This document shows positions 1-64,000 of a stretch of 64,000 nucleotides of DNA, in pieces. A program made the translations under genes and the position numbers. This DNA comes from a virus. The notes beneath the pieces were generated by a model that worked only from the letters and a program-made list of their open reading frames with translations, did not search any database and was not told the origin of the DNA. The stretch is from IMG/VR virus record IMGVR_UViG_3300017766_003354, positions 64,001-128,000 of that record, one strand, 5' to 3'. Each line of letters begins with the position of its first letter. Positions within the stretch are counted from its first letter, which is position 1.

Positions 1-610
1 CCGCAATCGGGGCAGCAGGGACAAATGGATCGGCAATATCATTAGCCCCCGATAACTCTACGATTAAGACATCCTTTCCTGCCGAACGAGAAAGCAGTTG
101 GGCCAACGGGCCGTTTGAACGCTGAACCACGTATCCTATTCTAGCTGTCGTATTAGTATAATCAACAGTCGTTCCATCGGCAGTCAAAACCCCCCGTATA
201 TCATTAATCTTATATCCAGAATACCCAAAAGTTTGATCTGAAAATGTTGAGCTTTTTTGCAAGAACTCAAATCTAGCATTTAAAGCAAATCTCACCCATG
301 TTGGATAACCGTTTCCGACAAAACTCGCTGATTGCACTCCCGCAGCAGAAGTCGTGGCGCTTGAAGCAGCAGCGGTAATAGAGTCTCCTAAAAAAGCGAC
401 AATAGAAGTTTTTGTTATTCCAAGAGCATCTTGGCTAGCCGCTTCGTCTTCGGCAAGAGCTAAATTAATAGAATCATTATCTGTGCTAATCACTTTTGCA
501 TCCGCCCCACTTTCACCAGCTTCAATAGCATAAAATAAATCATTATCAGAAGCCTTTAATAGCCTTGAATTAGCTTGAACAGGAAGAGCGAGAATTTGTG
601 TCGAGGTCAT
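1..610 (-). CDS. SGNH/GDSL hydrolase-domain protein, probably a virion-associated esterase; runs off the window edge
   Basis: Not in the ORF track. Manual translation from ATG at 610 gives MTSTQILALP...IVAFLGDSITAA...FGYSG...VELSGANDI, i.e. SGNH blocks I, II and III, with no stop before position 1. Confidence 0.8.
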   Translation of the reverse strand, partial: MTSTQILALPVQANSRLLKASDNDLFYAIEAGESGADAKVISTDNDSINLALAEDEAASQDALGITKTSIVAFLGDSITAAASSATTSAAGVQSASFVGNGYPTWVRFALNARFEFLQKSSTFSDQTFGYSGYKINDIRGVLTADGTTVDYTNTTARIGYVVQRSNGPLAQLLSRSAGKDVLIVELSGANDIADPFVPAAPIA

Positions 611-611
611 A

Positions 612-923
612 TTAACTTAATACTGAATTATAATTAGAATCAAAAACTGATTGAGAGTCTGTATCTAGGACAATATTTGAGGCTATAAGTTCTTCATCTC
701 CACTCATATACCTAAACCCGCCATCATAAGGAGAAAACGCCAAATCATTAAACCCAAAAGTTATAACTTTGCGGTTGAATTCTCTGACTAAATGGCCGTC
801 ATATAAATGAGCGTGATCCAAAGGCTCTAAGACAGCTTCAATCTGCAAACGAATTGCGGCCCAAAAGCTGGAATCTCCAGTAAAGGTCGAATGAATTTCT
901 GATTGTAGCCAATATGGTCCCAC
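612..923 (-). CDS. hypothetical protein, probably virion-associated
   Basis: Track ORF 612..1022. The likely start is GTG at 923, 7 nt downstream of a GTGTAAA motif; this avoids overlap with the 986 gene. The stop abuts the next ATG at 610. Confidence 0.6.
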   Translation of the reverse strand: MGPYWLQSEIHSTFTGDSSFWAAIRLQIEAVLEPLDHAHLYDGHLVREFNRKVITFGFNDLAFSPYDGGFRYMSGDEELIASNIVLDTDSQSVFDSNYNSVLS

Positions 924-985
924 GGAATGTTTTACACATAATTTTAGGATTTTCAGTGTAAGAAAAGAAGAACCCCAAAAATAAA

Positions 986-1831
986 ATGTCAATCGACTTA
1001 GGCTCCTCTCCGACTCCTCCAAACGCGGCCCCTACAGAAGCCGAGAAAACCCAAATAAGAAATTCTCTTTCAACAAGCAACAAATCTTGGATTATTGGAG
1101 ATTTCAATACTTTAAATAGTGGAGACGCTTCTTTAATTTGTGGCTATAGCAACTCAAATAATAGAGGCAACTATAGTATCGTCGGAGGATATAATAATGA
1201 CTACAATTTAGGAGAATCTTCGTTGTTATGCGGAAATAGCAATGGCCCAAATTATGGAGCTAGCAGCCTTATCATGGGAAGCGCGAATGGCTTAAATTCT
1301 GGCTATTCTGCGCTTGTGGCTGGAGAAAATAATGAGGGTAACGCAGGGTCTTGCTCTTTGATTTTCGGAGAATATGCGGCGTATAATAAATTTGGAGACG
1401 CTTTAATTCAAGGTGGAGGAATGTCGGCGCGACGAGTCTCTGCTATTTTGACGAAACAAACACTCGATAATACTCCAACTCCTCTTACTATTGGAGGAGC
1501 GGCAGAAAACGCTTCTAATAGGCTTTTTATAGAAAATAATACAGCGTGGGCGTTTACCATTAACGCCATCGCCGCTAATGCAAATAAAAGCTCTGTCCAA
1601 TCATTTACTCGTAGAGGACTCATTACTAATAATAATGGATCGACTATACTTGTTGGCTCAGAATCTATCGGCACAGATTTTTCATATAATGGGTTGAGCG
1701 GGGCTATTATTCTTTCCGCTGATAATACATACGATACTTTAGTTGTTACTGCTAGTGGTATCGCAACTACTTTGGACTGGACGGCGAGCGTTGATTTGGT
1801 TCAAGTGGGTCTTCATTCTACGCCAGAATAA
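986..1831 (+). CDS. tail fibre/adhesin-like protein with Gly/Asn repeats
   Basis: Imperfect ~15-16 aa repeats (SLIxGxxNxxNxG) followed by a beta-rich C-terminal domain; preceded by GTGTAA at 956-961. Confidence 0.6.
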   Translation: MSIDLGSSPTPPNAAPTEAEKTQIRNSLSTSNKSWIIGDFNTLNSGDASLICGYSNSNNRGNYSIVGGYNNDYNLGESSLLCGNSNGPNYGASSLIMGSANGLNSGYSALVAGENNEGNAGSCSLIFGEYAAYNKFGDALIQGGGMSARRVSAILTKQTLDNTPTPLTIGGAAENASNRLFIENNTAWAFTINAIAANANKSSVQSFTRRGLITNNNGSTILVGSESIGTDFSYNGLSGAIILSADNTYDTLVVTASGIATTLDWTASVDLVQVGLHSTPE

Positions 1832-1865
1832 AACTTGTTATTCCGATTCTCATACTTAGCTAAAA

Positions 1866-2480
1866 ATGAACTTTCCAGAACGTGAAACCCTAGTTAAATC
1901 TGTGCAAAAATTCCTTGGACTCAATCAAGACGGAAAGGACGGCAAATTGACTTGGAGTGCTATCATAGAAGAATTGGGAATTAAAAATCCAGAACCTTCT
2001 CAAAAAAAAATCTGGCCAAAACGCGATTATTCAGATTTAGTTAATTTTTATGGAGAAGTCGGAACGAATCAAACAATTTTGGTTTTGCCATATAAGATGA
2101 GGCTTGCTTAGGATCTTGATACAGAGATTTCAAAAATTAGCTGCCACACCAAAGTAAAAGATTCTCTTGAAAGAATTTTTCAAAAAACTTTAAATCATTA
2201 TGGTTTGGAGAAAATCAAAGAATTGCGGCTTGATCTATTCGGCGGGTGTCTCAACGTAAGAAAGATGCGCGGAGGCTCTTCGTGGAGCATGCATAGCTGG
2301 GGAATAGCTGTCGATCTTGATCCAGATAAAAATCAATTAACGTGGGGCAAAGATAGGGCTTCTTTCGCTAAATCAGAGTATGATCCTTTCTGGAAAATTG
2401 TGGCCGACGAGGGTTGGACTTCTTTGGGCAAAGCCGAGAATAGGGATTGGATGCATTTCGAGGCCACAAGTGGCAAATAA
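1866..2480 (+). pseudogene. endolysin (peptidoglycan-binding domain plus M15-family Zn peptidase) with one in-frame TAG at 2109-2111; either a pseudogene or read through
   Basis: ORFs 1866..2111 and 2205..2480 share a frame and join as MRLA*DLDTEISKISCHTKV. Motifs are VQKFLGLNQDGKDG (PG-binding) and SMHSWGIAVD...DWMH (M15 Zn ligands). Confidence 0.8.
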
Positions 2481-2483
2481 AGC

Positions 2484-2511
2484 TTGACTTTCCCTTGCAA
2501 GGGATTAAATT
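2484..2511 (+). promoter_or_regulatory. sigma70-type promoter, leaderless spacing
   Basis: TTGACT-N16-TAAATT, then 6 nt to ATG 2518. The spacer holds the palindrome TCCCTTGCAAGGGA. Confidence 0.6.
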
Positions 2512-2517
2512 AGGTGC

Positions 2518-2775
2518 ATGAAAATTAAACACTTGCTTGCCCTTTCATTTCTCGCCGTGGTTCCATTGGATGCCAGAGAAAAAATCCCAGAAAAGCGCGA
2601 ATATTCAAAAGACCAAAAGGTTTTAAACCTTTCGGCCTCTAGCTTAATCTCCTACGAAGACGCTATGACCAAGTTTTCGCTGTCAAAACCAGACGGCTAC
2701 GTTATCGAATCTATCCGCTATCACATGCAGGGCCGAACTTATGTAGTCGCCGTGACGCTACGCAAGTCTTCTTAA
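2518..2775 (+). CDS. small exported protein with signal peptide
   Basis: N-terminus MKIKHLLALSFLAVVPLDA has signal-peptide character; the gene has its own promoter. Confidence 0.6.
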   Translation: MKIKHLLALSFLAVVPLDAREKIPEKREYSKDQKVLNLSASSLISYEDAMTKFSLSKPDGYVIESIRYHMQGRTYVVAVTLRKSS

Positions 2776-3558
2776 AACTAATTTCATTCGATCCTCGCAA
2801 CTTTTCGCATCGGGCTTTCCAAGTCCAAAATTACAAACTAGATTTTCTTTTCGGAGAGAGTCTAGTTTTTCTTTTAGCCCATCATCAGTAACCCAATACT
2901 CTCCGCGCCAAAATCCTTTAACCTCAGATTCGCCAAAATACTTTTTTGCCAAAAACCAAAAACTATAGTCTTCTAAAATTAGAAACTTTTTTAGATTTGC
3001 CGTTCTTTTGATTCTATTCAAAAACTTCTCTTCGTGCAAAGCTTTGCTCAGATAACCAACAAAAGAAGACTCAAAAAGATAAATCCCGCCATAAGGAAAT
3101 CCATTTTTCGACAAAGCAAACATCGCTTTTGATTCCTTCAAATAATCGGCCCAATTGGAATTTAAAATTAGACAATCAGGATCTATTTTAGCGATATATT
3201 TTGAGCCTGAAATTTCGGTCATTTGAGCGTAATTTTCGGTCATTCCTTTAATGCAAGGTTCTCCAATTAGATTCCCGCATCTGTGATAATCGGTATCCAA
3301 CACTACACAGCCTAAGTTTTCTAAAACTCTATGAATCTTCAGACTAATAGGAAAGAAAGAATCGTTCCAGATAAAAATCCATCCATCAAAAAACCTACGA
3401 ATAGACTTAACACAAAAAACTGTTTTATTTTCGTCTTTACCGTATGTCCAAATATTAAACGCTAGGTCGGTGTGCTTTGAGGTAGAAAGCTTTATTGCTC
3501 TCGTATTGTTCTCTGGCATAACGCTTAAATCGGCCAACATGGTTCTTTCGGATTCCAT
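2758..3558 (-). CDS. putative glycosyltransferase (GT-A fold); start uncertain
   Basis: Pattern IWTY..D...CVKSIRR...IFIWND...AKIDPDCL contains a DxD motif. Available ATGs lie inside the upstream gene. Confidence 0.5.
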   Translation of the reverse strand: MESERTMLADLSVMPENNTRAIKLSTSKHTDLAFNIWTYGKDENKTVFCVKSIRRFFDGWIFIWNDSFFPISLKIHRVLENLGCVVLDTDYHRCGNLIGEPCIKGMTENYAQMTEISGSKYIAKIDPDCLILNSNWADYLKESKAMFALSKNGFPYGGIYLFESSFVGYLSKALHEEKFLNRIKRTANLKKFLILEDYSFWFLAKKYFGESEVKGFWRGEYWVTDDGLKEKLDSLRKENLVCNFGLGKPDAKSCEDRMKLVLRRLA

Positions 3559-4489
3559 AAATGAAAACTTTGACTGACTTCGGGCGAAAGAGATTTTTTA
3601 CTTTGATTTGAAGGTTGGCCCCCAAAACGTTTGCTGTGGCTCGGCAGGGTTTATCCACGCCTTGAACAGAAACCACTGAAATCGACCCTTTCTCGCAAGA
3701 ATGAAGGATTTCGGGTGAAAGTCTGTAATTCGTTCTGCGGCCCGTAATTGGCACCTCTATGATGTCAAAGAACCACGCTTCTGGACTTTCCATGCAAACC
3801 CAGCCAATATATTCGTTCTGAAATGGAACAATCGCTGTTTTGCTTCCACTATCGTCAGAAACTCCAGTTGAACTGGATTCTCCCCCAGAAATAAAAAGGG
3901 TCCCGCCATCTCCCCAAACAGAAACGTTTCCGACTCCGCTGACACTTCTGAATTTTACAGAAGGGTTGCCAGCATTAAAAATGCTAGAATCTTGGCCCCA
4001 AGAATAAAGAATCGGTTCTCCATAACCGATATTTTCGTAATTGTTTTTTTGCCAATGGATATTCTCGCGCAAATAAATATTAGTCAAACCACCAAGACTA
4101 TCAAAATCACAAAGAGGAATAAAAAATTCTCCTTCTCCATTGCTATATACGTCGCTACCATTTGGAAGGTCGCGGGCAGAATAATGAAAATTATAAGAAC
4201 CAGAGGCCCCTTCTGTAATCTGCGCCGATGAAATGGCTGAGTTATCGGTAGGCGTTTGGACTTTTACAAAAAATCTTTTCCCAGCAACTTGATATTCTTG
4301 GTCGCAGCCTTGAATTGTTACTTTGCTTATTGCTCCGTCTGTCTGAGACTGAAAATCAAAAACATATCCTTGGTTAAAGGACATGCGCGTATTCGGACCT
4401 TCGCCCGAAATAACATAAGGGTAAAGAGGCTGAGGATTAGGGACATTAATTCCCTGATAAGGAAACCCGAATGCAGAAATATCGGACAT
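3455..4489 (-). CDS. hypothetical tail-associated protein
   Basis: 344-aa ORF starting 2 nt after the Gly-repeat fibre gene; beta-rich composition. Confidence 0.55.
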   Translation of the reverse strand: MSDISAFGFPYQGINVPNPQPLYPYVISGEGPNTRMSFNQGYVFDFQSQTDGAISKVTIQGCDQEYQVAGKRFFVKVQTPTDNSAISSAQITEGASGSYNFHYSARDLPNGSDVYSNGEGEFFIPLCDFDSLGGLTNIYLRENIHWQKNNYENIGYGEPILYSWGQDSSIFNAGNPSVKFRSVSGVGNVSVWGDGGTLFISGGESSSTGVSDDSGSKTAIVPFQNEYIGWVCMESPEAWFFDIIEVPITGRRTNYRLSPEILHSCEKGSISVVSVQGVDKPCRATANVLGANLQIKVKNLFRPKSVKVFIYGIRKNHVGRFKRYAREQYESNKAFYLKAHRPSV

Positions 4490-4491
4490 AA

Positions 4492-5841
4492 TTAAAAACT
4501 AGACAAAAATGTTCTACCCCAACCTGAACCCGCTGTGCCAGTGCAAATATAAAGGCCAGAACCACTGGCTTTCATCTCTCCAAAGCTCCCAGCCTGATTG
4601 GACGCGCCAGTAAATTGCGGCAACCTGAAAAATACTCCACTAGCGAAATCCAAAGAAAGAGTATGAGCGCCTTTAGATAAGTGGTTTCTATCTTGGCCGT
4701 CTCCCAAAATAGAAGCTCCGCTATGGCCCGAAGCGATCAAACACCTTCTACCTCCGAGAATTGAAGAATACGCCCCAGAAGCCGTATTAAATGTCCCACC
4801 TGCGACAACGGCGTATGGTCCACGCACATAGTTACTCGCCCCACCACCAATAAAACCAAATTCTCCGTCAACACTCGCCGCATTACTGGTTCCTCCGACT
4901 ACCGTAGAATACTGCGCATAGCAATAATTCCCAAGGCCGCCGCCAATAAAACTATATTCGGCAAGAGCTTGATTTGTTAATCCTCCGACAATACAGGAAT
5001 AATCTCCAGTGCTTACATTGGAAGCTCCCCCTCCAATAAAAGTGTGGCTACTGGCGCTTACATTATCTTGACCGCCAGCAATAGAAGAATATGAATGAGA
5101 AGCTGTATTATTAATTCCCCCTCCAACATAAGAAGCATAGCCTGACGCTGTATTAAAATAGCCGCCAGCAATAGCAGACATTTCACCCACGAAATTAATA
5201 TTTCCGCCACCAATAAAGGAATTCATACCCGATGAAATATTCCCATTGCCGCCTACAACCGAGCTGTAACCAAGAGCAACTTGGTTGTTTAATCCTCCTC
5301 CAATAAAAGTATAACCATTAGAACAAGTGTTTCCTTGTCCACCACCAATAACGCTAACGTGGGAACTAATAGTGTTCGCTGATCCGCCACCAATTACGCC
5401 AACATATCCAGTGATATTGTTATTCGAACCAGCCCCAATAAAACAACCATAATAATCTACAAATGGCCCAACCTTCATTCCAATGGAATTGGTCGAACCC
5501 GCCCCAATCATGGACTGGCTGGCAATAACATAATTTCCCGTTCCAGCGCCAATAGCTGAATTATCGTGAGTAACGATTAAATTCTGATCGCCGCCACCAA
5601 TAAAAGAACAATCTCCTCCAACTCCGCCACTTGTTCCTCCAGCTATTGAGCTGTTGATAGCATAAGTTGAATTGCCAGTCCCACCACCAATAAAAGAATT
5701 AGCCCCAATGGCTTCATTAGAGTCACCCGCAGAAACAAAAGATTTCGCCCCAGTAAATTCATTAAACGACGCTCTATAATGAGCGCCAGATAAAACGGCG
5801 TCAATTTCGGCTGCTGTATTTGATAACGAGTATTCGGACAT
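4492..5841 (-). CDS. Gly-rich repeat tail fibre/adhesin
   Basis: About 20 repeats of ~14-15 aa (SFIGGGxxN); N-terminus YSLSNTAAEIDAVL resembles fibre attachment segments; GTGTAAA lies 9 nt upstream of the ATG. Confidence 0.7.
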   Translation of the reverse strand: MSEYSLSNTAAEIDAVLSGAHYRASFNEFTGAKSFVSAGDSNEAIGANSFIGGGTGNSTYAINSSIAGGTSGGVGGDCSFIGGGDQNLIVTHDNSAIGAGTGNYVIASQSMIGAGSTNSIGMKVGPFVDYYGCFIGAGSNNNITGYVGVIGGGSANTISSHVSVIGGGQGNTCSNGYTFIGGGLNNQVALGYSSVVGGNGNISSGMNSFIGGGNINFVGEMSAIAGGYFNTASGYASYVGGGINNTASHSYSSIAGGQDNVSASSHTFIGGGASNVSTGDYSCIVGGLTNQALAEYSFIGGGLGNYCYAQYSTVVGGTSNAASVDGEFGFIGGGASNYVRGPYAVVAGGTFNTASGAYSSILGGRRCLIASGHSGASILGDGQDRNHLSKGAHTLSLDFASGVFFRLPQFTGASNQAGSFGEMKASGSGLYICTGTAGSGWGRTFLSSF

Positions 5842-5886
5842 CTAGTTTAATTTACACGTTTTCTTCTACTGGAGCCGCAACGAGAA

Positions 5887-6675
5887 TTAAACACCAGCAC
5901 CGACAGACTCCGCATAAGACTGAATAATAGAATAAAGACTGGCGTGTTGTGTCGGCGTTAATGACGACGAAACATATCCAGCCGCTTGTCTTCGTAAAGA
6001 AGAACCTACTACTCCTGCATTATTATATCCGCACAAATAAAAAGTAAAATTTGGCAAATTTGTGCTAACTATAGAACGAAAGCCAATGATTTGGCCGTTT
6101 TTATATGCTTGTATCGCTAGGGAATCGCTTCTATTGGCCGCATAAAACCCAAGAGAACTGGAAACATTTGCTGTAATCGTCGTGCTGCTGGTGTTGCACA
6201 AAAACGTTGCTGTCGATGAATTGTTTGAGGCTATTCTATTTTGACCGAGCAAACCGCTTCCTTTTACCCCGCAATCATAAGACGCGCCACTGGAAGAAGT
6301 AATAATATAAGTTCCGAAACTAATGCTATTGCTTTGGGCGTTTGTCGCATTGAGCAAATTAACTCCTGTGTTAATCGCTCTTCCAACTCCTCCCGCAAAA
6401 CCACGATCAGTTACAAATGTTGGGGTGCTAACTTTGGTTGCCGCTATTTGTGTTTTCCAGTTAAGAAGTCCAGCCTGTTCTGAATGCGCTGCAAGCATCC
6501 ACAAACCGTCCAATTTTGACCATATTCCCGCAGTTTTTAAATTCTTGACAGTCGTATTGATTAAAGATTGGCGTGTTATATCTGGTTGAATAACCATTGT
6601 TGAGATAATAGCCTGAGCATCAATATCGAAAGATCCCCTTCTGCGGCTCGAAGCAATAACATTTAAAAGACTCAT
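5887..6675 (-). CDS. hypothetical virion/tail-associated protein (lectin-like beta sandwich)
   Basis: LKTAGIWSKLDGLW segment followed by a beta-rich domain; ATGA overlap with the upstream gene. Confidence 0.55.
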   Translation of the reverse strand: MSLLNVIASSRRRGSFDIDAQAIISTMVIQPDITRQSLINTTVKNLKTAGIWSKLDGLWMLAAHSEQAGLLNWKTQIAATKVSTPTFVTDRGFAGGVGRAINTGVNLLNATNAQSNSISFGTYIITSSSGASYDCGVKGSGLLGQNRIASNNSSTATFLCNTSSTTITANVSSSLGFYAANRSDSLAIQAYKNGQIIGFRSIVSTNLPNFTFYLCGYNNAGVVGSSLRRQAAGYVSSSLTPTQHASLYSIIQSYAESVGAGV

Positions 6676-7166
6676 ATAAAGTCCCAGCTATTTGTCGAAC
6701 CCAATTTCTTTACGGCAAAAACGCCCCCGCCGCCAACATCAGCAACCGCATTATCGTTCGGCACAATATTTCCAGAAGAGGAAGAAAAAGAAATTAAACC
6801 AGCATTTGTCTCACGGCGAAAATAACAAGTCGAATCATCTGGCCAAGAAACGCCAGACGGCAAAATCAAAAGACATCCAGATGAATTCGTCAGTCTCCTA
6901 TAATTCCAAACATCAGAAAGCCCTACAGTATAAACAGAATCAGAAATATCTAAAGAATTGGCTACAACTCCAATCATCGACCCACGAATATAACCAGAAC
7001 TCGACCCACCCGACTCACTCGGCCCAACGGCAACTATTAAAGAGTTTCCTGTGTTGGCCGTTACTGTCAAGGCCCTGTCTGCGTCAGAAGTTACAGTCAG
7101 CACTCTTCCTGTATCGGCGGTGATGTAGATGCTAGCCGCCGCATCTGGAATAACGGTAACAGACAT
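6672..7166 (-). CDS. hypothetical virion protein
   Basis: 164-aa ORF in a coupled operon; N-terminal 13-aa-like repeats (ITADTGRVLTVTSDADRALTVTANTG). Confidence 0.55.
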   Translation of the reverse strand: MSVTVIPDAAASIYITADTGRVLTVTSDADRALTVTANTGNSLIVAVGPSESGGSSSGYIRGSMIGVVANSLDISDSVYTVGLSDVWNYRRLTNSSGCLLILPSGVSWPDDSTCYFRRETNAGLISFSSSSGNIVPNDNAVADVGGGGVFAVKKLGSTNSWDFI

Positions 7167-7167
7167 A

Positions 7168-7512
7168 TTAGCAGCTTGTATTTAAGGTCGCTTTTTCTGA
7201 GGTAGAAATTGTTCCCATAAGAAGCCTTTCTGTGACTCCAGTAACATTTAAAATCGTGTCATAATAACACTCGCCAAATGGCAAAACATCAGTCCCCTCC
7301 TTTGACAAAGATAAACGAACTCCACTAGGTAAATTCTCTGTAATGGTAAAACCTGTAATCGGATCTAACCCATAAAACTCCACAATCTCTGACTTGACGC
7401 AAACGCCAGTGTCCGAAAGGTCGATATAACTTCCGTCGCTTCTCTGCAAGACTAACGAAAGAGAAAAATCGACTCCTTTTTCAATCGAAAAATTGTAAAT
7501 TGCGGCTGACAT
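7168..7512 (-). CDS. hypothetical baseplate/tail-fibre adaptor-like protein
   Basis: YNFSIEKGVDFSLSL...IDLS...YYD...RLLMG pattern; GTGTAAA lies 8 nt upstream. Confidence 0.55.
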   Translation of the reverse strand: MSAAIYNFSIEKGVDFSLSLVLQRSDGSYIDLSDTGVCVKSEIVEFYGLDPITGFTITENLPSGVRLSLSKEGTDVLPFGECYYDTILNVTGVTERLLMGTISTSEKATLNTSC

Positions 7513-7529
7513 TTCTTCTGTTTACACGG

Positions 7530-7561
7530 AAAAAGCCGCCCGAGTTTCCCCGAGCGGCTTT
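7530..7561 (-). terminator. intrinsic terminator
   Basis: Minus strand AAAGCCGCTCGGGGAAACTCGGGCGGCTTTT, downstream of the 7584 gene. Confidence 0.8.
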
Positions 7562-7583
7562 ATTTCAACGGAGGTTGAATTTT

Positions 7584-7769
7584 TTACTTTTGCTTGGCGC
7601 GACCCACATTCAATGCCAACATATCAATAACAGAGTAGAGTTTGGCTTGCCAACCACTTTTTGGCGTTTTTGTTACGGCAGCAATAGCTGAAGCCAGCGT
7701 GACAACAGCGGTGAACACCTGAAACCAAGGGTTATCAGCAAACGGAGCGAGAATTTGAATAAAGTCCAT
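7584..7769 (-). CDS. small membrane protein, putative holin
   Basis: 61 aa with one hydrophobic helix (WFQVFTAVVTLASAIAAV) and a basic C-terminus; GTGTAA lies 8 nt upstream. Confidence 0.5.
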   Translation of the reverse strand: MDFIQILAPFADNPWFQVFTAVVTLASAIAAVTKTPKSGWQAKLYSVIDMLALNVGRAKQK

Positions 7770-7777
7770 ACCTTCTA

Positions 7778-7996
7778 TTACACTTCTTCATCTTCTTGGG
7801 AATCGGAAGATTCTGAATTAGGAAAAAGCTTATTATAAAAGTCCTGTTTTTGCTCTTCTGTAAGCCTTGAGATACTTTCCTTGGCGGAAGATTCAATTGC
7901 CCCCTGAATAATATTCAAAGCTTCACTCAGGCTTAAATCTGCGGCGATTTTTTGACAGGATTTTTGAAAAATTTGGCGCTCTTGGTCTTCTGTCAT
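7778..7996 (-). CDS. hypothetical protein
   Basis: 72 aa with an acidic tail; ATGA overlap with the upstream gene. Confidence 0.6.
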   Translation of the reverse strand: MTEDQERQIFQKSCQKIAADLSLSEALNIIQGAIESSAKESISRLTEEQKQDFYNKLFPNSESSDSQEDEEV

Positions 7997-8226
7997 TCGA
8001 AACCTCCGTTGTTTTCTTGCTTATTGCGCGGGCTTTCCCTGTAAACTCGAACGTCAGGCTCCTTGTCGTTCTTTTTGTTTGAATTGGCATAAGCAACAAG
8101 CTTGATGACCTCGCCGTTTACTTTAACATGCCCGCTGTAGTATTGAAGGCCGCCAGAAGAAGTCTCCCTCCACAATGCTCCCAATTCTCGATTCTTCCAG
8201 TCTGCTTTCTTTTCTTCGTCTGTCAT
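7993..8226 (-). CDS. DUF736-like small nucleic-acid-binding protein
   Basis: LGALWRETSSGGLQYYSGHV...NSNKKNDKEPDVRVY pattern. Confidence 0.55.
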   Translation of the reverse strand: MTDEEKKADWKNRELGALWRETSSGGLQYYSGHVKVNGEVIKLVAYANSNKKNDKEPDVRVYRESPRNKQENNGGFE

Positions 8227-8229
8227 AAT

Positions 8230-8406
8230 TTAATTAAATCCGTTGGTTGCAAATTCTAGTTGCTCCATAAAATAAGCCTTCTTAGGCTCAGGAGTAGCCG
8301 AATACATTTTCTTAAAGCGCCGATAGAGGCGTTTTTGAATGGGGTTCGGGTTTTTGAAATCGAATCCAATCATTTTGCGAATTGCTCTTGCTTTGATATT
8401 TCTCAT
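8230..8406 (-). CDS. hypothetical basic protein (58 aa)
   Basis: Below the track cutoff. Manual translation gives MRNIKARAIRKMIGFDFKNPNPIQKRLYRRFKKMYSATPEPKKAYFMEQLEFATNGFN; it fills the gap between co-oriented genes. Confidence 0.65.
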   Translation of the reverse strand: MRNIKARAIRKMIGFDFKNPNPIQKRLYRRFKKMYSATPEPKKAYFMEQLEFATNGFN

Positions 8407-8415
8407 AAAAGTGTG

Positions 8416-8435
8416 GCGGGGGATTGCTCCCCCGC
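8416..8435 (-). terminator. GC-rich hairpin, weak terminator or processing site
   Basis: GCGGGGG-N6-CCCCCGC downstream of the 8443 gene; the U-tract is imperfect. Confidence 0.5.
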
Positions 8436-8442
8436 TTTAGGA

Positions 8443-8646
8443 TTAGCCAACCGAGGCAATGCTAGTCTTAGCGAACTTACGATTTCGATAGTTGTTGCGG
8501 TCATAGACCCGAACATACGAATCAGTCTCACCACGGAACTGAGCATTCAGAACCTCTCCACCAGTAGTCTTCAAGCCAAAAAATCGGCCCTTCGAATTGC
8601 GGATAATGTTCAATGCGTCGATTTGCTTTTGTGTCATACGTTTCAT
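8443..8646 (-). CDS. hypothetical small basic protein
   Basis: 67 aa with its own promoter (TTGACT-N16-TAATAT at 8684-8657) and a downstream hairpin. Confidence 0.65.
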   Translation of the reverse strand: MKRMTQKQIDALNIIRNSKGRFFGLKTTGGEVLNAQFRGETDSYVRVYDRNNYRNRKFAKTSIASVG

Positions 8647-8680
8647 AAGTCCCTGTATATTAATGAATTAACCACCAAAG

Positions 8681-11002
8681 TCAAGAGAAAAGTTGAATTT
8701 TCTTCTCTCCATTTAAAATTCGTTTGGAAAGATCGGGAATGAGTTTTTTCTCAATAGAATCGTTCAAAACTTTAACGGAACCCTCTTCTTTAAAATTCTC
8801 GTCCACAAACCTCTTTAAGAACGGAAAGTTAAAAGAGAAATGACAATTTTGCAAATTAGCAGAAGCTTGCACTAATTTTAGTTTGTTGAACAATATTCTC
8901 CTCAAGCCCGCTTTATTCAAGGGAGAAAGAGGAAATTTATATTCAATCAGCCCAACAAGATCTTTGCTTGCATTAGAGTCGGAGGAAGATTCGTTTTTAT
9001 GAAAACCCATTGAAACGCCAGTTTTCGCCCCTGAAGTTAAAAATATCTTACAGTTCGAAAAATCAGCGATATCTCCATTGGCCATTTGGACCTTTCCCTC
9101 TTTAAAAATTTGAGAAAGTAGGCCATCACAAGACCAATGAACCTTTTCAAAGTCGTCAATAATAATGACGCTATTAGGGTAAATTAAAACCTTCTCGGCC
9201 AAACTTGTGTTATTATTTTGCGGAGAAACAATTTTATATGGACCATAAGAATCTGAAAATTCAGTTCCATTATAGCTCAAGACATTGGCTCCAATTTTCT
9301 CCAATGAATTCCGAAGAGTTTGACAAAGTAGGGTTTTGCCTGTTGACCCTTCTCCGCTTACTAAAAAAACATCAGGGGCCGCAGGATTGTGTTTGTGGCT
9401 GATTCCCAAAGTAGAAGTTTTGAGCTTCTCGAAAAGGGATATAAGGCTCTTTTTGTTTCCGATAAATGATGACTTAATATCCTGACTAATCGCGCTGATT
9501 GTTGAGATTTTGTTCAATGGATTGCCTTTAGTTTCGAAGAAAGATTTCAAGTGATTTAAAGTTACCTCTGCATTGCTCTCCATGATCTTTTCCTCCCAAG
9601 CCACGATTTTCTCATTCAAATTTTCAAGTTCGGCATTAGGCACGGAGCCATTTTGTTCGACCGATTGCATAATTGATTTTTGTTGCTCTTTTACCTCTTG
9701 GTCCATTTCCCAAAATTTCACCTTAGCTTGTGCTCCGCAATGATCAATAACGTCGATAGCTTTATCGGGGTAATTCCTGTTGGGCATAAAGCGTTCACAA
9801 AAATCGACAACGTTAGAAATAAATTCTTGAGAATATTTCACGCCATGAAACTCTTCATAGTATTCGAGAATATCTGGCAGAATTTCTTGCATCTTGAACT
9901 TGGATGGAGCGCGAACAATAACCCTCTCAAAACGACGATCTAGTGCGGCGTCTCGTTTAATTGTGTGCGTATATTCATTAATAGTGGTCGCGCCGATACA
10001 AGAAATAGAGCCATCGGCGAGTGCTGGCTTGAGAATATTAGAAGCTTCAAGAGATGAGGAACTCCCTCCACCAGCACCAACTAGCGTATGAATTTCATCG
10101 ATAAAAAGAATCAAGTTCGAGTATTTCTTTGCCTCTACAATGAATTCTTCAAGCCTTTTTTCAAACTGCCCTCTATACTGAGTTCCTGCGACCATGGAAG
10201 AAAGATTTAGGGAATAAATGACTTTATTACAAAGAAGGTCTGGGCTTTCTCCTTTAACGATCTTTTCGGCCAAAGCTTGGGCTAGACTGGTCTTTCCTCC
10301 ACCAGCAACCCCAACGAGAATAACATTGGGTTTTTTCTTTCGGCAAAGAATAGTCGAAATTTCCTCTACCTTATTATCAAAATCGACAAATTTATCGAAT
10401 TCCCCATTGGCCGCTTTGATATTCAAATTCTCTGCGAATTTAGATAGGATAGGATTATCCTCGAACATGGAAATCCAATCGGAAGGCCCATCGTCTTTTT
10501 CTTCTTGGGCGAATATTCCTCCACCATTTTCTAAAATTTCCTCCTTATCTTTGATAACGGCTGTAATTCTTTCAAAAAGTTTTTGAATAGTCGGATCACT
10601 AACGATTTCTTCTGTTGTTTTAACAGAAAAGAAAGATTTAATAGCTTTTGGGATATGCTCGTCAGAGAAGAAGGCTAAAAAAAGAATTTCGGGCGAAAGA
10701 TAGTCTTGTTGAAATTGATCGACGGCTAACTGTTCAGCAAAGTCTAGAATACTTCGGGTCTTTTTAGAAAGATTATCGGAGCTTTTGGCTTTTTGTTTAT
10801 ATTGGATATATTTATTTGATTCTTCCCATAAGCCCTCCGCTTTAATTCCACACTTCTCTAAAGCATTAGAACAAGTCATGCTTATTTCAGACATGAAAGA
10901 GTTAAAAAATAAATCTTCTCCGACGCTTGGATGATTCAAGCTCAAAGCGGCAGACTTGGCCTTATTGAGAATTCCTTCTAGATGGGGTGTTAATTTAATC
11001 AT
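8681..11002 (-). CDS. ClpA/ClpC-like AAA+ ATPase (Hsp100)
   Basis: Clp N-domain; D1 GVAGGGKT, AGTQYRGQFE, LFIDEIH, DAALDRRF, PDKAID; D2 GSTGKT and IIIDDFEK; MGF loop. Confidence 0.9.
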   Translation of the reverse strand: MIKLTPHLEGILNKAKSAALSLNHPSVGEDLFFNSFMSEISMTCSNALEKCGIKAEGLWEESNKYIQYKQKAKSSDNLSKKTRSILDFAEQLAVDQFQQDYLSPEILFLAFFSDEHIPKAIKSFFSVKTTEEIVSDPTIQKLFERITAVIKDKEEILENGGGIFAQEEKDDGPSDWISMFEDNPILSKFAENLNIKAANGEFDKFVDFDNKVEEISTILCRKKKPNVILVGVAGGGKTSLAQALAEKIVKGESPDLLCNKVIYSLNLSSMVAGTQYRGQFEKRLEEFIVEAKKYSNLILFIDEIHTLVGAGGGSSSSLEASNILKPALADGSISCIGATTINEYTHTIKRDAALDRRFERVIVRAPSKFKMQEILPDILEYYEEFHGVKYSQEFISNVVDFCERFMPNRNYPDKAIDVIDHCGAQAKVKFWEMDQEVKEQQKSIMQSVEQNGSVPNAELENLNEKIVAWEEKIMESNAEVTLNHLKSFFETKGNPLNKISTISAISQDIKSSFIGNKKSLISLFEKLKTSTLGISHKHNPAAPDVFLVSGEGSTGKTLLCQTLRNSLEKIGANVLSYNGTEFSDSYGPYKIVSPQNNNTSLAEKVLIYPNSVIIIDDFEKVHWSCDGLLSQIFKEGKVQMANGDIADFSNCKIFLTSGAKTGVSMGFHKNESSSDSNASKDLVGLIEYKFPLSPLNKAGLRRILFNKLKLVQASANLQNCHFSFNFPFLKRFVDENFKEEGSVKVLNDSIEKKLIPDLSKRILNGEKKIQLFS

Positions 11003-13568
11003 TTTTAGTTTTCTTAATATCTCCGCTCCTCATATAAATGCTACAATCAACAATGTCAATAGAATCTACAAAAAATGTGTCGCCACTCTTTGAGCCATTG
11101 ACAATGATTATGTCCTTCTTTGTCAACTTTTTCTCTTCCAAGAAGTTAGTTAGATTGGCCGCTCTACGGTTATCCATCAGTAGAAACTTTTGGGTAGCCT
11201 TGTTGTCGGAAACTGTCACTGACATATATTTATTCCCAGCGGCAGAAGTCTTGATATAAAAGTCGTCAACTTGGCCCGCCGTCTTAAATTTCTGTTGATC
11301 AGGAAGATCAGCAATCTCTTTGATATCCTGAAGAACGCCAAAATGATCCGTAAAGCAGTCCTTCAGTTCATGAGAATAGCTATATCCCAAAAGGCTCGTT
11401 TCGTAATACCATTTTGCAAATTTGTCGTGTTTACGATTTTGCTTATAGATGTCTCGATATTTCGCATAGTCTTTCTTGAATGTAACGAATCTCTTCTCTG
11501 AAATGATTGGCTTGTTGTCGTCTCCTAGTATTTTTTTCTCCACTACTTCGGCAATTGTATTGAGAAGATCGAAGCCAAAGCGTTCGCCTCCTTTTGTGAA
11601 GTTGCGTTTTTCGCGTTCTGTCAATAGGTTGAACGATTGCGCTTCTAGAACCATTTTGCTTCGATCATTCCCAGAGGAATCCATTGTTCCTGCTTGAATC
11701 AGTGCTGCTAGAACAGAGATATTAATGCCAGCCACTTTTGCTGCTACGAAAATTTCATACTTATTAGCGAGCCTCTTTCCCCTAAAGTCAACCAATGCTT
11801 CAAGAGCTTTAGAAGAGACTCCTTTGATTGTCGATAGGCCATAACGAATATTCTCTCCTTCGATAGAAAAGGTCATTTCGGACTTTTCTAGTGATGGAGG
11901 AAGGAGTTTAATTCCAAAGTCACAAAGTTCTTTGCTAATGGCTGAAATTTCAGCAAGAGGTTCGGGTTCAAATTCGGCAGACTCCAAAAGAGAAATGAAG
12001 AATTGTTGGGGATATTTATATTTTAGGTAAACCGTTTTTGCTGCAAGAGTCGCGTATGCCAAACTGTGCGATTTATTGAAGCCATACGATGCACTAGCCT
12101 CCACCACGGTCCAAAAATAATCGGCTACTTTTACGTCTAAGGTTTTGCTTCTTGCCGCAGAATAAATTTTTTCCTTCCACTCTCCAACTTCTTCCACCTT
12201 CTTTTTAGCAAGGCAGCGTCGAAGTTGTTCGGCTTCCTCCAGCGTAAATCCAAATACTCTGTTGGCAGCTTGTAGAGTATGCTCTTGGAACAGCATTACA
12301 TTTTTAGAACTAGCCAAAATAGCGTCTAATTCTTCGTGAAGACCAAGTGATTGGGGTGTCTTCTTTTGCTCTTTATAGTCCGATACAAACTGAAGCGAGC
12401 TAGGCCGTGCTAAAGCGATGACATCAGAAAGTTCTTGAATATCAACAGGCTTGACTTCTCTACAGACCTTGTAATTAGTCTCTGCCGAAATTTGAAAAAG
12501 ACCCATCGGTGAATTAAGATCCTGCAAAACTTGATAGATAAATGGATCAAGTGGGTCAATATCTTCCAGCTTTATTCCAAGTTTTTTACAAGTATTGTGT
12601 GCGACGGTTAGTGTCCTAAGTCCCAAAATATCGAACTTTACCATTAGATCAGATACGCCATTCATATCGTAGCCCGAAATCAATTCCCCCTCTTTCGTCC
12701 TCTGTAGCGGAATAAGATTTCCAATCGGTTCTGCGCTAATGGCCAGACCTGAAGGATGAACTCCAGAGTTCTTGTTAAGATTTTCTACCTTTAGTGCATT
12801 TTGATATGCGAGCGGATTCTTATCCGCCCATTCTTTGAATCTGGGAACTTCATTATAAGCTACTTCAAGGTCAGCAACAATACCATGCGACTTGGGAATT
12901 AAGTCACTAATGGCGCTAGCCTCAGATTCGTTATACTCACAAAAATATTTTGCAGCTTCTCGAATGCACAACTTGGAACTAAACGTATTAAAGGTTAAAA
13001 TTTTCGAAGTTCTGCCTTTATGCTTATCTTTGATATATTTAATTACCAAGTGTCGTTTTTCATAGGAAATATCAGTATCTACGTCAGGAAGCAAACTTCC
13101 AACAAGGAACTCTTCGCCACTCTTTGAATACATTTTCTTCGCCCGAGACTTGGATACAAATCTCTCGAAAAACAAAGCATTAGGAATCGGATCAATGCCC
13201 GTTACACCTAACAAAAATAGCACTAATGAGCCGCAGCAACTCCCTCTACCATCCCCACTAGGAATGTCCTCGCGCTTACAAAAACTCAAAATATCCCAAT
13301 TCAACAACACATAATCAGTAAACCCCAACTCCTCGAAAGTGTCTAATTCTTGTTTGGCGCGATCATAATAGTCTTGGCGGTTAGGCCATTTGTTTATTCC
13401 TTTTTCAAGAATTCCTTTGCGAACCAATGCTTTAAGAATATCAAAAGACGACGAAGATTCAGATAATCCAGAATCAATAGCCGCGAGTTCTTCTTTTGAG
13501 ACAGAAATTTTGGGCAAACGAACGCCCACGTTCTCGGGTTCGCTGTATGGAATAAAGTCGTCAAACAT
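10995..13568 (-). CDS. dnaE: DNA polymerase III alpha subunit, catalytic core without the PHP domain
   Basis: GRGS, FERF, PDVDTD, HPSG, KFDILG, FNKSH motifs and a C-terminal OB fold. The start is taken at ATG 13568 (TAATG overlap with the exonuclease stop). Confidence 0.92.
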   Translation of the reverse strand: MFDDFIPYSEPENVGVRLPKISVSKEELAAIDSGLSESSSSFDILKALVRKGILEKGINKWPNRQDYYDRAKQELDTFEELGFTDYVLLNWDILSFCKREDIPSGDGRGSCCGSLVLFLLGVTGIDPIPNALFFERFVSKSRAKKMYSKSGEEFLVGSLLPDVDTDISYEKRHLVIKYIKDKHKGRTSKILTFNTFSSKLCIREAAKYFCEYNESEASAISDLIPKSHGIVADLEVAYNEVPRFKEWADKNPLAYQNALKVENLNKNSGVHPSGLAISAEPIGNLIPLQRTKEGELISGYDMNGVSDLMVKFDILGLRTLTVAHNTCKKLGIKLEDIDPLDPFIYQVLQDLNSPMGLFQISAETNYKVCREVKPVDIQELSDVIALARPSSLQFVSDYKEQKKTPQSLGLHEELDAILASSKNVMLFQEHTLQAANRVFGFTLEEAEQLRRCLAKKKVEEVGEWKEKIYSAARSKTLDVKVADYFWTVVEASASYGFNKSHSLAYATLAAKTVYLKYKYPQQFFISLLESAEFEPEPLAEISAISKELCDFGIKLLPPSLEKSEMTFSIEGENIRYGLSTIKGVSSKALEALVDFRGKRLANKYEIFVAAKVAGINISVLAALIQAGTMDSSGNDRSKMVLEAQSFNLLTEREKRNFTKGGERFGFDLLNTIAEVVEKKILGDDNKPIISEKRFVTFKKDYAKYRDIYKQNRKHDKFAKWYYETSLLGYSYSHELKDCFTDHFGVLQDIKEIADLPDQQKFKTAGQVDDFYIKTSAAGNKYMSVTVSDNKATQKFLLMDNRRAANLTNFLEEKKLTKKDIIIVNGSKSGDTFFVDSIDIVDCSIYMRSGDIKKTKND

Positions 13569-14188
13569 TAGAGATTTAGTTTTTTCTTTAGTTCTTGGAA
13601 AATTTTGAAGGTCATTTCGCAATCGTAGCTTGCCGAATGAAGCGAGGCTTCGTCAAATGTAATGCCAAAGTGTTTCAACTGAGCCAACTGAGAAACTTTA
13701 GCCTTGAGAGTTCTGTCATTTAGGATCTTATATTGCCAACTTAACAGATCGCCGCTTTTTGGCCTCTCTAGGTTTTCCCTATAGGCTTTTCCTAGCGTTC
13801 GGGTATCATAGAGGCGCTTCAGATACGAGTAGTCTGGAGTCTTTCCACAAAGCTTCTGCAAGTGCGCCAAAACGAAAACATCGAAGTGGATGATGTTTTG
13901 GCCAATATTAATGTATTCAGGATTATACAAATATTTTTCGAATTTCGCCAAAACTTCCTGCGGGGGTCTTTTGCGTCGATTATATTCAGAATAAGAAAAA
14001 CCAGTCAATTTAATAATAAAATCGCTTACTTGAAAATCTGGCCAATCTAGGTATTCGTCGTAGGATTTGACTAGACGATTTCCTTCATAGACATTCCAAG
14101 CCAATTGCCAAGGCAGAACATTACAAAGATTGAGGGAGTCTGTTTCAAAATCCCAAGAGATTGATTTTTGATTATAAGGAAGGCTCAT
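13568..14188 (-). CDS. DEDDh 3'-5' exonuclease (DnaQ/epsilon-like)
   Basis: ExoI WDFETD, ExoII GQNIIHFD, ExoIII HSASYD. Confidence 0.88.
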   Translation of the reverse strand: MSLPYNQKSISWDFETDSLNLCNVLPWQLAWNVYEGNRLVKSYDEYLDWPDFQVSDFIIKLTGFSYSEYNRRKRPPQEVLAKFEKYLYNPEYINIGQNIIHFDVFVLAHLQKLCGKTPDYSYLKRLYDTRTLGKAYRENLERPKSGDLLSWQYKILNDRTLKAKVSQLAQLKHFGITFDEASLHSASYDCEMTFKIFQELKKKLNL

Positions 14189-14877
14189 TTATTTAGTAGA
14201 TAAGATTCCCAGCAAAATTCATTAGAGCAAAAATGATCTAACATCGGATTCCCATAGTTTGGGCTTTTCCCGCCGCTGCGATTGGTCGTAGATTTATAGA
14301 ATTGAAAGGCATCAAAATCATCATAATTCTCATAATAGATCGACTTCCCCATTTGCCTCTCAACACCCAAGCTATCCAACCCTTCGGAAATCAAAAAATC
14401 AAAAGGATGATTATTCTTTTCTTCAATATAAAAGTGATCGAATCCTTTGAGTTTTAGATCCGACATTCCAAAGTGGAAAATATTATTGAAAATGAACGAA
14501 TCATAGAATGGGACAGCAATTCTAATATTCTTCAAATCGGCAGGTTTCAACTCTCCAAAGATTAAAAGTCCATCATCGCTACAATGTGTTCGCGTGAACA
14601 GTTTTTTGATATCCAAGACTCCAGCATCATTTTTGGCAAAGAAGACCAGCTTACTCGGCTTTTCTTCCTTAGACGACTGAACAACTGGCAAGCGAATCCC
14701 AAAGATCATCTGTATTCCAGAATTATCAAAAAGCTGAAAAGTCTTCCTAAATCCAGCTAGCGAATCCTCAATAAAAATTACTTGAGAGAGTTCTCGGGTT
14801 TTCGCTATTTCTAAAATTCGTTCAGGCCGCATAATACTGCGGCCAATAGAATAATGAGTCTTCCAAAAGGCTTCCAT
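14185..14877 (-). CDS. stand-alone degenerate PHP domain of Pol III alpha
   Basis: KTHYSIGRSI...FIEDSLAGF...IFGIRL...LVFFAKNDAG matches the layout of the DnaE N-terminal PHP domain, with most metal ligands missing. Confidence 0.75.
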   Translation of the reverse strand: MEAFWKTHYSIGRSIMRPERILEIAKTRELSQVIFIEDSLAGFRKTFQLFDNSGIQMIFGIRLPVVQSSKEEKPSKLVFFAKNDAGVLDIKKLFTRTHCSDDGLLIFGELKPADLKNIRIAVPFYDSFIFNNIFHFGMSDLKLKGFDHFYIEEKNNHPFDFLISEGLDSLGVERQMGKSIYYENYDDFDAFQFYKSTTNRSGGKSPNYGNPMLDHFCSNEFCWESYLLNK

Positions 14878-14883
14878 TGGCTT

Positions 14884-14912
14884 ACCTTACAAAAGACTAT
14901 GCGGTTTGTCAA
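14884..14912 (-). promoter_or_regulatory. sigma70-type promoter, leaderless spacing
   Basis: TTGACA-N17-TAAGGT, then 6 nt to ATG 14877. Confidence 0.7.
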
Positions 14913-16092
14913 CCTTTTTCTTCCCAGCTTCTTCAATTTCATCCTTATAGGCGGCGAAGTCAATTAATTCGAGGGTTCTATGAACCCATTTATCCTCATA
15001 AATATAAACATCCAGCCCTTCAATCGTCCACCCGTGTTTCTTTAAAATTGAAGCGTAGAAACTCAACTGCAAAGCATACTTCGTTAATTTATTTGCTGGC
15101 AAATGAGAGAATGGAGCTTTGGGTTTACTGTGAGCTTCTTCTTTTTCCGCGCCGATGTTTACTTTATAGTCTTGGACTCGGGCGATTTTCTTTTTCTTAT
15201 CAATAATAACCAATCGGTCAATCAAGCCTCCCCAACCAGTAGCCGAATCAGTTACGAGAGCTTCAGCCACAACTTCTTCTGCGCCATATTTTCTATCTAG
15301 CTTGTTGGTCAGTTTATTGAGGTCGGTGATTGTCTTTTTGAGAAATGGATGCTTCGGCATGGCATAATTGCCATCAACGTCCTTGCCAGAGGCTTTACGG
15401 GTGTCTGTGATCGTTTGGCCCGCTTTTTGGAAGTTAATATAATGTTCTAAAGCCAAATGCACGCAAGATCCGAACAGGCCAGCTACAGCTCCATTAGACG
15501 CCCACATATCTTCAATATCTTGTGCAGGAACGCCCCAATACTTTGAGCACTGTCTAGCGATCTTCTTAGAGTCAAAAGGATCATAAAAACGCTTAATAAA
15601 TGTCGTCCCACCTTTGAGAACTTTACAACCTCCATTCCAGCGCATGTTATAAATATGCCGAGTCTCGTTAAAATCGACTACAACATCTGGCTCAGAAAAA
15701 GAATTCTTTGTGATGATTACGTCATAGTCCGACTCGTTTCGAAGAGGAATCTCAAACTTAACATAAATACCCACCAATTCGCAACCCTCAGAGTATTCAA
15801 AAGTAGTTTGGTTGTCTTTTTGATACCAAACTTGATCGACATGCGCCGAAACAGTCTTCAAATTATCTTCACACCAAGATTGAACACTAAAATCCAATCC
15901 TTCTTTCTTCCTTGGAACGTAGCCTATTTTAATTCCATGGTATTCTAGGCGAATCGCTTTTGGGTCATAAGTATTCTCGGGTTCTGCCGTAACAGAAAGT
16001 TTTTCGCCGCCTTTGATTTCAAGGGTTTTTAAACTTGGATTTTCTTTAATGGCGAAAGAAATACCTGCTACGCTTGCTGTGATTTTATTCAT
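14887..16092 (-). CDS. HIRAN domain fused to a PD-(D/E)XK (RecB/Cas4-like) exonuclease
   Basis: N-terminal VAGISF...EPENTYDPKAI...IGYVPR (HIRAN); C-terminal GSCVHLALE, GLIDRL, DYK, YALQLSFY. Confidence 0.8.
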   Translation of the reverse strand: MNKITASVAGISFAIKENPSLKTLEIKGGEKLSVTAEPENTYDPKAIRLEYHGIKIGYVPRKKEGLDFSVQSWCEDNLKTVSAHVDQVWYQKDNQTTFEYSEGCELVGIYVKFEIPLRNESDYDVIITKNSFSEPDVVVDFNETRHIYNMRWNGGCKVLKGGTTFIKRFYDPFDSKKIARQCSKYWGVPAQDIEDMWASNGAVAGLFGSCVHLALEHYINFQKAGQTITDTRKASGKDVDGNYAMPKHPFLKKTITDLNKLTNKLDRKYGAEEVVAEALVTDSATGWGGLIDRLVIIDKKKKIARVQDYKVNIGAEKEEAHSKPKAPFSHLPANKLTKYALQLSFYASILKKHGWTIEGLDVYIYEDKWVHRTLELIDFAAYKDEIEEAGKKKVDKPHSLL

Positions 16093-17140
16093 ATAGGAAA
16101 TTGTATTTTTTGATGAACTTTTTGAGAGAAGAGGAAAAAGAAGGATTCGGCTTGTTGAGTTGTTTTTCTATGAATCGAGCTTCTTCGATTACTTTTTTAC
16201 AAGAGTCTTTATGAGAGAGATTGTCGAAGCTCTTCAAATAGACGGCCACATCTTCCTTATTCATAAGCCCGAAGTCATTTTTATGGGGAAGGCATAAGTA
16301 AAGCCTCTGGATGTCTATTACTTCAGATAACTTGAGGATAGCCTTGACTGCCCCAATTAGCCCTCTATTTTTTTCTGATTCAAAATCATTATTGAGCGCG
16401 ACAACAATCTTCTCAACGGGCAAAGAAGAAAGTCGAGCAATGAATCTAGGAGAAAGAGAAAGACCGAAAGTAACCAAATTTTCTTCAACCTCTTTGTCAT
16501 AAAGAGAAAGCGAATCACCGATTGACTCCACCAGAAAAACTCGTTTAGTATTTTTGATAGCATAAGAAGTAAGCTTTGTTGTATAATACGGGTAAAAATA
16601 ATTCGAACTTTTGCCTTTATGCAGCCACTTTGGTTTATCGTTGTCTTCCAACATTTTGCGACCAGAGAAGCCGTGAATTTTGCCGTCTTGTCTGAAAATC
16701 GGGAAAACTAACCTTTGATACATTGCCCCTGAAGTCGCAAGCCCGCATTTGTAGTCTTTTAGTGTCTCGTAGGAAATTGATTTTGGCGCTCTGGTATAGA
16801 AATCATAATGTGGTAGAAGCTTTGAAAGACAAGACTTATCGAAAGCTTTTTCTTCGGTGAGTAGTTGTTTTTTGGGTGTGCGAGGTTCAGTGTTTTTGGA
16901 GCCATTTATGATGCTTTGGACTAAGCCGTTATCACTTGTCCCACAAGTAAGTTTTACTAATTCTTCAAACCTTTGAAAAGGTGTATCCTCTACATGATCC
17001 TTCCATGCGCCAGAATCTTTGTAGATTTGCAGAGCAGTTGGATTATCCCCGTCTCTATAGACGGCGGCAGCTTGCCAAAAATTGCCGCAATCTTTGAGTT
17101 TGTAGTTGAGGTTTTCTAGGATTTGTTGGTAGTTCGTCAT
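16085..17140 (-). CDS. dnaG: DnaG-type DNA primase
   Basis: RLVFPI...GFSGR...PKW and TOPRIM LVESIGD...ALNND; the N-terminal Zn-binding domain lacks its Cys ligands. Confidence 0.8.
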   Translation of the reverse strand: MTNYQQILENLNYKLKDCGNFWQAAAVYRDGDNPTALQIYKDSGAWKDHVEDTPFQRFEELVKLTCGTSDNGLVQSIINGSKNTEPRTPKKQLLTEEKAFDKSCLSKLLPHYDFYTRAPKSISYETLKDYKCGLATSGAMYQRLVFPIFRQDGKIHGFSGRKMLEDNDKPKWLHKGKSSNYFYPYYTTKLTSYAIKNTKRVFLVESIGDSLSLYDKEVEENLVTFGLSLSPRFIARLSSLPVEKIVVALNNDFESEKNRGLIGAVKAILKLSEVIDIQRLYLCLPHKNDFGLMNKEDVAVYLKSFDNLSHKDSCKKVIEEARFIEKQLNKPNPSFSSSLKKFIKKYNFLYE

Positions 17141-17142
17141 AT

Positions 17143-17340
17143 CTATCTATCTCCACACCACAACGCATTTTCTATACCGATCTTAATAAAAGTATTTCGC
17201 GCCTCTATTGCTATTTTATCCGCCTCTTCTTGAGATTCTGCCCTCCAAATATTTTCAAGAACTTCGCAAATCCACGTTCCTTTTGGAGCGAGTTTACCTA
17301 AAGACGAGCTAAGTTTTTTTAATTGTTCTTCTGGTGTCAT
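17143..17340 (-). CDS. hypothetical protein
   Basis: 65 aa; ATGA overlap with the upstream gene. Confidence 0.55.
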   Translation of the reverse strand: MTPEEQLKKLSSSLGKLAPKGTWICEVLENIWRAESQEEADKIAIEARNTFIKIGIENALWCGDR

Positions 17341-17759
17341 TTAAATAGTTCTGGATTTTCAAAAATGTTGCCGCAGACGACCCAATAAGTCCAATCGGCC
17401 AGATTTACAAAATTATCATGAAGAGGATTTGGCGGCCCGTGTAAATTGGACACGTTATTATAAACAAAACAACACTCTTTTTCGTGCCAAGATACTACTA
17501 TCTTGCAAAATGACCCAGAACCTCCGACCCTTTCGAGTATGTCTCCTTCGAAGATCCTTTTACCATTATTATCAATAAGTCCAGTAAATTGTTGAATGGT
17601 GTATCTATTTTCACAATCATTAATAAGACAATCTAACGCCTCATTTAAATTAGACCGTGGCGGGCAATAAATTTCGACCGCATCATTATGCCAGTTTTCG
17701 TTAGAATCCTCAAAGTTTTTCAAAAGATTATCCCATACCCGAAATTTAATTGTTCTCAT
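17337..17759 (-). CDS. YopX family protein
   Basis: IKFRVWD...QFTGLIDNNGKRIFEGDI...GNIFENPEL. Confidence 0.9.
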   Translation of the reverse strand: MRTIKFRVWDNLLKNFEDSNENWHNDAVEIYCPPRSNLNEALDCLINDCENRYTIQQFTGLIDNNGKRIFEGDILERVGGSGSFCKIVVSWHEKECCFVYNNVSNLHGPPNPLHDNFVNLADWTYWVVCGNIFENPELFK

Positions 17760-17946
17760 AGATTATTCTATATTCTTTGATTTTGCCTTCAAACTCGGTA
17801 AAAAACCTAGTCCAAACATCGCCCTTGGCTTCATATACCGAATGGCTATTAGGGTTTATATACACAGAAACAGTTTGTTGAATTCCATCAGTGCCAAGAA
17901 GATAAAAGACATATTTATCTGTCGGGTTTATAAATTTAATCTTCAT
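17746..17946 (-). CDS. hypothetical protein
   Basis: 66 aa with short overlaps to both neighbours. Confidence 0.55.
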   Translation of the reverse strand: MKIKFINPTDKYVFYLLGTDGIQQTVSVYINPNSHSVYEAKGDVWTRFFTEFEGKIKEYRIIYENN

Positions 17947-19483
17947 CTCGTAAAATCATGGGAATCCCTTCCATGTCATTTTCTTCGACGCTAATTGTAT
18001 TGTTATTCATGGCGTCAACCATGTCTTGGAGATCTCCTTTTTCAATAATGCTGAAATTCTTGAAATCCAAATTAATGAAATTATTCTTCTGTGTCCCATC
18101 AGGCATCACAACAGGGTTAATTGCCCTCATAGGATCACTTCCAAGGTGTCGCGCAGCCAAATTGATCAGTTTGTGTGTCCCGAATCTATCGCCCTCTGTA
18201 TGAAGCTCCTCAAGCAGCTTCTTGCGCAATAAGAAAAGCTGAGAACAGAATTGAGTAATGTTGTCTGAAAGACTTACCACGCTTTCATCTTCAACGATGT
18301 TTTCTGATGTTCTATTCGTTGTAATACCTAGCCTGTTTGATTGAACAGAAGACAACATCGAAACTGGTCTATGTCCGTCAAAACAAAGTTCCTTGTGGAT
18401 GCATTGTTTAAATTTATGGACCATGTTCCCAACTTGTTGCCAACCATCGCCCTTACCAATATTCCCGAAATCACTTTTAATATAGTCAAAGCTAAAAATC
18501 ATTTCGTTGCCTCGACCTACTTTCGAATAATAGAAGCGTTTCAAAAGAGAAACCATTTCATCAACAGAAAGACCAGCTACGTTTTCGTAGTAGAACTTCA
18601 TTCCCTTGATCTTGGAGAAAGTATGGCGAACTAAATCAACCACTTCCTTTGGAGACATATTCTTGTATGAAGAGGTTCGCCATTTGCCAGTTTCCAAAAG
18701 GTGGCTGGGCAGTCCTGTCAAAGCAGACATTTGCCGATAGATAAGTTCTTCCTCGCTCATTTCTCCGTTGTCAAAGTGAAGAACTGGAACGTTATTATTC
18801 ATCGCAGAAACCTTGGTGCAGAAGTCCATGGCAAATTGGCTTTTGCCAACCTTTGCGCGAGCAACAACAACCGTAATATTGCCACCTCTGAGAAGCGACC
18901 CATAAAGTTGATTGATCCGAGGATGCGGACCCATAAGACCAAAATTTTCAATAGGATTATTCCCACGTTCTTCAATCATAGGCTCCATAATCTCAAAAAG
19001 ATTAACTGGCCCTTTTTCGCTCATCTCAAAATCTCGAATCGTCTTATTGTAAAGCTGGTCAGCCTTTTCTACGATTTCAGAGTATTTTAAATTGGGGTCT
19101 GTCTTTTTAACAAATTGAGCAACTTCTTTGCATGATTCGTAAATTTGCCGTCTGGCAGAGAATTTCTTTAACTCCTTAACAGAAGAAAGAAATACTTCTT
19201 CGCTGATCTTAAAAAATGCCAAACTAAAGACATACTCCGAAACGTCAATACAATCGGGGAAGGTTACTTTCAGTTGTTGAATTCTTTGAATAAGAATTGT
19301 TTCGTCAATTGACTCCGCATTATCGAGGGCGTGACGCAGCAACTTAAAAATCGAAATATTGATTTTCGAATCTTCAGAATAGAAGTCAGACTCTTTGATA
19401 AATGCCGCAATTTCCTCCCACTTGTGTTGATGTTGGAGGATTCCGCAGAGGACCTGTTTTTCGATTTCGTATGAAAATATCAT
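17936..19483 (-). CDS. dnaB: replicative DNA helicase (DnaB family)
   Basis: N-domain EKQVLCGIL; Walker A ARAKVGKS; EMS, FDYI, QSNR. Confidence 0.9.
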   Translation of the reverse strand: MIFSYEIEKQVLCGILQHQHKWEEIAAFIKESDFYSEDSKINISIFKLLRHALDNAESIDETILIQRIQQLKVTFPDCIDVSEYVFSLAFFKISEEVFLSSVKELKKFSARRQIYESCKEVAQFVKKTDPNLKYSEIVEKADQLYNKTIRDFEMSEKGPVNLFEIMEPMIEERGNNPIENFGLMGPHPRINQLYGSLLRGGNITVVVARAKVGKSQFAMDFCTKVSAMNNNVPVLHFDNGEMSEEELIYRQMSALTGLPSHLLETGKWRTSSYKNMSPKEVVDLVRHTFSKIKGMKFYYENVAGLSVDEMVSLLKRFYYSKVGRGNEMIFSFDYIKSDFGNIGKGDGWQQVGNMVHKFKQCIHKELCFDGHRPVSMLSSVQSNRLGITTNRTSENIVEDESVVSLSDNITQFCSQLFLLRKKLLEELHTEGDRFGTHKLINLAARHLGSDPMRAINPVVMPDGTQKNNFINLDFKNFSIIEKGDLQDMVDAMNNNTISVEENDMEGIPMILRDED

Positions 19484-19692
19484 TGATTGATTGCGTTTTC
19501 TTCAGCGTCTAGGAATAACTCCATCGCCCTTCTAAGGGCAAAATGGACACAGGAATTTTCTACCCGAGAAAGAATGGTCGGATCTCCTTTGTCGTTTACG
19601 GCGAGAAGGATAAAACCCTTATTCGCTCCAGAAGAAGAACCAGTTGCGTCATAAAGTTTAGACAGCAGAGATTCGGGGATTGTGTTTTTCAT
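19480..19692 (-). CDS. hypothetical protein
   Basis: 70 aa; ATGA overlaps on both sides. Confidence 0.65.
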   Translation of the reverse strand: MKNTIPESLLSKLYDATGSSSGANKGFILLAVNDKGDPTILSRVENSCVHFALRRAMELFLDAEENAINQ

Positions 19693-20099
19693 ATAATTTT
19701 TAGTGATTTCAGCAGTTTTATATTAATATCTTCCGATTCCAGCACTCTAATAAGAGTAATTCCATTTCTCTCACAGAAATCCTCTTTCATTTGGTCCCTA
19801 TGGAGTTGCCCAAGGAACTTCTGGCGATTCCCGCCATGGAAGAATGGGTTGTATTGGTAATGTTGATTGCCATCGACTTCAAGAGCAATCTGCCTGTTAG
19901 AATTGAAAAAGTCAAGCGTTAATCTTGTCCCAAGCACAGGAAATTCCTCGAAAACTATATCCGCAAACCAATAGGGATACAACAACTGCTTAACGCGGGA
20001 CTGAATCTTAGAGCGGCATTTCCCGTTCCACTTGATTAGATATTTGGTCGCGTGTTTTAATTTTGCTGGCTTGCCTGATTTTGCGGAGATAAAAATCAT
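19689..20099 (-). CDS. Vsr/DUF559-like PD-(D/E)XK endonuclease, copy 1
   Basis: EEFP...LDFF...ALEVDGNQH...RDQMKEDFC. Confidence 0.75.
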   Translation of the reverse strand: MIFISAKSGKPAKLKHATKYLIKWNGKCRSKIQSRVKQLLYPYWFADIVFEEFPVLGTRLTLDFFNSNRQIALEVDGNQHYQYNPFFHGGNRQKFLGQLHRDQMKEDFCERNGITLIRVLESEDINIKLLKSLKII

Positions 20100-20494
20100 A
20101 AGTTCAGCTTCTCCTTTATTTTCAATTCATTCTTCAAATCATCGTCATCAATCTCTATATATTCAAACCCATTCAAAACCACCCAATCCATTTTCTTGAA
20201 ATCGCGTTTTGCGCTGGCAAGGAAGTTTGGCCGATTCTTGTGGAAGAATTGATTAAATTGGTGACTACCCTTGGGAGAAATCTCTACTACAATTCCGAGA
20301 GTAAAGTTGATCAAATCAATCCTCATTTTCGAAGAAGGAATATAAAACTCCTCACAAACAGAATGGCCCGCCCAATATGGGCGCAAAATATCTTTTACAA
20401 CCTTCTGAGGATTGCTGACTTTTTTATCCCAATCTATGGAATACTTTGAGGTATTGATTGAGACTTCTCGGCCATATAGATTTTTAATTTTCAA
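20096..20494 (-). CDS. Vsr/DUF559-like endonuclease, copy 2 (paralog)
   Basis: EEFY...IDLI...VVEIS...FFH...RDFKK; aligns by eye to copy 1. Confidence 0.7.
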   Translation of the reverse strand: MKIKNLYGREVSINTSKYSIDWDKKVSNPQKVVKDILRPYWAGHSVCEEFYIPSSKMRIDLINFTLGIVVEISPKGSHQFNQFFHKNRPNFLASAKRDFKKMDWVVLNGFEYIEIDDDDLKNELKIKEKLNL

Positions 20495-21593
20495 GGAAAA
20501 GTTTTAGGAATTTTTGGTATAGATAGTTCGTAATTTCTGGATTAGACTCCAGCCAATCTTTTAATTTAGCCAAACCTTGCAATTGAAAATCATCATCGCC
20601 GAGGTCAAACTTCGCCGCTTTGAGTTCTGATATAAAATCAGAATCAAATTTAAGCCAAGAACCTCTTTTCTCGATATATCCCCAAGTGACAAGAAGATCG
20701 GCAATTTCATATTCTTTCCAGACAGATTTACCCTTCTTTTCTCCATGTTTAACTGGATATTTAACGATGATGTCGATTCTTTCTTTTACCCCTTTAGACA
20801 AACCTACCTCGCAATAATGTCCAACAACTTTGCCCCCTTCTTCAATATTTTTATCTTTTGTTCGACCCTTGAAGTTCCACACTTGGTTTACTCCGTGAGT
20901 AAGGGCATTCGAGCCGCCTCCACCAACGGTTTTATTTTGGTTTTTGGGAGTATATTGACCCTCGACAGATGCTCTCATTTGACTCAAAACAAAGAGACAG
21001 TGACCTAGTTTATTGAGGATTGCTCCAGCCTTCTTAAAGAGAAGAGACATCAACAGTCCGCCAGCGGCGACCTTTTCTCCCTCTGCGGTAACTTTGTCGT
21101 CGTCGTCTCTGCGAATTAGAGCGTCCGCAGAATCAATACCAATCAAATATCTGAATTTGTTTTCGTTGTTCTTTACGAGATCGTTAATCATGTCAATGAT
21201 TAACTCATAAATATGACTCTCAACAACAAAAATTGTTCCGACCTCCCAATCTTCAGGGGTATAAACAAATGTAGCGTCAATACGATCTACCGCTTCTAAA
21301 TGTCGCCCTTCAGCATCAAACCACACTCCTTTTGAATTTTCGATTGTCTTGAGTCCATTAGCGATACAAGTTAGAACGCAATGAGTTTTTCCGCCAAAGC
21401 TTGCCCCATTGACTTTAATCCCGCCAGCCTTAAATCCTCCACCGAGTTCTGCATCAAATTGCAAAGATCCTGTAGAAGCCTTCCATTTTACTGTTTCTTG
21501 GAAATTAAGGTGATCGCCTTTGAATTTTTGCATCAAAAGCTCCATTTGTTTTTTGGAGGTATCGCCTAAATCTTCTTTTTTCTTTGCTGCCAT
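20484..21593 (-). CDS. recA: RecA/UvsX-like recombinase
   Basis: STGSLQFDAELGGG, Walker A GASFGGKT, DAE, Walker B IGIDS, SQMR, GGG..ALTH. Confidence 0.85.
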   Translation of the reverse strand: MAAKKKEDLGDTSKKQMELLMQKFKGDHLNFQETVKWKASTGSLQFDAELGGGFKAGGIKVNGASFGGKTHCVLTCIANGLKTIENSKGVWFDAEGRHLEAVDRIDATFVYTPEDWEVGTIFVVESHIYELIIDMINDLVKNNENKFRYLIGIDSADALIRRDDDDKVTAEGEKVAAGGLLMSLLFKKAGAILNKLGHCLFVLSQMRASVEGQYTPKNQNKTVGGGGSNALTHGVNQVWNFKGRTKDKNIEEGGKVVGHYCEVGLSKGVKERIDIIVKYPVKHGEKKGKSVWKEYEIADLLVTWGYIEKRGSWLKFDSDFISELKAAKFDLGDDDFQLQGLAKLKDWLESNPEITNYLYQKFLKLFLEN

Positions 21594-21597
21594 ATTG

Positions 21598-21966
21598 TTA
21601 GTCTAAAAATTTCCTAATGCTGAGAACCTTAATGTTCGACTTATCATCGCCAGATTTAACTCCCGTGTCCACGGGTTTTTCATATTCTTCGATCTTATAG
21701 TGGAATTCTCGAAGTTTTTTGGCCAAATATTTTTTGCCGTCTTCAGTCTTAAACCACAAAATGTTGTTCAATTTAAATGGTGGTGGGCCGACCTTCGCCA
21801 TAAAATCAATCTCTTCTGGATACCAAGAGAAGATTTCGTGGACTGTAATTATGTCCACTTTATTGGCCTTGAATTCGTTGCCAACCCGCAACATGCGCCT
21901 CAAGAATGCTCGCTTACTGAGCATCGAGTGTTTCGGTGGCTTGATTTTTTTAGCGCGTGTCGCCAT
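21598..21966 (-). CDS. hypothetical basic protein, first gene of the recombination/replication operon
   Basis: 122 aa directly behind a sigma70-type promoter. Confidence 0.65.
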   Translation of the reverse strand: MATRAKKIKPPKHSMLSKRAFLRRMLRVGNEFKANKVDIITVHEIFSWYPEEIDFMAKVGPPPFKLNNILWFKTEDGKKYLAKKLREFHYKIEEYEKPVDTGVKSGDDKSNIKVLSIRKFLD

Positions 21967-21973
21967 GTAAGCG

Positions 21974-22002
21974 ACTCTATTTCAATGGGTTGAAAATGTC
22001 AA
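21974..22002 (-). promoter_or_regulatory. sigma70-type promoter, leaderless spacing, with an inverted repeat in the spacer
   Basis: TTGACA-N17-TAGAGT, then 7 nt to ATG 21966; spacer contains TTTCAA-N4-TTGAAA. Confidence 0.7.
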
Positions 22003-23057
22003 GGAGTTTTTTTAAGCCCTTGAATATCCCATGCGACCATCTGACGAACCAATTCTTTAAAATTGACTTTTGGTTGCCAATTTAATTCTTTTTTAATCAA
22101 GCTATTATCTCCAAGCAGGGGGCTAGACTTCGATCTAACCAAAGAAGAATCTACTGTAACTAGCTTCTGACTGGCGAATTCAGCAAAGTCCGCCAAATAA
22201 TTAGGAAGAATATAATATTCATTGAGTTTTTCTCCAACCCAAGTTCCTTCGATTCCCGCTGCTTGAAACGCTTGTTCAACAAATTCTTTTACTGTATGGC
22301 TCTCTCCTGAAGAAATGATATAGTCTTTGGGAACGGCGGCCTGCGTCATCAAAAATGCCGCCTCAACACCATCACCAGCAAAAGACCAATCCTTCTCAGT
22401 ATTTAAATCCCCCAATTGAATTGGCTCAAAAGCTTCTCCTTTTTCCAAAGCTTTTTTAATTCTGGCTACTCCTCTAGTGATTTTTCGAGTAACATAAACA
22501 GGAGATCTTTCAGTTGATTCTTGATTATAAAATATTCCGCTCACAGCAAAAAGATTATATTTTTGTCGATAAGTGTCTATAATTTCCCTAGCAGAATTCT
22601 TAGAGACTCCGTAAATTGAATTGGGGTGTTTTGAAGTATTTTCGGTCTGCGGGTATTCGCCGCAATTACCAAAAATTTCAGAAGAACAAGCATTAAAAAA
22701 ACGACATTCTGGACACAAACGCAAAATAGCATCAAGCATATTAAGAACCGATATGGTATTAATAGACATTGTAGCGACAGGCCAATTCCAACAATCAGGA
22801 ACAAACGCACTGCCAGCAAAATTAAAAAAGTAATCTGGTCGCTCTTTTTCTATTAGGCTAAAAATACTTGCCTGATCGGTGACATCTAAATGGACTGATT
22901 TAAAATTAGGATTCTTATTTAGATAATGACTTGCAGAGGACCCTTTCTCCACAAATTCTGCCCCGACCACTTCAAACCCATAAGAAAGAAGAAGCTCGGC
23001 CATATAACTTCCGAGATTCCCAGAAGTTCCTGTTACAATACATTTTAAAGGATTCAT
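21999..23057 (-). CDS. gmd: GDP-mannose 4,6-dehydratase-like SDR enzyme
   Basis: VTGTSGNLGSY, SSEIFG, YGVSK, YVTRKIT, LGDL..KDW, WQPKV. Confidence 0.85.
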   Translation of the reverse strand: MNPLKCIVTGTSGNLGSYMAELLLSYGFEVVGAEFVEKGSSASHYLNKNPNFKSVHLDVTDQASIFSLIEKERPDYFFNFAGSAFVPDCWNWPVATMSINTISVLNMLDAILRLCPECRFFNACSSEIFGNCGEYPQTENTSKHPNSIYGVSKNSAREIIDTYRQKYNLFAVSGIFYNQESTERSPVYVTRKITRGVARIKKALEKGEAFEPIQLGDLNTEKDWSFAGDGVEAAFLMTQAAVPKDYIISSGESHTVKEFVEQAFQAAGIEGTWVGEKLNEYYILPNYLADFAEFASQKLVTVDSSLVRSKSSPLLGDNSLIKKELNWQPKVNFKELVRQMVAWDIQGLKKTP

Positions 23058-23581
23058 ATTTTAATAAAGAAAGAGTTGAGGCCATCATCTGTGGTTGTCT
23101 GCAACTGCAAATTATGCTCCAAGCAAAACTCATCTACAGCATCACAAACCTCAAAAAACTGCTCTCTATTATAGTCATGACCAGCTATAATTCCACCGCT
23201 CTTTATTACCCTAAGTGATTCGGCCAATTCTTTCTTTGTGTGTTCGTATTGGTGGCTTGAATCTATGTAAATGAAGTCAAAATAGCCCTCTGGAAAACTT
23301 TTTAAAAATTCGACAGAATCACTCTTTTTTATAAAAACATTTTCGGTATTAGAAAATTTACCCTCAACCATTCTAAGAAGCTTGCCTCCATGATAAATTT
23401 CAATATTATTTCCATTAACATCGCCGCTCTGAACGATCCCGTCAAAAAGATCAACAAGATATAGCTCTTTTGGTTGGCAGAGATTATATATCTCCTGAGA
23501 GAACTCTCCTTTAAAGACTCCCAACTCTGCAATAATAAGATCCTTATTTAAGGACTTCAGTAATTCTATTCTTGTTTTCAT
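23054..23581 (-). CDS. class I SAM-dependent methyltransferase (Methyltransf_24-like)
   Basis: ELGVFKG, FDFIYIDSSH, GGIIAGHDY. Confidence 0.85.
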   Translation of the reverse strand: MKTRIELLKSLNKDLIIAELGVFKGEFSQEIYNLCQPKELYLVDLFDGIVQSGDVNGNNIEIYHGGKLLRMVEGKFSNTENVFIKKSDSVEFLKSFPEGYFDFIYIDSSHQYEHTKKELAESLRVIKSGGIIAGHDYNREQFFEVCDAVDEFCLEHNLQLQTTTDDGLNSFFIKI

Positions 23582-24275
23582 TTAGAAATTTTTCCATTTT
23601 CTGTTTTTTGCCGAACATTGCGTTTTCAAATCCGCAAAAGTGATAAAGCTTTCGAAAGGCCGTAAAACAATTTTTGTGAGCATCGAAAACAGTTAAATAA
23701 GTAAAATTCAAAGCTTTATTGAGATCGAATCTAGTCTCCTGAAGAACGGCGTAATTAAAGCTAGACTGCTCAAGAATAGCATTCTCCATAACGCTTTGGC
23801 TCTTACAATTCTCAAATAGCTTTCTGACTCTGGCTAAAAACTCAATATTCTTAAAGGCAAACGACCCAGCATTGATTCCAAAAAAATGAGAGATCTTATC
23901 TGAGTATCCTTGCGTAATGTCAAACGGATATTTAAACCAGTATCTTCCTTGCTCGCATGGAGCATTCATTAGCTTAGATTCTTGAGTTATAGATAATGGG
24001 CGATCATCGAAAAGAAGTCCCAAATCTCCAAAAAACAAAATATCAGAATCTAAATAAATATACTGATCGTAGCCTTCTGGAATTTGATCTGAGTATTTCA
24101 GGAAACCAATATAATTACCGCAAGAATCATCAACATATACTTTATGTCCACAATCACAATCCTTATCAGAAATAATGGCAAAATCGAACTCTCCATCAAT
24201 ATGAGATAACATCATATCAATACATTCAATAGAACCATCCTTGAAATCAGAAACGGTATAAAGAAGAGTTTTCAT
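23544..24275 (-). CDS. glycosyltransferase (GT8-like)
   Basis: YLDSDIL, INAGSF, EQSSFN, LYHF. Confidence 0.75.
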   Translation of the reverse strand: MKTLLYTVSDFKDGSIECIDMMLSHIDGEFDFAIISDKDCDCGHKVYVDDSCGNYIGFLKYSDQIPEGYDQYIYLDSDILFFGDLGLLFDDRPLSITQESKLMNAPCEQGRYWFKYPFDITQGYSDKISHFFGINAGSFAFKNIEFLARVRKLFENCKSQSVMENAILEQSSFNYAVLQETRFDLNKALNFTYLTVFDAHKNCFTAFRKLYHFCGFENAMFGKKQKMEKFLNENKNRITEVLK

Positions 24276-24892
24276 CGAAGAAGTGATGAGATTTCATTTT
24301 GAGCCGTTCTTTGATAAACGGCCAGAATAGACCAATAGACCTTTAAATCGAGATCTTGAATTGCATAATTAAGCTGCCAGTCAAAGGGTGCGACTGGAGT
24401 TAAAGTATGATCAAAGATTTTCTGAGCAGATTTCGGATTCACCATATAGCAATGAGCATATCGGCTCGTCATCCATGGTGCTGTTTGAATAATAGTTGAC
24501 CCCTGAATGTCTGCTTCTGGATAAGAACCAATAAATAACAAATCTCCATCGCCATCCAAAAAGTCTTCTGCGGCCAAATTGCAGAACTCTTTAAAATTGA
24601 AAAAAGGCTCCTTAATATCATCTTCTAGAATAACCCCTATGTTTTTTCGGGCACAAATTCTTTTTATAGCCTCTTGTTGTTTGAGATAGAGGGATATTTC
24701 AGCTTCATTTAAATATGAGCCATTTGCAGAATGCGGGCAAAAGGTTCTTTGGAAATTTTTTACTTCGGGGCTTTCTGGTAAAAATGATTCGATCCAATCA
24801 GCCTTGATTCTTTCTCGACTAAAGAAAGCCTCCATATATTCTGCTCTCTCTACAGCGGGCAGATGGTGCAAACAATAAAAGTCAATATCCAT
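24272..24892 (-). CDS. glycosyltransferase (GT25-like)
   Basis: ER..M, EISLYLK, ILEDD, HCYMV...A, PFDW. Confidence 0.75.
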   Translation of the reverse strand: MDIDFYCLHHLPAVERAEYMEAFFSRERIKADWIESFLPESPEVKNFQRTFCPHSANGSYLNEAEISLYLKQQEAIKRICARKNIGVILEDDIKEPFFNFKEFCNLAAEDFLDGDGDLLFIGSYPEADIQGSTIIQTAPWMTSRYAHCYMVNPKSAQKIFDHTLTPVAPFDWQLNYAIQDLDLKVYWSILAVYQRTAQNEISSLLR

Positions 24893-25662
24893 TAGATTGC
24901 AAGATTATGTTTAATAGCTAAGGCGTCAAAATCCTCCAAAGAACGATGAACCTTATGTGGCGGCGGAACACCGCCCGACTCCAAGAGCCAATGCTTGGCC
25001 CAGAAGTTTTCATTTCTCAAAAGTCTCGCGTCTAAATTAACGTATCCTTCATGAACGACAAACGGAAAATTGCCGCTCTGCAAGTCTTCTAGCTTTTTTG
25101 AAAATTGAGTAGATCTTGCTATATACCCGTTCGCATCGATCAGTTCACAAGAATCACTAACTTGAGTATTTATTGTTCCGTCTGGCTTTCTTGCATAATT
25201 CACAGGCCCACGAAACAAACCATCTTTGTGAATATACCATTTAGGAGTAATTGAGAAATAATGGTCTTTGTCTTTATATAAATTAATAGACGGAACCATA
25301 TAGCAGTCAAAAAAATATTCCCCCAAAAGACCATAAGCCATCGTTGTCCACATGGGTTTTTGCCATTGTGGAATGTATTCGTCCATATCTAAACCAACCT
25401 TTATCTCGGATGTCGTAGATTGGAGGGCATTATTTTTGATTTTACCGTCAAGCCATGGATCTTTATAAGAATAATGAGATTCGACAATAACCAAATTTGA
25501 GAATTCTTCTTTTAGTTTTTTTAATTCCTCAAGAGTCCCATCTTCGCTAGTGTTTACGCAAATTACAACCTCGTCAGCGAAAGCGCAGAACCTATTTATC
25601 GACTTTTTATAGTCGAATCCGTTTTTGATCAAATTAAATGCGCTGGAATAAATAGAAATCAT
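24892..25662 (-). CDS. glycosyltransferase (GT2-like)
   Basis: FADEVVI..SEDGT, LDMDE, HEGY; start taken at the ATGA overlap (25662). Confidence 0.75.
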   Translation of the reverse strand: MISIYSSAFNLIKNGFDYKKSINRFCAFADEVVICVNTSEDGTLEELKKLKEEFSNLVIVESHYSYKDPWLDGKIKNNALQSTTSEIKVGLDMDEYIPQWQKPMWTTMAYGLLGEYFFDCYMVPSINLYKDKDHYFSITPKWYIHKDGLFRGPVNYARKPDGTINTQVSDSCELIDANGYIARSTQFSKKLEDLQSGNFPFVVHEGYVNLDARLLRNENFWAKHWLLESGGVPPPHKVHRSLEDFDALAIKHNLAI

Positions 25663-26471
25663 TGCCATATAAAATCGTAATAAGCTTTCTGTCTTGCACC
25701 AATTTCTCGGCAAGAATCCATATTCAAACGACTCAAATCAAGATCAACTCTGACAACTGAATTCGGAATGATGTAAATTTGGCCTTTTCTGGAAATTTGA
25801 TAACACATATTACAGTGGTCACAATTAACATCTGCGCTCCATCTTACGGCATTGAAAACATTACTCTTAATAAGAGCAAACCCGCCGAACGCCGAAAGAA
25901 CCTTAATTGGCTTGCCGCTCTTCCAATCTTCTTGGTCTTGTTTTAAAAATGATGGACAGTCTGTGAAATAGATTCCTTTATTGCCAAAATTATCCCTATA
26001 TGCGTAAACATCATAATAAGAATCAGGCCCGCCAAATGTTAAATCCTCAATTGGTTGGCGCACATTTGGAGTCACCATTACGGCGTCTTCAAGTGTGTCA
26101 AGCGATAAAAGCTGAATCATGAAGTTCAACTTATTGAAACGAATATCAGAATCAATCAAAAGAGAGTAATCAGATTTATTTTCTCCAGCCAAATCTTTAC
26201 ATTTATTGCGGCACTCGCAGAGGAATCTCATTCTTTCTGGATCGGTCACAGAGCCGAATTTCTTTGCGCCGAGATCTTCATATAAAAATTCACCTTTTCG
26301 AGAAGAAAGCCAATTTTTAATTAGTTCTCTGGTATTATCTTTCGAATCATTCTCATAAAAGAAATAAGAAAACTCAATTCTATGACTATCTTCAATACTT
26401 TCCAACTGAGAAAAAAGCCTTGGAAGACTTTCTTCAGAATCTCGAAAGATGCAAAAAACAGAGACTTTCAT
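25659..26471 (-). CDS. glycosyltransferase (GT-A fold)
   Basis: YENDSKDNT, R...L..CRN, LIDSD, YYDVYA, SAFGG, CDH. Confidence 0.75.
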   Translation of the reverse strand: MKVSVFCIFRDSEESLPRLFSQLESIEDSHRIEFSYFFYENDSKDNTRELIKNWLSSRKGEFLYEDLGAKKFGSVTDPERMRFLCECRNKCKDLAGENKSDYSLLIDSDIRFNKLNFMIQLLSLDTLEDAVMVTPNVRQPIEDLTFGGPDSYYDVYAYRDNFGNKGIYFTDCPSFLKQDQEDWKSGKPIKVLSAFGGFALIKSNVFNAVRWSADVNCDHCNMCYQISRKGQIYIIPNSVVRVDLDLSRLNMDSCREIGARQKAYYDFIWQ

Positions 26472-26656
26472 TAGAAAGGTTGTTCCCAGATTGGACCATG
26501 ATTTGCCGCCTCTAGGATAGCGATTGCTTGTCTAAAGTCAGCGGCGTTGCTCGCCTCTAAGTCTGCTTGAGATTCGTCCCCTCGGGCGCGATTGATGGGT
26601 TCATTAGTTTCACATACTTCGAGTGCTATTTTTAGTTGGTCGATTGACGCTTTCAT
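26471..26656 (-). CDS. hypothetical protein, first gene of the glycosylation operon
   Basis: 61 aa; TAATG coupling to the downstream glycosyltransferase. Confidence 0.6.
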   Translation of the reverse strand: MKASIDQLKIALEVCETNEPINRARGDESQADLEASNAADFRQAIAILEAANHGPIWEQPF

Positions 26657-26662
26657 GTTGTT

Positions 26663-26690
26663 ATTATAGATTCGCCATCTAAATTTTCAA
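26663..26690 (-). promoter_or_regulatory. sigma70-type promoter, leaderless spacing
   Basis: TTGAAA-N16-TATAAT, then 6 nt to ATG 26656. Confidence 0.7.
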
Positions 26691-26873
26691 GAAATTCTCA
26701 AACTCTGTTTCTCCTGTCTCAATCATTTTCAAAACATAAGGAACGCAATACTGACATTTTGAACAGCAGAGGTTCTTTTCTTTTAGTTCTTCTAGGGACT
26801 CTTTTTGGAGAAGAATTTGGATTTCCGAGAATGAAATATTATGGCAGATACACTTCTTTATCTGAGAGGGCAT
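26679..26873 (-). CDS. BFD-like [2Fe-2S]-binding protein
   Basis: CICHNIS...CCSKCQYC (CxC...CxxC). Confidence 0.7.
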   Translation of the reverse strand: MPSQIKKCICHNISFSEIQILLQKESLEELKEKNLCCSKCQYCVPYVLKMIETGETEFENFLKI

Positions 26874-28861
26874 GCGCCATTTTCACACTCCAGTCCATCA
26901 ATCAATTCCGAACCAACATCAAACATAGAATCAATAGGCTTGACTCTTTTGATTTGTCGGTTGTATTCCTCTTCCGAGATTTCTTCCAAAGGAGCTTGGA
27001 CGAACCCGTGCTTGGAGTGCATTAGGAAGCTGAGAGTCTTCATATTTTTATCATAATTCTCGCTCATCCATGTCTTAATCGCGCCAAGCTCTTCTGGCTT
27101 ATAATAAACCGTTACCGAAACAGAATTATCTGCCCAAATTTTCTGAAGCTTTTTGGTAAGTTCGAGTTGATCTACTGCCCCCATTTGATCAGCCGTAATT
27201 GTGGAAGGTTCAAATTCGCACGGGAATTCAATAACAGTCATTCCATAATCTTCACTGCTGTCAAAGCGCCGAACGTATTCGGTCTTGTAGCCAGCGTCAC
27301 GACAAAGTTTAACCAAAGGATCAGAACTGGCCATTCTCACCCTACGAATGAGATAACGAGAATAGGCGGGATGAACCCCAGAAGTCGCCCCTCCAAGAAG
27401 GGATAGTGTGCCAGAAGGTTTCACTGTCGTCAATTTGATGCTTTCGGGGATCGCTAATTGCATGCTCCAAGACTTATCGAACATTTTAAGCTCTCTGTAG
27501 CACTCGTCCAACCACTCCAACTTATCCAAAGCCTGACAAACACCAGTAACTCCTAGGCCAATGCGGCGATTCTTTTTGACAATTTTATCTGTCTTTTCGT
27601 AAAGCGCGGGCAAATTCCATACGGCTTTTTGAGTCTTATAGAGAAGTTTGGCGCAATCAATTAACTGTTCTTTTGACTCGATATTATTGAGATACAATTC
27701 TGAAAGATTGCAGGCTTCTCCGTCTGCCAAAGTAATTTCAGCGCATGGATTTACGCCCTCACAGTTGTCCTTTTTCTCTTCTCCAATTCTGCCAAATTTT
27801 TGGCAAAGTTTCATATTGATGAATCCGTAAGGTTCTCCCTTAGCCATTCCAGTTTTTGGATCAATAGTATATCCATTCTCCCAAACCTCATTGCTGATAT
27901 GCGCGTAAGAATCAGCCTCAATGCTATTGTTTGATTTGCCTCTCCAATTTGGGATATCTCCATCGCTCCACTTTTTGGCCCTTAAATAAAGGTAGTCGTC
28001 AGGATCGCCAATTGCTATCTCTGCGCTACGTCTGACATTTCCCGCGACAACAATATCTCCAATGATATTATTAATATCCAAGACATCAACAGATCTTAGC
28101 TTCTTGCCTTCGCGATTGGTCAAAACTCCAGCAATAGATTCAAGACCCTCTACTAGAATTTGTGGACCGCTGGCCGTTCCTCCAAATCCTTGAATTGGTT
28201 CTCCAGCGCCTCTAACCAAAATAGTAGAATACGAAAACGACTTGCCTGTAACAAAGAACGACTGAATAACCTTTCTAAGCAATTCCACCCATCCTTGTCG
28301 AGAGTCTGGGACAATAAAATCTGCGTCTTTTTCTTTATTATGGGTAATGTGAACGCCGCGTTTTACTCTCGGAAGTTCGTGGATGTCTTCGCGGCGAACG
28401 GAAAAGCCAACTCCTCCACCAAGCATTAAATGTTCAAATACAAAACAAAAATCCTCGATCTCTCTCATCGAGACATACCAGCAATTAAGAAGGGACGCAA
28501 GGCCAAACCTATCCACCGTAGAGGTCCCCAACTGCCACAGCATTCGGCCAGCAAAATTACACTTGAGATTAAAGACCAAATCAAAGAGTCTTTGAGCTTC
28601 TTCTGGAGAATATTTTGCGCCAATCTTTTGTGCTCCATTAATACAACGGGCAACTGTCTGCCACCATTCTTCGCTTACTCCATCACAAATCTTTCTCGCA
28701 TAAGTCCTCTTATAAACAATATAGCCTAGTCCATTGAATCCCCATTTAGGGTTTGTTCCTTCATAAGGAGCAAGAAATTCCCTTGGCAGGATCTCTGAAT
28801 AACAATGCTTGTCCTTATATGCCCGCTCCTCTTGTAAAACCTCGTCCTTGATCATAGTCAT
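26858..28861 (-). CDS. nrdJ: class II (B12-dependent) ribonucleotide reductase
   Basis: YKRTYAR, GRMLW, NC, NVRRSAEI, NPCAEI, CNL, TTVKPSGT and C-terminal CENGACP; no small subunit nearby. Confidence 0.9.
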   Translation of the reverse strand: MTMIKDEVLQEERAYKDKHCYSEILPREFLAPYEGTNPKWGFNGLGYIVYKRTYARKICDGVSEEWWQTVARCINGAQKIGAKYSPEEAQRLFDLVFNLKCNFAGRMLWQLGTSTVDRFGLASLLNCWYVSMREIEDFCFVFEHLMLGGGVGFSVRREDIHELPRVKRGVHITHNKEKDADFIVPDSRQGWVELLRKVIQSFFVTGKSFSYSTILVRGAGEPIQGFGGTASGPQILVEGLESIAGVLTNREGKKLRSVDVLDINNIIGDIVVAGNVRRSAEIAIGDPDDYLYLRAKKWSDGDIPNWRGKSNNSIEADSYAHISNEVWENGYTIDPKTGMAKGEPYGFINMKLCQKFGRIGEEKKDNCEGVNPCAEITLADGEACNLSELYLNNIESKEQLIDCAKLLYKTQKAVWNLPALYEKTDKIVKKNRRIGLGVTGVCQALDKLEWLDECYRELKMFDKSWSMQLAIPESIKLTTVKPSGTLSLLGGATSGVHPAYSRYLIRRVRMASSDPLVKLCRDAGYKTEYVRRFDSSEDYGMTVIEFPCEFEPSTITADQMGAVDQLELTKKLQKIWADNSVSVTVYYKPEELGAIKTWMSENYDKNMKTLSFLMHSKHGFVQAPLEEISEEEYNRQIKRVKPIDSMFDVGSELIDGLECENGACPLR

Positions 28862-28901
28862 GTCTTTTACACATTCTAAGGCAAGAAAAAGATTTTAGCA
28901 A

Positions 28902-29230
28902 GAACTTTCTCAAAGAAAATTCTCGTCTGCGCCAGCCTACTATATGAAATCGAGCATCGCGAGATTTCACACATTGTAAACGCGCAACTGCATCGTATTT
29001 ACAGAGTCAATTGTTGTAGAATTTAATAAAGAATAGCTGAGTCTAATTATTCTGGAATGGAGAAATCAAACGAAACTTTTGCGAATCCTGATTTCGCAAT
29101 GCAAGGATAATTAGCGAAGCTTGCGTAGAACAAACGAAACTTTGGTTTACTGCTGTTCAAGCAAATTGGAAAGGCGAAACGGTAATTTAAATCGGGACAG
29201 GCGAAACTTTTGCGCATCCGTCCCGCTTCT
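28902..29230 (-). ncRNA. candidate structured non-coding RNA (alternatively a replication origin)
   Basis: Six consecutive hairpins in an interval with no credible ORF, directly downstream of a near-consensus promoter; three loops share AAAGUUUCG. Confidence 0.55.
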
Positions 29231-29236
29231 GTTTCA

Positions 29237-29264
29237 ATTATACAGACAATTTATTTCGTGTCAA
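29237..29264 (-). promoter_or_regulatory. near-consensus sigma70 promoter firing into the non-coding structured region
   Basis: TTGACA-N16-TATAAT with an upstream A-tract; no start codon follows. Confidence 0.75.
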
Positions 29265-29379
29265 GCTTTTTTTTTCAAAAATCTTCCATTATTTTCATTT
29301 CGCCGTCTTCCTTCTTAAATCTTCCACAAAATAAAGATTATACTGGGCGACCCAACGACTGTTTGAATCGCTTGTTATA

Positions 29380-29421
29380 GTGTAAAAAAGACTTGACTTT
29401 TCATAACTCGTTGACTATTAT
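29380..29421 (+). promoter_or_regulatory. tandem GTGTAAA motif and sigma70-type promoter for the dUTPase operon
   Basis: GTGTAAA at 29380-29386; TTGACT-N17-TATTAT, then 6 nt to ATG 29428. Confidence 0.7.
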
Positions 29422-29427
29422 AGCACA

Positions 29428-29862
29428 ATGTTGACGGCAACCGTTTCAAACCTTGATGGAATTCGACCTCCCGCGCACGCGGGCGATGTTGGATTTGACC
29501 TTATCGCAGCTTCGGAACCTCGATTCGTTGGCAATCCTCCGTCTATTCAATATGTTGAATATGATACAGAAGTAAGAATTAAGCCTCCAAAGGGCCACTT
29601 CTCTCTAATTTTCCCACGATCATCTATTTCTAATTATACTTTAGCTCTAGCTAATAGCGTCGGAGTTATTGATGAAGGCTATCGTGGAAACATAATAATT
29701 AGATTTCGCGTAGTCTATCAAACTGGAGAATTGAAATTTTATAAAAAGGGAGACAAAATTGCCCAACTGGTGTTTATGCCATCAGTTATCCCTACTCTTG
29801 TTGAGGGGGACGTAGATGAAACAGAACGAGGAACTGGTGCTTTTGGAAGCACGGGAAACTAA
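29428..29862 (+). CDS. dut: trimeric dUTPase
   Basis: All five motifs: GFDL, RSS, GVIDEGYRG, AQL, RGTGAFGSTG. Confidence 0.95.
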   Translation: MLTATVSNLDGIRPPAHAGDVGFDLIAASEPRFVGNPPSIQYVEYDTEVRIKPPKGHFSLIFPRSSISNYTLALANSVGVIDEGYRGNIIIRFRVVYQTGELKFYKKGDKIAQLVFMPSVIPTLVEGDVDETERGTGAFGSTGN

Positions 29863-29874
29863 TATTACAGTAAT

Positions 29875-30075
29875 ATGATTGGAAATCTAATAAGCAAAAC
29901 AATTAAAATAGTAACCCTACCTCTCGACGCAGCGAATGTCGGTCTAGACATCGCAACTGGAGGGAGCGGCTCAAAACGCAGCCGAACAAACTATAACGAC
30001 TGTAGCCCACTAGGAGATCTCGAACGCTTGCGTGACAAAATTGCAGAAGCGGCCAAAGAAATTGACGACAACTGA
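29875..30075 (+). CDS. hypothetical protein
   Basis: 66-aa ORF within the operon. Confidence 0.6.
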   Translation: MIGNLISKTIKIVTLPLDAANVGLDIATGGSGSKRSRTNYNDCSPLGDLERLRDKIAEAAKEIDDN

Positions 30076-30078
30076 ATT

Positions 30079-30681
30079 ATGGAAATTATCGCTGTATCAG
30101 GAATCGCCCGTTCTGGCAAAGACACATTCGCAGATTGCCTTGCGAAAGAAGTTTCCGACATGTTCCCCAACCTTAAAGTCCGAAGGGAGAGTCTAGCTTC
30201 CTTTCTCAAAGATGAAATGGCTGGGTTCTTGATGGAGAAATTCAATAAAGACATTTACTCGCTAGAAGGAGAAGAGAAGGAAAAGTTTCGACCTTTGCTT
30301 GTGGCGTATGGATTCGCAAAACGGTTGGATACAAAAGGAACCTACTTTACTTCTCTTCTCCAAAAAAAGATGGAGACGGAGAACGCTGACATATATATCA
30401 TTTCTGATCTTCGATATGCAGAATCAGAATCAGATGAACTTTCGTGGTTAAAGAATCAAGGAGGCAAGCTTATCCATATTCGTCGCTACAATATAAAAAA
30501 CGGCCAAAAACAATACATCAAACCCCCAAATTCTGACGAAAAGAAGAACGATCCTCTTCTCGAAAAGAATGCCGACTTCCATATTGATTGGGAATCTGCT
30601 TCTTCTCCACAAGAACTAAATAAAGAGGCTTCTAGATATTGCCAAAACTTCATCCATCAGAACATCAAGCTTTTCCTATGA
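30079..30681 (+). CDS. deoxynucleoside monophosphate kinase
   Basis: SGIARSGKDT P-loop, KEKFRPLL, ISDLRY..E. Confidence 0.8.
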   Translation: MEIIAVSGIARSGKDTFADCLAKEVSDMFPNLKVRRESLASFLKDEMAGFLMEKFNKDIYSLEGEEKEKFRPLLVAYGFAKRLDTKGTYFTSLLQKKMETENADIYIISDLRYAESESDELSWLKNQGGKLIHIRRYNIKNGQKQYIKPPNSDEKKNDPLLEKNADFHIDWESASSPQELNKEASRYCQNFIHQNIKLFL

Positions 30682-31271
30682 GCGAATCAACCGATACAGA
30701 ACTAGCTTTCAAAGTTCAAAAGGTAAACGACGAAGAGGCCCTTGGGGAGTTGATTTCTAGGCATTCTGGTATATACGTTGATATGATTCGAAAGTTTGGT
30801 GGGAAGTCTCTTACTGAGAATCAGGTTGCAGATTTAATGGGAGAAAAGGATTTTAATATCTATAAAGCCGCGATTGAGTATAACCCAGATAAAAGCAAAT
30901 TCTCTACTTTCCTTGCCATCAAGACGAAGTATCTTTGCCTTACTAGCAAGACCGTAAATAAAAAAACTAACCACTTCGTTGACTTTGACGAAGAAAGCTT
31001 CCGATTAGCCTCGAACTCGGTTCCTCCAGACGAAGCCTCTGCTGATAATGAAATTATCGCAAAACTTTATTCAATAATTGACCGCCATCCAGATAAGCTC
31101 GTTAGGCAAATTTTCGAAGAGAGATACTTTTCAGGAAAGAACAACAAACTAAAATCTTGGAAAGAGATTTCCAAATCAGTGGGGCTTTCTATCCAAGGGG
31201 TAATTAACATTCACAACAGAACTCTTCCAGAATTTCAAAAACAACTACAACATGCAGAAATTACATTTTGA
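30678..31271 (+). CDS. phage RNA polymerase sigma factor (sigma70 family)
   Basis: Region 2-like IYKAAIEYNPDKSKFSTF and region 4 HTH SWKEISKSVGLSIQGV; start at the ATGA overlap (30678). Confidence 0.8.
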   Translation: MSESTDTELAFKVQKVNDEEALGELISRHSGIYVDMIRKFGGKSLTENQVADLMGEKDFNIYKAAIEYNPDKSKFSTFLAIKTKYLCLTSKTVNKKTNHFVDFDEESFRLASNSVPPDEASADNEIIAKLYSIIDRHPDKLVRQIFEERYFSGKNNKLKSWKEISKSVGLSIQGVINIHNRTLPEFQKQLQHAEITF

Positions 31272-32340
31272 TGGGCCGATCAATCCTCTGAGCTTGGGGA
31301 ATGTATCGTTTAATCTTCTCCGTGAAATGCGGAGAAAGAATATGGATATCGTTCTTTTCCCCACTGGAAATACGGCAAATTTTGAAGCCTTTGATAAGGC
31401 CGACCCAAAGTTGATTGACTGGATCAAGCAGAGCGGCTTTTCTCGCCTCAAGAGAATCGATAAGGACGCTCCGACTCTCAAGAACTGGCACATTAATGGT
31501 TCAGAGTCTAGGGTCGCTCCTAGACAGTTTCTATACACCTACTACGAAACAGACTCTCCCACCGAAGAAGAAGTTGCTCTAGTAAAAGCCCAAAACCACG
31601 TATTCTTTTCTTCTTCTTTTGCGGCGGATTGTTTTGAAAAAGCTGGTTGTGAGAATGTAAGTTTTGTTCCTCTCGGATTTGACGAGGACTTTCACATTAC
31701 AGGAAAGAAATTTCCAGATGAAGTTATTCATTTCGGGCTAATTGGCAAATTCGAACGGCGAAAAAATACTCGTCAAATCATTCAAACTTGGCTTAAAAAA
31801 TACGGCAACAATAACAAGTATCTTCTTACTTGCCTAGTCAATAATCCCTTCTTCAAACAAGAAGACTACCAAAAAATCATTTCTGATACTTTGGGCGGAA
31901 AGACTTGGAGTAATATTAACTTTCTCCCGACATTAGCTAAAAACTCAGAAGTAAATGAAGTTTTGAATGCTATTGATATTGATTTATCTGGATATAGCAA
32001 TGGCGAGGGCTGGGCGCTTCCAGCATTTAATGCTACGGCTTTGGGCAAGTGGTCAATCGTCTCGAATTATTCCGCGCACAAAGATTGGGCGACTGACAAA
32101 AATGCCATTCTAGTCGAGCCAATTGGAATTCAGCCTTGCTATGATAATTACTTCTTTCGGCCAAATCAACCATTCTCGCAAGGAAACTATTGCCAACTCA
32201 GTGAAGAGTCTCTAGTGGCCGCAATGGAAGAAGCAGAACGCCGAGCCAAAACAATTAACTCTCAAGGACTTCTTCTTCAAGAAAAGTTCACTTATAAGAA
32301 ATCAATCGAACAAATACTCCAAAAAATCAATGAAATCTAA
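31252..32340 (+). CDS. glycosyltransferase (GT4/GT-B)
   Basis: VPLGFD, GKFERRKN, GEGWALPAFNA. Confidence 0.8.
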   Translation: MQKLHFDGPINPLSLGNVSFNLLREMRRKNMDIVLFPTGNTANFEAFDKADPKLIDWIKQSGFSRLKRIDKDAPTLKNWHINGSESRVAPRQFLYTYYETDSPTEEEVALVKAQNHVFFSSSFAADCFEKAGCENVSFVPLGFDEDFHITGKKFPDEVIHFGLIGKFERRKNTRQIIQTWLKKYGNNNKYLLTCLVNNPFFKQEDYQKIISDTLGGKTWSNINFLPTLAKNSEVNEVLNAIDIDLSGYSNGEGWALPAFNATALGKWSIVSNYSAHKDWATDKNAILVEPIGIQPCYDNYFFRPNQPFSQGNYCQLSEESLVAAMEEAERRAKTINSQGLLLQEKFTYKKSIEQILQKINEI

Positions 32341-32758
32341 AATGCCAGACTGGTTTGTAAGAGAACACGATAAAGCCGTCGAAAATATAAAAATTGCCAA
32401 TGATGCTGAAAAATGCGGATTTACAAGAGATCAATTTATAGAATGCTCAAGTAAAATTTCTCAAATAACTGGCCGATCTGTATCGGAATGTGCAGATTCT
32501 CTTGTCTCTGTCTGTCGAGCATTTGATCGGGCGAGTTATAAGACTCAACACGCCTCCGAATCATTTGAGGAAATGAGAAAAACGATGCTTGCTCGCGCCC
32601 CTTTCTTATGTCGCTGGTGGCTCAGAACTCGCCCATGCAAAAAGGCTGTTCAATTGAATAACTATATTCCTGCTTGCGTAGAATTTTATGTTCCTTGGTG
32701 GGCTTGGCCGCTTGAGTTGACTCATAGACTAATTTTCGGAACCACTAAAATTCAATAA
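32330..32758 (+). CDS. hypothetical protein
   Basis: 142-aa ORF in the operon. Confidence 0.55.
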   Translation: MKSKMPDWFVREHDKAVENIKIANDAEKCGFTRDQFIECSSKISQITGRSVSECADSLVSVCRAFDRASYKTQHASESFEEMRKTMLARAPFLCRWWLRTRPCKKAVQLNNYIPACVEFYVPWWAWPLELTHRLIFGTTKIQ

Positions 32759-32759
32759 T

Positions 32760-33134
32760 ATGCCTCCGCTCTATACATATCTCAATGAAGAAACAGGGGA
32801 AGCAAAAGATGTTCTCCAGTCAATGAGTGAAAAACACGAATTTTTCGAAGATGGGGTTCAGTGGAAAAGAATCTTTTATGCGCCACAAATGTCAATCGAC
32901 ACAAAAGTTGACCCATATTCAGCAAAAGACTTCTCTAAAGCCACAAACAAAAAAGGAACAATTGGAGACATGATGGATCTATCCGCCGAACTCTCTGACA
33001 AAAGAGCGAATAAAGACGGAACCGATCCCGTAAAACAGAAACATTTCCAAGACTACGAGAAGAAAAATAAGAAAAAACATTTGTTAGATAAGCCGAAGGT
33101 TATTGAGAGTTCTTTTGCTAAGATTGAATTTTAA
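32760..33134 (+). CDS. FmdB-like protein without Zn-ribbon cysteines
   Basis: MPPLYTYLNEETGE...QSMSE...WKRIF..P follows the MPxYxY FmdB layout. Confidence 0.5.
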   Translation: MPPLYTYLNEETGEAKDVLQSMSEKHEFFEDGVQWKRIFYAPQMSIDTKVDPYSAKDFSKATNKKGTIGDMMDLSAELSDKRANKDGTDPVKQKHFQDYEKKNKKKHLLDKPKVIESSFAKIEF

Positions 33135-35383
33135 CATGGTCCGAGAGTTGTCGCAACAACAGTATCTCCAACAAGTCCATAATATTGAGTATAACGGTTG
33201 AGGGTAGAAGGCAAAACACTGGCGCAATTTTCTACTGAAACAAATTCTGCGCTCGCGTCAAAAATCCCATAACTACCAGCTTCTCTCACTCCAGACAAAA
33301 TATTACCGACATAACCCGAACAGCTTATTTCTTGATTGAATATTTTGTTAGGCTTTGAGGTATCTGATTCATAGCGAGGCGTTCTGATTTTAAATTGATA
33401 TTCATCATCCCCGCCTAAGAAGGTTTGATCTACAAACGAAACAATATAGTCTTCATTCTCCAAAACTTGAAATTGGTTAATCGGTGATATTCCATTGAAA
33501 GAAATCAAGTCTCCAGTTTGAAATTTATGAGGAGAAAATACAAACTCGCTACCACTTTCAAATCGGCAAAAATAACCAGTTTTTTCTTTCGTTAAGACTC
33601 TTGCTACTCCATTGATAATATCAATTGGAGAAAAAGACCAAGCACAAGAAATTGGATCACAAGATTTTGTCTCTTTGACAGCTATTTGAGTTGGTGTTCT
33701 ATCATATATGTAAGTGTAGTGAGGAGCCGTGCCATTCAATGGCCCCAGTCTGCCATAATCAAATTCACAAATATGATGAATTTGGTTGCCAATCATTAGT
33801 CCGCTAGTTGGATCAGTGATTCCCAAATATTTTCCGCTCACGATTCCTGTTATTGGATATGTTGCGTAGTAATGTTTTTTTCTTTTTTTGGCTGTGATTG
33901 AGTTCACTGTTATTGAAACAGGCGCAAATTCACAAGTCCTGTCCCATTCGTCCCCATCGACATTGGCATCTTCTTGGATGATTCTGCCAAAGCCACCATA
34001 ATTAAAGAAATGGGCGCGATATAGACTTTGAGTTTCTTGGCAATAAAGATTGCCGAGAATTGGTCCGACAGTTCTAAAAGAAGATGTCGTCCAAGTAGGA
34101 GAGTCATTTGAATAATTGCCAAGAGGAGGTGCATAAGACGGCCCAACAACTGGACCAGCAGGGCCGCCGTGGTCAATTGTTGCCGATCTATCCCCCCCTA
34201 ATTCTGGCGCGGGTTCAATGATATAGCCTTGTTGTGGGGCTTCGAAGAAGCCTGTTGCAGACGCCCAATTAGAACTTTTGGCACGATTATACCACGGGTG
34301 GAGATGAAAAGCGGTAGGTGTTGTATATCTTCCCTTCCAGAAATATTGACTAAACTCATCTTTCCATTGGGAGTTTATTTCAGAACCTGTAGGAGTGATC
34401 TTGTCGTAAAGAGAGAAAGGCAAATAGTCTTCTCCTCTTGAATTAAAATCCATGTTTAAAACAGAAACTTGCACAAGCCCCGCTCCTTCTCGACAATTAA
34501 CATTTCGAAGAGTCACGTTATATTTTGTCGAAGAACAGTCTCCGCTCTCATCGCCATAATAGCCACTACAATAACCAGTGACTTCATTAATTATTTTTGG
34601 GCTGTAAAGTTCTAAATCGCTATCCCTAGTTGACATTTCCCAAGTAGAAATATCTTGTTTATTGACGCACGCGCCCAAAGTAAAATCCCAAGAAATAAGA
34701 GGATGCTCATTTATGATCTCAAACTCAATATCAATTTCGTCACAATCGTTTCCAACGAGAAAACCAAATTGGTAAAATTGGCCAGCTTTTTGTTCTTCTG
34801 TCAGATCATTATAATCATCAGATCTTGAGTTATACCTAAAGCAACCCTCTTTCAAGTGTGGAGAAAAGCGAAGGCTAGAGTGTAGAGTATCCCCCCAGCC
34901 AAAAGAATATGGGGTGCTAGTAGAACATCCCACAGCATTGCCTGTCGGATCATAAGCAGGAATAATAAGAGACAAAGATGATAAATCACAAATGCCATCA
35001 TTATAGACGGCCAAAAATTCAGGATCTAAATCAACGGCATCTAAAACAACATCATTAATAACAAACCACCTTGAACTATCATAGGCAGGAAAGTTGGGAG
35101 AATATTGGCCAACAAAAAATTGATATTGCATTCCAGTAGCATAGTTACCAACGTAAGCGTTGCTTTGACACTGATCTATAACGTCAAACCAAGAAGAAGA
35201 ACCATAATCTTGCGTTTCTTCGTCACAACTGGCTCGTTTTAAATATGGCAACAAACTATTTACGGGTATTGCTTCGAACCTATTGGAAGAAGAATCTCCA
35301 GAAAATCTTATACCTCCGAAATGGACTGGAGGCAAAGTATAATCTGGAACGTCATTCAGATGTCTGACGGTATAATCTATCAT
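33131..35383 (-). CDS. large hypothetical virion protein
   Basis: 750 aa, rich in acidic, aromatic and Cys residues; coupled to the upstream fibre gene. Confidence 0.6.
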   Translation of the reverse strand: MIDYTVRHLNDVPDYTLPPVHFGGIRFSGDSSSNRFEAIPVNSLLPYLKRASCDEETQDYGSSSWFDVIDQCQSNAYVGNYATGMQYQFFVGQYSPNFPAYDSSRWFVINDVVLDAVDLDPEFLAVYNDGICDLSSLSLIIPAYDPTGNAVGCSTSTPYSFGWGDTLHSSLRFSPHLKEGCFRYNSRSDDYNDLTEEQKAGQFYQFGFLVGNDCDEIDIEFEIINEHPLISWDFTLGACVNKQDISTWEMSTRDSDLELYSPKIINEVTGYCSGYYGDESGDCSSTKYNVTLRNVNCREGAGLVQVSVLNMDFNSRGEDYLPFSLYDKITPTGSEINSQWKDEFSQYFWKGRYTTPTAFHLHPWYNRAKSSNWASATGFFEAPQQGYIIEPAPELGGDRSATIDHGGPAGPVVGPSYAPPLGNYSNDSPTWTTSSFRTVGPILGNLYCQETQSLYRAHFFNYGGFGRIIQEDANVDGDEWDRTCEFAPVSITVNSITAKKRKKHYYATYPITGIVSGKYLGITDPTSGLMIGNQIHHICEFDYGRLGPLNGTAPHYTYIYDRTPTQIAVKETKSCDPISCAWSFSPIDIINGVARVLTKEKTGYFCRFESGSEFVFSPHKFQTGDLISFNGISPINQFQVLENEDYIVSFVDQTFLGGDDEYQFKIRTPRYESDTSKPNKIFNQEISCSGYVGNILSGVREAGSYGIFDASAEFVSVENCASVLPSTLNRYTQYYGLVGDTVVATTLGPC

Positions 35384-37095
35384 GTAGAGCGCACCAAAAA
35401 TGTTCTAGTTCTCAAAAAGCCATCGACATCAGTAAAATTCATCGTCATTTCTTCCCATCCGCTTGGAGGGAAAATATAATCGCCAGAATTAATTGGAAGA
35501 GTAATTGGTTCTGGAATATTGATTGTCTTAGTGCCAGTAGAAGTAATTTGTCCGTCTGTCCAAGAAATGGATGAATCTCCAGTTGTAGTAACGAAGTTAA
35601 GTGTTCCGTTTTTGCCATTTGGCTCCAAAAATTGCCAATCGGCGTCTTGATCAAGCGTCATCAAGCCGTTCGACCAAGAGGCAAACACTTCTGAATTGAT
35701 ATTAATATACCCTTCAACACCATTACCCGTGAAGCCACCTCCTCCACCTCCTCCAGTTCCAGTAGAAAAGATATCAATTCTGCCGTTATTTTGAATTTTG
35801 CCGTCAATCCAAGAAATATTAGTATTCGTCCCATCTAACCAAAGTTGGCCAGTTTTTTCTACCCAATCAGACGCCTTGAACTTGCTCCAAGTATTGTCTT
35901 GTTTGATGTAAAGATAATTGCCTGTTTTTGTAATGAGTCCATTTGGCCCAAATAAATCGCCGCTACTCGAAGGCTGATAGGCGTTTAGTCCCTCTGCAAT
36001 CAAAGTCCCTGCAATTTTAGTATTGCCAAAACTATCCACAACTATTTGCTTGGAACTCGCATCTGCAAATTCATTTTCAGTTCCAACAATGAAACAAGTA
36101 TCCAAATCAGAGTCCCCATTGACAAGATTTGAAAACTGAGTTGATTCAGCGAAGGCATCGAAGAGAATGGCTATAGAATTTTTGGAGACGACCTTGAAAA
36201 GATTGCCTTCTGGAACTGCGTTGTTTTCAGATAGCTGAACGTAATTTGCCGAGACGCCAGTTGTCGAAATAATTGAAGCTGAATTCAAGAAGAGATCATC
36301 GGCAAAAGTCTTGTCTCCAGAAATAACTTGCGCTCCTGTTTTTTGGACAGAATTCGAAACTTGTGGCGTCAAGTTTCCACTTAAAGTATTGATTTTTGAA
36401 TTCAATGTTGAACCTGTCGCGGCAATACTGGCAGCCAAAATCCCACTAGCCCCAGTCAAATCAGAAGAAGAAGTAAGAATTGATCCTTTGTAATAAATAT
36501 CGCCGCCCACACTAATACTGCCCGAAAAAATACCAGAACTACTAGGACTCAAATAAAGACTATTCAAGGCCCCGAGATAAAGATTGTCTTGCATATAGAC
36601 CTTGGACGCAACATAAGATCCTCCAGTAAATGAGATATACAGGGCGTTATTTTTATTGGCGTTTACGACTACGCTCGATTGGTCTTGTAGAATAGTCGTG
36701 CCAGTAGTAGCAATAAAACTACAAAAACTTCCTCCAAGGATTGTATTTTTGTGAGAATTCTCATCAATTGAACAATTGAAGCCATTTACAATCACGTTAT
36801 CATTTCCGAGAATTGTCGAATCATCCCCGTTTACAAGAACATTCCCTGTTCCACCAATATTATTCCCCGTGCCACCAATAACATCGTTATATTCAGAACT
36901 GTAAAAATTCGAAGAATCTGGGACAGAAACATCTGATCCATTAATACTGAGATTCCCGACAATATTAAAATCGCCAGAAATTGTGGGCGAAAGATTGCCA
37001 TACACGTAATTCGCCCCCTGCGAAAAATTCACATGTCCGCTCGGACTTGAAAAAGTGTGCAGATTTATCTGTTGTGGTTGAATTTTGGAATACAT
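35380..37095 (-). CDS. tail fibre-like protein
   Basis: Beta-helix-like GxxN repeats, TGAQVISGDKTF fibre motif, poly-Gly hinge; GTGTAA at 37124-37119. Confidence 0.65.
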   Translation of the reverse strand: MYSKIQPQQINLHTFSSPSGHVNFSQGANYVYGNLSPTISGDFNIVGNLSINGSDVSVPDSSNFYSSEYNDVIGGTGNNIGGTGNVLVNGDDSTILGNDNVIVNGFNCSIDENSHKNTILGGSFCSFIATTGTTILQDQSSVVVNANKNNALYISFTGGSYVASKVYMQDNLYLGALNSLYLSPSSSGIFSGSISVGGDIYYKGSILTSSSDLTGASGILAASIAATGSTLNSKINTLSGNLTPQVSNSVQKTGAQVISGDKTFADDLFLNSASIISTTGVSANYVQLSENNAVPEGNLFKVVSKNSIAILFDAFAESTQFSNLVNGDSDLDTCFIVGTENEFADASSKQIVVDSFGNTKIAGTLIAEGLNAYQPSSSGDLFGPNGLITKTGNYLYIKQDNTWSKFKASDWVEKTGQLWLDGTNTNISWIDGKIQNNGRIDIFSTGTGGGGGGGFTGNGVEGYININSEVFASWSNGLMTLDQDADWQFLEPNGKNGTLNFVTTTGDSSISWTDGQITSTGTKTINIPEPITLPINSGDYIFPPSGWEEMTMNFTDVDGFLRTRTFLVRST

Positions 37096-37129
37096 GCGTT
37101 ACAATACCTCAGAAACAATTACACGAAAA

Positions 37130-37738
37130 ATGAGATACCAACTTTACAAACCAAATTCCAAGAATACTGGCTGCGCTGCTTCTTTCAATGTCGGGCGCAA
37201 CAGGGACGGAAGTCCATGCCTTTTTATTAATACTGTCCAGCAAAGCGGCTGGAATGATCAAACCAAGACAGGCTCTTTCAAGGAGAACGCCAAAAATCCT
37301 CAAAAATCAGCCACTGTAAAAATGAATGCAAACGAGGCTGGAGAAATGATTTCTTCGATTCAGTCTCGAACCCCAGTCGTGTTTTTCCACAAAAATAATG
37401 AGGATACGACAATCATTACCTTTTCTCCTTGGGATAAGGACCGCAAGGTAAAGCTTCAGGGAGGAGAATCGACATTCAAGAGTCTCGCTTGGGGACTTTC
37501 CATCTCTAAAAATTCTTCGACTCATTATAAGGTCGCTTTTGAAGCTGGAGAAAGTGAAGTATTTAAGGTTTTGCTTGTGGATTTTATCCAGCAATGCCTT
37601 TTCCACGAAGCTAATAAGTATCAAGGTAATGAAGATTCGTCCGCATCGGGCGGTAATGAACTTTTGGGAGGAAATTCCAGCAGCCAGACCCCAGAGAATG
37701 AGCCTGCGGAAGAAGACGAGGATTCAGTCCCGTTTTAA
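37130..37738 (+). CDS. putative single-stranded DNA-binding protein
   Basis: Aromatic beta-rich core, flexible linker and acidic tail ending EEDEDSVPF. Start at ATG 37130, behind TTGAAT-N16-TACAAT (37078-37105). Confidence 0.6.
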   Translation: MRYQLYKPNSKNTGCAASFNVGRNRDGSPCLFINTVQQSGWNDQTKTGSFKENAKNPQKSATVKMNANEAGEMISSIQSRTPVVFFHKNNEDTTIITFSPWDKDRKVKLQGGESTFKSLAWGLSISKNSSTHYKVAFEAGESEVFKVLLVDFIQQCLFHEANKYQGNEDSSASGGNELLGGNSSSQTPENEPAEEDEDSVPF

Positions 37739-37741
37739 AAT

Positions 37742-38215
37742 ATGGAAGAGAAGGTGTGTTTTAAATGTGGCCAAATTCTGCCTCTGAGTGATTTTTATCG
37801 TCATTCTCAGATGGCAGATGGCCATGTCAACAAATGCAAGGAATGTAATAAAAAAGACGTTCAAGAGGATTACAAGAGAAAAATTGTCGATCCAGAATGG
37901 AGGCTTAAAGAAAGAGAACGAAGCAGGGAGAAAATGCGAACTGCTAGAGGCAATGGGAAATATCTTTCTATTCCTCCAGACAAGAAGAGAGGATCCCTTA
38001 AAAGATATACGGATAAGTATCCAGAAAAAAAGATTGCAAGAAACAAATCTCAACGCCTAAATCCCGAGCCTTGTGTAGTTTGTGGTTCAACCGAAAACCT
38101 TGAAGGCCATCACGAAGACTATTCGAAACCAGAAGATATAACTTGGCTTTGTCGCAAGCATCATTACGAAAGGCATGTCGAAATTAGAAAACAACAATTA
38201 CTAGATGGCAGATAG
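37742..38215 (+). CDS. HNH endonuclease
   Basis: CFKC...CKEC; CVVC...GHHEDYSKP...WLCRKHH..RH. Confidence 0.8.
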   Translation: MEEKVCFKCGQILPLSDFYRHSQMADGHVNKCKECNKKDVQEDYKRKIVDPEWRLKERERSREKMRTARGNGKYLSIPPDKKRGSLKRYTDKYPEKKIARNKSQRLNPEPCVVCGSTENLEGHHEDYSKPEDITWLCRKHHYERHVEIRKQQLLDGR

Positions 38216-39938
38216 AATCAAAGTATTGCTCCATAGCAACTATTCTAGGATGATTACTGGGTTTGGAAAGAATATGCGTAATATTCTCCTAGCCCTATAT
38301 CAAGATCCAGAATTCGAAATAATTGAAGCTGCGAATGGCGTCTCCTATGGTCGGGACGCCAAAACGCCTTGGAAATCATTCGGCACTGGTCCGTCTAGCC
38401 AAGAGCTAATTAATTCTCTCGGCCAAGACCAAGCTAAACAGCGGGCCGCCGCTTATGGGTTCTATGAGATTGATAAAATCGTAGCAGAAGTAAAGCCTGA
38501 TGTTTATTTAGGCATCGAAGATATTTGGGCGTTCAATGGATTTGTTGACACAAAACCTTGGTGGAATGAGACTAAAAAGATAATCTGGACGACCCTAGAT
38601 AGCCTCCCTATTCTCCCAGAGGCTTACACAATGGCCAATTCTTGTGATAAGTTTTTAGTTTGGGCGGGTTTCTCTGAAGAGGAGATGAAAAAAACGGGAT
38701 GCAAAAATGTCGAAACTCTTCATGGCGCGGTGGATTATTCTAATTTCAAACCTCTCGCCAATCGAGAAGAATTGAGAAAAAGACATGGTTTACAGGATAG
38801 TTTTGTAATTGGATTTGTCTTTAAAAACCAGCTTCGGAAATCTGTTCCAAATCTTTTGGATGGGTTCAGGCTTTTCAAGGCAAAAGTCCCTAATGCAAAA
38901 CTAATTCTTCATACAGATTGGGCCGACAAAGAACACGGCTGGGACATAATGAGATACCTCAAGGAAAAGGGTTTGAGCGCCGATGACGTTTTGTGCTCTT
39001 ATTCCTGCGAAGCTTGCGGAGAGTATTCTTTGGGAGCTTATTCTGGACCAGAGTTAGATTGTCCTCATTGCGGGGCGGCAAAAAAATTCAAAACAAAAAG
39101 TTCTGGACACGGCTTGTCAGAACTCCAATTAAATGAGATTTACAACCTGATGGATGTTTACTGTCACCCGTTTACCAGCGGTGGGCAAGAACTCCCAATC
39201 CAAGAAGCAAAAGCCGCAGGACTCATTACACTGGTCACAGAATACTCTTGTGGGACTGATTCGTGCTATCCAGAACAAGGCGGGCTTCCTCTTGCGTGGA
39301 ACGAATATAGAGAACCTCATTCTCAATTTATTAAAGCTTCTACTTGTCCAGAGAGCATTTGTTCTCGACTTGATCAAGTTTATAGCATGTCTCCAGAGGA
39401 GAAAGTTTCTCTGATCCAAAATGGAAAAGAATGGGTTAAAAAGGAATTCTCTGTCCAATCTGTCGTCTCCCGCCTAAAACAAATAATCAAAGAAGTCCAC
39501 GCCGCCCCACTTGTTAAAGCAGAGCAAAAAAATCTCCCACAAGAAAACAAAAGAACCGAATTCGATACCCTCTTAGATAAAGAGAGAAAAGATAGAATCC
39601 TATTCGTCCTACCGCAAAGCGAAGAAGACGTATTCGTGGCAACCTCTCTTTTGCCGAATATCAAAGAAACCTACCCCGACAAAGACATCTATTTTGCCAC
39701 GAAGCCAGAAAACAAAGAGTTTCTTTTAGGTAATCCTTTTGTTTATAAAATTCTGGACTTTCACCCTCAGATGGAAAACCTTTTAATGATGGAAGGACAA
39801 GGAGAAAATCATGAAGGGTATTTTGAAATTTGTTTTCTGCCTCACGTTGGAACTCAAAAAGTCCTCGATTACATTCATCACGGCAAAGATAAGATTGCCT
39901 TAAATATTTATTCTCCCAATTACAATGTCACCCATTGA
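38205..39938 (+). CDS. GT4 glycosyltransferase with inserted Zn ribbon and a C-terminal GT9-like half domain
   Basis: TGFG, NQLRK, CEAC..CPHC, GGQELPIQEA; tail RILFV...DVFVATSLL..IKETYP...NPFV. Confidence 0.8.
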   Translation: MADRIKVLLHSNYSRMITGFGKNMRNILLALYQDPEFEIIEAANGVSYGRDAKTPWKSFGTGPSSQELINSLGQDQAKQRAAAYGFYEIDKIVAEVKPDVYLGIEDIWAFNGFVDTKPWWNETKKIIWTTLDSLPILPEAYTMANSCDKFLVWAGFSEEEMKKTGCKNVETLHGAVDYSNFKPLANREELRKRHGLQDSFVIGFVFKNQLRKSVPNLLDGFRLFKAKVPNAKLILHTDWADKEHGWDIMRYLKEKGLSADDVLCSYSCEACGEYSLGAYSGPELDCPHCGAAKKFKTKSSGHGLSELQLNEIYNLMDVYCHPFTSGGQELPIQEAKAAGLITLVTEYSCGTDSCYPEQGGLPLAWNEYREPHSQFIKASTCPESICSRLDQVYSMSPEEKVSLIQNGKEWVKKEFSVQSVVSRLKQIIKEVHAAPLVKAEQKNLPQENKRTEFDTLLDKERKDRILFVLPQSEEDVFVATSLLPNIKETYPDKDIYFATKPENKEFLLGNPFVYKILDFHPQMENLLMMEGQGENHEGYFEICFLPHVGTQKVLDYIHHGKDKIALNIYSPNYNVTH

Positions 39939-41046
39939 ACGTTACGCGCTTTCTACTGGAGTCAAAATAGAAAATCCCCAAATTCTTGAGCACTTTTATC
40001 CTGTTTCGGCGGATAAATATGTTTGCTTTGGGCCGTCTAAAAAGGATAACTTAAGAGACTATGATTTTTGGAATCTAGTAATTGAGCTTATTTCTCCCGT
40101 CTTAAAAGGAATGGGTTATACAACAGTTCAAATTGGCACCCAAAAAGATGACCCCATTGGGTGCGATATTGATTTGCGCGGAAAACTTAATATCAGACAG
40201 GCTGCGGGCGTCTTAAAGAATTGCGAGTTTTTTGTTGGAGTTGATACTTTTTTAACTCATATCGCCGCATTTCAAGGCAAGCCTATCGTGGCGATTTATG
40301 CTGCTTCTTTTTTGGAGTGCTGCAAGCCTCATTGGGGCGACTTTTCAAAGCACCACCTTATTCAAACGCCGAGAGGAGAAAAAGAAAATCCGTCTTTTAT
40401 CCTGAACGAAAATCCAAAATCAATCAACCGAATTAAGCCAGAAGAAATAGTCTCTAAGATAGTCAAAATTCTTGGAGTGAATTTCGATCCAAGATTTAGA
40501 ACTCTTTATGTCGGGCCGCGCTTTAAAGATGAGTGTGTTGACGTTATTCCTTTTAGCTTCTCCAAGGTGGTGAGCGACAAGATTAACATTCGAATGGACA
40601 TCTTTCATGGAGAAAAAGAGCTTCAGCAAATTCTCCAAAACAATCGCGCCGAAGTTACAATTAGAACTTCTTTCGAATTAAATTTCCAGAATGTGCGTAA
40701 TATTAAGTCGGTTAATTATGTTTCGGATTCTTTTGATACTCAGTTTATTGAACGTCTCAAAAAGCTAGGAATTAAAATAACCCTACTCTGCACATCAGAG
40801 GATGCCCTCTCCCGCGAAAGGTTTAAGCTTTTCGATTATACCATCAATCTTTTTCAGCCCGATAAACTCATAGAAGAAAACAAAAAGAAACTTACAAAAG
40901 ACCCCTTTCTTGTTTCCACCATTAGCTCTAAAAAAGTAATCTGCGGAGACAAAGCTTTTAATTCTCTTTTCGAATATTCGAAGAAAGTTGATGACTTTTT
41001 TGTTGACTTGGATTGGCTTTATGTTTACGATAGAGGGCATGAATGA
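39925..41046 (+). CDS. GT9 (heptosyltransferase-like) domain protein
   Basis: VQIG, DLRGKLNIRQAA, FVGVDTFLTHIAA, INRIKPEEI. Confidence 0.75.
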   Translation: MSPIERYALSTGVKIENPQILEHFYPVSADKYVCFGPSKKDNLRDYDFWNLVIELISPVLKGMGYTTVQIGTQKDDPIGCDIDLRGKLNIRQAAGVLKNCEFFVGVDTFLTHIAAFQGKPIVAIYAASFLECCKPHWGDFSKHHLIQTPRGEKENPSFILNENPKSINRIKPEEIVSKIVKILGVNFDPRFRTLYVGPRFKDECVDVIPFSFSKVVSDKINIRMDIFHGEKELQQILQNNRAEVTIRTSFELNFQNVRNIKSVNYVSDSFDTQFIERLKKLGIKITLLCTSEDALSRERFKLFDYTINLFQPDKLIEENKKKLTKDPFLVSTISSKKVICGDKAFNSLFEYSKKVDDFFVDLDWLYVYDRGHE

Positions 41047-41806
41047 AGAAGCTCTAGCTAATATTGCTAAATATCAAAGAGGAGAACACGGCCTTCTAGA
41101 AAACGTCAATTATGTCTTCAATGAAGACGGATCGGTTAATTGGCGGGCGATGATTAAGCCTGAGTTCCTATACGTGAATAAAGGATGGTTTGAACAAAGA
41201 AACAAAGAAGTCCCAACTTCAATCGAAGGCTTACAAGATAAGCAATTGTTAATTATGTTGGGCGGAATTAAAGAGTTGGCGAAATTGAGGGGCTATCGTG
41301 GGGTTCAATATGGGTTGACTCGCGATGAAGGCAACGATTATATTTCTTCCTCTTGTCGAATTGACTGGATGCCAAATTATGAAACTAATGGAGAAGAAGT
41401 CTCGTATGAAGATTGCGCCAACGCTTCATTTGACAACACAGATTCTTTTTGTCACAAGTTCTTGGAAACGATGGCTTGTAATCGGGCGTTTGTCCGCTGT
41501 GTCCGTAATTTTCTAAATATTCACATCGTTGGAGCAGATGAAATTGATAAATCTGATCCAAATTTCTCCAGAGATTCTCCAGAATCTTCAAGTGCTAGCG
41601 AGCTATCTATTCTTCAGCCTCACAGCCTTCTCGAAAGAACGGCCAACGAAAAAGGAATTGAATCTTTTGATGGTTTCGTGGAATGGCTGAGAGAATGCCA
41701 TAAGAACAAAACCTACGTAAATCCAGATCAAGTAAAACTTTGGAAAGGCTATAAGGACATCCCCGCAAAGGAATGCCGCGCCCTTTCGAAGCTTCTGAAG
41801 AGTTAG
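41039..41806 (+). CDS. putative ssDNA-annealing protein (Rad52/Red-beta-like)
   Basis: LGGIKELAKLRG...ETMACNRAFVRCVRNFLNI...DE pattern; start at ATG 41039. Confidence 0.45.
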   Translation: MNEEALANIAKYQRGEHGLLENVNYVFNEDGSVNWRAMIKPEFLYVNKGWFEQRNKEVPTSIEGLQDKQLLIMLGGIKELAKLRGYRGVQYGLTRDEGNDYISSSCRIDWMPNYETNGEEVSYEDCANASFDNTDSFCHKFLETMACNRAFVRCVRNFLNIHIVGADEIDKSDPNFSRDSPESSSASELSILQPHSLLERTANEKGIESFDGFVEWLRECHKNKTYVNPDQVKLWKGYKDIPAKECRALSKLLKS

Positions 41807-44247
41807 TGGATCTTGAAGAAGTTCTTCGCTCCAGCAGAGAAGCCTTGTCGATAATTAAACGTCGATGAGGCTTTCGCCTTGTTGATGACAAGGTTCTGGT
41901 CGAGAGGAATAAGGTTTTTATTACTCTTAGACACCGTAGTAGTAATTCCTGATTCAGAGAAGGAAAGAGAAATAGAGTCTAGCGTAATATCGATGGTATC
42001 AGGAATTTGCAGACCCGCATAGGAAATAGTGGAAGACAACAGATCATTCTGAACAACCCCCAATTCTTCATCTTCAGCATTGGCTAAAATTTGAATATCT
42101 TGGATAGACCCGCTGAAATTTTTTAGCTCGGTTTTGCAGAATTTCTGGCGTCCAAAAGATTTTACTTTTTGATAAACGAATTCAATAGGAAAGTTTTCTT
42201 TCTCGCCCTCTCCGCTGGTTCCGTCTTGGCCGACCTCAATTCTTGAGAAGGTGATTCTATAAGAGTCTTTTAGTCGTTTCACTGCTTGCTGAAATTGCAG
42301 GGCAGATCCCTTAAATGCGTTCTTAATATTTTCTTTCAACCTTTCATTAATGGCAATTTTATTTGTCGAGCCAGTCGAATTTGCTACGTTAAAATCCAAA
42401 ATACATTCCTCATATAAATTTTCTTCCGCCACGACTTTTTTAACTGGCTTCAACGGCGCTCTGGCAAAGTAGAAATATTTTTCCGAAGGCTCTCCGATAC
42501 CAACAGCAATATCGGCATGGTTGGCAATGCCAAGAATTGTAATAGCGTCTGCCCCAGCAGGATCGAAGACTCTCGCCAGATCATAAAACGCACTTAACTC
42601 TTCTGTGTCTTTTAGCTTTTGTGTGGCTGGAAACGGCCCAATGACACTAATTTGACCTCCTGTAGAATCATGCCTGTCTTTAAAAGTTCCAGATACTCCA
42701 TTAGAAATATATAAAGTTCCGAACAAAGAATAGTAATCTTCCAATGCTTTATAAATAGGGGTATCACTAGGGAAAGGCATGGCCTTACTTTCAGTGGATT
42801 GAAAGCTATAGTATAAAGTATTGCGCAAATCAATATAAGGCTTGAATGTTTCGTTCAACTTCGCGTTTAAAGATGAGGAATTAACAAGCTCTTCATATCT
42901 TTTTACTTGTCCCCTTTCGGCTAAAGTCGCAGGGTATAAAGAACCTAAAGATGGAAAAATAGTTTCATCTGATAGGTGCATCGCCATCAGAAAATATTTA
43001 TCGAAACTTTGATCGGAAAGAGTAGCTCCAGAACAAAAAAATGGATAAAATAGTTGGGCGACTTTAATAAAGTCGGCGGCCTGTCCTTCTGATGGGAAAA
43101 ACTTATGCATATCAACTCGCGAAAAGGCTAATTGACGAATTCTTGATGTTGCATCATGGCTCCAACCTTCTGTATATGGAGCCGTTGTTCCCATATAAGA
43201 GGCAACAGTAAACGGAGATCTGCCCCCTTCTGTAAAAGAGCAGGAAGTTATATTCTCATCAGTTAGTTTTAATGGGTCAGTTATTTCCAATTCTGAGGCT
43301 TCTTTCGAAGAGATGAATTTAATAACCCCACCATCAGAACCCAAATTCACATACCAATAAAACCCATAATAAGAGGCAATATCAGAAAGACAATCTCTCA
43401 AGTTGCCCGAAGTTTCAAAAAGGTTATCTCCTTTATCGGTAAGTGGATTTTCTTCAAACTCTACTCCTACCGCCTCCAAAGCAAAGAAGAACTCTTTTGC
43501 CGTATAACCATAACGCAACGTCGCTTTAGTCGCGTCGATTTGTTGGGATTGGGTTGGGTCAATTGACGCCGTTCTCCCAAGAGGGGTTTTTACTGGAACC
43601 CGTTTAGTAAACTCAGAGTCCAAAGACAAGACATCAATCTTCTGATTACTTCTACCGTTGTAAACCTGAAAAGATTTTTGGTTGCGAATATCTTGACTTA
43701 CCACGCTATAAGACGCGCCAATAATGAGCAAATTGCGGGATTCATCTTTATAGACATTATTTTCCATGTAGCGACCATCTGTTTCCAGCATGGACGTTGG
43801 AACGTATTCCTCTCTTGGTCCAAACGCTCTTTGTGGAAGCTCGGAACACGCATAAACTGGGCCAGAAAACTTTAATTTTCCATTAGGATCTGCGCTCTCA
43901 TTTAGAAAAGAATCTTGTCCAGAAAATTGACGGGTAATAGCTGGAGCGGTGATGCCTCTGACCAAAACGACATATCTTTCTAAAAGCTCTGAAACCCTAT
44001 CAATGTATTTATATTCGACTTTTGTGGTTCGCGGGTCTTTGGAAGTCGTCTTAGATTCGAGAAGGAAGTTTTTCAATAATTCATTGATCTCAGAATTATT
44101 AACTTGGCTGGCTTTCCCAATTTTTGAAGAAGAAATCATCTCTACCGATTTATCGCCGCAAGAAACCCCGCCGACGATCTCTGTGATCGTGGCGCTATGA
44201 GAACTGCCATTGGCGGCAAAATTGATTTCGATGTTGGTAATACTCAC
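41803..44247 (-). CDS. tail tip/baseplate hub-like structural protein
   Basis: 814 aa, last gene of the post-tape-measure operon; IASYYGFYWYV segment. Confidence 0.55.
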   Translation of the reverse strand: MSITNIEINFAANGSSHSATITEIVGGVSCGDKSVEMISSSKIGKASQVNNSEINELLKNFLLESKTTSKDPRTTKVEYKYIDRVSELLERYVVLVRGITAPAITRQFSGQDSFLNESADPNGKLKFSGPVYACSELPQRAFGPREEYVPTSMLETDGRYMENNVYKDESRNLLIIGASYSVVSQDIRNQKSFQVYNGRSNQKIDVLSLDSEFTKRVPVKTPLGRTASIDPTQSQQIDATKATLRYGYTAKEFFFALEAVGVEFEENPLTDKGDNLFETSGNLRDCLSDIASYYGFYWYVNLGSDGGVIKFISSKEASELEITDPLKLTDENITSCSFTEGGRSPFTVASYMGTTAPYTEGWSHDATSRIRQLAFSRVDMHKFFPSEGQAADFIKVAQLFYPFFCSGATLSDQSFDKYFLMAMHLSDETIFPSLGSLYPATLAERGQVKRYEELVNSSSLNAKLNETFKPYIDLRNTLYYSFQSTESKAMPFPSDTPIYKALEDYYSLFGTLYISNGVSGTFKDRHDSTGGQISVIGPFPATQKLKDTEELSAFYDLARVFDPAGADAITILGIANHADIAVGIGEPSEKYFYFARAPLKPVKKVVAEENLYEECILDFNVANSTGSTNKIAINERLKENIKNAFKGSALQFQQAVKRLKDSYRITFSRIEVGQDGTSGEGEKENFPIEFVYQKVKSFGRQKFCKTELKNFSGSIQDIQILANAEDEELGVVQNDLLSSTISYAGLQIPDTIDITLDSISLSFSESGITTTVSKSNKNLIPLDQNLVINKAKASSTFNYRQGFSAGAKNFFKIH

Positions 44248-45011
44248 AGGTAAATTTCTATAAATTCTGAATCATCAATTTCTACAGCGGCAGAAATTCC
44301 AGTCTTCACCATAATTACACCTGTATGGAATTCTATCCAAGAATCGGGGTGTTGTTCGAGGCCATTCAGGTAGAAATTGTTGTTACTTTCAATGAAACCA
44401 GAACCGTAAACATCTCCGATTGTTCCCGTGATTTCGCGAGTTCCAGTAGGCTTCGGAATGCAAAACATTTTGCCTGTAACTGTTTCTAAATACTGGAATC
44501 CATTATTTGAGCCAGTAATAAAATAAGAATCTCCAGAACGGAGTTTTTGGCCATTAATAAAGAAATCTAAAGTATTCAAACTCCCAGTGCGCGTAGGCAT
44601 GAGGGAAGATATTGCCGATTGAATTCCCGTATTGAAAAACGAAACTCCAGTAGATTCAAAGATGGCCGATTTTTCTGAATTCCTTAAATCAAAAATCAGC
44701 CTTTTCTCTTGCATTCCAGAAACCGAGAAGTCGTTAGAATATAACCCCTTTAAATAAGAGTTCCCTGAATTGACATAATAATCACCACTCGTTTCATTAA
44801 TGGTGACGAACGGCAAAGTATTTGAGAAAAAGTCACCCTCTACAATTGTTTGAGAATTTAATGATACTATCGAAGAATGAACTCCAGTTACAGCAGAACT
44901 CATAAAAAAAGATCCCTCGCTAGAAGAAACCAAAAAATTAGTCTTCTGAGAAACCCCGCGACATCCACTGATAGAAGATTCGCCTGTCTTTAAATATAGG
45001 TCAAAATTCAT
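44244..45011 (-). CDS. virion structural protein
   Basis: Two F(F/Y)(I/L)NG motifs; Ser/Thr-Gly rich; translationally coupled. Confidence 0.55.
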   Translation of the reverse strand: MNFDLYLKTGESSISGCRGVSQKTNFLVSSSEGSFFMSSAVTGVHSSIVSLNSQTIVEGDFFSNTLPFVTINETSGDYYVNSGNSYLKGLYSNDFSVSGMQEKRLIFDLRNSEKSAIFESTGVSFFNTGIQSAISSLMPTRTGSLNTLDFFINGQKLRSGDSYFITGSNNGFQYLETVTGKMFCIPKPTGTREITGTIGDVYGSGFIESNNNFYLNGLEQHPDSWIEFHTGVIMVKTGISAAVEIDDSEFIEIYL

Positions 45012-46369
45012 CGCGGCCCAAGATAGTAAAGATAATCCTTTTTATATAGTCCAGCATCTTCCGAGAAGAGCAGGCCAGAGGTTGGTTGTCCTGTGATGTA
45101 TTGAGTTTCAGTTAGAGGGGTGCGGGAGTAACCAGAAATTCCGCTCATTGTCCCCGTTAAGCCTGAAGAAAAATACATTGGCATTGAAATATACTGCTGA
45201 ACATAATCGACAGAAACTTCATACAAAGAAGTAGAAATAGAGCCAGCTTGCAATCCAAGCGTTGCATGCGCCGAATCTCCAGTCGGTTCGTAGGTTCCAA
45301 ATAGGGCTGGATTTAAATACCCCTGCTGTTCCAAGAAAAACGCCCCTGACGCCGTTCCAGTGATCCAATAGGGACTTCCTTCATTTGTTGTCGTGGAGCC
45401 TGTTATCCCCGTTGTAGTTGTGTAAACAGGGACGCCTGATGGGATTAGCTCGTAGCCAGTGATAATATTCGAATATCCCGTGATTCCTGTCCAGTATTTA
45501 TAAATCGGAACGTCCAAATAACCAGTGGTGACATTGAATCCAGAAACGCTGCCGCTATTGAAATAATAATCTCCGATCAGCCCTTCTCCAATGTCATACA
45601 AAACTTCGCTCGACTTCTTGCCAGAGAATAGCAAAAAGTCATCCATAAAGCCGCTGAAATTCGTAATTCCTGATGCTGTCCGATAATAGGTCGGAGACGC
45701 GCCTAAATAAATAGAATCAGAATTCAAAACTAAAGAAGTCTTGATTGGAAAACTTTGGGATTGAATTTCTTGATTTAAGTAATCATATCGAGCGATCTCA
45801 ACTTCTCCTCCTCCAACGGAAAATGAAACGATGTTCTTTTTAGCGAGTTCTATTTCAGTAGCTACTTGAATCGAATCTCCCTTATCAGAAAAAGTATGAA
45901 AGAACAGATGACCCCTTGAAGTAATTCCAAAGTTAAAACCTTCTGAGCTATCATAAGAAACCCCATTATAAACATCAGTATTCTTTTTCAAAGAGCCAAA
46001 TAGAACCCCATCATAAAGAGATCCAGTATAAGCAAACGAAAAAATAGCCGAACAACTATTCGCAGGACAACGCGAATCTCCATTTATTTTTACTGAACTT
46101 TTAGAAAAATTCCCAGAGCCATTAGTTTCTAAAAACCTATTAGATCCAGTTGTAGCAGTAATCGCTAGCCCAGAATTAATTCCTACAGCATTCCCTATTA
46201 TACCATCTCCTTCTCCGCTAGAATTTGGTGCTCTATTTTGGAGGCTCCCAAGCCTGAGAAGGCCATCTTCTATTACCGTCAAATGATCATGAGAAAAATC
46301 ATAATGAACCTTTAGACTTTCTTGTGAAAAGGTTTCGTTAAGCGCAAATTGTAATCCAGAAAAACTCAT
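45008..46369 (-). CDS. virion protein with LamG/concanavalin-like domain
   Basis: LKVHYDF...IYLG...FSGFMDDF; TG-rich C-terminus. Confidence 0.6.
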   Translation of the reverse strand: MSFSGLQFALNETFSQESLKVHYDFSHDHLTVIEDGLLRLGSLQNRAPNSSGEGDGIIGNAVGINSGLAITATTGSNRFLETNGSGNFSKSSVKINGDSRCPANSCSAIFSFAYTGSLYDGVLFGSLKKNTDVYNGVSYDSSEGFNFGITSRGHLFFHTFSDKGDSIQVATEIELAKKNIVSFSVGGGEVEIARYDYLNQEIQSQSFPIKTSLVLNSDSIYLGASPTYYRTASGITNFSGFMDDFLLFSGKKSSEVLYDIGEGLIGDYYFNSGSVSGFNVTTGYLDVPIYKYWTGITGYSNIITGYELIPSGVPVYTTTTGITGSTTTNEGSPYWITGTASGAFFLEQQGYLNPALFGTYEPTGDSAHATLGLQAGSISTSLYEVSVDYVQQYISMPMYFSSGLTGTMSGISGYSRTPLTETQYITGQPTSGLLFSEDAGLYKKDYLYYLGPR

Positions 46370-47937
46370 CGAGAATAAACGGCGTTAATTGTTGAACTGA
46401 TATTAGAATCTCCTTGAGAGGTCGAAGTCCCAATAATTTCGCAGGTTTTGGATTTAATAATTTCCTTCAAGACGGTTTTCAATGTCGGCAATTCTGACTC
46501 CACATCATTGCTTGATCCTTGGATGGAAATTGAACCAAGTTTTTTGTTCATGGCCGTTTGTTGGGCGAAACCATTTACTGATTCTTGGAGAGTAATAATT
46601 TCTATGGGAAGTTCATCAGTAATGGAAACTGTCAAATTATTGAGTTGGCCGTTAGACAAGTCTTCATTGTTGGAGAACTTGTAAGAGTAATCTATTGTTG
46701 TCGCCAATGGGTCTTTGTTGATATTTTCAGCTTCGTTAATCGGATTTAAATACGGAGAATCCTCATAAAGATCTATCTCTGCGCAAAAATCCGCAAATCC
46801 TTCTAGAGCCATTGCATAAAAATCCAAAGACTGAAAAAAGTCATTTACTACTCCGTATCTGTAGTCTAGGTCAAAATTATTGGTGTCGAGAAGGTCAAAA
46901 GCAGATCTATAAGAAATGCTTCCATTTACGTCGACCGTAATTAAATTTGAGTCTTTCGAAGCGGAAACCGTGACTTTGGATTTGTGGAGAATATTCGTGG
47001 CTTCTTCATCTGTCGGGTCTTTAAATTCAAAAGAGAAAGAGATGGTATTTGCTACTTCGTTTACATCATAATTCAAAGAGGTCGGGCCGTTTAAAACTGG
47101 CCCATAGACTTGTTCTTCGAAATTCGATTTAGATCTTTGGACGGCATTTCGAACTAGCTCGGTGGCAATTTCTGTTGTTATGTCTTCGATTTCGACTGAC
47201 GGCGATCCCAGCATACTTCCGACAATAGTTCCCGCTACGCTCGCTTGGAGGCTTCCTTCTTTAGAATATGAAAGCTGAACGGTTGCCGTTACGACCCCAT
47301 TATCAGAAATTGGATTAGAACTGGTTGAAAAGGTATATTCTTCTGTTATTCCGTATGAATTTTTAGCGTTGTCAATTTCTTCTGTTTTAGAAGTTAAGAA
47401 CGCCGACGAGCCTTCATTAAAGATTCCAATATTTTCAAACTGACTAGACATGCGAGAAGAAACGAAACTCCTTGCTTGAGTAAGTCCGTCATCCGCGCCA
47501 ACTTTAACACCGACTGCCGAAACAGAGTGTGTAGCTTTAACTATTCTCCCTTGTTGCTGCGCGTAAGTCCAAGTATCAACTGGATCTTTAATTCCAAAAA
47601 ACTCGGAGAAATCAGAGTCGGAATAAACTTCAAACTCTACGGAATACGGCAAAAGTGTAGTCAAATTAGAGTCATCAAAAGACACTCCGATTGGTTTAGC
47701 ATACGGATAAGAGTTTGATTCTATAATCAATTCTTCAAAAGAATTGGTGAGGGCAAGGGTCATTTCTCGTTTAGCCGTAGCTAAAGCAAGAAGACTCGAC
47801 CCTGTAATATTGCCTACGAGAGTGATCTTTTGAAGAAAATGGTCCATTTCTCCAGCAACATAAATAGGAGAATCGTCAATTGCCACGAATGGCAAAGGCT
47901 CGGGGAATTCATACACTCCATAAGAAATTAGACTCAT
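46366..47937 (-). CDS. tail structural protein
   Basis: 523 aa, acidic and beta-rich; coupled by ATGA overlaps. Confidence 0.55.
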   Translation of the reverse strand: MSLISYGVYEFPEPLPFVAIDDSPIYVAGEMDHFLQKITLVGNITGSSLLALATAKREMTLALTNSFEELIIESNSYPYAKPIGVSFDDSNLTTLLPYSVEFEVYSDSDFSEFFGIKDPVDTWTYAQQQGRIVKATHSVSAVGVKVGADDGLTQARSFVSSRMSSQFENIGIFNEGSSAFLTSKTEEIDNAKNSYGITEEYTFSTSSNPISDNGVVTATVQLSYSKEGSLQASVAGTIVGSMLGSPSVEIEDITTEIATELVRNAVQRSKSNFEEQVYGPVLNGPTSLNYDVNEVANTISFSFEFKDPTDEEATNILHKSKVTVSASKDSNLITVDVNGSISYRSAFDLLDTNNFDLDYRYGVVNDFFQSLDFYAMALEGFADFCAEIDLYEDSPYLNPINEAENINKDPLATTIDYSYKFSNNEDLSNGQLNNLTVSITDELPIEIITLQESVNGFAQQTAMNKKLGSISIQGSSNDVESELPTLKTVLKEIIKSKTCEIIGTSTSQGDSNISSTINAVYSR

Positions 47938-49442
47938 CGGTAGCTGTAACTAATTACACGATTAGTCGCTCCGTTTGCAGAATCTATTGAAATTACGTCG
48001 TTACTAGCATACTCGCCAGCGTCTAATGGATCTAAGGTTTCCAGATATTCCTGCCCGAAAAACAGCCCCCTAGACCTAAAAGGAACAACCTCAATAGTCA
48101 AAGTTCCCTCTCCAATTGTTAATTTTGCGTCGGCAATCAACTTTTCGCGCAGATCTTTGAGATCGAGAAACTTAGTTGTTCGTTTGACCTGTTCGTTAAT
48201 TCCGAGGGTTTCTTTCTTTTTGATAATTCCAGCAGGAAGACTTGAAGAATCATACGCGGGATCATCTGTAAATTCTGTCGATTCGGAGATTTTGGCATCT
48301 TCTTTTTCGAAGGTTGTGGCGCGGGATTTTTCAAAAATTGAAGTTGCTTCAGGGAATAAGGCTTGAAGTTTTGCCTCGCACTCTCCAATAAATGTAGTCC
48401 AAATAGCCTTAGACGCCAGCCTTTTTTCGGCTTTGGTTTTTCCGTCTCCAGCAAACGAAGATGATACATTGTAGTCAAAATAGATTCCCCTCTTTGTTTT
48501 TGAAGCTGTGTAGAGGGTCTCTTGGTTTTGGCGTTTGGGATCGTTGGTGAAAGTTAGGTTAATAGTTATCAATCCGCCGTCTTTATTGATCCCTTTTTCT
48601 AGAGAAATAGGTTTTTTAAATTCGGCATCATTGGCTGTAACGATTTCGTCAATGATAGATTTCGCCGCCTCAAAAGCGATATGTTCCAAGGGTTCTTTTA
48701 GAGCCTTGATTTCAAGATTGTATTTTTTGTCTTTGAAGCCCTCTTCTGTGATTGAGATGTTATAGCTTTGCTTCTTAGAGTAGTTATCTATGATTGTAGA
48801 AGACTCAAAATTCTCAGCAAGCGAAACCGACAACCCAATCAGGTCATAAGTTTCAGTAATTAAAGGCTTGAACCCTGCGTTGATTCGGCCATCTTCAGAA
48901 ATCCCGTCTGTTTGATAACCAAAATTTGGCCTAAAGCCATAATAAAAGTTTCTCAAAAAGGCGTGAGCTTTGGCTAAAAATTGATTGCCAGCGTCTTGTT
49001 TATATTGAATTGAAACGTTGCGCGTATAAGAATATGAGTCTTCCGAGCGAGAGAAACTATAATTCTCTTGGAATGAAGACAACCAATGAGCACTAGGGAT
49101 ATATTGAGAATAGCCCTCATTAATTAAGGTTTTAGATTCTTCAATCGTCACCCTCACTTCAACTTTTCCAGCTTGAGAAGCAGACGGCAAAGACATGTTG
49201 GTAACTCTGCCGTTGATAAACTCATCAGTGCCAATACGAGCAGTTAAACTCGGGACCAAATAGACCGCCCTCAATGCATCGTATCCTTCAATCAGAACGC
49301 CTTCATTATTTGTAAATGAAACATCAGATACGTCAATAGTATAGTCGGCGACTACATCGTAACCAAAAAGGTTTTCTGTTTCAAGATAGTTATAGTTTAT
49401 CTTGATTGTTGATGCTGTGACGGTATTGGCTAGGAGGGACAT
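47934..49442 (-). CDS. tail structural protein (distal-tail position)
   Basis: Immediately follows the tape measure via a TAATG overlap. Confidence 0.55.
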   Translation of the reverse strand: MSLLANTVTASTIKINYNYLETENLFGYDVVADYTIDVSDVSFTNNEGVLIEGYDALRAVYLVPSLTARIGTDEFINGRVTNMSLPSASQAGKVEVRVTIEESKTLINEGYSQYIPSAHWLSSFQENYSFSRSEDSYSYTRNVSIQYKQDAGNQFLAKAHAFLRNFYYGFRPNFGYQTDGISEDGRINAGFKPLITETYDLIGLSVSLAENFESSTIIDNYSKKQSYNISITEEGFKDKKYNLEIKALKEPLEHIAFEAAKSIIDEIVTANDAEFKKPISLEKGINKDGGLITINLTFTNDPKRQNQETLYTASKTKRGIYFDYNVSSSFAGDGKTKAEKRLASKAIWTTFIGECEAKLQALFPEATSIFEKSRATTFEKEDAKISESTEFTDDPAYDSSSLPAGIIKKKETLGINEQVKRTTKFLDLKDLREKLIADAKLTIGEGTLTIEVVPFRSRGLFFGQEYLETLDPLDAGEYASNDVISIDSANGATNRVISYSYR

Positions 49443-52400
49443 TATTTTCCTACTTGTTCGAGAGCTTGAACTCTACCAATAAGAGCCTTGATAGACCCGT
49501 CAACAGTCGTTGCTAGAGTTCCCATGTTGCTTGCCAATTCTTGGAAAGCCTTTCCATCGGTTGCGGCGTTTTTAAGCGAATTATCAAGATCTTGAATCGT
49601 TGATTTAAGATTCGGCAAATCTTTGAATTGTTCTGAAAAGGTGGTCATCGCCGTATTGACGCCTTGGAAGCGTTCGCGCAAAGATTCGAGTTCCTTGCGA
49701 ACTTTAACAGATTCTTCGGTAATTTGCTTGTTGGCATTTTCTTGAGCCTCTTTAGAGCCAGTAGGATCGACCTTTTTCAAAGCTTCAAGATCTTTGATTT
49801 TTGCTGCGATTTCTTTGTCGAATTTTCCGCCGCGAGAACCTTTCAGACTTTGAAGGTCTTTAATAACCGTCGAAGCGTCTTGTTCAGAGGACAAGCCCTT
49901 ATCGCGGATTCTCGCCATATCTTGCGGCAAGAATTTCTTGCCAACGATTCTTTCTCTAAGGTCGAAAGCGCCAGTATTAGCTTGCGACAACGCTTGAGAA
50001 ACTCCAACTTTATTGGAAAATCCAGTGCTGATACCAGCATTAGACTTCCATGCATTAACAACTTTATCTCCGTAAACGCTAATAGCGTTAGCTTCGAGTT
50101 CTGCGATTTTTAGCCATTGGTCGGCGGCTTTTTGGGCAGAGTCCCCGCCGCCAGTTTTTTCTAATTTGCCAATACTCTGATAAGCAGCGGTTAATGAAGT
50201 AATATCAATAGCGCCGACATCTTTAATAGCTTTTAGTTTTCCTCCTAAGCCTGAAACTAATCCCTCTAAAGTTTTAACTAATTCATCTTGGATGCCTTTT
50301 TTGAATTTAGAGAAATCTTGTTTAAGAGTGTCTCGTTCTGCGATAATAGAGGATTTCGCGTTCAACAAAGATTGGAACGAGCTAGACGCTGAAGAAGCAA
50401 ATTCGTCTGCGCTTTTTACGACATTATCGAAAAACTCTTTACCACTTCCTTTAACATCTACTCCAACAGCAGAAAGTTTGTCTTCTAGTCCTTTGGCCCC
50501 CTTGGAGAAATAAGTATCCACCAAAGATTGAGAAAACCCCTTTTGCTCGACATCGAAAGAAGCTTTTGTTGCTTCTCGGCCTGTTATATCGGATCTTAAA
50601 GATTTAGCAAAGTCTTCGCCTGTGAAAAGTTGCGATAAAGCATTTTCAGATGAAAGGGCTTGAGTTTGGGAAGATTTGAGCGACAATAGTTCTTTTACGC
50701 CCGAAGCGTTTTTGGCGGCGGGGTCAATAAAGACGTTTTCGGCCAGTTTGTCAGTAAAACTTGCAGAGGTCAGTTTATTAGCTGTTTCCGCAACGGCTTG
50801 TGAAAATTGGTTTAAAGACTTTAAGAAATCTGACAATAGATTTTCCCTAGTTGCCGCTTTCCTGAAACTATCAATATTTGCCTTAGCTTCCAATACCGCC
50901 GCTTGCAGAGCGTCGTTGGCTGCGGCTACTTTCGTATAGTCGATCTCTCCTTGTTCGTTTGGCTGGTAGGCTTCTTTTAAGACTTTAGATAAATCTTCTA
51001 TTTGTTTTTTTGCTTCTTCGCCTTGCTTAGTTGAGCTTAAATCTTTGACGAATGATTCGTAGCTCTTTTCTTTTTCTTTTTTATTCTTCCCCTCAAATAA
51101 TCCAGCAGTTGATCTAAAGCGCGTAGTCATTTGCGCTCTTTGTTGTGTGAGGCCAATAATGCTGTTACCTTGATTTTCGGCAAGTTTTTCAGAATATTTT
51201 GTGGAGCCTAATTTCGAGTAAATTCCCGTTGATTGTTCTAGTTTATTTGCTCCAAATCCTCCTAATTTAAAGCCTCCATAAGCCGCGCCTGCCGCCGCAG
51301 CAGCGGGACCAGCTACAGATAAACCGCGAGCGACTAATCCGCGAGCGCCAACGCTTCGTGCCGCAGAAAGTCCCCCCGCCCGAATGTTGCGAAAGAAGCC
51401 TCCCTTGCCTTGGGTTCTCAATAAGTCCTTTTTAGCAGTGTTACTTAAAATTCCTGAATCAATATTTTTAGCTTGAGAGGCTATTCCTTTATATTTAGAA
51501 GCTCCAGAACCAAGAAAACCTCCTTTTTTAGCTATTGATTTAAATACAGTTGGGAAACCCTTTGACAAAATGGTTTTGCCCATTTTAGCGAAATCGCCAA
51601 AACTTTTACCAGTTACAGAAGAGATTGTCGCCATGATAAGCAACGCTTGAGTAGCCGTTGTGACGGCGCTATCTAAATTAATAAAACTTTTGTCCAATCC
51701 TTCTGTAGATTGTCCCAAAGATTCCGCCTTTGATACTGCGTCTCTTTGTTCTTGGCTTAAAGAGGTCGTTGCTTGTTGAAGAGCACCAAACAAAGATTGC
51801 AAAACAAAAATTTCCCCAAATCCTGTTGGTTTGCTAATTCTTGATTTCGCAGGAGGCGCATATCTCGACCCATCATCAAATCCAGCGGTGTTGCCAGACG
51901 GCGTTGCGGCTGGTCCGCGACGAGCAGACGGACGACGAGGATTGCTAGAAGGAGATTTGGTAGGCCCTGATCTTCCTCCTCCGCCTCCGTTTGTCCCCCC
52001 AGAAGAAGCAGCCGCTTGAGCAGAAGCGAATCCCGCTGTCGCTTTGGTTGCCTCCCCTAGTCCCATTTTAAACTGTTGCAGTTGAGCCACAACAATGCCG
52101 AAGGCTTGGTTCGAAGGTTGTGGTTTTGCGGTATTGGGCGATGATGAAGAAGTAGCCGTTCCTCCAGAAGCTTTCGCTTGTGCGGAAGCTTTTTTCTTTT
52201 CGGCAGCGTCCAATAGACGCTTGGCAACTTTCGCTTCGGCAATTAGTCGAGGATCAGAACCAGAATATGCAGCACGAATTCTTAAAGAATTTATTGCATT
52301 ATCTGATACAAAATTTGGCACAAAGCCTCCCGCAGCACCATAACTTTTTGGACTTTTCCCTTCGCGTTTGGCGCGGTTTATTCCTTGACGTGAACCATTA

Positions 52401-55400
52401 GGTTCGTCTCTAGTATTGAAGACGCCGAAACCGTTAGGGTTCCGAGATGAGCGGAGGGCTGGATTCTGGTCAACGTAGATTTGAGAATCAGAAAGGCCGA
52501 AAGACTTTTCGCGAGCGATAGCGTCTTGAACTGCGGAAAAATTTGGAACAAATCCACCGCCAGCAGTTTTAGGTTTTGGCGGTTGTGCTAGTTTTCTATT
52601 AGGAGAGGATAGTCTTTGAGAGAGAATCTGAGATAAGGCCCTTTGAGAATATTCTGGGTCGTTGAATGTTTTTGTTACTAATCCATTGACCTGACCAACG
52701 ATTTGCTTTTCTCCCAATCTTTTAGCTTCTCCTCTTTGGACATTGACTCCAAAAATATCATTCATCGCCTTTGAATTGGCGAAATCGAAAGGTCGATTAG
52801 TATCTTTTGGCTCAAAGATAGATTCCATTTCCTTCATTGAAGAGAGCGCAATTTTGCTCGCAGATTCAAAGATAGCTCCTTCCGCAGATGCAGAAAGAAT
52901 CCCCCCTTTACTAGTCGATTTAAACTTTCCAAGCTTTCCTGCAAATTCAGAATAATTTCCAATATTGAAAAGCTTGCCATACATCGAATTGGCCAAATTT
53001 ACTAATGCTGGCGCGAAAATTTCATTAATATTCCCAGAAACGCCCTTGACATCTTGACCCTTTGGAATGCCGCTGGTATCAATGTTTCGGAGATTGATCA
53101 GCTCTTTTCCTGCCCCAGCTTCTTTAGTCTTATCGAATAATTTGTTGCCACCAGAGTCTTGAGAACCATATAATCCCTTGACAGCATACGCTGGCATTCT
53201 GGCCGTGGTCTTTCCTTTCCCGCCGAATCTCGGGCTAACCAAAAGAATGCCGCCAAGCTTTTGTGCATCTACGTTATACTCATCAATAAAACTTTCTTTG
53301 CGAACTTTCGCATCTTGAATAGAACGAGCTAAAGAAGGCTGAACATTTCGGCCTAAGATTCTTTTCGCATTGGAAGCCGCAATGATTTTGCCACCAATGT
53401 TATAAGTCTCTGATCCAGCCACTTTATACCTTTCAATATCAGCGAGACTCTTAGCTCCTGTGCTACGGATTGCAAAAGTGTCGCCTTCGGCGCGATCTTG
53501 AATTTTTGTGAAATCTTTAGCAGCAGACGAAAGAGGAGAAGAAGATTTGATGTTATTATCGACTTCTCTAATGAATGGAACTTGTTTATATCCAGCTTCA
53601 GTTCTCTTCTTCAGAATGAAGTTGGCCGCTGCAATATCGGTTTCGGATTTTGCGAATTGAAGAGGGTTGGGGCGTTTAACCAAATTTCTAACAGCAGACC
53701 AAAAGCTGAACCCGCTGTCGGCAAAATTCGGAGTAAATCCGCCAGCAGAAAAACCTTGAGCATATTCTGTTCCTTTGCCGAACCCATTTGGTGGTCTAAT
53801 AATCGTAGCCTTCTTTCCAGCAGCATTCGTGAAGTTTGTAATAGTTTCGCGGCTATTAACAAAAGAATTAAACGACTTCCCATTACCATCATGAATACGA
53901 GCCTGCTTGACGGAACCAGCAGTATAGCCGTGTTCTTTGGCTTTCTGTCTTTCCATTTGCTTCCCAAAGGAAGGCATAAAACCAGAAGCAAAATTTGGGA
54001 CAAACCCTTGCGCGTAAGGCTTTCCGCCCTTTCCAACATATCCTTGTTCATTGAATCCACGAACACCTTTAGCATAAGCCGCAGTAGCCATGCCTCTGAG
54101 AATTTGTTGTTGCTCTTTTAGGTGTTGGTTTTCAAGAGCAATAGCCTTGACAATCAAATCATGACGTTGCGCCGTAGTAAGGGTCTGATCTCGCAGTGAT
54201 TTTTGAAGATCGACATTGTGTTTGAGCGTTTGGGAAATTCCGACCTCAATAGCTTTAATTCTTTCCGCCTGTGTTCCAATCGCAAGAACTGTCTTAAAAC
54301 CCTCCTTCGCAAAGCCTGCAACCAGCTTGAAAATTTTGGCGAAAGCAACCGAAAAGAGAATAATAGCGGGTCCGCTCAAAAATGACCCAATAGTTTTAAA
54401 AAGTCCTTGAACTAAAACGTTCCCCTTTTCTGGATCTAAAGCCTTAGTTAAAAAGTCCGTCGCAGCGTTGCTAACAGAAAGCAATCCTTTTAGGACGGGC
54501 GCAAAAGTCAATTGACCGACTTTTTCGGCCAAATTTGTCATGCCCACAACAAGAGAATTAATTTGTGCGGCGATAGACTTGTTCATCTCTTCGCTTTTCG
54601 CATAGGCTTCATTAGTTGCTTGGGCGGCAGTTAAAGAAGCAGAAGCAGCAATTGAATTATTGCTTCCCAAATCTTTCAACGCAGCAGAAACCAAGTTGAT
54701 CTGATAGACACCACCAGCGAGTTCTTTAATAGCTGCGGCTTGAGTTGGGTCGGTAATTCCACTCAAAGCTTGAGACAAAGCATTAAGTTTTTGAGTTCCA
54801 GATTGAGAAGCGTCGATAGCGACACCTAATGCTTGCAAGTCCTCAATTGTAGATCCTCGGCTTAGACGAGTGAAAATAGACTTCAAGGCATTACCAATAA
54901 CGGCACCACCACGAGAAGTAGTTTGTTGAACGGCAGTTACCAAACCCAACAATTCATCAAAGCTTACTCCAGCATCTTCCGCAGACGAACCAGTTCGTTG
55001 GAAAGCGTCGGCCAAATCTTTTGCAGAAACGGCGAATTTAGTATCAACGGCAACAAGTTTATTAGTGATTTGTTCTGCGGTGAGTCCTGCGCTTTGGAAA
55101 CCGTTGATCGCGGCAGTTAGAGCATTAACAGACTTAACAGAATCCAAACCAGAAACCCGAGTCAAAATAAGGGCCGCCTCAAGACGTTTCGCTGTTTCTA
55201 CAGCCCCTAAACCTTGACGGGCGAGTTCTCCAGCAGCATCTGCTACGATAGTAAAAGATTGGCCAGTGGATTGAGCAACGCTAAATACTGTATCTCTAAA
55301 CGCCGCAAAATCAGAAGCACTAGCTCCTAAAATAGAATTCAACTCAATCAACTTCTTCTCAACGGAAATCGTTGTAGAGACAATTTGTTTGAAAGCTTGC

Positions 55401-55597
55401 GTCACACCCGCAAGCACTGTTGTAGTAGCTCCGAACGCAAAAACACGAGCAGTAGAAGCGTCCAGAGACTTCTGGAATTCAGAAGCCTGACCTGTGATTC
55501 TTCCAAGCGCACGTTGGATCTGCTTCGCTGAATTATTCAGACTGGCAGGATCAAGCGTAGCTTGAAGAGAAACTGGGAACGCTGCTTGTTTAGGCAT
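49442..55597 (-). CDS. tail tape measure protein
   Basis: 2051 aa, Ala/Ser/Lys-rich; N-terminal TP901-type core (ELARQG...DTKFAVSAKDL...IGNALKSIFTR). Confidence 0.92.
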   Translation of the reverse strand: MPKQAAFPVSLQATLDPASLNNSAKQIQRALGRITGQASEFQKSLDASTARVFAFGATTTVLAGVTQAFKQIVSTTISVEKKLIELNSILGASASDFAAFRDTVFSVAQSTGQSFTIVADAAGELARQGLGAVETAKRLEAALILTRVSGLDSVKSVNALTAAINGFQSAGLTAEQITNKLVAVDTKFAVSAKDLADAFQRTGSSAEDAGVSFDELLGLVTAVQQTTSRGGAVIGNALKSIFTRLSRGSTIEDLQALGVAIDASQSGTQKLNALSQALSGITDPTQAAAIKELAGGVYQINLVSAALKDLGSNNSIAASASLTAAQATNEAYAKSEEMNKSIAAQINSLVVGMTNLAEKVGQLTFAPVLKGLLSVSNAATDFLTKALDPEKGNVLVQGLFKTIGSFLSGPAIILFSVAFAKIFKLVAGFAKEGFKTVLAIGTQAERIKAIEVGISQTLKHNVDLQKSLRDQTLTTAQRHDLIVKAIALENQHLKEQQQILRGMATAAYAKGVRGFNEQGYVGKGGKPYAQGFVPNFASGFMPSFGKQMERQKAKEHGYTAGSVKQARIHDGNGKSFNSFVNSRETITNFTNAAGKKATIIRPPNGFGKGTEYAQGFSAGGFTPNFADSGFSFWSAVRNLVKRPNPLQFAKSETDIAAANFILKKRTEAGYKQVPFIREVDNNIKSSSPLSSAAKDFTKIQDRAEGDTFAIRSTGAKSLADIERYKVAGSETYNIGGKIIAASNAKRILGRNVQPSLARSIQDAKVRKESFIDEYNVDAQKLGGILLVSPRFGGKGKTTARMPAYAVKGLYGSQDSGGNKLFDKTKEAGAGKELINLRNIDTSGIPKGQDVKGVSGNINEIFAPALVNLANSMYGKLFNIGNYSEFAGKLGKFKSTSKGGILSASAEGAIFESASKIALSSMKEMESIFEPKDTNRPFDFANSKAMNDIFGVNVQRGEAKRLGEKQIVGQVNGLVTKTFNDPEYSQRALSQILSQRLSSPNRKLAQPPKPKTAGGGFVPNFSAVQDAIAREKSFGLSDSQIYVDQNPALRSSRNPNGFGVFNTRDEPNGSRQGINRAKREGKSPKSYGAAGGFVPNFVSDNAINSLRIRAAYSGSDPRLIAEAKVAKRLLDAAEKKKASAQAKASGGTATSSSSPNTAKPQPSNQAFGIVVAQLQQFKMGLGEATKATAGFASAQAAASSGGTNGGGGGRSGPTKSPSSNPRRPSARRGPAATPSGNTAGFDDGSRYAPPAKSRISKPTGFGEIFVLQSLFGALQQATTSLSQEQRDAVSKAESLGQSTEGLDKSFINLDSAVTTATQALLIMATISSVTGKSFGDFAKMGKTILSKGFPTVFKSIAKKGGFLGSGASKYKGIASQAKNIDSGILSNTAKKDLLRTQGKGGFFRNIRAGGLSAARSVGARGLVARGLSVAGPAAAAAGAAYGGFKLGGFGANKLEQSTGIYSKLGSTKYSEKLAENQGNSIIGLTQQRAQMTTRFRSTAGLFEGKNKKEKEKSYESFVKDLSSTKQGEEAKKQIEDLSKVLKEAYQPNEQGEIDYTKVAAANDALQAAVLEAKANIDSFRKAATRENLLSDFLKSLNQFSQAVAETANKLTSASFTDKLAENVFIDPAAKNASGVKELLSLKSSQTQALSSENALSQLFTGEDFAKSLRSDITGREATKASFDVEQKGFSQSLVDTYFSKGAKGLEDKLSAVGVDVKGSGKEFFDNVVKSADEFASSASSSFQSLLNAKSSIIAERDTLKQDFSKFKKGIQDELVKTLEGLVSGLGGKLKAIKDVGAIDITSLTAAYQSIGKLEKTGGGDSAQKAADQWLKIAELEANAISVYGDKVVNAWKSNAGISTGFSNKVGVSQALSQANTGAFDLRERIVGKKFLPQDMARIRDKGLSSEQDASTVIKDLQSLKGSRGGKFDKEIAAKIKDLEALKKVDPTGSKEAQENANKQITEESVKVRKELESLRERFQGVNTAMTTFSEQFKDLPNLKSTIQDLDNSLKNAATDGKAFQELASNMGTLATTVDGSIKALIGRVQALEQVGK

Positions 55598-55617
55598 TTC
55601 CCTTAATTACACGAAAA

Positions 55618-56496
55618 TTAAGTCAAAAAATCCTCTGGCTTCAAAACTCCCCCGCGAGACTTCATCTTTTCCTTTAGATCGTCCACGCCTTGGGAGGTTT
55701 TGCCAGTTTTCCCGTCTTTTTCATCATATTCAAGGATTTTTACGGGGTCTTTGGCGATGTTGTCTGGAATCGAAACGTTCTTGAATTTATTAAGAAGGGA
55801 ATTAGCATAGACCAACAGGTTCTTCTGGAAGACGGTTAAGCCTAGTCCTGCGTTCTTAAAAAGGACTTCTGGCTGCCTATAACTCAAAACAAAAAGCTCA
55901 AAGAAGGCCGTATTATAGGCAACATTAAGAATAAAGTTTTTGTCATTAAACTCTCCTATCTTCGAGAAACAAGCAATCGAATGTTCAAAAAATAAATCCT
56001 CATCAACTGGCTCCGAAAAACCTCTATCCTTAAAACATGTGGATTCAACAAGATATTTAATTCGACGGCTTTCGGAAAGATTTTCGGCGCTATAAGAGGT
56101 TATCTTTTTACGTTGTTCTTGAATGTCTTTGATGGCGTTTCTTTTAGCATCAATAGAAGCAAGAGCAGACTTCTTCATGTGCGCGTCCGACATCTTCTTT
56201 TCGGCCAAAATCATTTTATCAATTGTCCATTCGAGAGACTTGATCTCTTCTTCTTTCTGAATAGACCAAGATTTACGTTTGATGGCTTGTTCAATTAGCT
56301 CTTTTTCGCTTTTAATGCCTGATCGTTGGGCGTGGGCCAAAGCCTTATCATACTCTTCATCCATCTGAAGAGCGTCCAAAAGAGTAAAATGCCTAAAATA
56401 AAAATCGCGACCACTAGCGTTCAACACACTGTAGCCGCGATTAATATCAAGAAGTGCGGAGTTAGCTCTCTTTAGCAGTTTCTCCTGATCCTTCAT
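55618..56496 (-). CDS. pre-tape-measure protein (tail assembly chaperone-like)
   Basis: Position directly before the tape measure; helical and charged. Confidence 0.5.
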   Translation of the reverse strand: MKDQEKLLKRANSALLDINRGYSVLNASGRDFYFRHFTLLDALQMDEEYDKALAHAQRSGIKSEKELIEQAIKRKSWSIQKEEEIKSLEWTIDKMILAEKKMSDAHMKKSALASIDAKRNAIKDIQEQRKKITSYSAENLSESRRIKYLVESTCFKDRGFSEPVDEDLFFEHSIACFSKIGEFNDKNFILNVAYNTAFFELFVLSYRQPEVLFKNAGLGLTVFQKNLLVYANSLLNKFKNVSIPDNIAKDPVKILEYDEKDGKTGKTSQGVDDLKEKMKSRGGVLKPEDFLT

Positions 56497-57364
56497 TTGC
56501 TACTTCTTGGGAGTCTTCTACTGTCTCGGGTTCGTCTTTTGTTTGCTTTTTGTTTACAGTCGTTTGCTTTTCTTCAACAATTTCTTCCTCGCCGAACATT
56601 TCCTTGAGAGAGGCATCAATAGTTTCTTGCTTTTCAGCAATCTTATTATACCAAATGCTGGCGACTCGAACCAAAGTAGTAAACGCCGAATCAAACAAAG
56701 CCTTAGTCTTCAAAAGAGACGGATCTTCAATATCCTCAATAGATTCGCAGAGCGCCAAATAAACGCTTCTTTTTTCATCAAAAGTGTCGCCTGCAAAAAT
56801 AGGAAAGAGTTGTTTCTTTTCGCCAACTTCTTCTTCGTAAAAGGATTGATTAAAGACCAACCACTCAATTAACTTTTGCTCGGCCTTGGAATCAGCCGTT
56901 TGTGAGAACTGAGAGCGCATGATTTGCTCGTATTCCACGACTTGGCTCTTGGTATCCGCGAAAGTAAGTCGGGCTTCTTCTAGGGCGTTTTTCTGTTCTT
57001 CCGTCAAATCGGTTGCCTCGCCATAGAATTCGATTCTACGAGCAGCCTCGATATTGTCCACAATTGCTTTTTGCAGCCCTTCCAGAGACATCTTCGAAGA
57101 TAAACCACCCAAGTCGCCCATCTTTTTAGAGAGCATCGCTTTTGTCAAGAATCCCGCATTAATATATTCGTTGAACTTTTGACCATAGAAGAATTCCGCC
57201 TCTTCGATAACGGCCATTGATGGCTTTGCGAAACACACGCGAGTTTTTACGGTATCAACAATTGTTTTGGTTGATTCGATAGAAGAGCCGTCTTTGCCCT
57301 TCTTGAGAACGGGGACCTGTTTTTCGACTTTCTTTGAAACTGAGAAGCTGTAGATTTCTTTCAT
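56462..57364 (-). CDS. putative tail assembly chaperone
   Basis: Position between tail tube and tape measure; helical with an acidic tail; preceded by TTGAAT-N16-GATAAT. Confidence 0.5.
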   Translation of the reverse strand: MKEIYSFSVSKKVEKQVPVLKKGKDGSSIESTKTIVDTVKTRVCFAKPSMAVIEEAEFFYGQKFNEYINAGFLTKAMLSKKMGDLGGLSSKMSLEGLQKAIVDNIEAARRIEFYGEATDLTEEQKNALEEARLTFADTKSQVVEYEQIMRSQFSQTADSKAEQKLIEWLVFNQSFYEEEVGEKKQLFPIFAGDTFDEKRSVYLALCESIEDIEDPSLLKTKALFDSAFTTLVRVASIWYNKIAEKQETIDASLKEMFGEEEIVEEKQTTVNKKQTKDEPETVEDSQEVANEGSGETAKES

Positions 57365-57404
57365 ATATCCGAGTAATTATCTGTTGAAATTTTTTAAATT
57401 CAAG

Positions 57405-57872
57405 TTATTCGTTAGGAATCAAGTAAAATCCATCAAAAGAGACAAGATATTCGAGATTTGAATCTTGAAGTCCGCTGGCAGTGTTAATAGTTGGAGGCTC
57501 TACATACTGAGATTTAATCCTCATTCCCATAGTAGAACTTCCGTATTTCTCAAATTCTATGCAATTAATTGGGCATATTATTTCAATATGGTTGGACATC
57601 AAAACTCCATCATAAAAATAACTAGCTCTCTCAAAATCAAAAGAATGAACTTGAACATTAAAAAGCTCGCCGCTTCTATAACCTCCAAAAAAGTTTCCAC
57701 TTTGGTCGAAAAGGTAGCCCCCAGATCCTCTAAAAGATAGGCCAGTAGTAAAATCCCCTGCACCAGTTCCGCTACCGAAGGCGAACGAAAAACCAGAAGC
57801 AGGTTCATTCACCCGAAATTCCAGATCGGCCACGAAGTTAGAATTAACGTGTGTTCCTGTATAGAATTTCAT
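57405..57872 (-). CDS. virion structural protein
   Basis: 155 aa, beta-rich; coupled to the upstream gene. Confidence 0.55.
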   Translation of the reverse strand: MKFYTGTHVNSNFVADLEFRVNEPASGFSFAFGSGTGAGDFTTGLSFRGSGGYLFDQSGNFFGGYRSGELFNVQVHSFDFERASYFYDGVLMSNHIEIICPINCIEFEKYGSSTMGMRIKSQYVEPPTINTASGLQDSNLEYLVSFDGFYLIPNE

Positions 57873-58702
57873 AGGCGGTCAAAAATAGAAAATTTATAAG
57901 AAAAATCAACTTTAGCATTACCCTCTAGATCCAACGATTCTGAGATACCGACTAAAGAAGAATTTTCAACTGAAAATATTTTAGCGTCTGAGCTATCGCA
58001 ATTAGAAAGAAAAATTTCAGTTATTCCTTTAGATAGCACGGGGACTTCAGACATTCCAGTGAGAACAGTTTTAAGAACTGAAAAATTCAAATCTCCGACA
58101 ATTGGAAACTCTGGATACCTAAACTTGGGAATCTTTTTGCCTAAAACTGCGGTAGATTTGCGACTTATAGGAAGAGTTAGTGTGAAGGACTGAATTGAAA
58201 AGTCTGTTTGATTCGTGATTCCTTCTCCGTAGTTGGCTATTTGGATTTTACTTGGGATAAATGGGGCAACCGAATCGCTGGTCTGAGAAGAATAAGTAAG
58301 TGCTCCAGTAGAACTCCATCTTTGTGAATTCGCTTCATAAGAAACAGATCCATTCACTAATTCTCCCACACCCGCCGAAATCTCATAAGAAGTAAGATAA
58401 GCTCCACTAATGGTTTCTGTCCCAAGCAAATCTTTCGCTTCGATATTAAATTTCTCAATAGAAACGACGCTGCCAGTCTTTATGTCAAAAAAGGGATCAG
58501 TCGTGCCGATTCCCATGGTCCAATTAATTGTGGCTTCGATTTTTGGCGCGTCTTTTGTGATACGATCATTCACATACAAAGTCCCCAGCCTAATAATATC
58601 ATCCGCTTGTGGATCTTTTGAAAAATCAAATTGGGATGCGCCAGTTAGACGTATCCCGTTGATTGAGATCTGAGTGTCGCTTGAATGAATACGAGGAATC
58701 AC
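57869..58702 (-). CDS. minor tail tube-like protein (paralog of the major tail protein)
   Basis: Shares YEISAGVGELV / YTANFAVGEIP and IQSFTLTLPISR..LG / IQSASVEVPLSR..LG with 58852..59964; GTG start 7 nt after GTGTAAA. Confidence 0.7.
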   Translation of the reverse strand: MIPRIHSSDTQISINGIRLTGASQFDFSKDPQADDIIRLGTLYVNDRITKDAPKIEATINWTMGIGTTDPFFDIKTGSVVSIEKFNIEAKDLLGTETISGAYLTSYEISAGVGELVNGSVSYEANSQRWSSTGALTYSSQTSDSVAPFIPSKIQIANYGEGITNQTDFSIQSFTLTLPISRKSTAVLGKKIPKFRYPEFPIVGDLNFSVLKTVLTGMSEVPVLSKGITEIFLSNCDSSDAKIFSVENSSLVGISESLDLEGNAKVDFSYKFSIFDRL

Positions 58703-58745
58703 AACAAGGTTTACACCTTTTACCCTCGATTGATTCGCCCCTTCC

Positions 58746-58779
58746 GAAGAAAGAGGCGGGGTGGGTTTCCTCGCCTCTT
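58746..58779 (-). terminator. intrinsic terminator after the major tail gene
   Basis: Minus strand AAGAGGCGAGG-loop-CCCCGCCTCTT followed by TCTTC. Confidence 0.7.
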
Positions 58780-58851
58780 AGATCAGGATTGGCTCACCAT
58801 TAAAGAGAATCGAATCTCCGTTGTATAGCAAGCCCTCTTCTTCTTCAGGGG

Positions 58852-59964
58852 TTAGGAGAAAGAACCTGTTGACGAACCAGACATAAAGAGGCCCGCGCTT
58901 GTGGTGTTCGCACCAGCGATCTGAGCAGAGAATGTAAGGTCAACAGTTTCATTATCATCCAAGCCGATGCTGAAGTTTTGACTGTCAAGAACAGCGTTCT
59001 TTAGAAGATAATGAACTTTATTAGCAGTTCCACCGCAACGGTCAGTTACCTGAATTGCGATATCGACACCCGCGCTGGCTGTGCAACCAGTCAGAACGGT
59101 TTGAAGTGTTCCTTCTTTGAAGTCGTCAACAATACCGTTGATAGAGCAGGTAACGTTAATTGGGAACTCAAGAGGCTTCGCGTATGGAAGCTCAGAACCG
59201 AGTCTTTCGATAGCTTGACGAGAGAGCGGAACTTCGACGCTTGCGCTTTGAATGTGGATACCAGAAAAGTTCGCTCCGCCCATGTCGATATTAGAACTAA
59301 AGCTAACGGCAACGTCACCAGCTTTGAGAACATCAACAGAGCTATCTCCAGTGCTAGGCTGAGGAAGAGTGAATGTCCCTGCAAGAGATTCGGCGGTCTG
59401 ACGATTTACAGCGGGGTTTTTACCAGTAGAACCAGTATAGAAAATGATGTTGCCGCATTCAAGTTCAACGTCGGCGCGAGGAATTTCTCCAACAGCAAAG
59501 TTGGCGGTATAGTTCGAAAGAGTCGCATTACCGAATCCGATGGTGGAGTGATTGGCGCGTTGGCTTGCGAAGTTAGCATCGAATGCATCAATACCTTCGG
59601 CAGTCGTTACAACATAGATATTCTTTTCTTTCTTATTTACGTCTTCAGACAGAACACCAGAAATGAACTGACTCACACCTCCGAAAGGAGTCGAAGCGAT
59701 ACCCTTAATATTAAACCCAAGATGTCCTTCATTTTCGCCGTCTGTCAGGTAATAACCAAAAGAAAGAGTAGGAGTAAGCTCGGACGCACGCACGGTAGCA
59801 ATACGAGCAAGCTGACCAAATTCACGAACGTCTTGTCGAGCGCCAGCGAGGTCGATATCGAAAGAAAGGGTGTCGATTCTGTGAAGTTGTGCGGGAGTAG
59901 TTACACTGCCTGTAGGAGAAGCATAAACGGCTTTGGACTGGGAAATGATGCGGGTTCTAGGCAT
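58852..59964 (-). CDS. major tail tube protein
   Basis: 370 aa, beta-rich; located between neck genes and chaperones; has its own GTGTAAA motif and terminator. Confidence 0.75.
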   Translation of the reverse strand: MPRTRIISQSKAVYASPTGSVTTPAQLHRIDTLSFDIDLAGARQDVREFGQLARIATVRASELTPTLSFGYYLTDGENEGHLGFNIKGIASTPFGGVSQFISGVLSEDVNKKEKNIYVVTTAEGIDAFDANFASQRANHSTIGFGNATLSNYTANFAVGEIPRADVELECGNIIFYTGSTGKNPAVNRQTAESLAGTFTLPQPSTGDSSVDVLKAGDVAVSFSSNIDMGGANFSGIHIQSASVEVPLSRQAIERLGSELPYAKPLEFPINVTCSINGIVDDFKEGTLQTVLTGCTASAGVDIAIQVTDRCGGTANKVHYLLKNAVLDSQNFSIGLDDNETVDLTFSAQIAGANTTSAGLFMSGSSTGSFS

Positions 59965-59996
59965 AAGTTTAAGTTATTTTCTGTCTTTACACAATT

Positions 59997-60869
59997 TTAA
60001 AGTCTTGGGAAGCGGTGGGTGGACAAATCAAAGTCTAGAAACCCAATTGAAAAGTTTTTACCCAAGTTTTTGCGCATATCTGGATTTACGATTTTAGAGT
60101 CGATGACTTTTTCGATATATGATTTATTGCTATGTTCTTGTGGCTGGGAGGCTTTTAAGACCGCGTAATTATACGGGAAGCTCTTTATAGAATTAAACTT
60201 CCCATAAGGGAAATCCTCATAAGGGATATGAGTAACGCATTTTCTGGCCGAGTCTCTGAAATAAGAAAGAACAGCATCCAGAAGATAATTATCCTTCGTC
60301 AAGACGGCCACTCTTATTCTTGTTTTCGTATCTTCTTCGCCGCCAAAGCAAAATTCTTTATTTTCTCCATTGGCTAAAGAAATGAAACAAGCAGGCAAAA
60401 AGTAAGTCTTTTCGTCAAGTTTGTCGTCTTTGCCATACCAATAAGGTTTGGCCTGTCCTACTTCACGAAAGTCGCCGTGGACAATTAACTGTTCATCGTC
60501 ATCGTTCGAAATGTAGGTATTAATTTCTTTAACGGTGGAATTTGCTGTGATGGTCAAGCTCGCGCCAGAAGCTTTAGGCAAAATGATTCGTCCATTTGTA
60601 TAGTCCACAAACACTCCAGACGCGGAACCAGTCACAAATGACCCCCCTACAAAAATACCAGAATTCGGAACATCAACGCTTTGCTCTGCAACTAATTGCC
60701 TATACGCCCCTTGATAAGCATAATAATTAGAAGGAATATCGGGCGCGGAGACTCTTTTGAACTCGTTAGATAAGCCAGTAATATAAGCTTTTGAGCGAGA
60801 ACTCAATAACTCATTCTCAAACCAAAGATAAAAGCTCGAAAGTAAAATATGATCAAACTGCGATTTCAT
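59997..60869 (-). CDS. tail completion/terminator-like protein
   Basis: Position immediately before the tail tube gene; LPACFI...FGGE pattern. Confidence 0.5.
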   Translation of the reverse strand: MKSQFDHILLSSFYLWFENELLSSRSKAYITGLSNEFKRVSAPDIPSNYYAYQGAYRQLVAEQSVDVPNSGIFVGGSFVTGSASGVFVDYTNGRIILPKASGASLTITANSTVKEINTYISNDDDEQLIVHGDFREVGQAKPYWYGKDDKLDEKTYFLPACFISLANGENKEFCFGGEEDTKTRIRVAVLTKDNYLLDAVLSYFRDSARKCVTHIPYEDFPYGKFNSIKSFPYNYAVLKASQPQEHSNKSYIEKVIDSKIVNPDMRKNLGKNFSIGFLDFDLSTHRFPRL

Positions 60870-61495
60870 CTACGAATCCTTTCTCTAAAGTCGTTTAGCA
60901 TTTGTGAAATATATGAAACGTTTTGGAATTTGCTGCTGACGATTTTGGCTTTAGATTGGATACCTGTTGTAGAACGCAAATTTGAGCCTTTAAATCCCTC
61001 TTCGGAATACATATATTGACCCAAACCAGAAACGCCCTTTTCCACGCCGTCAACCCAGCTTCTGCCAGCAAGCCAGTCAAAATGAGTTACATTGAAAATT
61101 TCTTCTTTGGATGGGGCATTCTGCAAGTAAATTTCAAATCTCCCTTGAACACCCTTACGAACGGCTGAAACATCGATTTGTCTTTGGAGGATATCATAGA
61201 TTGGACCCGTAGGATCGCTGCTATATTCAAACCCAAAAAATGAAAACAAATTACCATATCCCCCCAAAAGCCCAGAACTATTCGAAGCCAGCGGCCCCGA
61301 ATTAATTTCTTTAGTGACTGGATGTTGAGTGAAGTCTTTGATTAGTTGTTTCTGCGCTCTAATTATTTTCGGAGTGACGAATTCAGTAACCCTTTGTGTC
61401 ATGCTCGGGCGTTTACTCAATACAATTTCCTTCATAAGTTGCCTGCTGTTCACAGACACCTTAACAGGCTTGACTTTCAAAAACTTAGTTTTCAC
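60866..61495 (-). CDS. neck/tail completion protein; start uncertain
   Basis: Synteny; basic protein; GTG at 61495 chosen to minimise overlap. Confidence 0.5.
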   Translation of the reverse strand: MKTKFLKVKPVKVSVNSRQLMKEIVLSKRPSMTQRVTEFVTPKIIRAQKQLIKDFTQHPVTKEINSGPLASNSSGLLGGYGNLFSFFGFEYSSDPTGPIYDILQRQIDVSAVRKGVQGRFEIYLQNAPSKEEIFNVTHFDWLAGRSWVDGVEKGVSGLGQYMYSEEGFKGSNLRSTTGIQSKAKIVSSKFQNVSYISQMLNDFRERIRR

Positions 61496-61928
61496 GGCGT
61501 AAAAAGATTGAGTAATACTGAGTGCCGAACGGACCAACTACTTTGGCGTCCCCATCTACAGAATAAAGGACATCATCGACTTCAATTTTGGCCGCAGTCA
61601 ATAGAGATTCATAAGTAGCGTCATCCACCTTCAATCGGATTGTTCCTTGAGAAAATGGAATATTGGCTTGTGATCTAAATTGATCGCCTTCTTGTTTGGG
61701 ATTTTCGGGATAGTAAACGCGAGCTTGTCCAGTTGTTTTAACTAAAGTGGTGTTATATGGACTTTCAGAGCCGTCCAAATCTCGGCCATATAGAGAATTA
61801 TAATCAGAGTCTTCGGCGTCTTCTTTTTGCTCGGTGTAAATGTAAATATCTCTCGCGAAAGTATCGTGCAATCGCGAAAAGGCTTCATTTACGGTGGCTT
61901 TTTGGGCCGCTGATAGAAGAGAAGACAT
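61485..61928 (-). CDS. head closure/stopper-like protein
   Basis: Synteny; size; KIEVDDVLYSV...YYSIFLRR. Confidence 0.55.
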   Translation of the reverse strand: MSSLLSAAQKATVNEAFSRLHDTFARDIYIYTEQKEDAEDSDYNSLYGRDLDGSESPYNTTLVKTTGQARVYYPENPKQEGDQFRSQANIPFSQGTIRLKVDDATYESLLTAAKIEVDDVLYSVDGDAKVVGPFGTQYYSIFLRREN

Positions 61929-62422
61929 TAAGAAGGAACTTCAGTATAATAATAATTGCCGTCGTCGCCAGCGACTTGAACAGGAGAAGCTTTGTTCATA
62001 TTGTATTGATAGACCAACTGATCCAATTCTTCCTTTTCAGAATTAGCTAGGTCACTAAGGCTTTTGGAAATTGAATTTTTACTGACCCTTTGGATCGAGG
62101 AATCTCCCTCTTTAATAGAAGTCCAGTCGTCCACAGCGGAAGAACTGTCGCTCCAAACAACTCCTTTAAGAACTTCTCGGGCGGCTTTTTTATAATAGTG
62201 AATTGTATAAAGCTTCGAAAAGATAGATTCTTCGGATGGACTCAGACCTGTAGGAGCAATATTCCCATCGTCAGCAATATAAAAACACTCATGGGTGATA
62301 GAATTCAATTCTCCTAAATTCGTTTCGAGCCAGCCCGAAACATAGGAAATAGGAAAACGAGCAACGTCTTCCTTGAAGTTATATTTTACTATGGAATAAG
62401 CTAAATTACCGAAATCGTTCAT
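61928..62422 (-). CDS. head-tail adaptor-like protein
   Basis: Synteny; SIKEGDSSIQR hairpin typical of adaptors. Confidence 0.55.
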   Translation of the reverse strand: MNDFGNLAYSIVKYNFKEDVARFPISYVSGWLETNLGELNSITHECFYIADDGNIAPTGLSPSEESIFSKLYTIHYYKKAAREVLKGVVWSDSSSAVDDWTSIKEGDSSIQRVSKNSISKSLSDLANSEKEELDQLVYQYNMNKASPVQVAGDDGNYYYTEVPS

Positions 62423-62476
62423 AAGAAAAGAAGTTTCTTCTTCTCTTAACTACACCTTTTTCGACAAAACCAGAAC

Positions 62477-62908
62477 TTAACTCTGGAAGAGCTTCTTCGC
62501 AGCTTCGTAATTAGGAGAAGACTCGTCAATTACTGGACGATGAGCGGAGGCAATACCATAATCATGCTTCTTGACAAACGTATCAAAAGAGTTCTTTAAA
62601 AGCCTCTTTAATTCATGGCCATTACGAGAAGGAGGAACGCCGACTCTCATCGCTAGATTTTGCAAGTCCGTAGTCGTCATTTCACCGATTCGCTCTGCGA
62701 AAATTTGGCGGTTCATGGTTCCATAAGGATTGGCCTCTTTGATGCCAAACAAAGCTTCGAGGGCCTTCAACTCTTTAATTGTTTTGGAGTCGCGGTCTTT
62801 GCCGTCTGCAAATTCGAATTCTTCCAGAGTAGAGGTATCGAGTTCTTTTGAGGCGTCGGATTCTTTAAGTTCTTTTTCTTTGGCGAGATATAAAGCGGGG
62901 TCAATCAT
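62477..62908 (-). CDS. hypothetical protein
   Basis: 143 aa after the capsid terminator; preceded by TTGATT-N16-GATAAT. Confidence 0.6.
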   Translation of the reverse strand: MIDPALYLAKEKELKESDASKELDTSTLEEFEFADGKDRDSKTIKELKALEALFGIKEANPYGTMNRQIFAERIGEMTTTDLQNLAMRVGVPPSRNGHELKRLLKNSFDTFVKKHDYGIASAHRPVIDESSPNYEAAKKLFQS

Positions 62909-62942
62909 AATTAATTATCTGATCTTTTTAGAAAAAATCAAC

Positions 62943-62974
62943 AAAAAGGGGCCGACCCCTTTCGGAGCGGCCCC
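62943..62974 (-). terminator. intrinsic terminator after the major capsid gene
   Basis: Minus strand GGGGCCG...CGGCCCC followed by TTTTT. Confidence 0.85.
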
Positions 62975-62992
62975 AATTCGAGGGGTTAGAGA

Positions 62993-64000
62993 TTACACAA
63001 ACAAGCCGACCAGAGCGCGGTCATCGATGATCATGCGGCCTTCGTCAAGCTTGCCGTAGTATCCAATCTTACTTTGGCGACCAACGAATTGGTCATCCAC
63101 CATGAGGCTGAATTCTGAGGGGCTATCTTCGCCTTGCATAACAGGGCGGATAAGGGCATCGCGTGAGCGATCAACACCGATCAAAATTTCGTCGTCAGCA
63201 ACAGCCCAACCAGAGAGCGACACGCTGTTTGCAGCGCGAACGGCTTCGAAAATAAGGTTGAAACGTTGGCCGATACCGAGTTCGAGCACTTCCACAATAT
63301 TGATGCCGTAGAAGGCTGGAAGGCCAGCGGCATTGTAGAGGGACATGCGGAGAGCTTCTGGTGCCGCAATCGAATCTTTCGTAGCGGAACCGTAAGGAGC
63401 CTCTGCGGTGTTGATTGGATTGTAGGCCATAGCGCGAAGCTCTTGAACCATTTCGGGGGACACCATCAGGTCAGTAATACCAACTTTCGAGCCACCAACA
63501 GGAGTGCCGTTGGAGAACGAAGCGTTGATACGCTTACTGAGAGTGATTAGGCGGTTAAAGTCATGAAGAACGAAACGTCCAGCGGTAGTCGCGGGGATGA
63601 TGTGGTTGCCCTTTGCTTTAGATCCACCAGCGGCAGAAATAGTTTGGGCGTTCACAAGAGCCGAAGCGATAACGTTGAAGGAAGTCTTCTCTTGCTTCAT
63701 CAGGATTTCCTGAGCCATACGAGTGAAGGTCTTGCCAACCACATCGAGACGAGAACGGCGAGCATACTTCTTGTCGAAGGCAAGCGCGGAGTCAAGGTTG
63801 TAGGTTGTGAACTTCAGTTCGTTGTGAGCAGGGAAGACTTGGCTATAAGGAAGACCACCAGCGACTTGCTGAGAGTAAACCGTAATAAAGTCTTCATCCG
63901 TGATGTCATGGAACAAGTCCAAAGGAAGGGAAGGATTGTCATCCTCATTGAATGTCATCGATGAGAAGATGTTGCTAACGGTTGGGGCGTTATTAACAAC
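62993..64000 (-). CDS. major capsid protein (5' end outside the window)
   Basis: Frame stays open to the window edge; sits upstream of the neck genes and ends at a strong terminator; HK97-like layout (RMAQEILMKQE, LMVSPE, FYGINI, YYG..EG..IID). Confidence 0.8.
   Translation of the reverse strand, partial: VVNNAPTVSNIFSSMTFNEDDNPSLPLDLFHDITDEDFITVYSQQVAGGLPYSQVFPAHNELKFTTYNLDSALAFDKKYARRSRLDVVGKTFTRMAQEILMKQEKTSFNVIASALVNAQTISAAGGSKAKGNHIIPATTAGRFVLHDFNRLITLSKRINASFSNGTPVGGSKVGITDLMVSPEMVQELRAMAYNPINTAEAPYGSATKDSIAAPEALRMSLYNAAGLPAFYGINIVEVLELGIGQRFNLIFEAVRAANSVSLSGWAVADDEILIGVDRSRDALIRPVMQGEDSPSEFSLMVDDQFVGRQSKIGYYGKLDEGRMIIDDRALVGLFV

Follow-up and report, generated by a model that had tools for sequence, protein, structure and literature searches.

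A conserved hairpin-bearing non-coding element between the divergent dut and nrdJ genes of an uncultured freshwater phage: a candidate new RNA or leader family

Introduction

What is transcribed from a perfect promoter that has no start codon at its transcription start, and what could such a transcript do for a phage? The question is raised by a locus in the genome of a 147-kb phage, of which bases 64001-128000 of the 146,905-bp IMG/VR virus record were analysed, a stretch of 64,000 nucleotides referred to here as the window. The two ends of the record have an exact 123-bp repeat in common, and the only public sequencing run containing the DNA of the window is a DNA run of a freshwater metagenome, possibly the sample from which the record came. 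The locus occupies the main strand switch of the window and lies in a gap of 566 nt (28862-29427) between the divergent genes dut and nrdJ (Table 1). An earlier note on this DNA, made from the letters alone, had described the gap as the only long non-coding one in the window. The gap itself exists as claimed, between two genes that were both confirmed by Pfam, but strictly speaking it is not the only one, as the stretch 7513-8680 is likewise devoid of ORFs of 80 amino acids or more.

This phage is only remotely related to cultured phages. The closest match of its NrdJ in a cultured phage has 48% identity, no cultured relative was found for the ORF of the capsid region, and the polymerase has only distant cultured relatives with 24-31% identity. 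When the intergenic region was compared by blastn with cultured phages, none of 50,697 records matched, and no copies of the element were found elsewhere in the phage genome. A Shine-Dalgarno sequence is present in few genes of the phage.

Comparison of the locus with its relatives, as described below, firmly supports the conclusion that it is a functional, conserved and non-coding element with base-paired hairpins. Represented by six distinct sequences of uncultured freshwater phages, the element is a candidate for a new family of phage non-coding RNAs or leaders.

Table 1. Position of the genes, promoters and hairpins (HP) at the dut/nrdJ locus, in window coordinates.
Feature	Position	Strand	Description
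nrdJ (class II ribonucleotide reductase)	26858-28861	minus	first gene of leftward block; Pfam RNR_Alpha, Ribonuc_red_lgC, RNR-II_ins_dom
nrdJ-proximal promoter	28867-28901	minus	TTGCTA-N17-TAGAAT, then GTGTAA (28872-28867); from promoter scan and conservation
HP6 and U-rich tract	28883-28925	minus	stem 28925-28899, 12 bp, AU-rich, two G-U pairs; U-rich 28898-28883
HP5	28941-28973	minus	11-bp stem; loop UCGCGAUGCUC at 28962-28952; z -3.1
HP4	28975-29003	minus	weak, -7.2 kcal/mol, z -1.0; conservation not seen
HP3	29043-29114	minus	long imperfect hairpin (inverted repeat I1); motif copy 29079-29071; z -1.4
56-codon ORF	29047-29217	minus	overlaps HP1-HP3; judged spurious
HP2	29128-29158	minus	paralogue of HP1; motif copy 29143-29135; z -1.2
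Fourth GUUUCG copy	29175-29180	minus	between HP1 and HP2
HP1	29193-29225	minus	8-bp GC-rich outer stem, inner GCG/CGC stem; loop motif AAAGUUUCG at 29210-29202
P_strong	29237-29264	minus	TTGACA-N16-TATAAT; sigma70 score 12/12; faces nrdJ
dut promoter	29393-29421	plus	TTGACT-N17-TATTAT; ATG 6 nt on (leaderless type)
dut	29428-29862	plus	Pfam-confirmed

Results and discussion

The strong promoter and its relatives

The promoter facing nrdJ, referred to here as P_strong, is one of only two perfect sigma70 matches in the 146,905-bp genome, which bears out the earlier description of it as the best promoter of this kind at the locus. Sites that match the consensus at 11 or more of the 12 positions number eleven in the genome, and six of these have an ATG 6-7 nt past the -10 hexamer, which is a leaderless arrangement. 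P_strong is the exception among such promoters, as it is perfect and yet no start codon stands at its transcription start. Since the leaderless promoters of this phage place the ATG 6-7 nt past the -10 hexamer, the start of the P_strong transcript is predicted near 29230. Just upstream of the promoter lies an A/T-rich tract with an A9 run at 29267-29275, and downstream of it follow about 370 nt of non-coding, hairpin-rich sequence ahead of nrdJ. A predicted pairing that involved a GAAAC at the 5' end was dropped, because it lies upstream of the inferred transcription start.

To place the locus among related phages, five syntenic relatives with NrdJ identities of 77-88% were compared, giving six distinct sequences including the window. 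One of them, L005, was the only syntenic relative that IMG/VR and a metagenome collection yielded, and a protein search together with exact-protein look-ups yielded four more sets: L118 (NrdJ P0001, 87%), which comprises only 120 nt upstream of nrdJ as its contig ends before the dut side; L119, L120 and L121 (P0002, 88%), of which L119 comes from JGI 3300050210; L122 and L123 (P0003, 77%), of which L122 lies on a 139-kb contig of the NCBI assembly GCA_964507955.1; and L124 (P0004, 81%). Apart from L118, dut and nrdJ are divergent in all of these sets, including L005. The hexamers and the spacer length of P_strong are identical in L005, L119-121, L122-123 and L124, in the midst of diverged flanking sequence. 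Where the intergenic region of a relative is short, the dut promoter stands back-to-back with P_strong. The non-coding leader behind the promoter measures 197-375 nt across the six related phages and 197-294 nt among the relatives.

The arrangement is absent from the more distant NrdJ relatives (identity of 74% or less). P0006 and P0007, two proteins with 73% identity, are not syntenic, nor are the other NrdJ relatives from IMG/VR and the metagenome collection, and the element is absent from the loci of P0034, P0035, P0024 and P0022. The gap ahead of nrdJ measures about 110 nt in more distant phages and does not contain the element. Exact-protein look-ups of the NrdJ and Dut of the window itself found no record, and no relative turned up in a scan of genome contigs. 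Two pattern scans were also discarded. The IMG/VR scan for two copies of the motif described below, 45-70 nt apart, returned 94 loci, close to a rough chance estimate and none of them related, some being coding tandem repeats and others a dispersed palindrome in unrelated phages. The pattern TTCTTG-N20-TARNATGTGTAA led to the L005 contig only, and its other matches near nrdJ or dut belong to a coding motif.

A conserved 3' module of covarying hairpins

The evidence for a conserved structure comes mainly from the nrdJ-proximal part of the element. HP5 is unique in the genome of the window phage and recurs at the equivalent position in every relative, with an AU-rich stem of 6-11 bp and the loop UCGC-N2-4-GCUC. 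In a loop-anchored alignment of seven copies with 8 pairs, every cell is paired (48/48), and seven of the eight pairs have changed on both sides. None of 500 shuffles matched the observed score, and slid partner columns pair in 31-42% of cases. At the position of HP6, every relative has a hairpin followed by a T-rich tail, and the sequence of the stem is different each time, for example GGAACAU/AUGUUCC as opposed to GAAAUCU/AGAUUUC. In the window, HP6 folds with a z-score of -4.2 on the minus strand versus -1.7 on the plus strand. Taken together across four relatives, HP5 and HP6 comprise 15 pairs, which are paired to 100% and six of which show double changes, and both hairpins were independently predicted by RNAalifold. 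Compensatory changes, as expected of a conserved structured RNA, are thus present in HP5 and HP6 among six distinct sequences. A covariance model of HP5 and HP6 built from four relatives cannot be used to find new members, because the known copies of HP5 score weakly (window HP5: 10 bits, E 0.17, filters off; L122: 13.5 bits).

HP6 and its U-rich tract might serve for weak termination, for pausing or for processing. A terminator scan called it in L122 and L124 and left it uncalled in the window, L119 and L005. The 22 nt behind its stems contain 9-15 T, and the stems themselves lie between -1.9 and -10.5 kcal/mol, as against -17 and -27 kcal/mol for the clear GC-rich terminators of the phage. 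Because HP6 is so much weaker than these canonical terminators, read-through into nrdJ is favoured, and for the same reason a discrete 3' end at HP6 is uncertain. A discrete RNA of about 330 nt, as envisaged in the earlier note, is not supported by HP6, which is weak, AU-rich and unlike the GC-rich terminators; a promoter-driven, non-coding and hairpin-bearing element without an Rfam match is supported.

HP5 and HP6 form a conserved module of 75 nt with a G+C content of 26-31% versus about 40% for the genome, and the T-rich tract after HP6 runs into the nrdJ-proximal promoter. The sequence TTCTTG-N20-TARNAT-GTGTAA is kept just before nrdJ in the window phage, L005, L118 and L119, and L122 has TTGCCA-N16-TAGAAT followed by GTGTAA at this place. 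On the grounds of this conservation, nrdJ has a promoter of its own, in agreement with the earlier note.

A lineage-variable 5' module

The promoter-proximal part of the leader contains the motif hairpins HP1-HP3, each of which carries AAAGUUUCG on the 3' side of its loop. AAAGTTTCG is found at the corresponding positions 29210-29202, 29143-29135 and 29079-29071, all on the minus strand, and an 18-mer is common to two of the hairpins. These shared loop sequences had been noticed earlier, as had the fourth copy (GTTTCG, 29180-29175), and both observations were reproduced. The genome contains 7 copies of AAAGTTTCG in total, 3 of them within these 140 nt on one strand, a clustering with a Poisson P of ~1e-9 per window and ~2e-6 genome-wide. 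The remaining four lie inside genes in mRNA-sense orientation and without a surrounding hairpin, and the transcript therefore has no perfect antisense target in the phage. The contiguous stems flanking the three motif copies are 9, 6 and 8 bp long, and the chance of such stems at random genome positions is 0.008, 0.10 and 0.018, respectively. The spacings of the motif are irregular (27, 40, 64 and 67 nt).

The stems of the three hairpins had been regarded as unrelated, which our comparison contradicts. They read GGACGG/CUGUCC, GAACAG/UUGUUC and GAA(AU)CAG/UUG(AU)UUC in HP1, HP2 and HP3. From the loop outward, the pairs of HP1 are G-C, G-U, C-G, A-U, G-C and G-C, those of HP2 are G-U, A-U, C-G, A-U, A-U and G-C, and HP3 has the pairs of HP2 plus an inserted U-A and A-U pair. 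The paralogy of HP3 with HP2, apart from this compensated AU/AU insertion, resides in the upper part of HP3 (29095-29062). All differences preserve pairing: two wobble-compatible single changes, one double change from G-C to A-U, and the compensated insertion of 2 bp. By this alignment, HP1-HP3 are diverged paralogues of one unit, and their pair-keeping differences are the pattern that selection on an RNA helix would produce. The conservation of the loop is partly explained by the descent of the three hairpins from a common unit. HP1 folds with -15.8 kcal/mol and a z-score of -2.6 on the minus strand, and AUUUAAAUU lies directly 3' of its stem. Read on the minus strand, the helices contain 8 G-U versus 1 A-C mismatch, or 5 versus 1 if only internal positions flanked by standard pairs are counted. 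This excess points mildly to an RNA of the minus strand, that is, of nrdJ sense, as had been suggested before.

In the relatives, this part of the leader differs considerably. The motif AAAGUUUCG is common to three of them, in L122 and as a variant in L119 and L124, and is absent from L005. In L122, the 15-mer GCGACAAAGTTTCGC lies 19 nt past the -10 hexamer and matches GCGCAAAAGTTTCGC, 21 nt past it in the window, at 13 of 15 positions (P ~1e-5); two further motif-like sites are present, one of them in the loop of a GGGAC/GUCCC hairpin with U6 behind it. The variants of L119 and L124, AAAGUUUUUCG and AAAGUUUCUCG, are not in a loop and form the 3' strand of a hairpin whose 5' strand is their own complement, with one exchange of A-U to G-C between the two phages. 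Compensatory changes in the 5' module are therefore those among the paralogues of one genome and this single exchange between L119 and L124. In place of the motif, L005 has three TTTACGTG direct repeats with an exact period of 18 nt, as well as a perfect 16-bp palindrome at the transcription start; TTACG-type words related to these repeats are also present in L119 and L122. L122 has additional direct and inverted repeats as well, and ahead of its promoter, beyond the predicted transcript, a hairpin resembling HP5. On this comparison, the motif hairpins are the lineage-variable part of a conserved element, and their triplication is specific to this phage. The conservation in relatives that the earlier note had asked about is thus found for the promoter, HP5 and HP6, and in part for the AAAGUUUCG hairpins.

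Folding and known RNA families

Folding confirmed all six hairpins that the earlier note had placed at the locus. HP1, HP5 and HP6 are clearly better than shuffled sequences, which does not apply to HP2-HP4. The complete element of 379 nt gave a z-score of -1.3 on the minus strand versus -0.6 on the plus strand. Across the relatives, the z-scores of the whole leaders are modest and show no consistent strand preference, and all five leaders have a stable hairpin within the first 45 nt.

No known RNA family was recognised. With the 4227 models of Rfam 15 at gathering thresholds, there were no matches in the whole window and none in the loci of the five relatives; at a permissive E-value, the best intergenic matches reached 10-14 bits compared with thresholds of 50-94. 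The novelty proposed earlier withstood this search.

A cis-acting leader as the favoured explanation

We tentatively favour the reading that the element is a structured, cis-acting 5' leader of the early nrdJ/replication transcript, which may act by attenuation, antitermination or processing. It is preferred because P_strong and the leaderless promoter of dut are partners in one divergent, early control region, because hairpin-plus-U elements occur along the leader and its last hairpin is too weak to stop transcription cleanly, and because the G-U bias points to an RNA of nrdJ sense.

According to this proposal, the host RNA polymerase would transcribe the leader early from P_strong into the leftward nrdJ/replication block. 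The transcript would start with a stable hairpin and end with HP5, HP6 and the U-rich tract that reaches the promoter of nrdJ itself. The hairpin-plus-U elements, namely HP1, the GGGAC..GUCCC-U6 hairpin of L122 and HP6 in all phages, might attenuate or pause early transcription, and the GCG-NN-AAAGUUUCGC unit, triplicated here, and the HP5 loop UCGC..GCUC might be recognised by a factor of the phage or the host or by an RNase. The choice between extension of the transcript and its processing to a translatable message for nrdJ would rest with such a factor. Alternatively, an endonucleolytic cut in the U-rich tract after HP6 could free an nrdJ message with a short leader. Later in infection, nrdJ would be read from the proximal promoter with the GTGTAA element.

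Several observations speak against a cis-acting leader. The leader appears dispensable for nrdJ expression as such, since nrdJ has its own conserved promoter and distant phages have a gap of about 110 nt without the element. The folding z-scores are modest, AAAGUUUCG is not universal, and the HP5-like hairpin of L122 stands upstream of the promoter. No candidate binding factor was identified, and the covariation of the hairpins would fit extruded single-stranded DNA equally well.

Among known systems, the leaders of lambdoid phages, with their nut sites (boxA/boxB and protein N) and the pR'-6S RNA-tR' unit under Q, offer a parallel. Like the element, they consist of a strong promoter and a non-coding leader containing small hairpins with sequence-specific loops, have hairpin-plus-U elements before delayed genes, and show hairpin sequences that vary between related phages. 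Unlike GNRA-like pentaloops, however, the loops described here have 9-17 nt, and no N- or Q-like gene was identified; the small ORFs near the element have no Pfam or PHROG assignment. A boxA-like 8-mer (CGCTCTTA-like, with at most one mismatch) was not found in the window leader, and only isolated 8-mers with one mismatch are present in L119 and L005. Attenuators of the PyrR type likewise precede nucleotide-metabolism operons and contain, in the leader, repeated hairpins whose loop is conserved and whose stems vary; they differ in that the Rfam PyrR family has no match here and no PyrR gene was seen nearby.

Alternative explanations

The element might instead act in trans, as a non-coding RNA in its own right with a length of about 330-350 nt, whose AAAGUUUCG hairpins and HP5 loop recruit an RNA-binding protein of host or phage, or titrate it like a sponge or decoy, or base-pair with targets, which we consider unlikely. 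A consensus promoter with an upstream A-tract and no leaderless ORF behind it would suit such an RNA, as would the motif hairpin that is triplicated here and present two to three times in L122, the 3' hairpin and U-rich tract of all relatives, the promoter of nrdJ immediately downstream, and the stable hairpins at both ends, which would protect the RNA. Against this, HP6 is a poor terminator beside the canonical ones of the phage, the motif is a helix strand in L119 and L124 and absent from L005, there is no perfect antisense target in the phage, and no binding partner is known. The sponges CsrB and RsmZ resemble the element in that several hairpins of one transcript carry a common short motif whose copy number varies among relatives. 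Their motif is A(N)GGA, whereas here it is AAAGUUUCG and base-paired in two relatives. GGA occurs three times in the window leader, twice at a stem-loop junction, and once or twice in each relative; GGAU occurs at two sites only, both at stem-loop junctions, and is not conserved in the relatives. A sponge of this type, with many GGA in loops, was therefore discarded, also because there is no Rfam match. A ToxI-like array, with near-identical tandem repeats of about 34-36 nt and a toxN-type gene, was likewise rejected, as the repeats here have 9-18 nt at a spacing of 64-67 nt and the flanking genes are nrdJ and dut. A CRISPR-repeat mimic or mini-array would have a repeat of at least 23 nt and a conserved stem, but the longest common block is 18 nt and the stems differ.

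The more specific idea that the transcript is an abundant early decoy, which would tie up a host component (an RNA-binding protein, a nuclease or a defence sensor) by means of its AAAGUUUCG hairpins and HP5 loop, is distinctly improbable on the present comparison. If it were true, it would represent a new class of phage RNA-based takeover or counter-defence with a copy number evolving between relatives.

With a probability as low as that of the stand-alone RNA, the region could be a replication origin or part of one, activated or primed by the P_strong transcript through an R-loop or primer. The AT-rich HP5-HP6-T-tract would then be the unwinding region, and the repeats, AAAGTTTCG here and TTTACGTG in L005, would serve as iterons or as hairpin signals in displaced single-stranded DNA. 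The position at the main strand switch, a strong promoter without a coding product and the low G+C content of the 75-nt HP5-HP6 module agree with this, and so do the three direct repeats of L005 at their exact 18-nt period with the palindrome, the extra direct and inverted repeats of L122 with its HP5-like hairpin upstream of the promoter, and the fact that the repeat sets are phage-specific, as expected for pairs of iterons and initiators. The irregular spacings of the motif do not agree, the strand bias of the G-U pairs is more in keeping with RNA than with duplex or cruciform DNA, and no initiator gene was identified beside the region. The cumulative GC skew, proposed earlier as a check for an origin, shows no inflection at the genome position of 93 kb, and its slope tracks gene orientation, which makes it uninformative overall and neutral between the readings. 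Origins that are primed or activated by a transcript include ColE1 RNA II, T4 oriF and oriG, and the primary origin of T7. They are alike in having a promoter without a coding product that faces an AT-rich segment close to replication genes, and a multi-hairpin transcript, and unlike in that the element has no skew signal, no identified RNase H-type or initiator features, a size of only a few hundred nt, and a gene promoter that abuts it.

Less probable still, the repeats could be operators in double-stranded DNA, at which a phage transcription factor shuts off or roadblocks the early promoter, the hairpin potential being incidental. In both the window and L122, the first copy of the motif is found at about +15 to +30. 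At +1, L005 has its perfect palindrome of 16 bp with the direct repeats behind it, and the divergent operon contains regulator-like genes, namely a weak sigma-like PHROG match in the ORF 30639-31271 and phrog_385 'transcriptional regulator' (E 5e-7) in the ORF 32760-33134. The arms flanking the motif, however, vary and yet stay complementary, G-U pairs and a compensated insertion included, for which a protein that binds duplex DNA exerts no selection; the sequences of HP5 and HP6 covary freely, and the positions of the motif relative to the promoter are not conserved past the first copy. A reading of the plus-strand CGAAAC as the -35 element of an ECF sigma factor was dropped, as no consistent -10 partner was found by eye.

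That P_strong expresses the 56-residue ORF at 29217-29047 is hardly credible: its ATG stands 19 nt past the -10 hexamer and the frame is open for 56 codons, but this spacing differs from the leaderless one used elsewhere in the phage, the nucleotide motif falls in three different frames of the ORF, no homologue was found among 5.8 billion proteins in the length window searched and no match in PHROG, and no ORF of at least 10 codons with an ATG start is conserved between the leaders of the relatives, that of L119 having none at all. The earlier statement that no ORF follows the promoter needs correcting, since this one exists; the ORF is non-homologous, non-conserved and judged spurious.

Significance

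The element is a conserved non-coding control element in uncultured freshwater phages, which at this genome size are otherwise almost unannotated outside their proteins. Situated between two early operons, where the genes for nucleotide metabolism and replication begin, it offers a handle on the timing of the expression of replication genes or on the start of replication, in a system whose messages are otherwise leaderless. It is a candidate new Rfam family and, should a host factor bind its hairpins, would also represent a new device for takeover by means of RNA.

Interruptions and repeats at the nrdJ loci of relatives

The nrdJ gene of close relatives is interrupted; that of the window is uninterrupted. 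Intein or LAGLIDADG Pfam domains are present in the NrdJ proteins P0002 and P0004 of such relatives and in P0034, the NrdJ of a more distant relative without the leader element. In L005, a locus with dut/nrdJ synteny, the perfect palindrome ACGTGTAATTACACGT is located where transcription is predicted to start and is followed by three GGGTTTACGTG-type direct repeats with an exact period of 18 nt, an arrangement that looks like protein-binding iterons or operators. In the syntenic locus L122, the region upstream of the strong promoter contains two direct repeats, CGATTACAAAAAAAGTTG, and several TTACG words, together with a second hairpin resembling HP5, the conserved hairpin upstream of nrdJ; this second hairpin has a 12-bp stem and the loop TCACTACGTTC and scores 18 bits with model R1. 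The region upstream of the strong promoter in the window carries a direct repeat and a small hairpin of its own (Table).

Table. Positions of the features at the nrdJ loci and elsewhere in the phage genome
Feature	Position	Strand	Remark
nrdJ insertions	L005 3062-4000 and 4742-5806		two, about 0.9-1.1 kb
Repeat region	L005 2480-2548		perfect palindrome and three direct repeats
Repeats	L122 2457-2700		upstream of strong promoter
15-nt direct repeat	window 29274-29288 and 29312-29326		TGGAAGATTT core, 38-nt spacing; upstream of strong promoter
Small GC hairpin, then T-rich run	window 29342-29356	minus	upstream of strong promoter
GTGTAA	window 28872-28867 and 29380-29386		also at some 20 further gene starts genome-wide
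Promoters with ATG 6-7 nt past the -10 (examples)	window 26690 (= genome 90690); genome 13744, 14104, 21900, 23963, 30851
Candidate "tRNA-elbow" triple module	genome 51706-51881 (= L181 1207-1382)

Gene starts and other elements of the phage genome

Many start codons of first genes are preceded by GTGTAA at a distance of 8-11 nt, with some copies directly following a GC-rich terminator and T run. At locus L182, GTGTAA occupies the -10 position behind a TTGACA. The element also forms an inverted pair (repeat I2), with one copy at either end of the dut/nrdJ intergenic region. Of the 11 near-consensus sigma70-type promoters in the whole genome, 6 are followed by an ATG exactly 6-7 nt past the -10 hexamer, which would make their messages leaderless. 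Most genes show no Shine-Dalgarno sequence and are preceded by A-rich DNA. The candidate "tRNA-elbow" module had no Rfam match at an E-value of 0.1 or better, and five tRNA genes were found in the 3-kb stretch around it.

Similar patterns in other phages

Four loci of unrelated IMG/VR phages (L037, L044, L050 and L097), which share no protein similarity with the study phage, contain a near-perfect palindrome, AT-rich and about 36 nt long, that includes CGAAACT/AGTTTCG and is dispersed in 3-9 copies per locus. The 38-nt nrdJ-promoter pattern also matched L139, L163, L165, L167, L168 and L170; these matches were rejected as coincidence. They fall within coding sequence that is conserved in other phages and that we would guess to be PhoH-like. 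Such coding matches are a chance trap for pattern scans.

Follow-up and report, generated by a model that had tools for sequence, protein, structure and literature searches.

The window, that is, the whole 64-kb stretch of DNA that was analysed from a 146.9-kb viral genome, carries on one strand a gene for a 370-aa protein, an insert directly past its stop codon, and a terminator-like hairpin (Table 1). The protein was modelled by AlphaFold from 38 homologues (pTM 0.78). Foldseek aligns the model over its full length with 9iny_A, 8ed0_A and 5ngj_B (E ~1e-10, probability 1.0, TM ~0.6); these full-length matches are the tail tube proteins of T5, DT57C and P74-26. Single-domain tube and Hcp proteins are also matched, over half the length; by this fold match, the chain of ~370 aa comprises two tube (Hcp-like) domains fused to each other. 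The gene lies upstream of that for the tape measure protein (2051 aa, PF10145), and this position and the fold match both identify it as the major tail tube gene. Based on the model, the product is a pb6-type fused double-domain tail tube protein. T5 pb6, the P74-26 protein and the window protein have the same fold, with two fused tube domains in ~370 aa, although sequence identity to the pb6-type proteins is only ~11% and the window protein belongs to no Pfam or PHROG family.

Searches of ten tail-module proteins against Pfam and PHROGs gave no match for the tube gene, and tblastn of the tube protein against 50,697 phage records gave none either. At the sequence level there is thus no detectable homologue in isolated phages. 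The family as a whole is a large one, with 1,298 clusters at the 50% identity level. The best 120 homologues compared, which are 51-87% identical to the tube protein, all end shortly past a conserved core (...TFSAQIAG..T..AG.F.SG) and have variable tails, and some family members carry in-frame C-terminal add-ons, including BspA-type LRR domains. In T5, pb6 forms trimeric pseudo-hexameric rings and bears a dispensable peripheral C-terminal Ig domain that is missing in some T5-like phages (PMC5717097). Given this Ig domain and the in-frame LRR domains of the family members, the C-terminus of the tube fold family is a recurrent site of surface add-ons. No tRNA genes were found in the 64-kb window. 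An internal reference frameshift was sought in a pair of overlapping genes that precede the tape measure gene; no in-frame X_XXY_YYZ is present there, and the second of these ORFs has its own ATG in the +1 frame.

Table 1. Features at the 3' end of the tail tube gene (positions are those of the window)
Feature	Position	Strand	Remarks
Tail tube gene, 370 aa (P0001)	58852..59964	-	T5 pb6 / P74-26-type fused double tube domain, by fold
Conserved junction island	58842..58868	-	22/27 identical to L003 4190-4216, P ~1e-8
Putative slip site T_TCT_TTC, 0-frame codons GGT TCT TTC	58858..58864	-	Non-canonical; aligns base for base with L003 T_TTT_TTC
0-frame stop TAA	58852..58854	-	Same position as the stop of relatives without the insert
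CCCCTGA	58845..58851	-	Starts 6 nt past the heptamer in both phages
Putative -1-frame extension FLLTPEEEEGLLYNGDSILFNGEPILI and TAA, no start codon	58778..58861	-	Codon usage +0.21 bit/codon
Repeat unit 1, CTA TAC AAC GGA GAT TCG ATT (LYNGDSI)	58808..58828	-	
Repeat unit 2, CTC TTT AAT GGT GAG CCA ATC (LFNGEPI)	58787..58807	-	
Terminator-like hairpin (9 bp, 58777-58753) and T-rich tail	58745..58777	-	Starts one base past the -1 stop
AGGGG	58738..58742	-	Predicted pairing with the C-run, closing a long-range helix around insert and hairpin
277-aa paralogue of the tube protein	57869..58702	-	Context, outside the recoding unit; 27% identity over 128 aa, E 1e-8

A reading frame beyond the tube gene stop

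The tube gene ends GGT TCT TTC TCC TAA, with GGT at 58866-58864 and the stop at 58854-58852. In the -1 frame the same DNA reads TTT (58861-58859) CTC CTA ACC CCT GAA and so on, and encodes FLLTPEEEEGLLYNGDSILFNGEPILI up to a TAA at 58780-58778. Re-reading of the sequence confirmed the gene end, the frame and the position of its stop as described in an initial annotation of this DNA. The frame is open for ~25-26 codons past the putative slip site and forms part of a stop-to-stop ORF of 53 codons. There is no ATG, GTG or TTG in it before the acidic linker; initiation could be envisaged only at the TTG of GLL, from which a peptide of 17 aa would result. Because no start codon is available, the full peptide needs a frameshift, as the annotation had held. 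At ~25-26 residues the extension does not amount to a folded domain of the Ig/FN3 type.

The open length by itself is within chance. Base composition gives a 25-codon open stretch with a probability of ~24% per frame, and 28 of the 58 genes in the window have at least 25 open -1 codons past the stop, mostly by running into the next gene. The content of the frame is more distinctive. The two L-(Y/F)-N-G-(D/E)-x-I units of the peptide are encoded by a 21-nt tandem repeat, the copies of which differ at one of seven first codon positions, one of seven second positions and all seven third positions. By our own calculation, nine random differences on 21 sites would saturate one codon phase with probability ~1e-3. 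When windows are shuffled, each contains on average ~0.9 tandem 21-nt pairs (both strands) that match at 12 or more of the 14 sites of two codon phases; the two other such pairs in the window itself sit within ordinary genes. The repeat is beyond chance. For codon usage, log-odds scores were derived from 101 long ORFs of the 146.9-kb genome. Among real in-frame windows the -1 frame ranks at the 67th percentile, whereas of the stop-free off-frame windows only 2.4% score as high (P=0.024); the five other frames across the insert all score lower. The phase pattern of the repeat and the codon usage bear out the earlier impression that the peptide is non-random. In the window, the -1 frame is therefore open from the slip site, coding-like and without an initiation codon of its own; frame, repeat and codon usage look coding. 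The motifs of the peptide occur nowhere else in the 146.9-kb genome.

Distribution of the insert and the second carrier

As an in-frame sequence, the -1 peptide is absent from the best 120 homologues, and inspection of 159 family tails obtained by a profile search found no fused in-frame form. The 53-aa stop-to-stop ORF was also compared with longer proteins in a collection of 5.8 billion, where two candidates shared words with it and none scored. At the DNA level, 218 further loci from viral, metagenome and genome collections yielded 123 distinct stop contexts. The usual spacer to the next gene is 62-75 nt long and consists of the stop, a terminator, a T-run and GTGTAA(T/A)A, followed by the start. 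The only exceptions are the spacers of the window (149 nt) and of one further locus, L003 (144 nt). Both have an insert of ~80 nt directly past the stop, which is open only in the -1 frame and start-less, and this insert is absent from the other 121 contexts.

Among relatives compared at the DNA level, the one closest to each carrier has no insert: L130 shares 79% identity with the window, and L001/L002 share 80% with L003. P0002-P0007, 80-87% identical to the tube protein, were compared as proteins. As these closest relatives at the DNA level lack it, the insert appears to be dispensable and patchily distributed. The 0-frame stops of the two carriers coincide with those of relatives without the insert, so that the short product is the ancestral one. 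The initial annotation had called for a check of homologous tail genes for an out-of-frame or fused extension, and regarded relatives without the peptide as counting against its proposal. A homologous out-of-frame ORF does exist in L003, and no fused form was found; the closest relatives compared at the DNA level, L130 and L001/L002, lack the peptide and to this extent count against the proposal.

L003 (IMGVR_UViG_3300033067_002128) encodes a tube protein ~60% identical to that of the window. The gene ends CGT TTT TTC TAA TAA, with two stops in tandem. Its -1 frame, which reads FFLITPDESNNLLSSEGDTLISSDLLELSWS followed by a stop, has no start codon. Ahead of the 0-frame stop it is open for just seven codons, so that any shift in L003 must occur at the heptamer. 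This heptamer is a canonical T_TTT_TTC, in the position aligned with T_TCT_TTC of the window, and would arise about half of the time simply from the conserved R-F-F end of the clade and a 63% preference for the codon TTT. Codon usage of the L003 -1 frame is not significant (P 0.13-0.17). The -1 peptides of the two phages align with a local score of 40 (shuffle P=4e-4), and past the first six residues their similarity is not significant (P=0.36). As far as can be judged from the sequences, the second phage has a homologous start-less -1 arrangement.

The junction and its flanking structures

The island of 27 nt that the two carriers share at the stop codon stands between flanks of random identity (2-3/10) over 60 nt upstream and 110 nt downstream in the ungapped alignment. 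With the Phe codon and the stop left aside, 16 of its 21 positions are still identical (P ~6e-6). The C-termini encoded at the island differ (STGSFS in the window, EKPRFF in L003), so that protein conservation accounts only for the Phe codon and the stop. The conserved island sits exactly where a recoding signal is expected; if a frameshift is not confirmed, an island of this kind at a stop codon still needs explaining. A probe of the junction with 17 specified bases, run against the viral collection, found a tube-gene context only in L003, and also gave five unrelated chance matches in ordinary ORFs.

The heptamer of the window, T_TCT_TTC, is one base (C/T) off the X_XXY_YYZ pattern, and the annotation was correct in calling the site non-canonical. 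It had also suggested that tRNA-Phe slips on U_UUC. The Phe slip is kept here, but the aligned heptamers of the two phages suggest a tandem slip on the whole of T_TCT_TTC.

Two further ways past the 0-frame stop were considered and rejected. The +1 frame is closed by the TGA of CCCCTGA. Stop-codon read-through would lead into a 0 frame with poor codon usage past the TAA in the window and with several stops in L003.

The hairpin that follows the insert in the window was not flagged by a simple terminator scan; relatives have canonical terminators at the equivalent position. That the -1 stop fills the gap to the terminator exactly, as had been noted, holds for the window but not for L003, where the stop lies 15 nt before the stem, and this abutment is thus not conserved. 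The C-run pairs with a downstream AGGGG in the predicted folds of both phages, although architecture and partners differ between them. In the window the predicted long-range helix also includes GAAGAAG/CUUCUUU (z = -2.2; 5 of 200 shuffles fold as well). In L003 the C-run is predicted to open a local 10-bp hairpin (-12.6 kcal/mol, z -1.6), separated from the heptamer by a 6-nt spacer. Compared with shuffles, the fold of the whole region has z -2.2 in the window and -4.6 in L003, its own terminator included. No Rfam family matches the insert region. The modelled folds lend weak support to a stimulatory RNA element, which would be expected 5-9 nt past a -1 slip site.

A putative -1 frameshift and its alternatives

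A programmed -1 frameshift at the last codons, extending the tube protein, is a serious possibility, although one that we would place slightly short of an even chance. The majority of ribosomes would terminate at the TAA at 58854-58852 and produce the 370-aa tube subunit, and a minority would slip back one base on T_TCT_TTC (58864-58858). In such a slip tRNA-Ser would, as we infer, move from UCU onto UUC, which requires a G-U pair at the middle position, and tRNA-Phe would exchange UUC for UUU. The shifted ribosomes would then read CTC CTA ACC CCT GAA and onward, adding 25 residues (LLTPEEEEGLLYNGDSILFNGEPILI) past the shared Phe codon. The extended product would have ~394-396 aa, with ...GSFLLTPEEEEG... 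as its junction peptide and GLLYNGDSILFNGEPILI as its extension peptide. The extension would comprise an acidic linker and then two hydrophobic-x-N-G-acidic units resembling strand-turn-strand. By analogy with pb6 of T5, whose C-terminal Ig domain is peripheral, it may be found on the outside of the tube. That ribosomes shift at all, how they slip, which RNA structure stimulates this, where the peptide is located and what, if anything, it does are all inferred.

Several observations favour the frameshift reading: in the window, both codon usage and the periodicity of the repeat are coding-like; a deeply diverged second carrier has a start-less frame in the same relation; the conserved island lies exactly at the junction; and L003 has a canonical heptamer and a well-spaced hairpin, the same spacing being found in the window. 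It is weakened by the non-canonical heptamer of the window, by the patchiness of an insert with only two carriers, by the lack of a fused form among the proteins searched, by RNA folds that are only modestly better than shuffles, by the non-significant codon usage of L003 and later peptide similarity, and by an antisense frame that has the same wobble sites.

Much of what weakens it would agree with an unexpressed remnant, in which the ~80 nt once encoded protein, either as an earlier extension of the C-terminus or as a piece of some captured gene, and are now silent spacer between stop and terminator. Such a remnant could explain the patchy distribution with sister lineages lacking the insert, the non-canonical heptamer of the window, the missing fused form, the divergence of the insert body to non-significant similarity and the codon usage of L003. 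However, saturated silent DNA should not retain 22 of 27 positions of an island located exactly at the frame junction. Nor would the same -1 frame be expected to stay open in both lineages (~0.24 squared by composition), or a repeat to differ at wobble positions only and to keep gene-like codon usage. A remnant is rather unlikely on balance. That the island and insert act as RNA or DNA (in terminator efficiency, in RNA stability or processing, or as a protein-binding site), with the open frame incidental, would fit the conservation of wobble positions in the -1 codons ACC CCT, the pairing of C-run and AGGGG in both phages, folding better than shuffles (with the terminator, in the case of L003) and the location directly upstream of a terminator. 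We nevertheless consider this functional non-coding element unlikely: it has no Rfam match, its pairing partners and architecture differ between the phages, 121 of the 123 contexts do without the insert, and RNA structure explains neither the gene-like codon usage nor why the repeat copies diverge with a 3-nt period.

Pure chance, i.e. intergenic DNA that by accident lacks stops in one frame and has a fortuitous likeness in one relative, would be easier to accept if only the unremarkable 25-codon frame, the two carriers and the post hoc discovery of the patterns were considered. It is very unlikely in view of the island (P ~1e-8, or 6e-6 without Phe codon and stop), the rarity and phase of the repeat, the codon usage, and the fact that the only two long spacers of 123 contexts share all these properties. 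An assembly indel, with a base missing near TCTTTC or in the T6 run of L003 and a single 396-aa frame as the true gene, has in its favour that the L003 site is a homopolymer in which one extra T would fuse the frames. Yet two independent assemblies have the same -1 relation, the run in the window is only T3, the 0-frame stop occupies the conserved position of relatives without the insert and is followed in L003 by a second in tandem, and no fused homologue was found; such an error is extremely improbable. The plus-strand frame (…IRIGSPLKRIESPLYSK…) is likewise open across the insert with the same wobble sites, and it reads the repeat as IGSPLKR / IESPLYS. That it codes for a small antisense peptide is scarcely credible. 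It has no ATG or GTG, and its first TTG leaves ~21 codons; in codon usage it resembles non-coding DNA, since 33% of stop-free off-frames reach its score, the changes between its repeats are non-conservative (G/E, K/Y, R/S), and its similarity to L003 is weaker than that of the sense frame.

If the frameshift does occur, the role of the extension could be of more than one kind. The initial annotation saw in it a docking peptide, and nothing that was tested supports a docking role. By analogy, the tail could instead act like the C-arm of 80alpha, clamping neighbouring rings. The C-arm is a short C-terminal extension of gp53, the tube protein of that phage, and folds against the adjacent ring, on its outer sheet (PMC8718954). 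It is in frame and on every subunit, whereas the tail in the window is putative and would be found on a minority only. A more elaborate proposal seems highly improbable as a whole: the shift would equip a fixed fraction of the T5-type trimeric tube subunits with a short strand-turn-strand arm and at the same time mask the terminator, tying shift frequency to read-through into the tail genes, with the non-canonical U_UCU_UUC, the 6-nt spacer and the C-run as its signal. The idea of terminator masking derives from the position of the -1 stop in the window, one base before the hairpin.

Comparison with known recoded and extended tail proteins

Frameshift-extended tail proteins are an already known kind, of which the present case would be a putative new member. 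Frameshift-extended tail tubes occur in a few Gram-positive phages, where carbohydrate-binding Ig/FN3 domains are added. In SPP1, a +1 shift at CCC_UAA adds an 87-aa FN3 domain to give gp17.1*, at a short-to-long ratio of 3:1; the added domain is dispensable and lies exposed at the tube surface (PMC6316719, PMC8718954). Frameshifted tail proteins of the Listeria phages PSA and A118 are cited in PMC5221750. For SPP1 gp17.1/gp17.1* and the Tsh of A118 and PSA, as is proposed for the window, ribosomes change frame within the last codons of the gene for the major tail tube protein, and the two products have a common N-terminus. The initial annotation's appeal to SPP1 and Listeria phages is apt for frameshift-extended tail proteins as such, but those shifts are +1 and add folded domains (PMC6316719, PMC5221750). 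In contrast to the SPP1 type with its folded 87-aa domain of FN3/Ig type, the window has a putative -1 shift, 25 residues and a pb6 double-domain tube. The add-on of pb6 itself is an in-frame Ig domain of 85 aa, whereas the extension in the window is short and out of frame.

In T7 gene 10A/10B, in the head and tail proteins of Lactobacillus phage A2 and, as has been proposed, in the head protein of phiEf11, the -1 shift takes place within a few codons of the end of a highly expressed structural gene, and a stem-loop follows. The T7 site is reported to be G_GUU_UUC, and the shift there to depend on distal 3' sequence (Condron et al. 1991). All of these cases have canonical slippery runs, from which T_TCT_TTC of the window is one base off, and none involves a T5-type tube protein. 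The A2 frameshift is cited in PMC5221750; for the major head protein of phiEf11, a 21-aa -1 extension was proposed in a case that its own authors call speculative (PMC5221750). The heptamer of L003, UUUUUUC, has been proposed for the SPP1 chaperone shift 17.5/17.5* (PMC6316719).

The case described here would differ from the known ones in tube type (pb6-like), payload and heptamer. If confirmed, it would extend frameshift-extended tubes to the T5-type double-domain tube of an uncultured phage lineage, and the payload of such a shift could be a 25-aa peptide and not a domain. T_TCT_TTC and T_TTT_TTC, with their conserved spacer, would then also form a natural near-canonical pair for studies of slip-site tolerance. 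Short recoded tails of this kind are invisible to gene callers.

Predicted RNA pairing and spacer elements after the tube gene

The insert, the stretch of ~80 nt that follows the stop codon of the tube gene and is open in the -1 frame, has at its start a purine run, GAAGAAGAAGAG; this run and the pyrimidine tail CUCUUUCUUC, located 3' of the terminator hairpin, are complementary. In the predicted fold, pairing of these two segments closes a three-way junction enclosing both the insert and the terminator. The order of elements in the spacer is fixed family-wide (loci L001-L218, which carry tube-family genes): the terminator hairpin is followed by a T-run and then by a conserved GTGTAA(T/A)A(T) motif, which lies 10-15 nt upstream of the next start. 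This motif resembles an extended -10 promoter element or some other start signal that is conserved.

Features in the window and in related viral contigs
Feature	Location	Strand	Remarks
GAAGAAGAAGAG/CUCUUUCUUC complementary pair	window 58838-58849 with 58744-58755	(-)	predicted fold
GTGTAA(T/A)A(T) spacer motif	window 58705-58725		conserved after the tube gene across the family
277-aa gene, diverged tube-protein paralogue	window 57869-58702	(-)	27% identity over 128 aa, E 1e-8
Two genes (300 and 292 aa) upstream of the tape measure	window 55618-57364	(-)	overlap 35 nt
Doubled VDLTFSAQI core	L187 12118-13400; L192 3452-4734; L211 3249-4550

Neighbouring genes and variation in the tube family

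The 277-aa gene lies past the terminator, and its product stops exactly at the tube core. It may be the counterpart of the T5 tail-tip ring proteins that likewise matched the tube model. Elsewhere in the family, the VDLTFSAQI core motif occurs twice, ~1,257 nt apart, in three related viral contigs, which suggests tandem duplication of the tube gene. Among the tube proteins of the family (P0143 and P0220 are the members noted), some carry in-frame C-terminal leucine-rich-repeat domains (BspA-type LRR_5, LRR_4), and others have long unannotated C-terminal regions, with total protein sizes of up to 1,287 aa.

Within the overlapping 300/292-aa gene pair, no in-frame X_XXY_YYZ heptamer was found, and there is no evident sign of the -1 frameshift that is usual for the G/GT chaperones. 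The second gene is in the +1 frame and has its own ATG.

Lineage contigs within bacterial MAGs

Three phage contigs of the window's lineage (L130, CAZDRR010000001.1; L131; L132) are filed within bacterial MAGs that bear the labels Saccharibacteria, Flavobacteriales and Flavobacteriaceae. The 139-kb contig among them is probably a wrongly binned phage genome. The Flavobacteria labels may provide a hint of the host.
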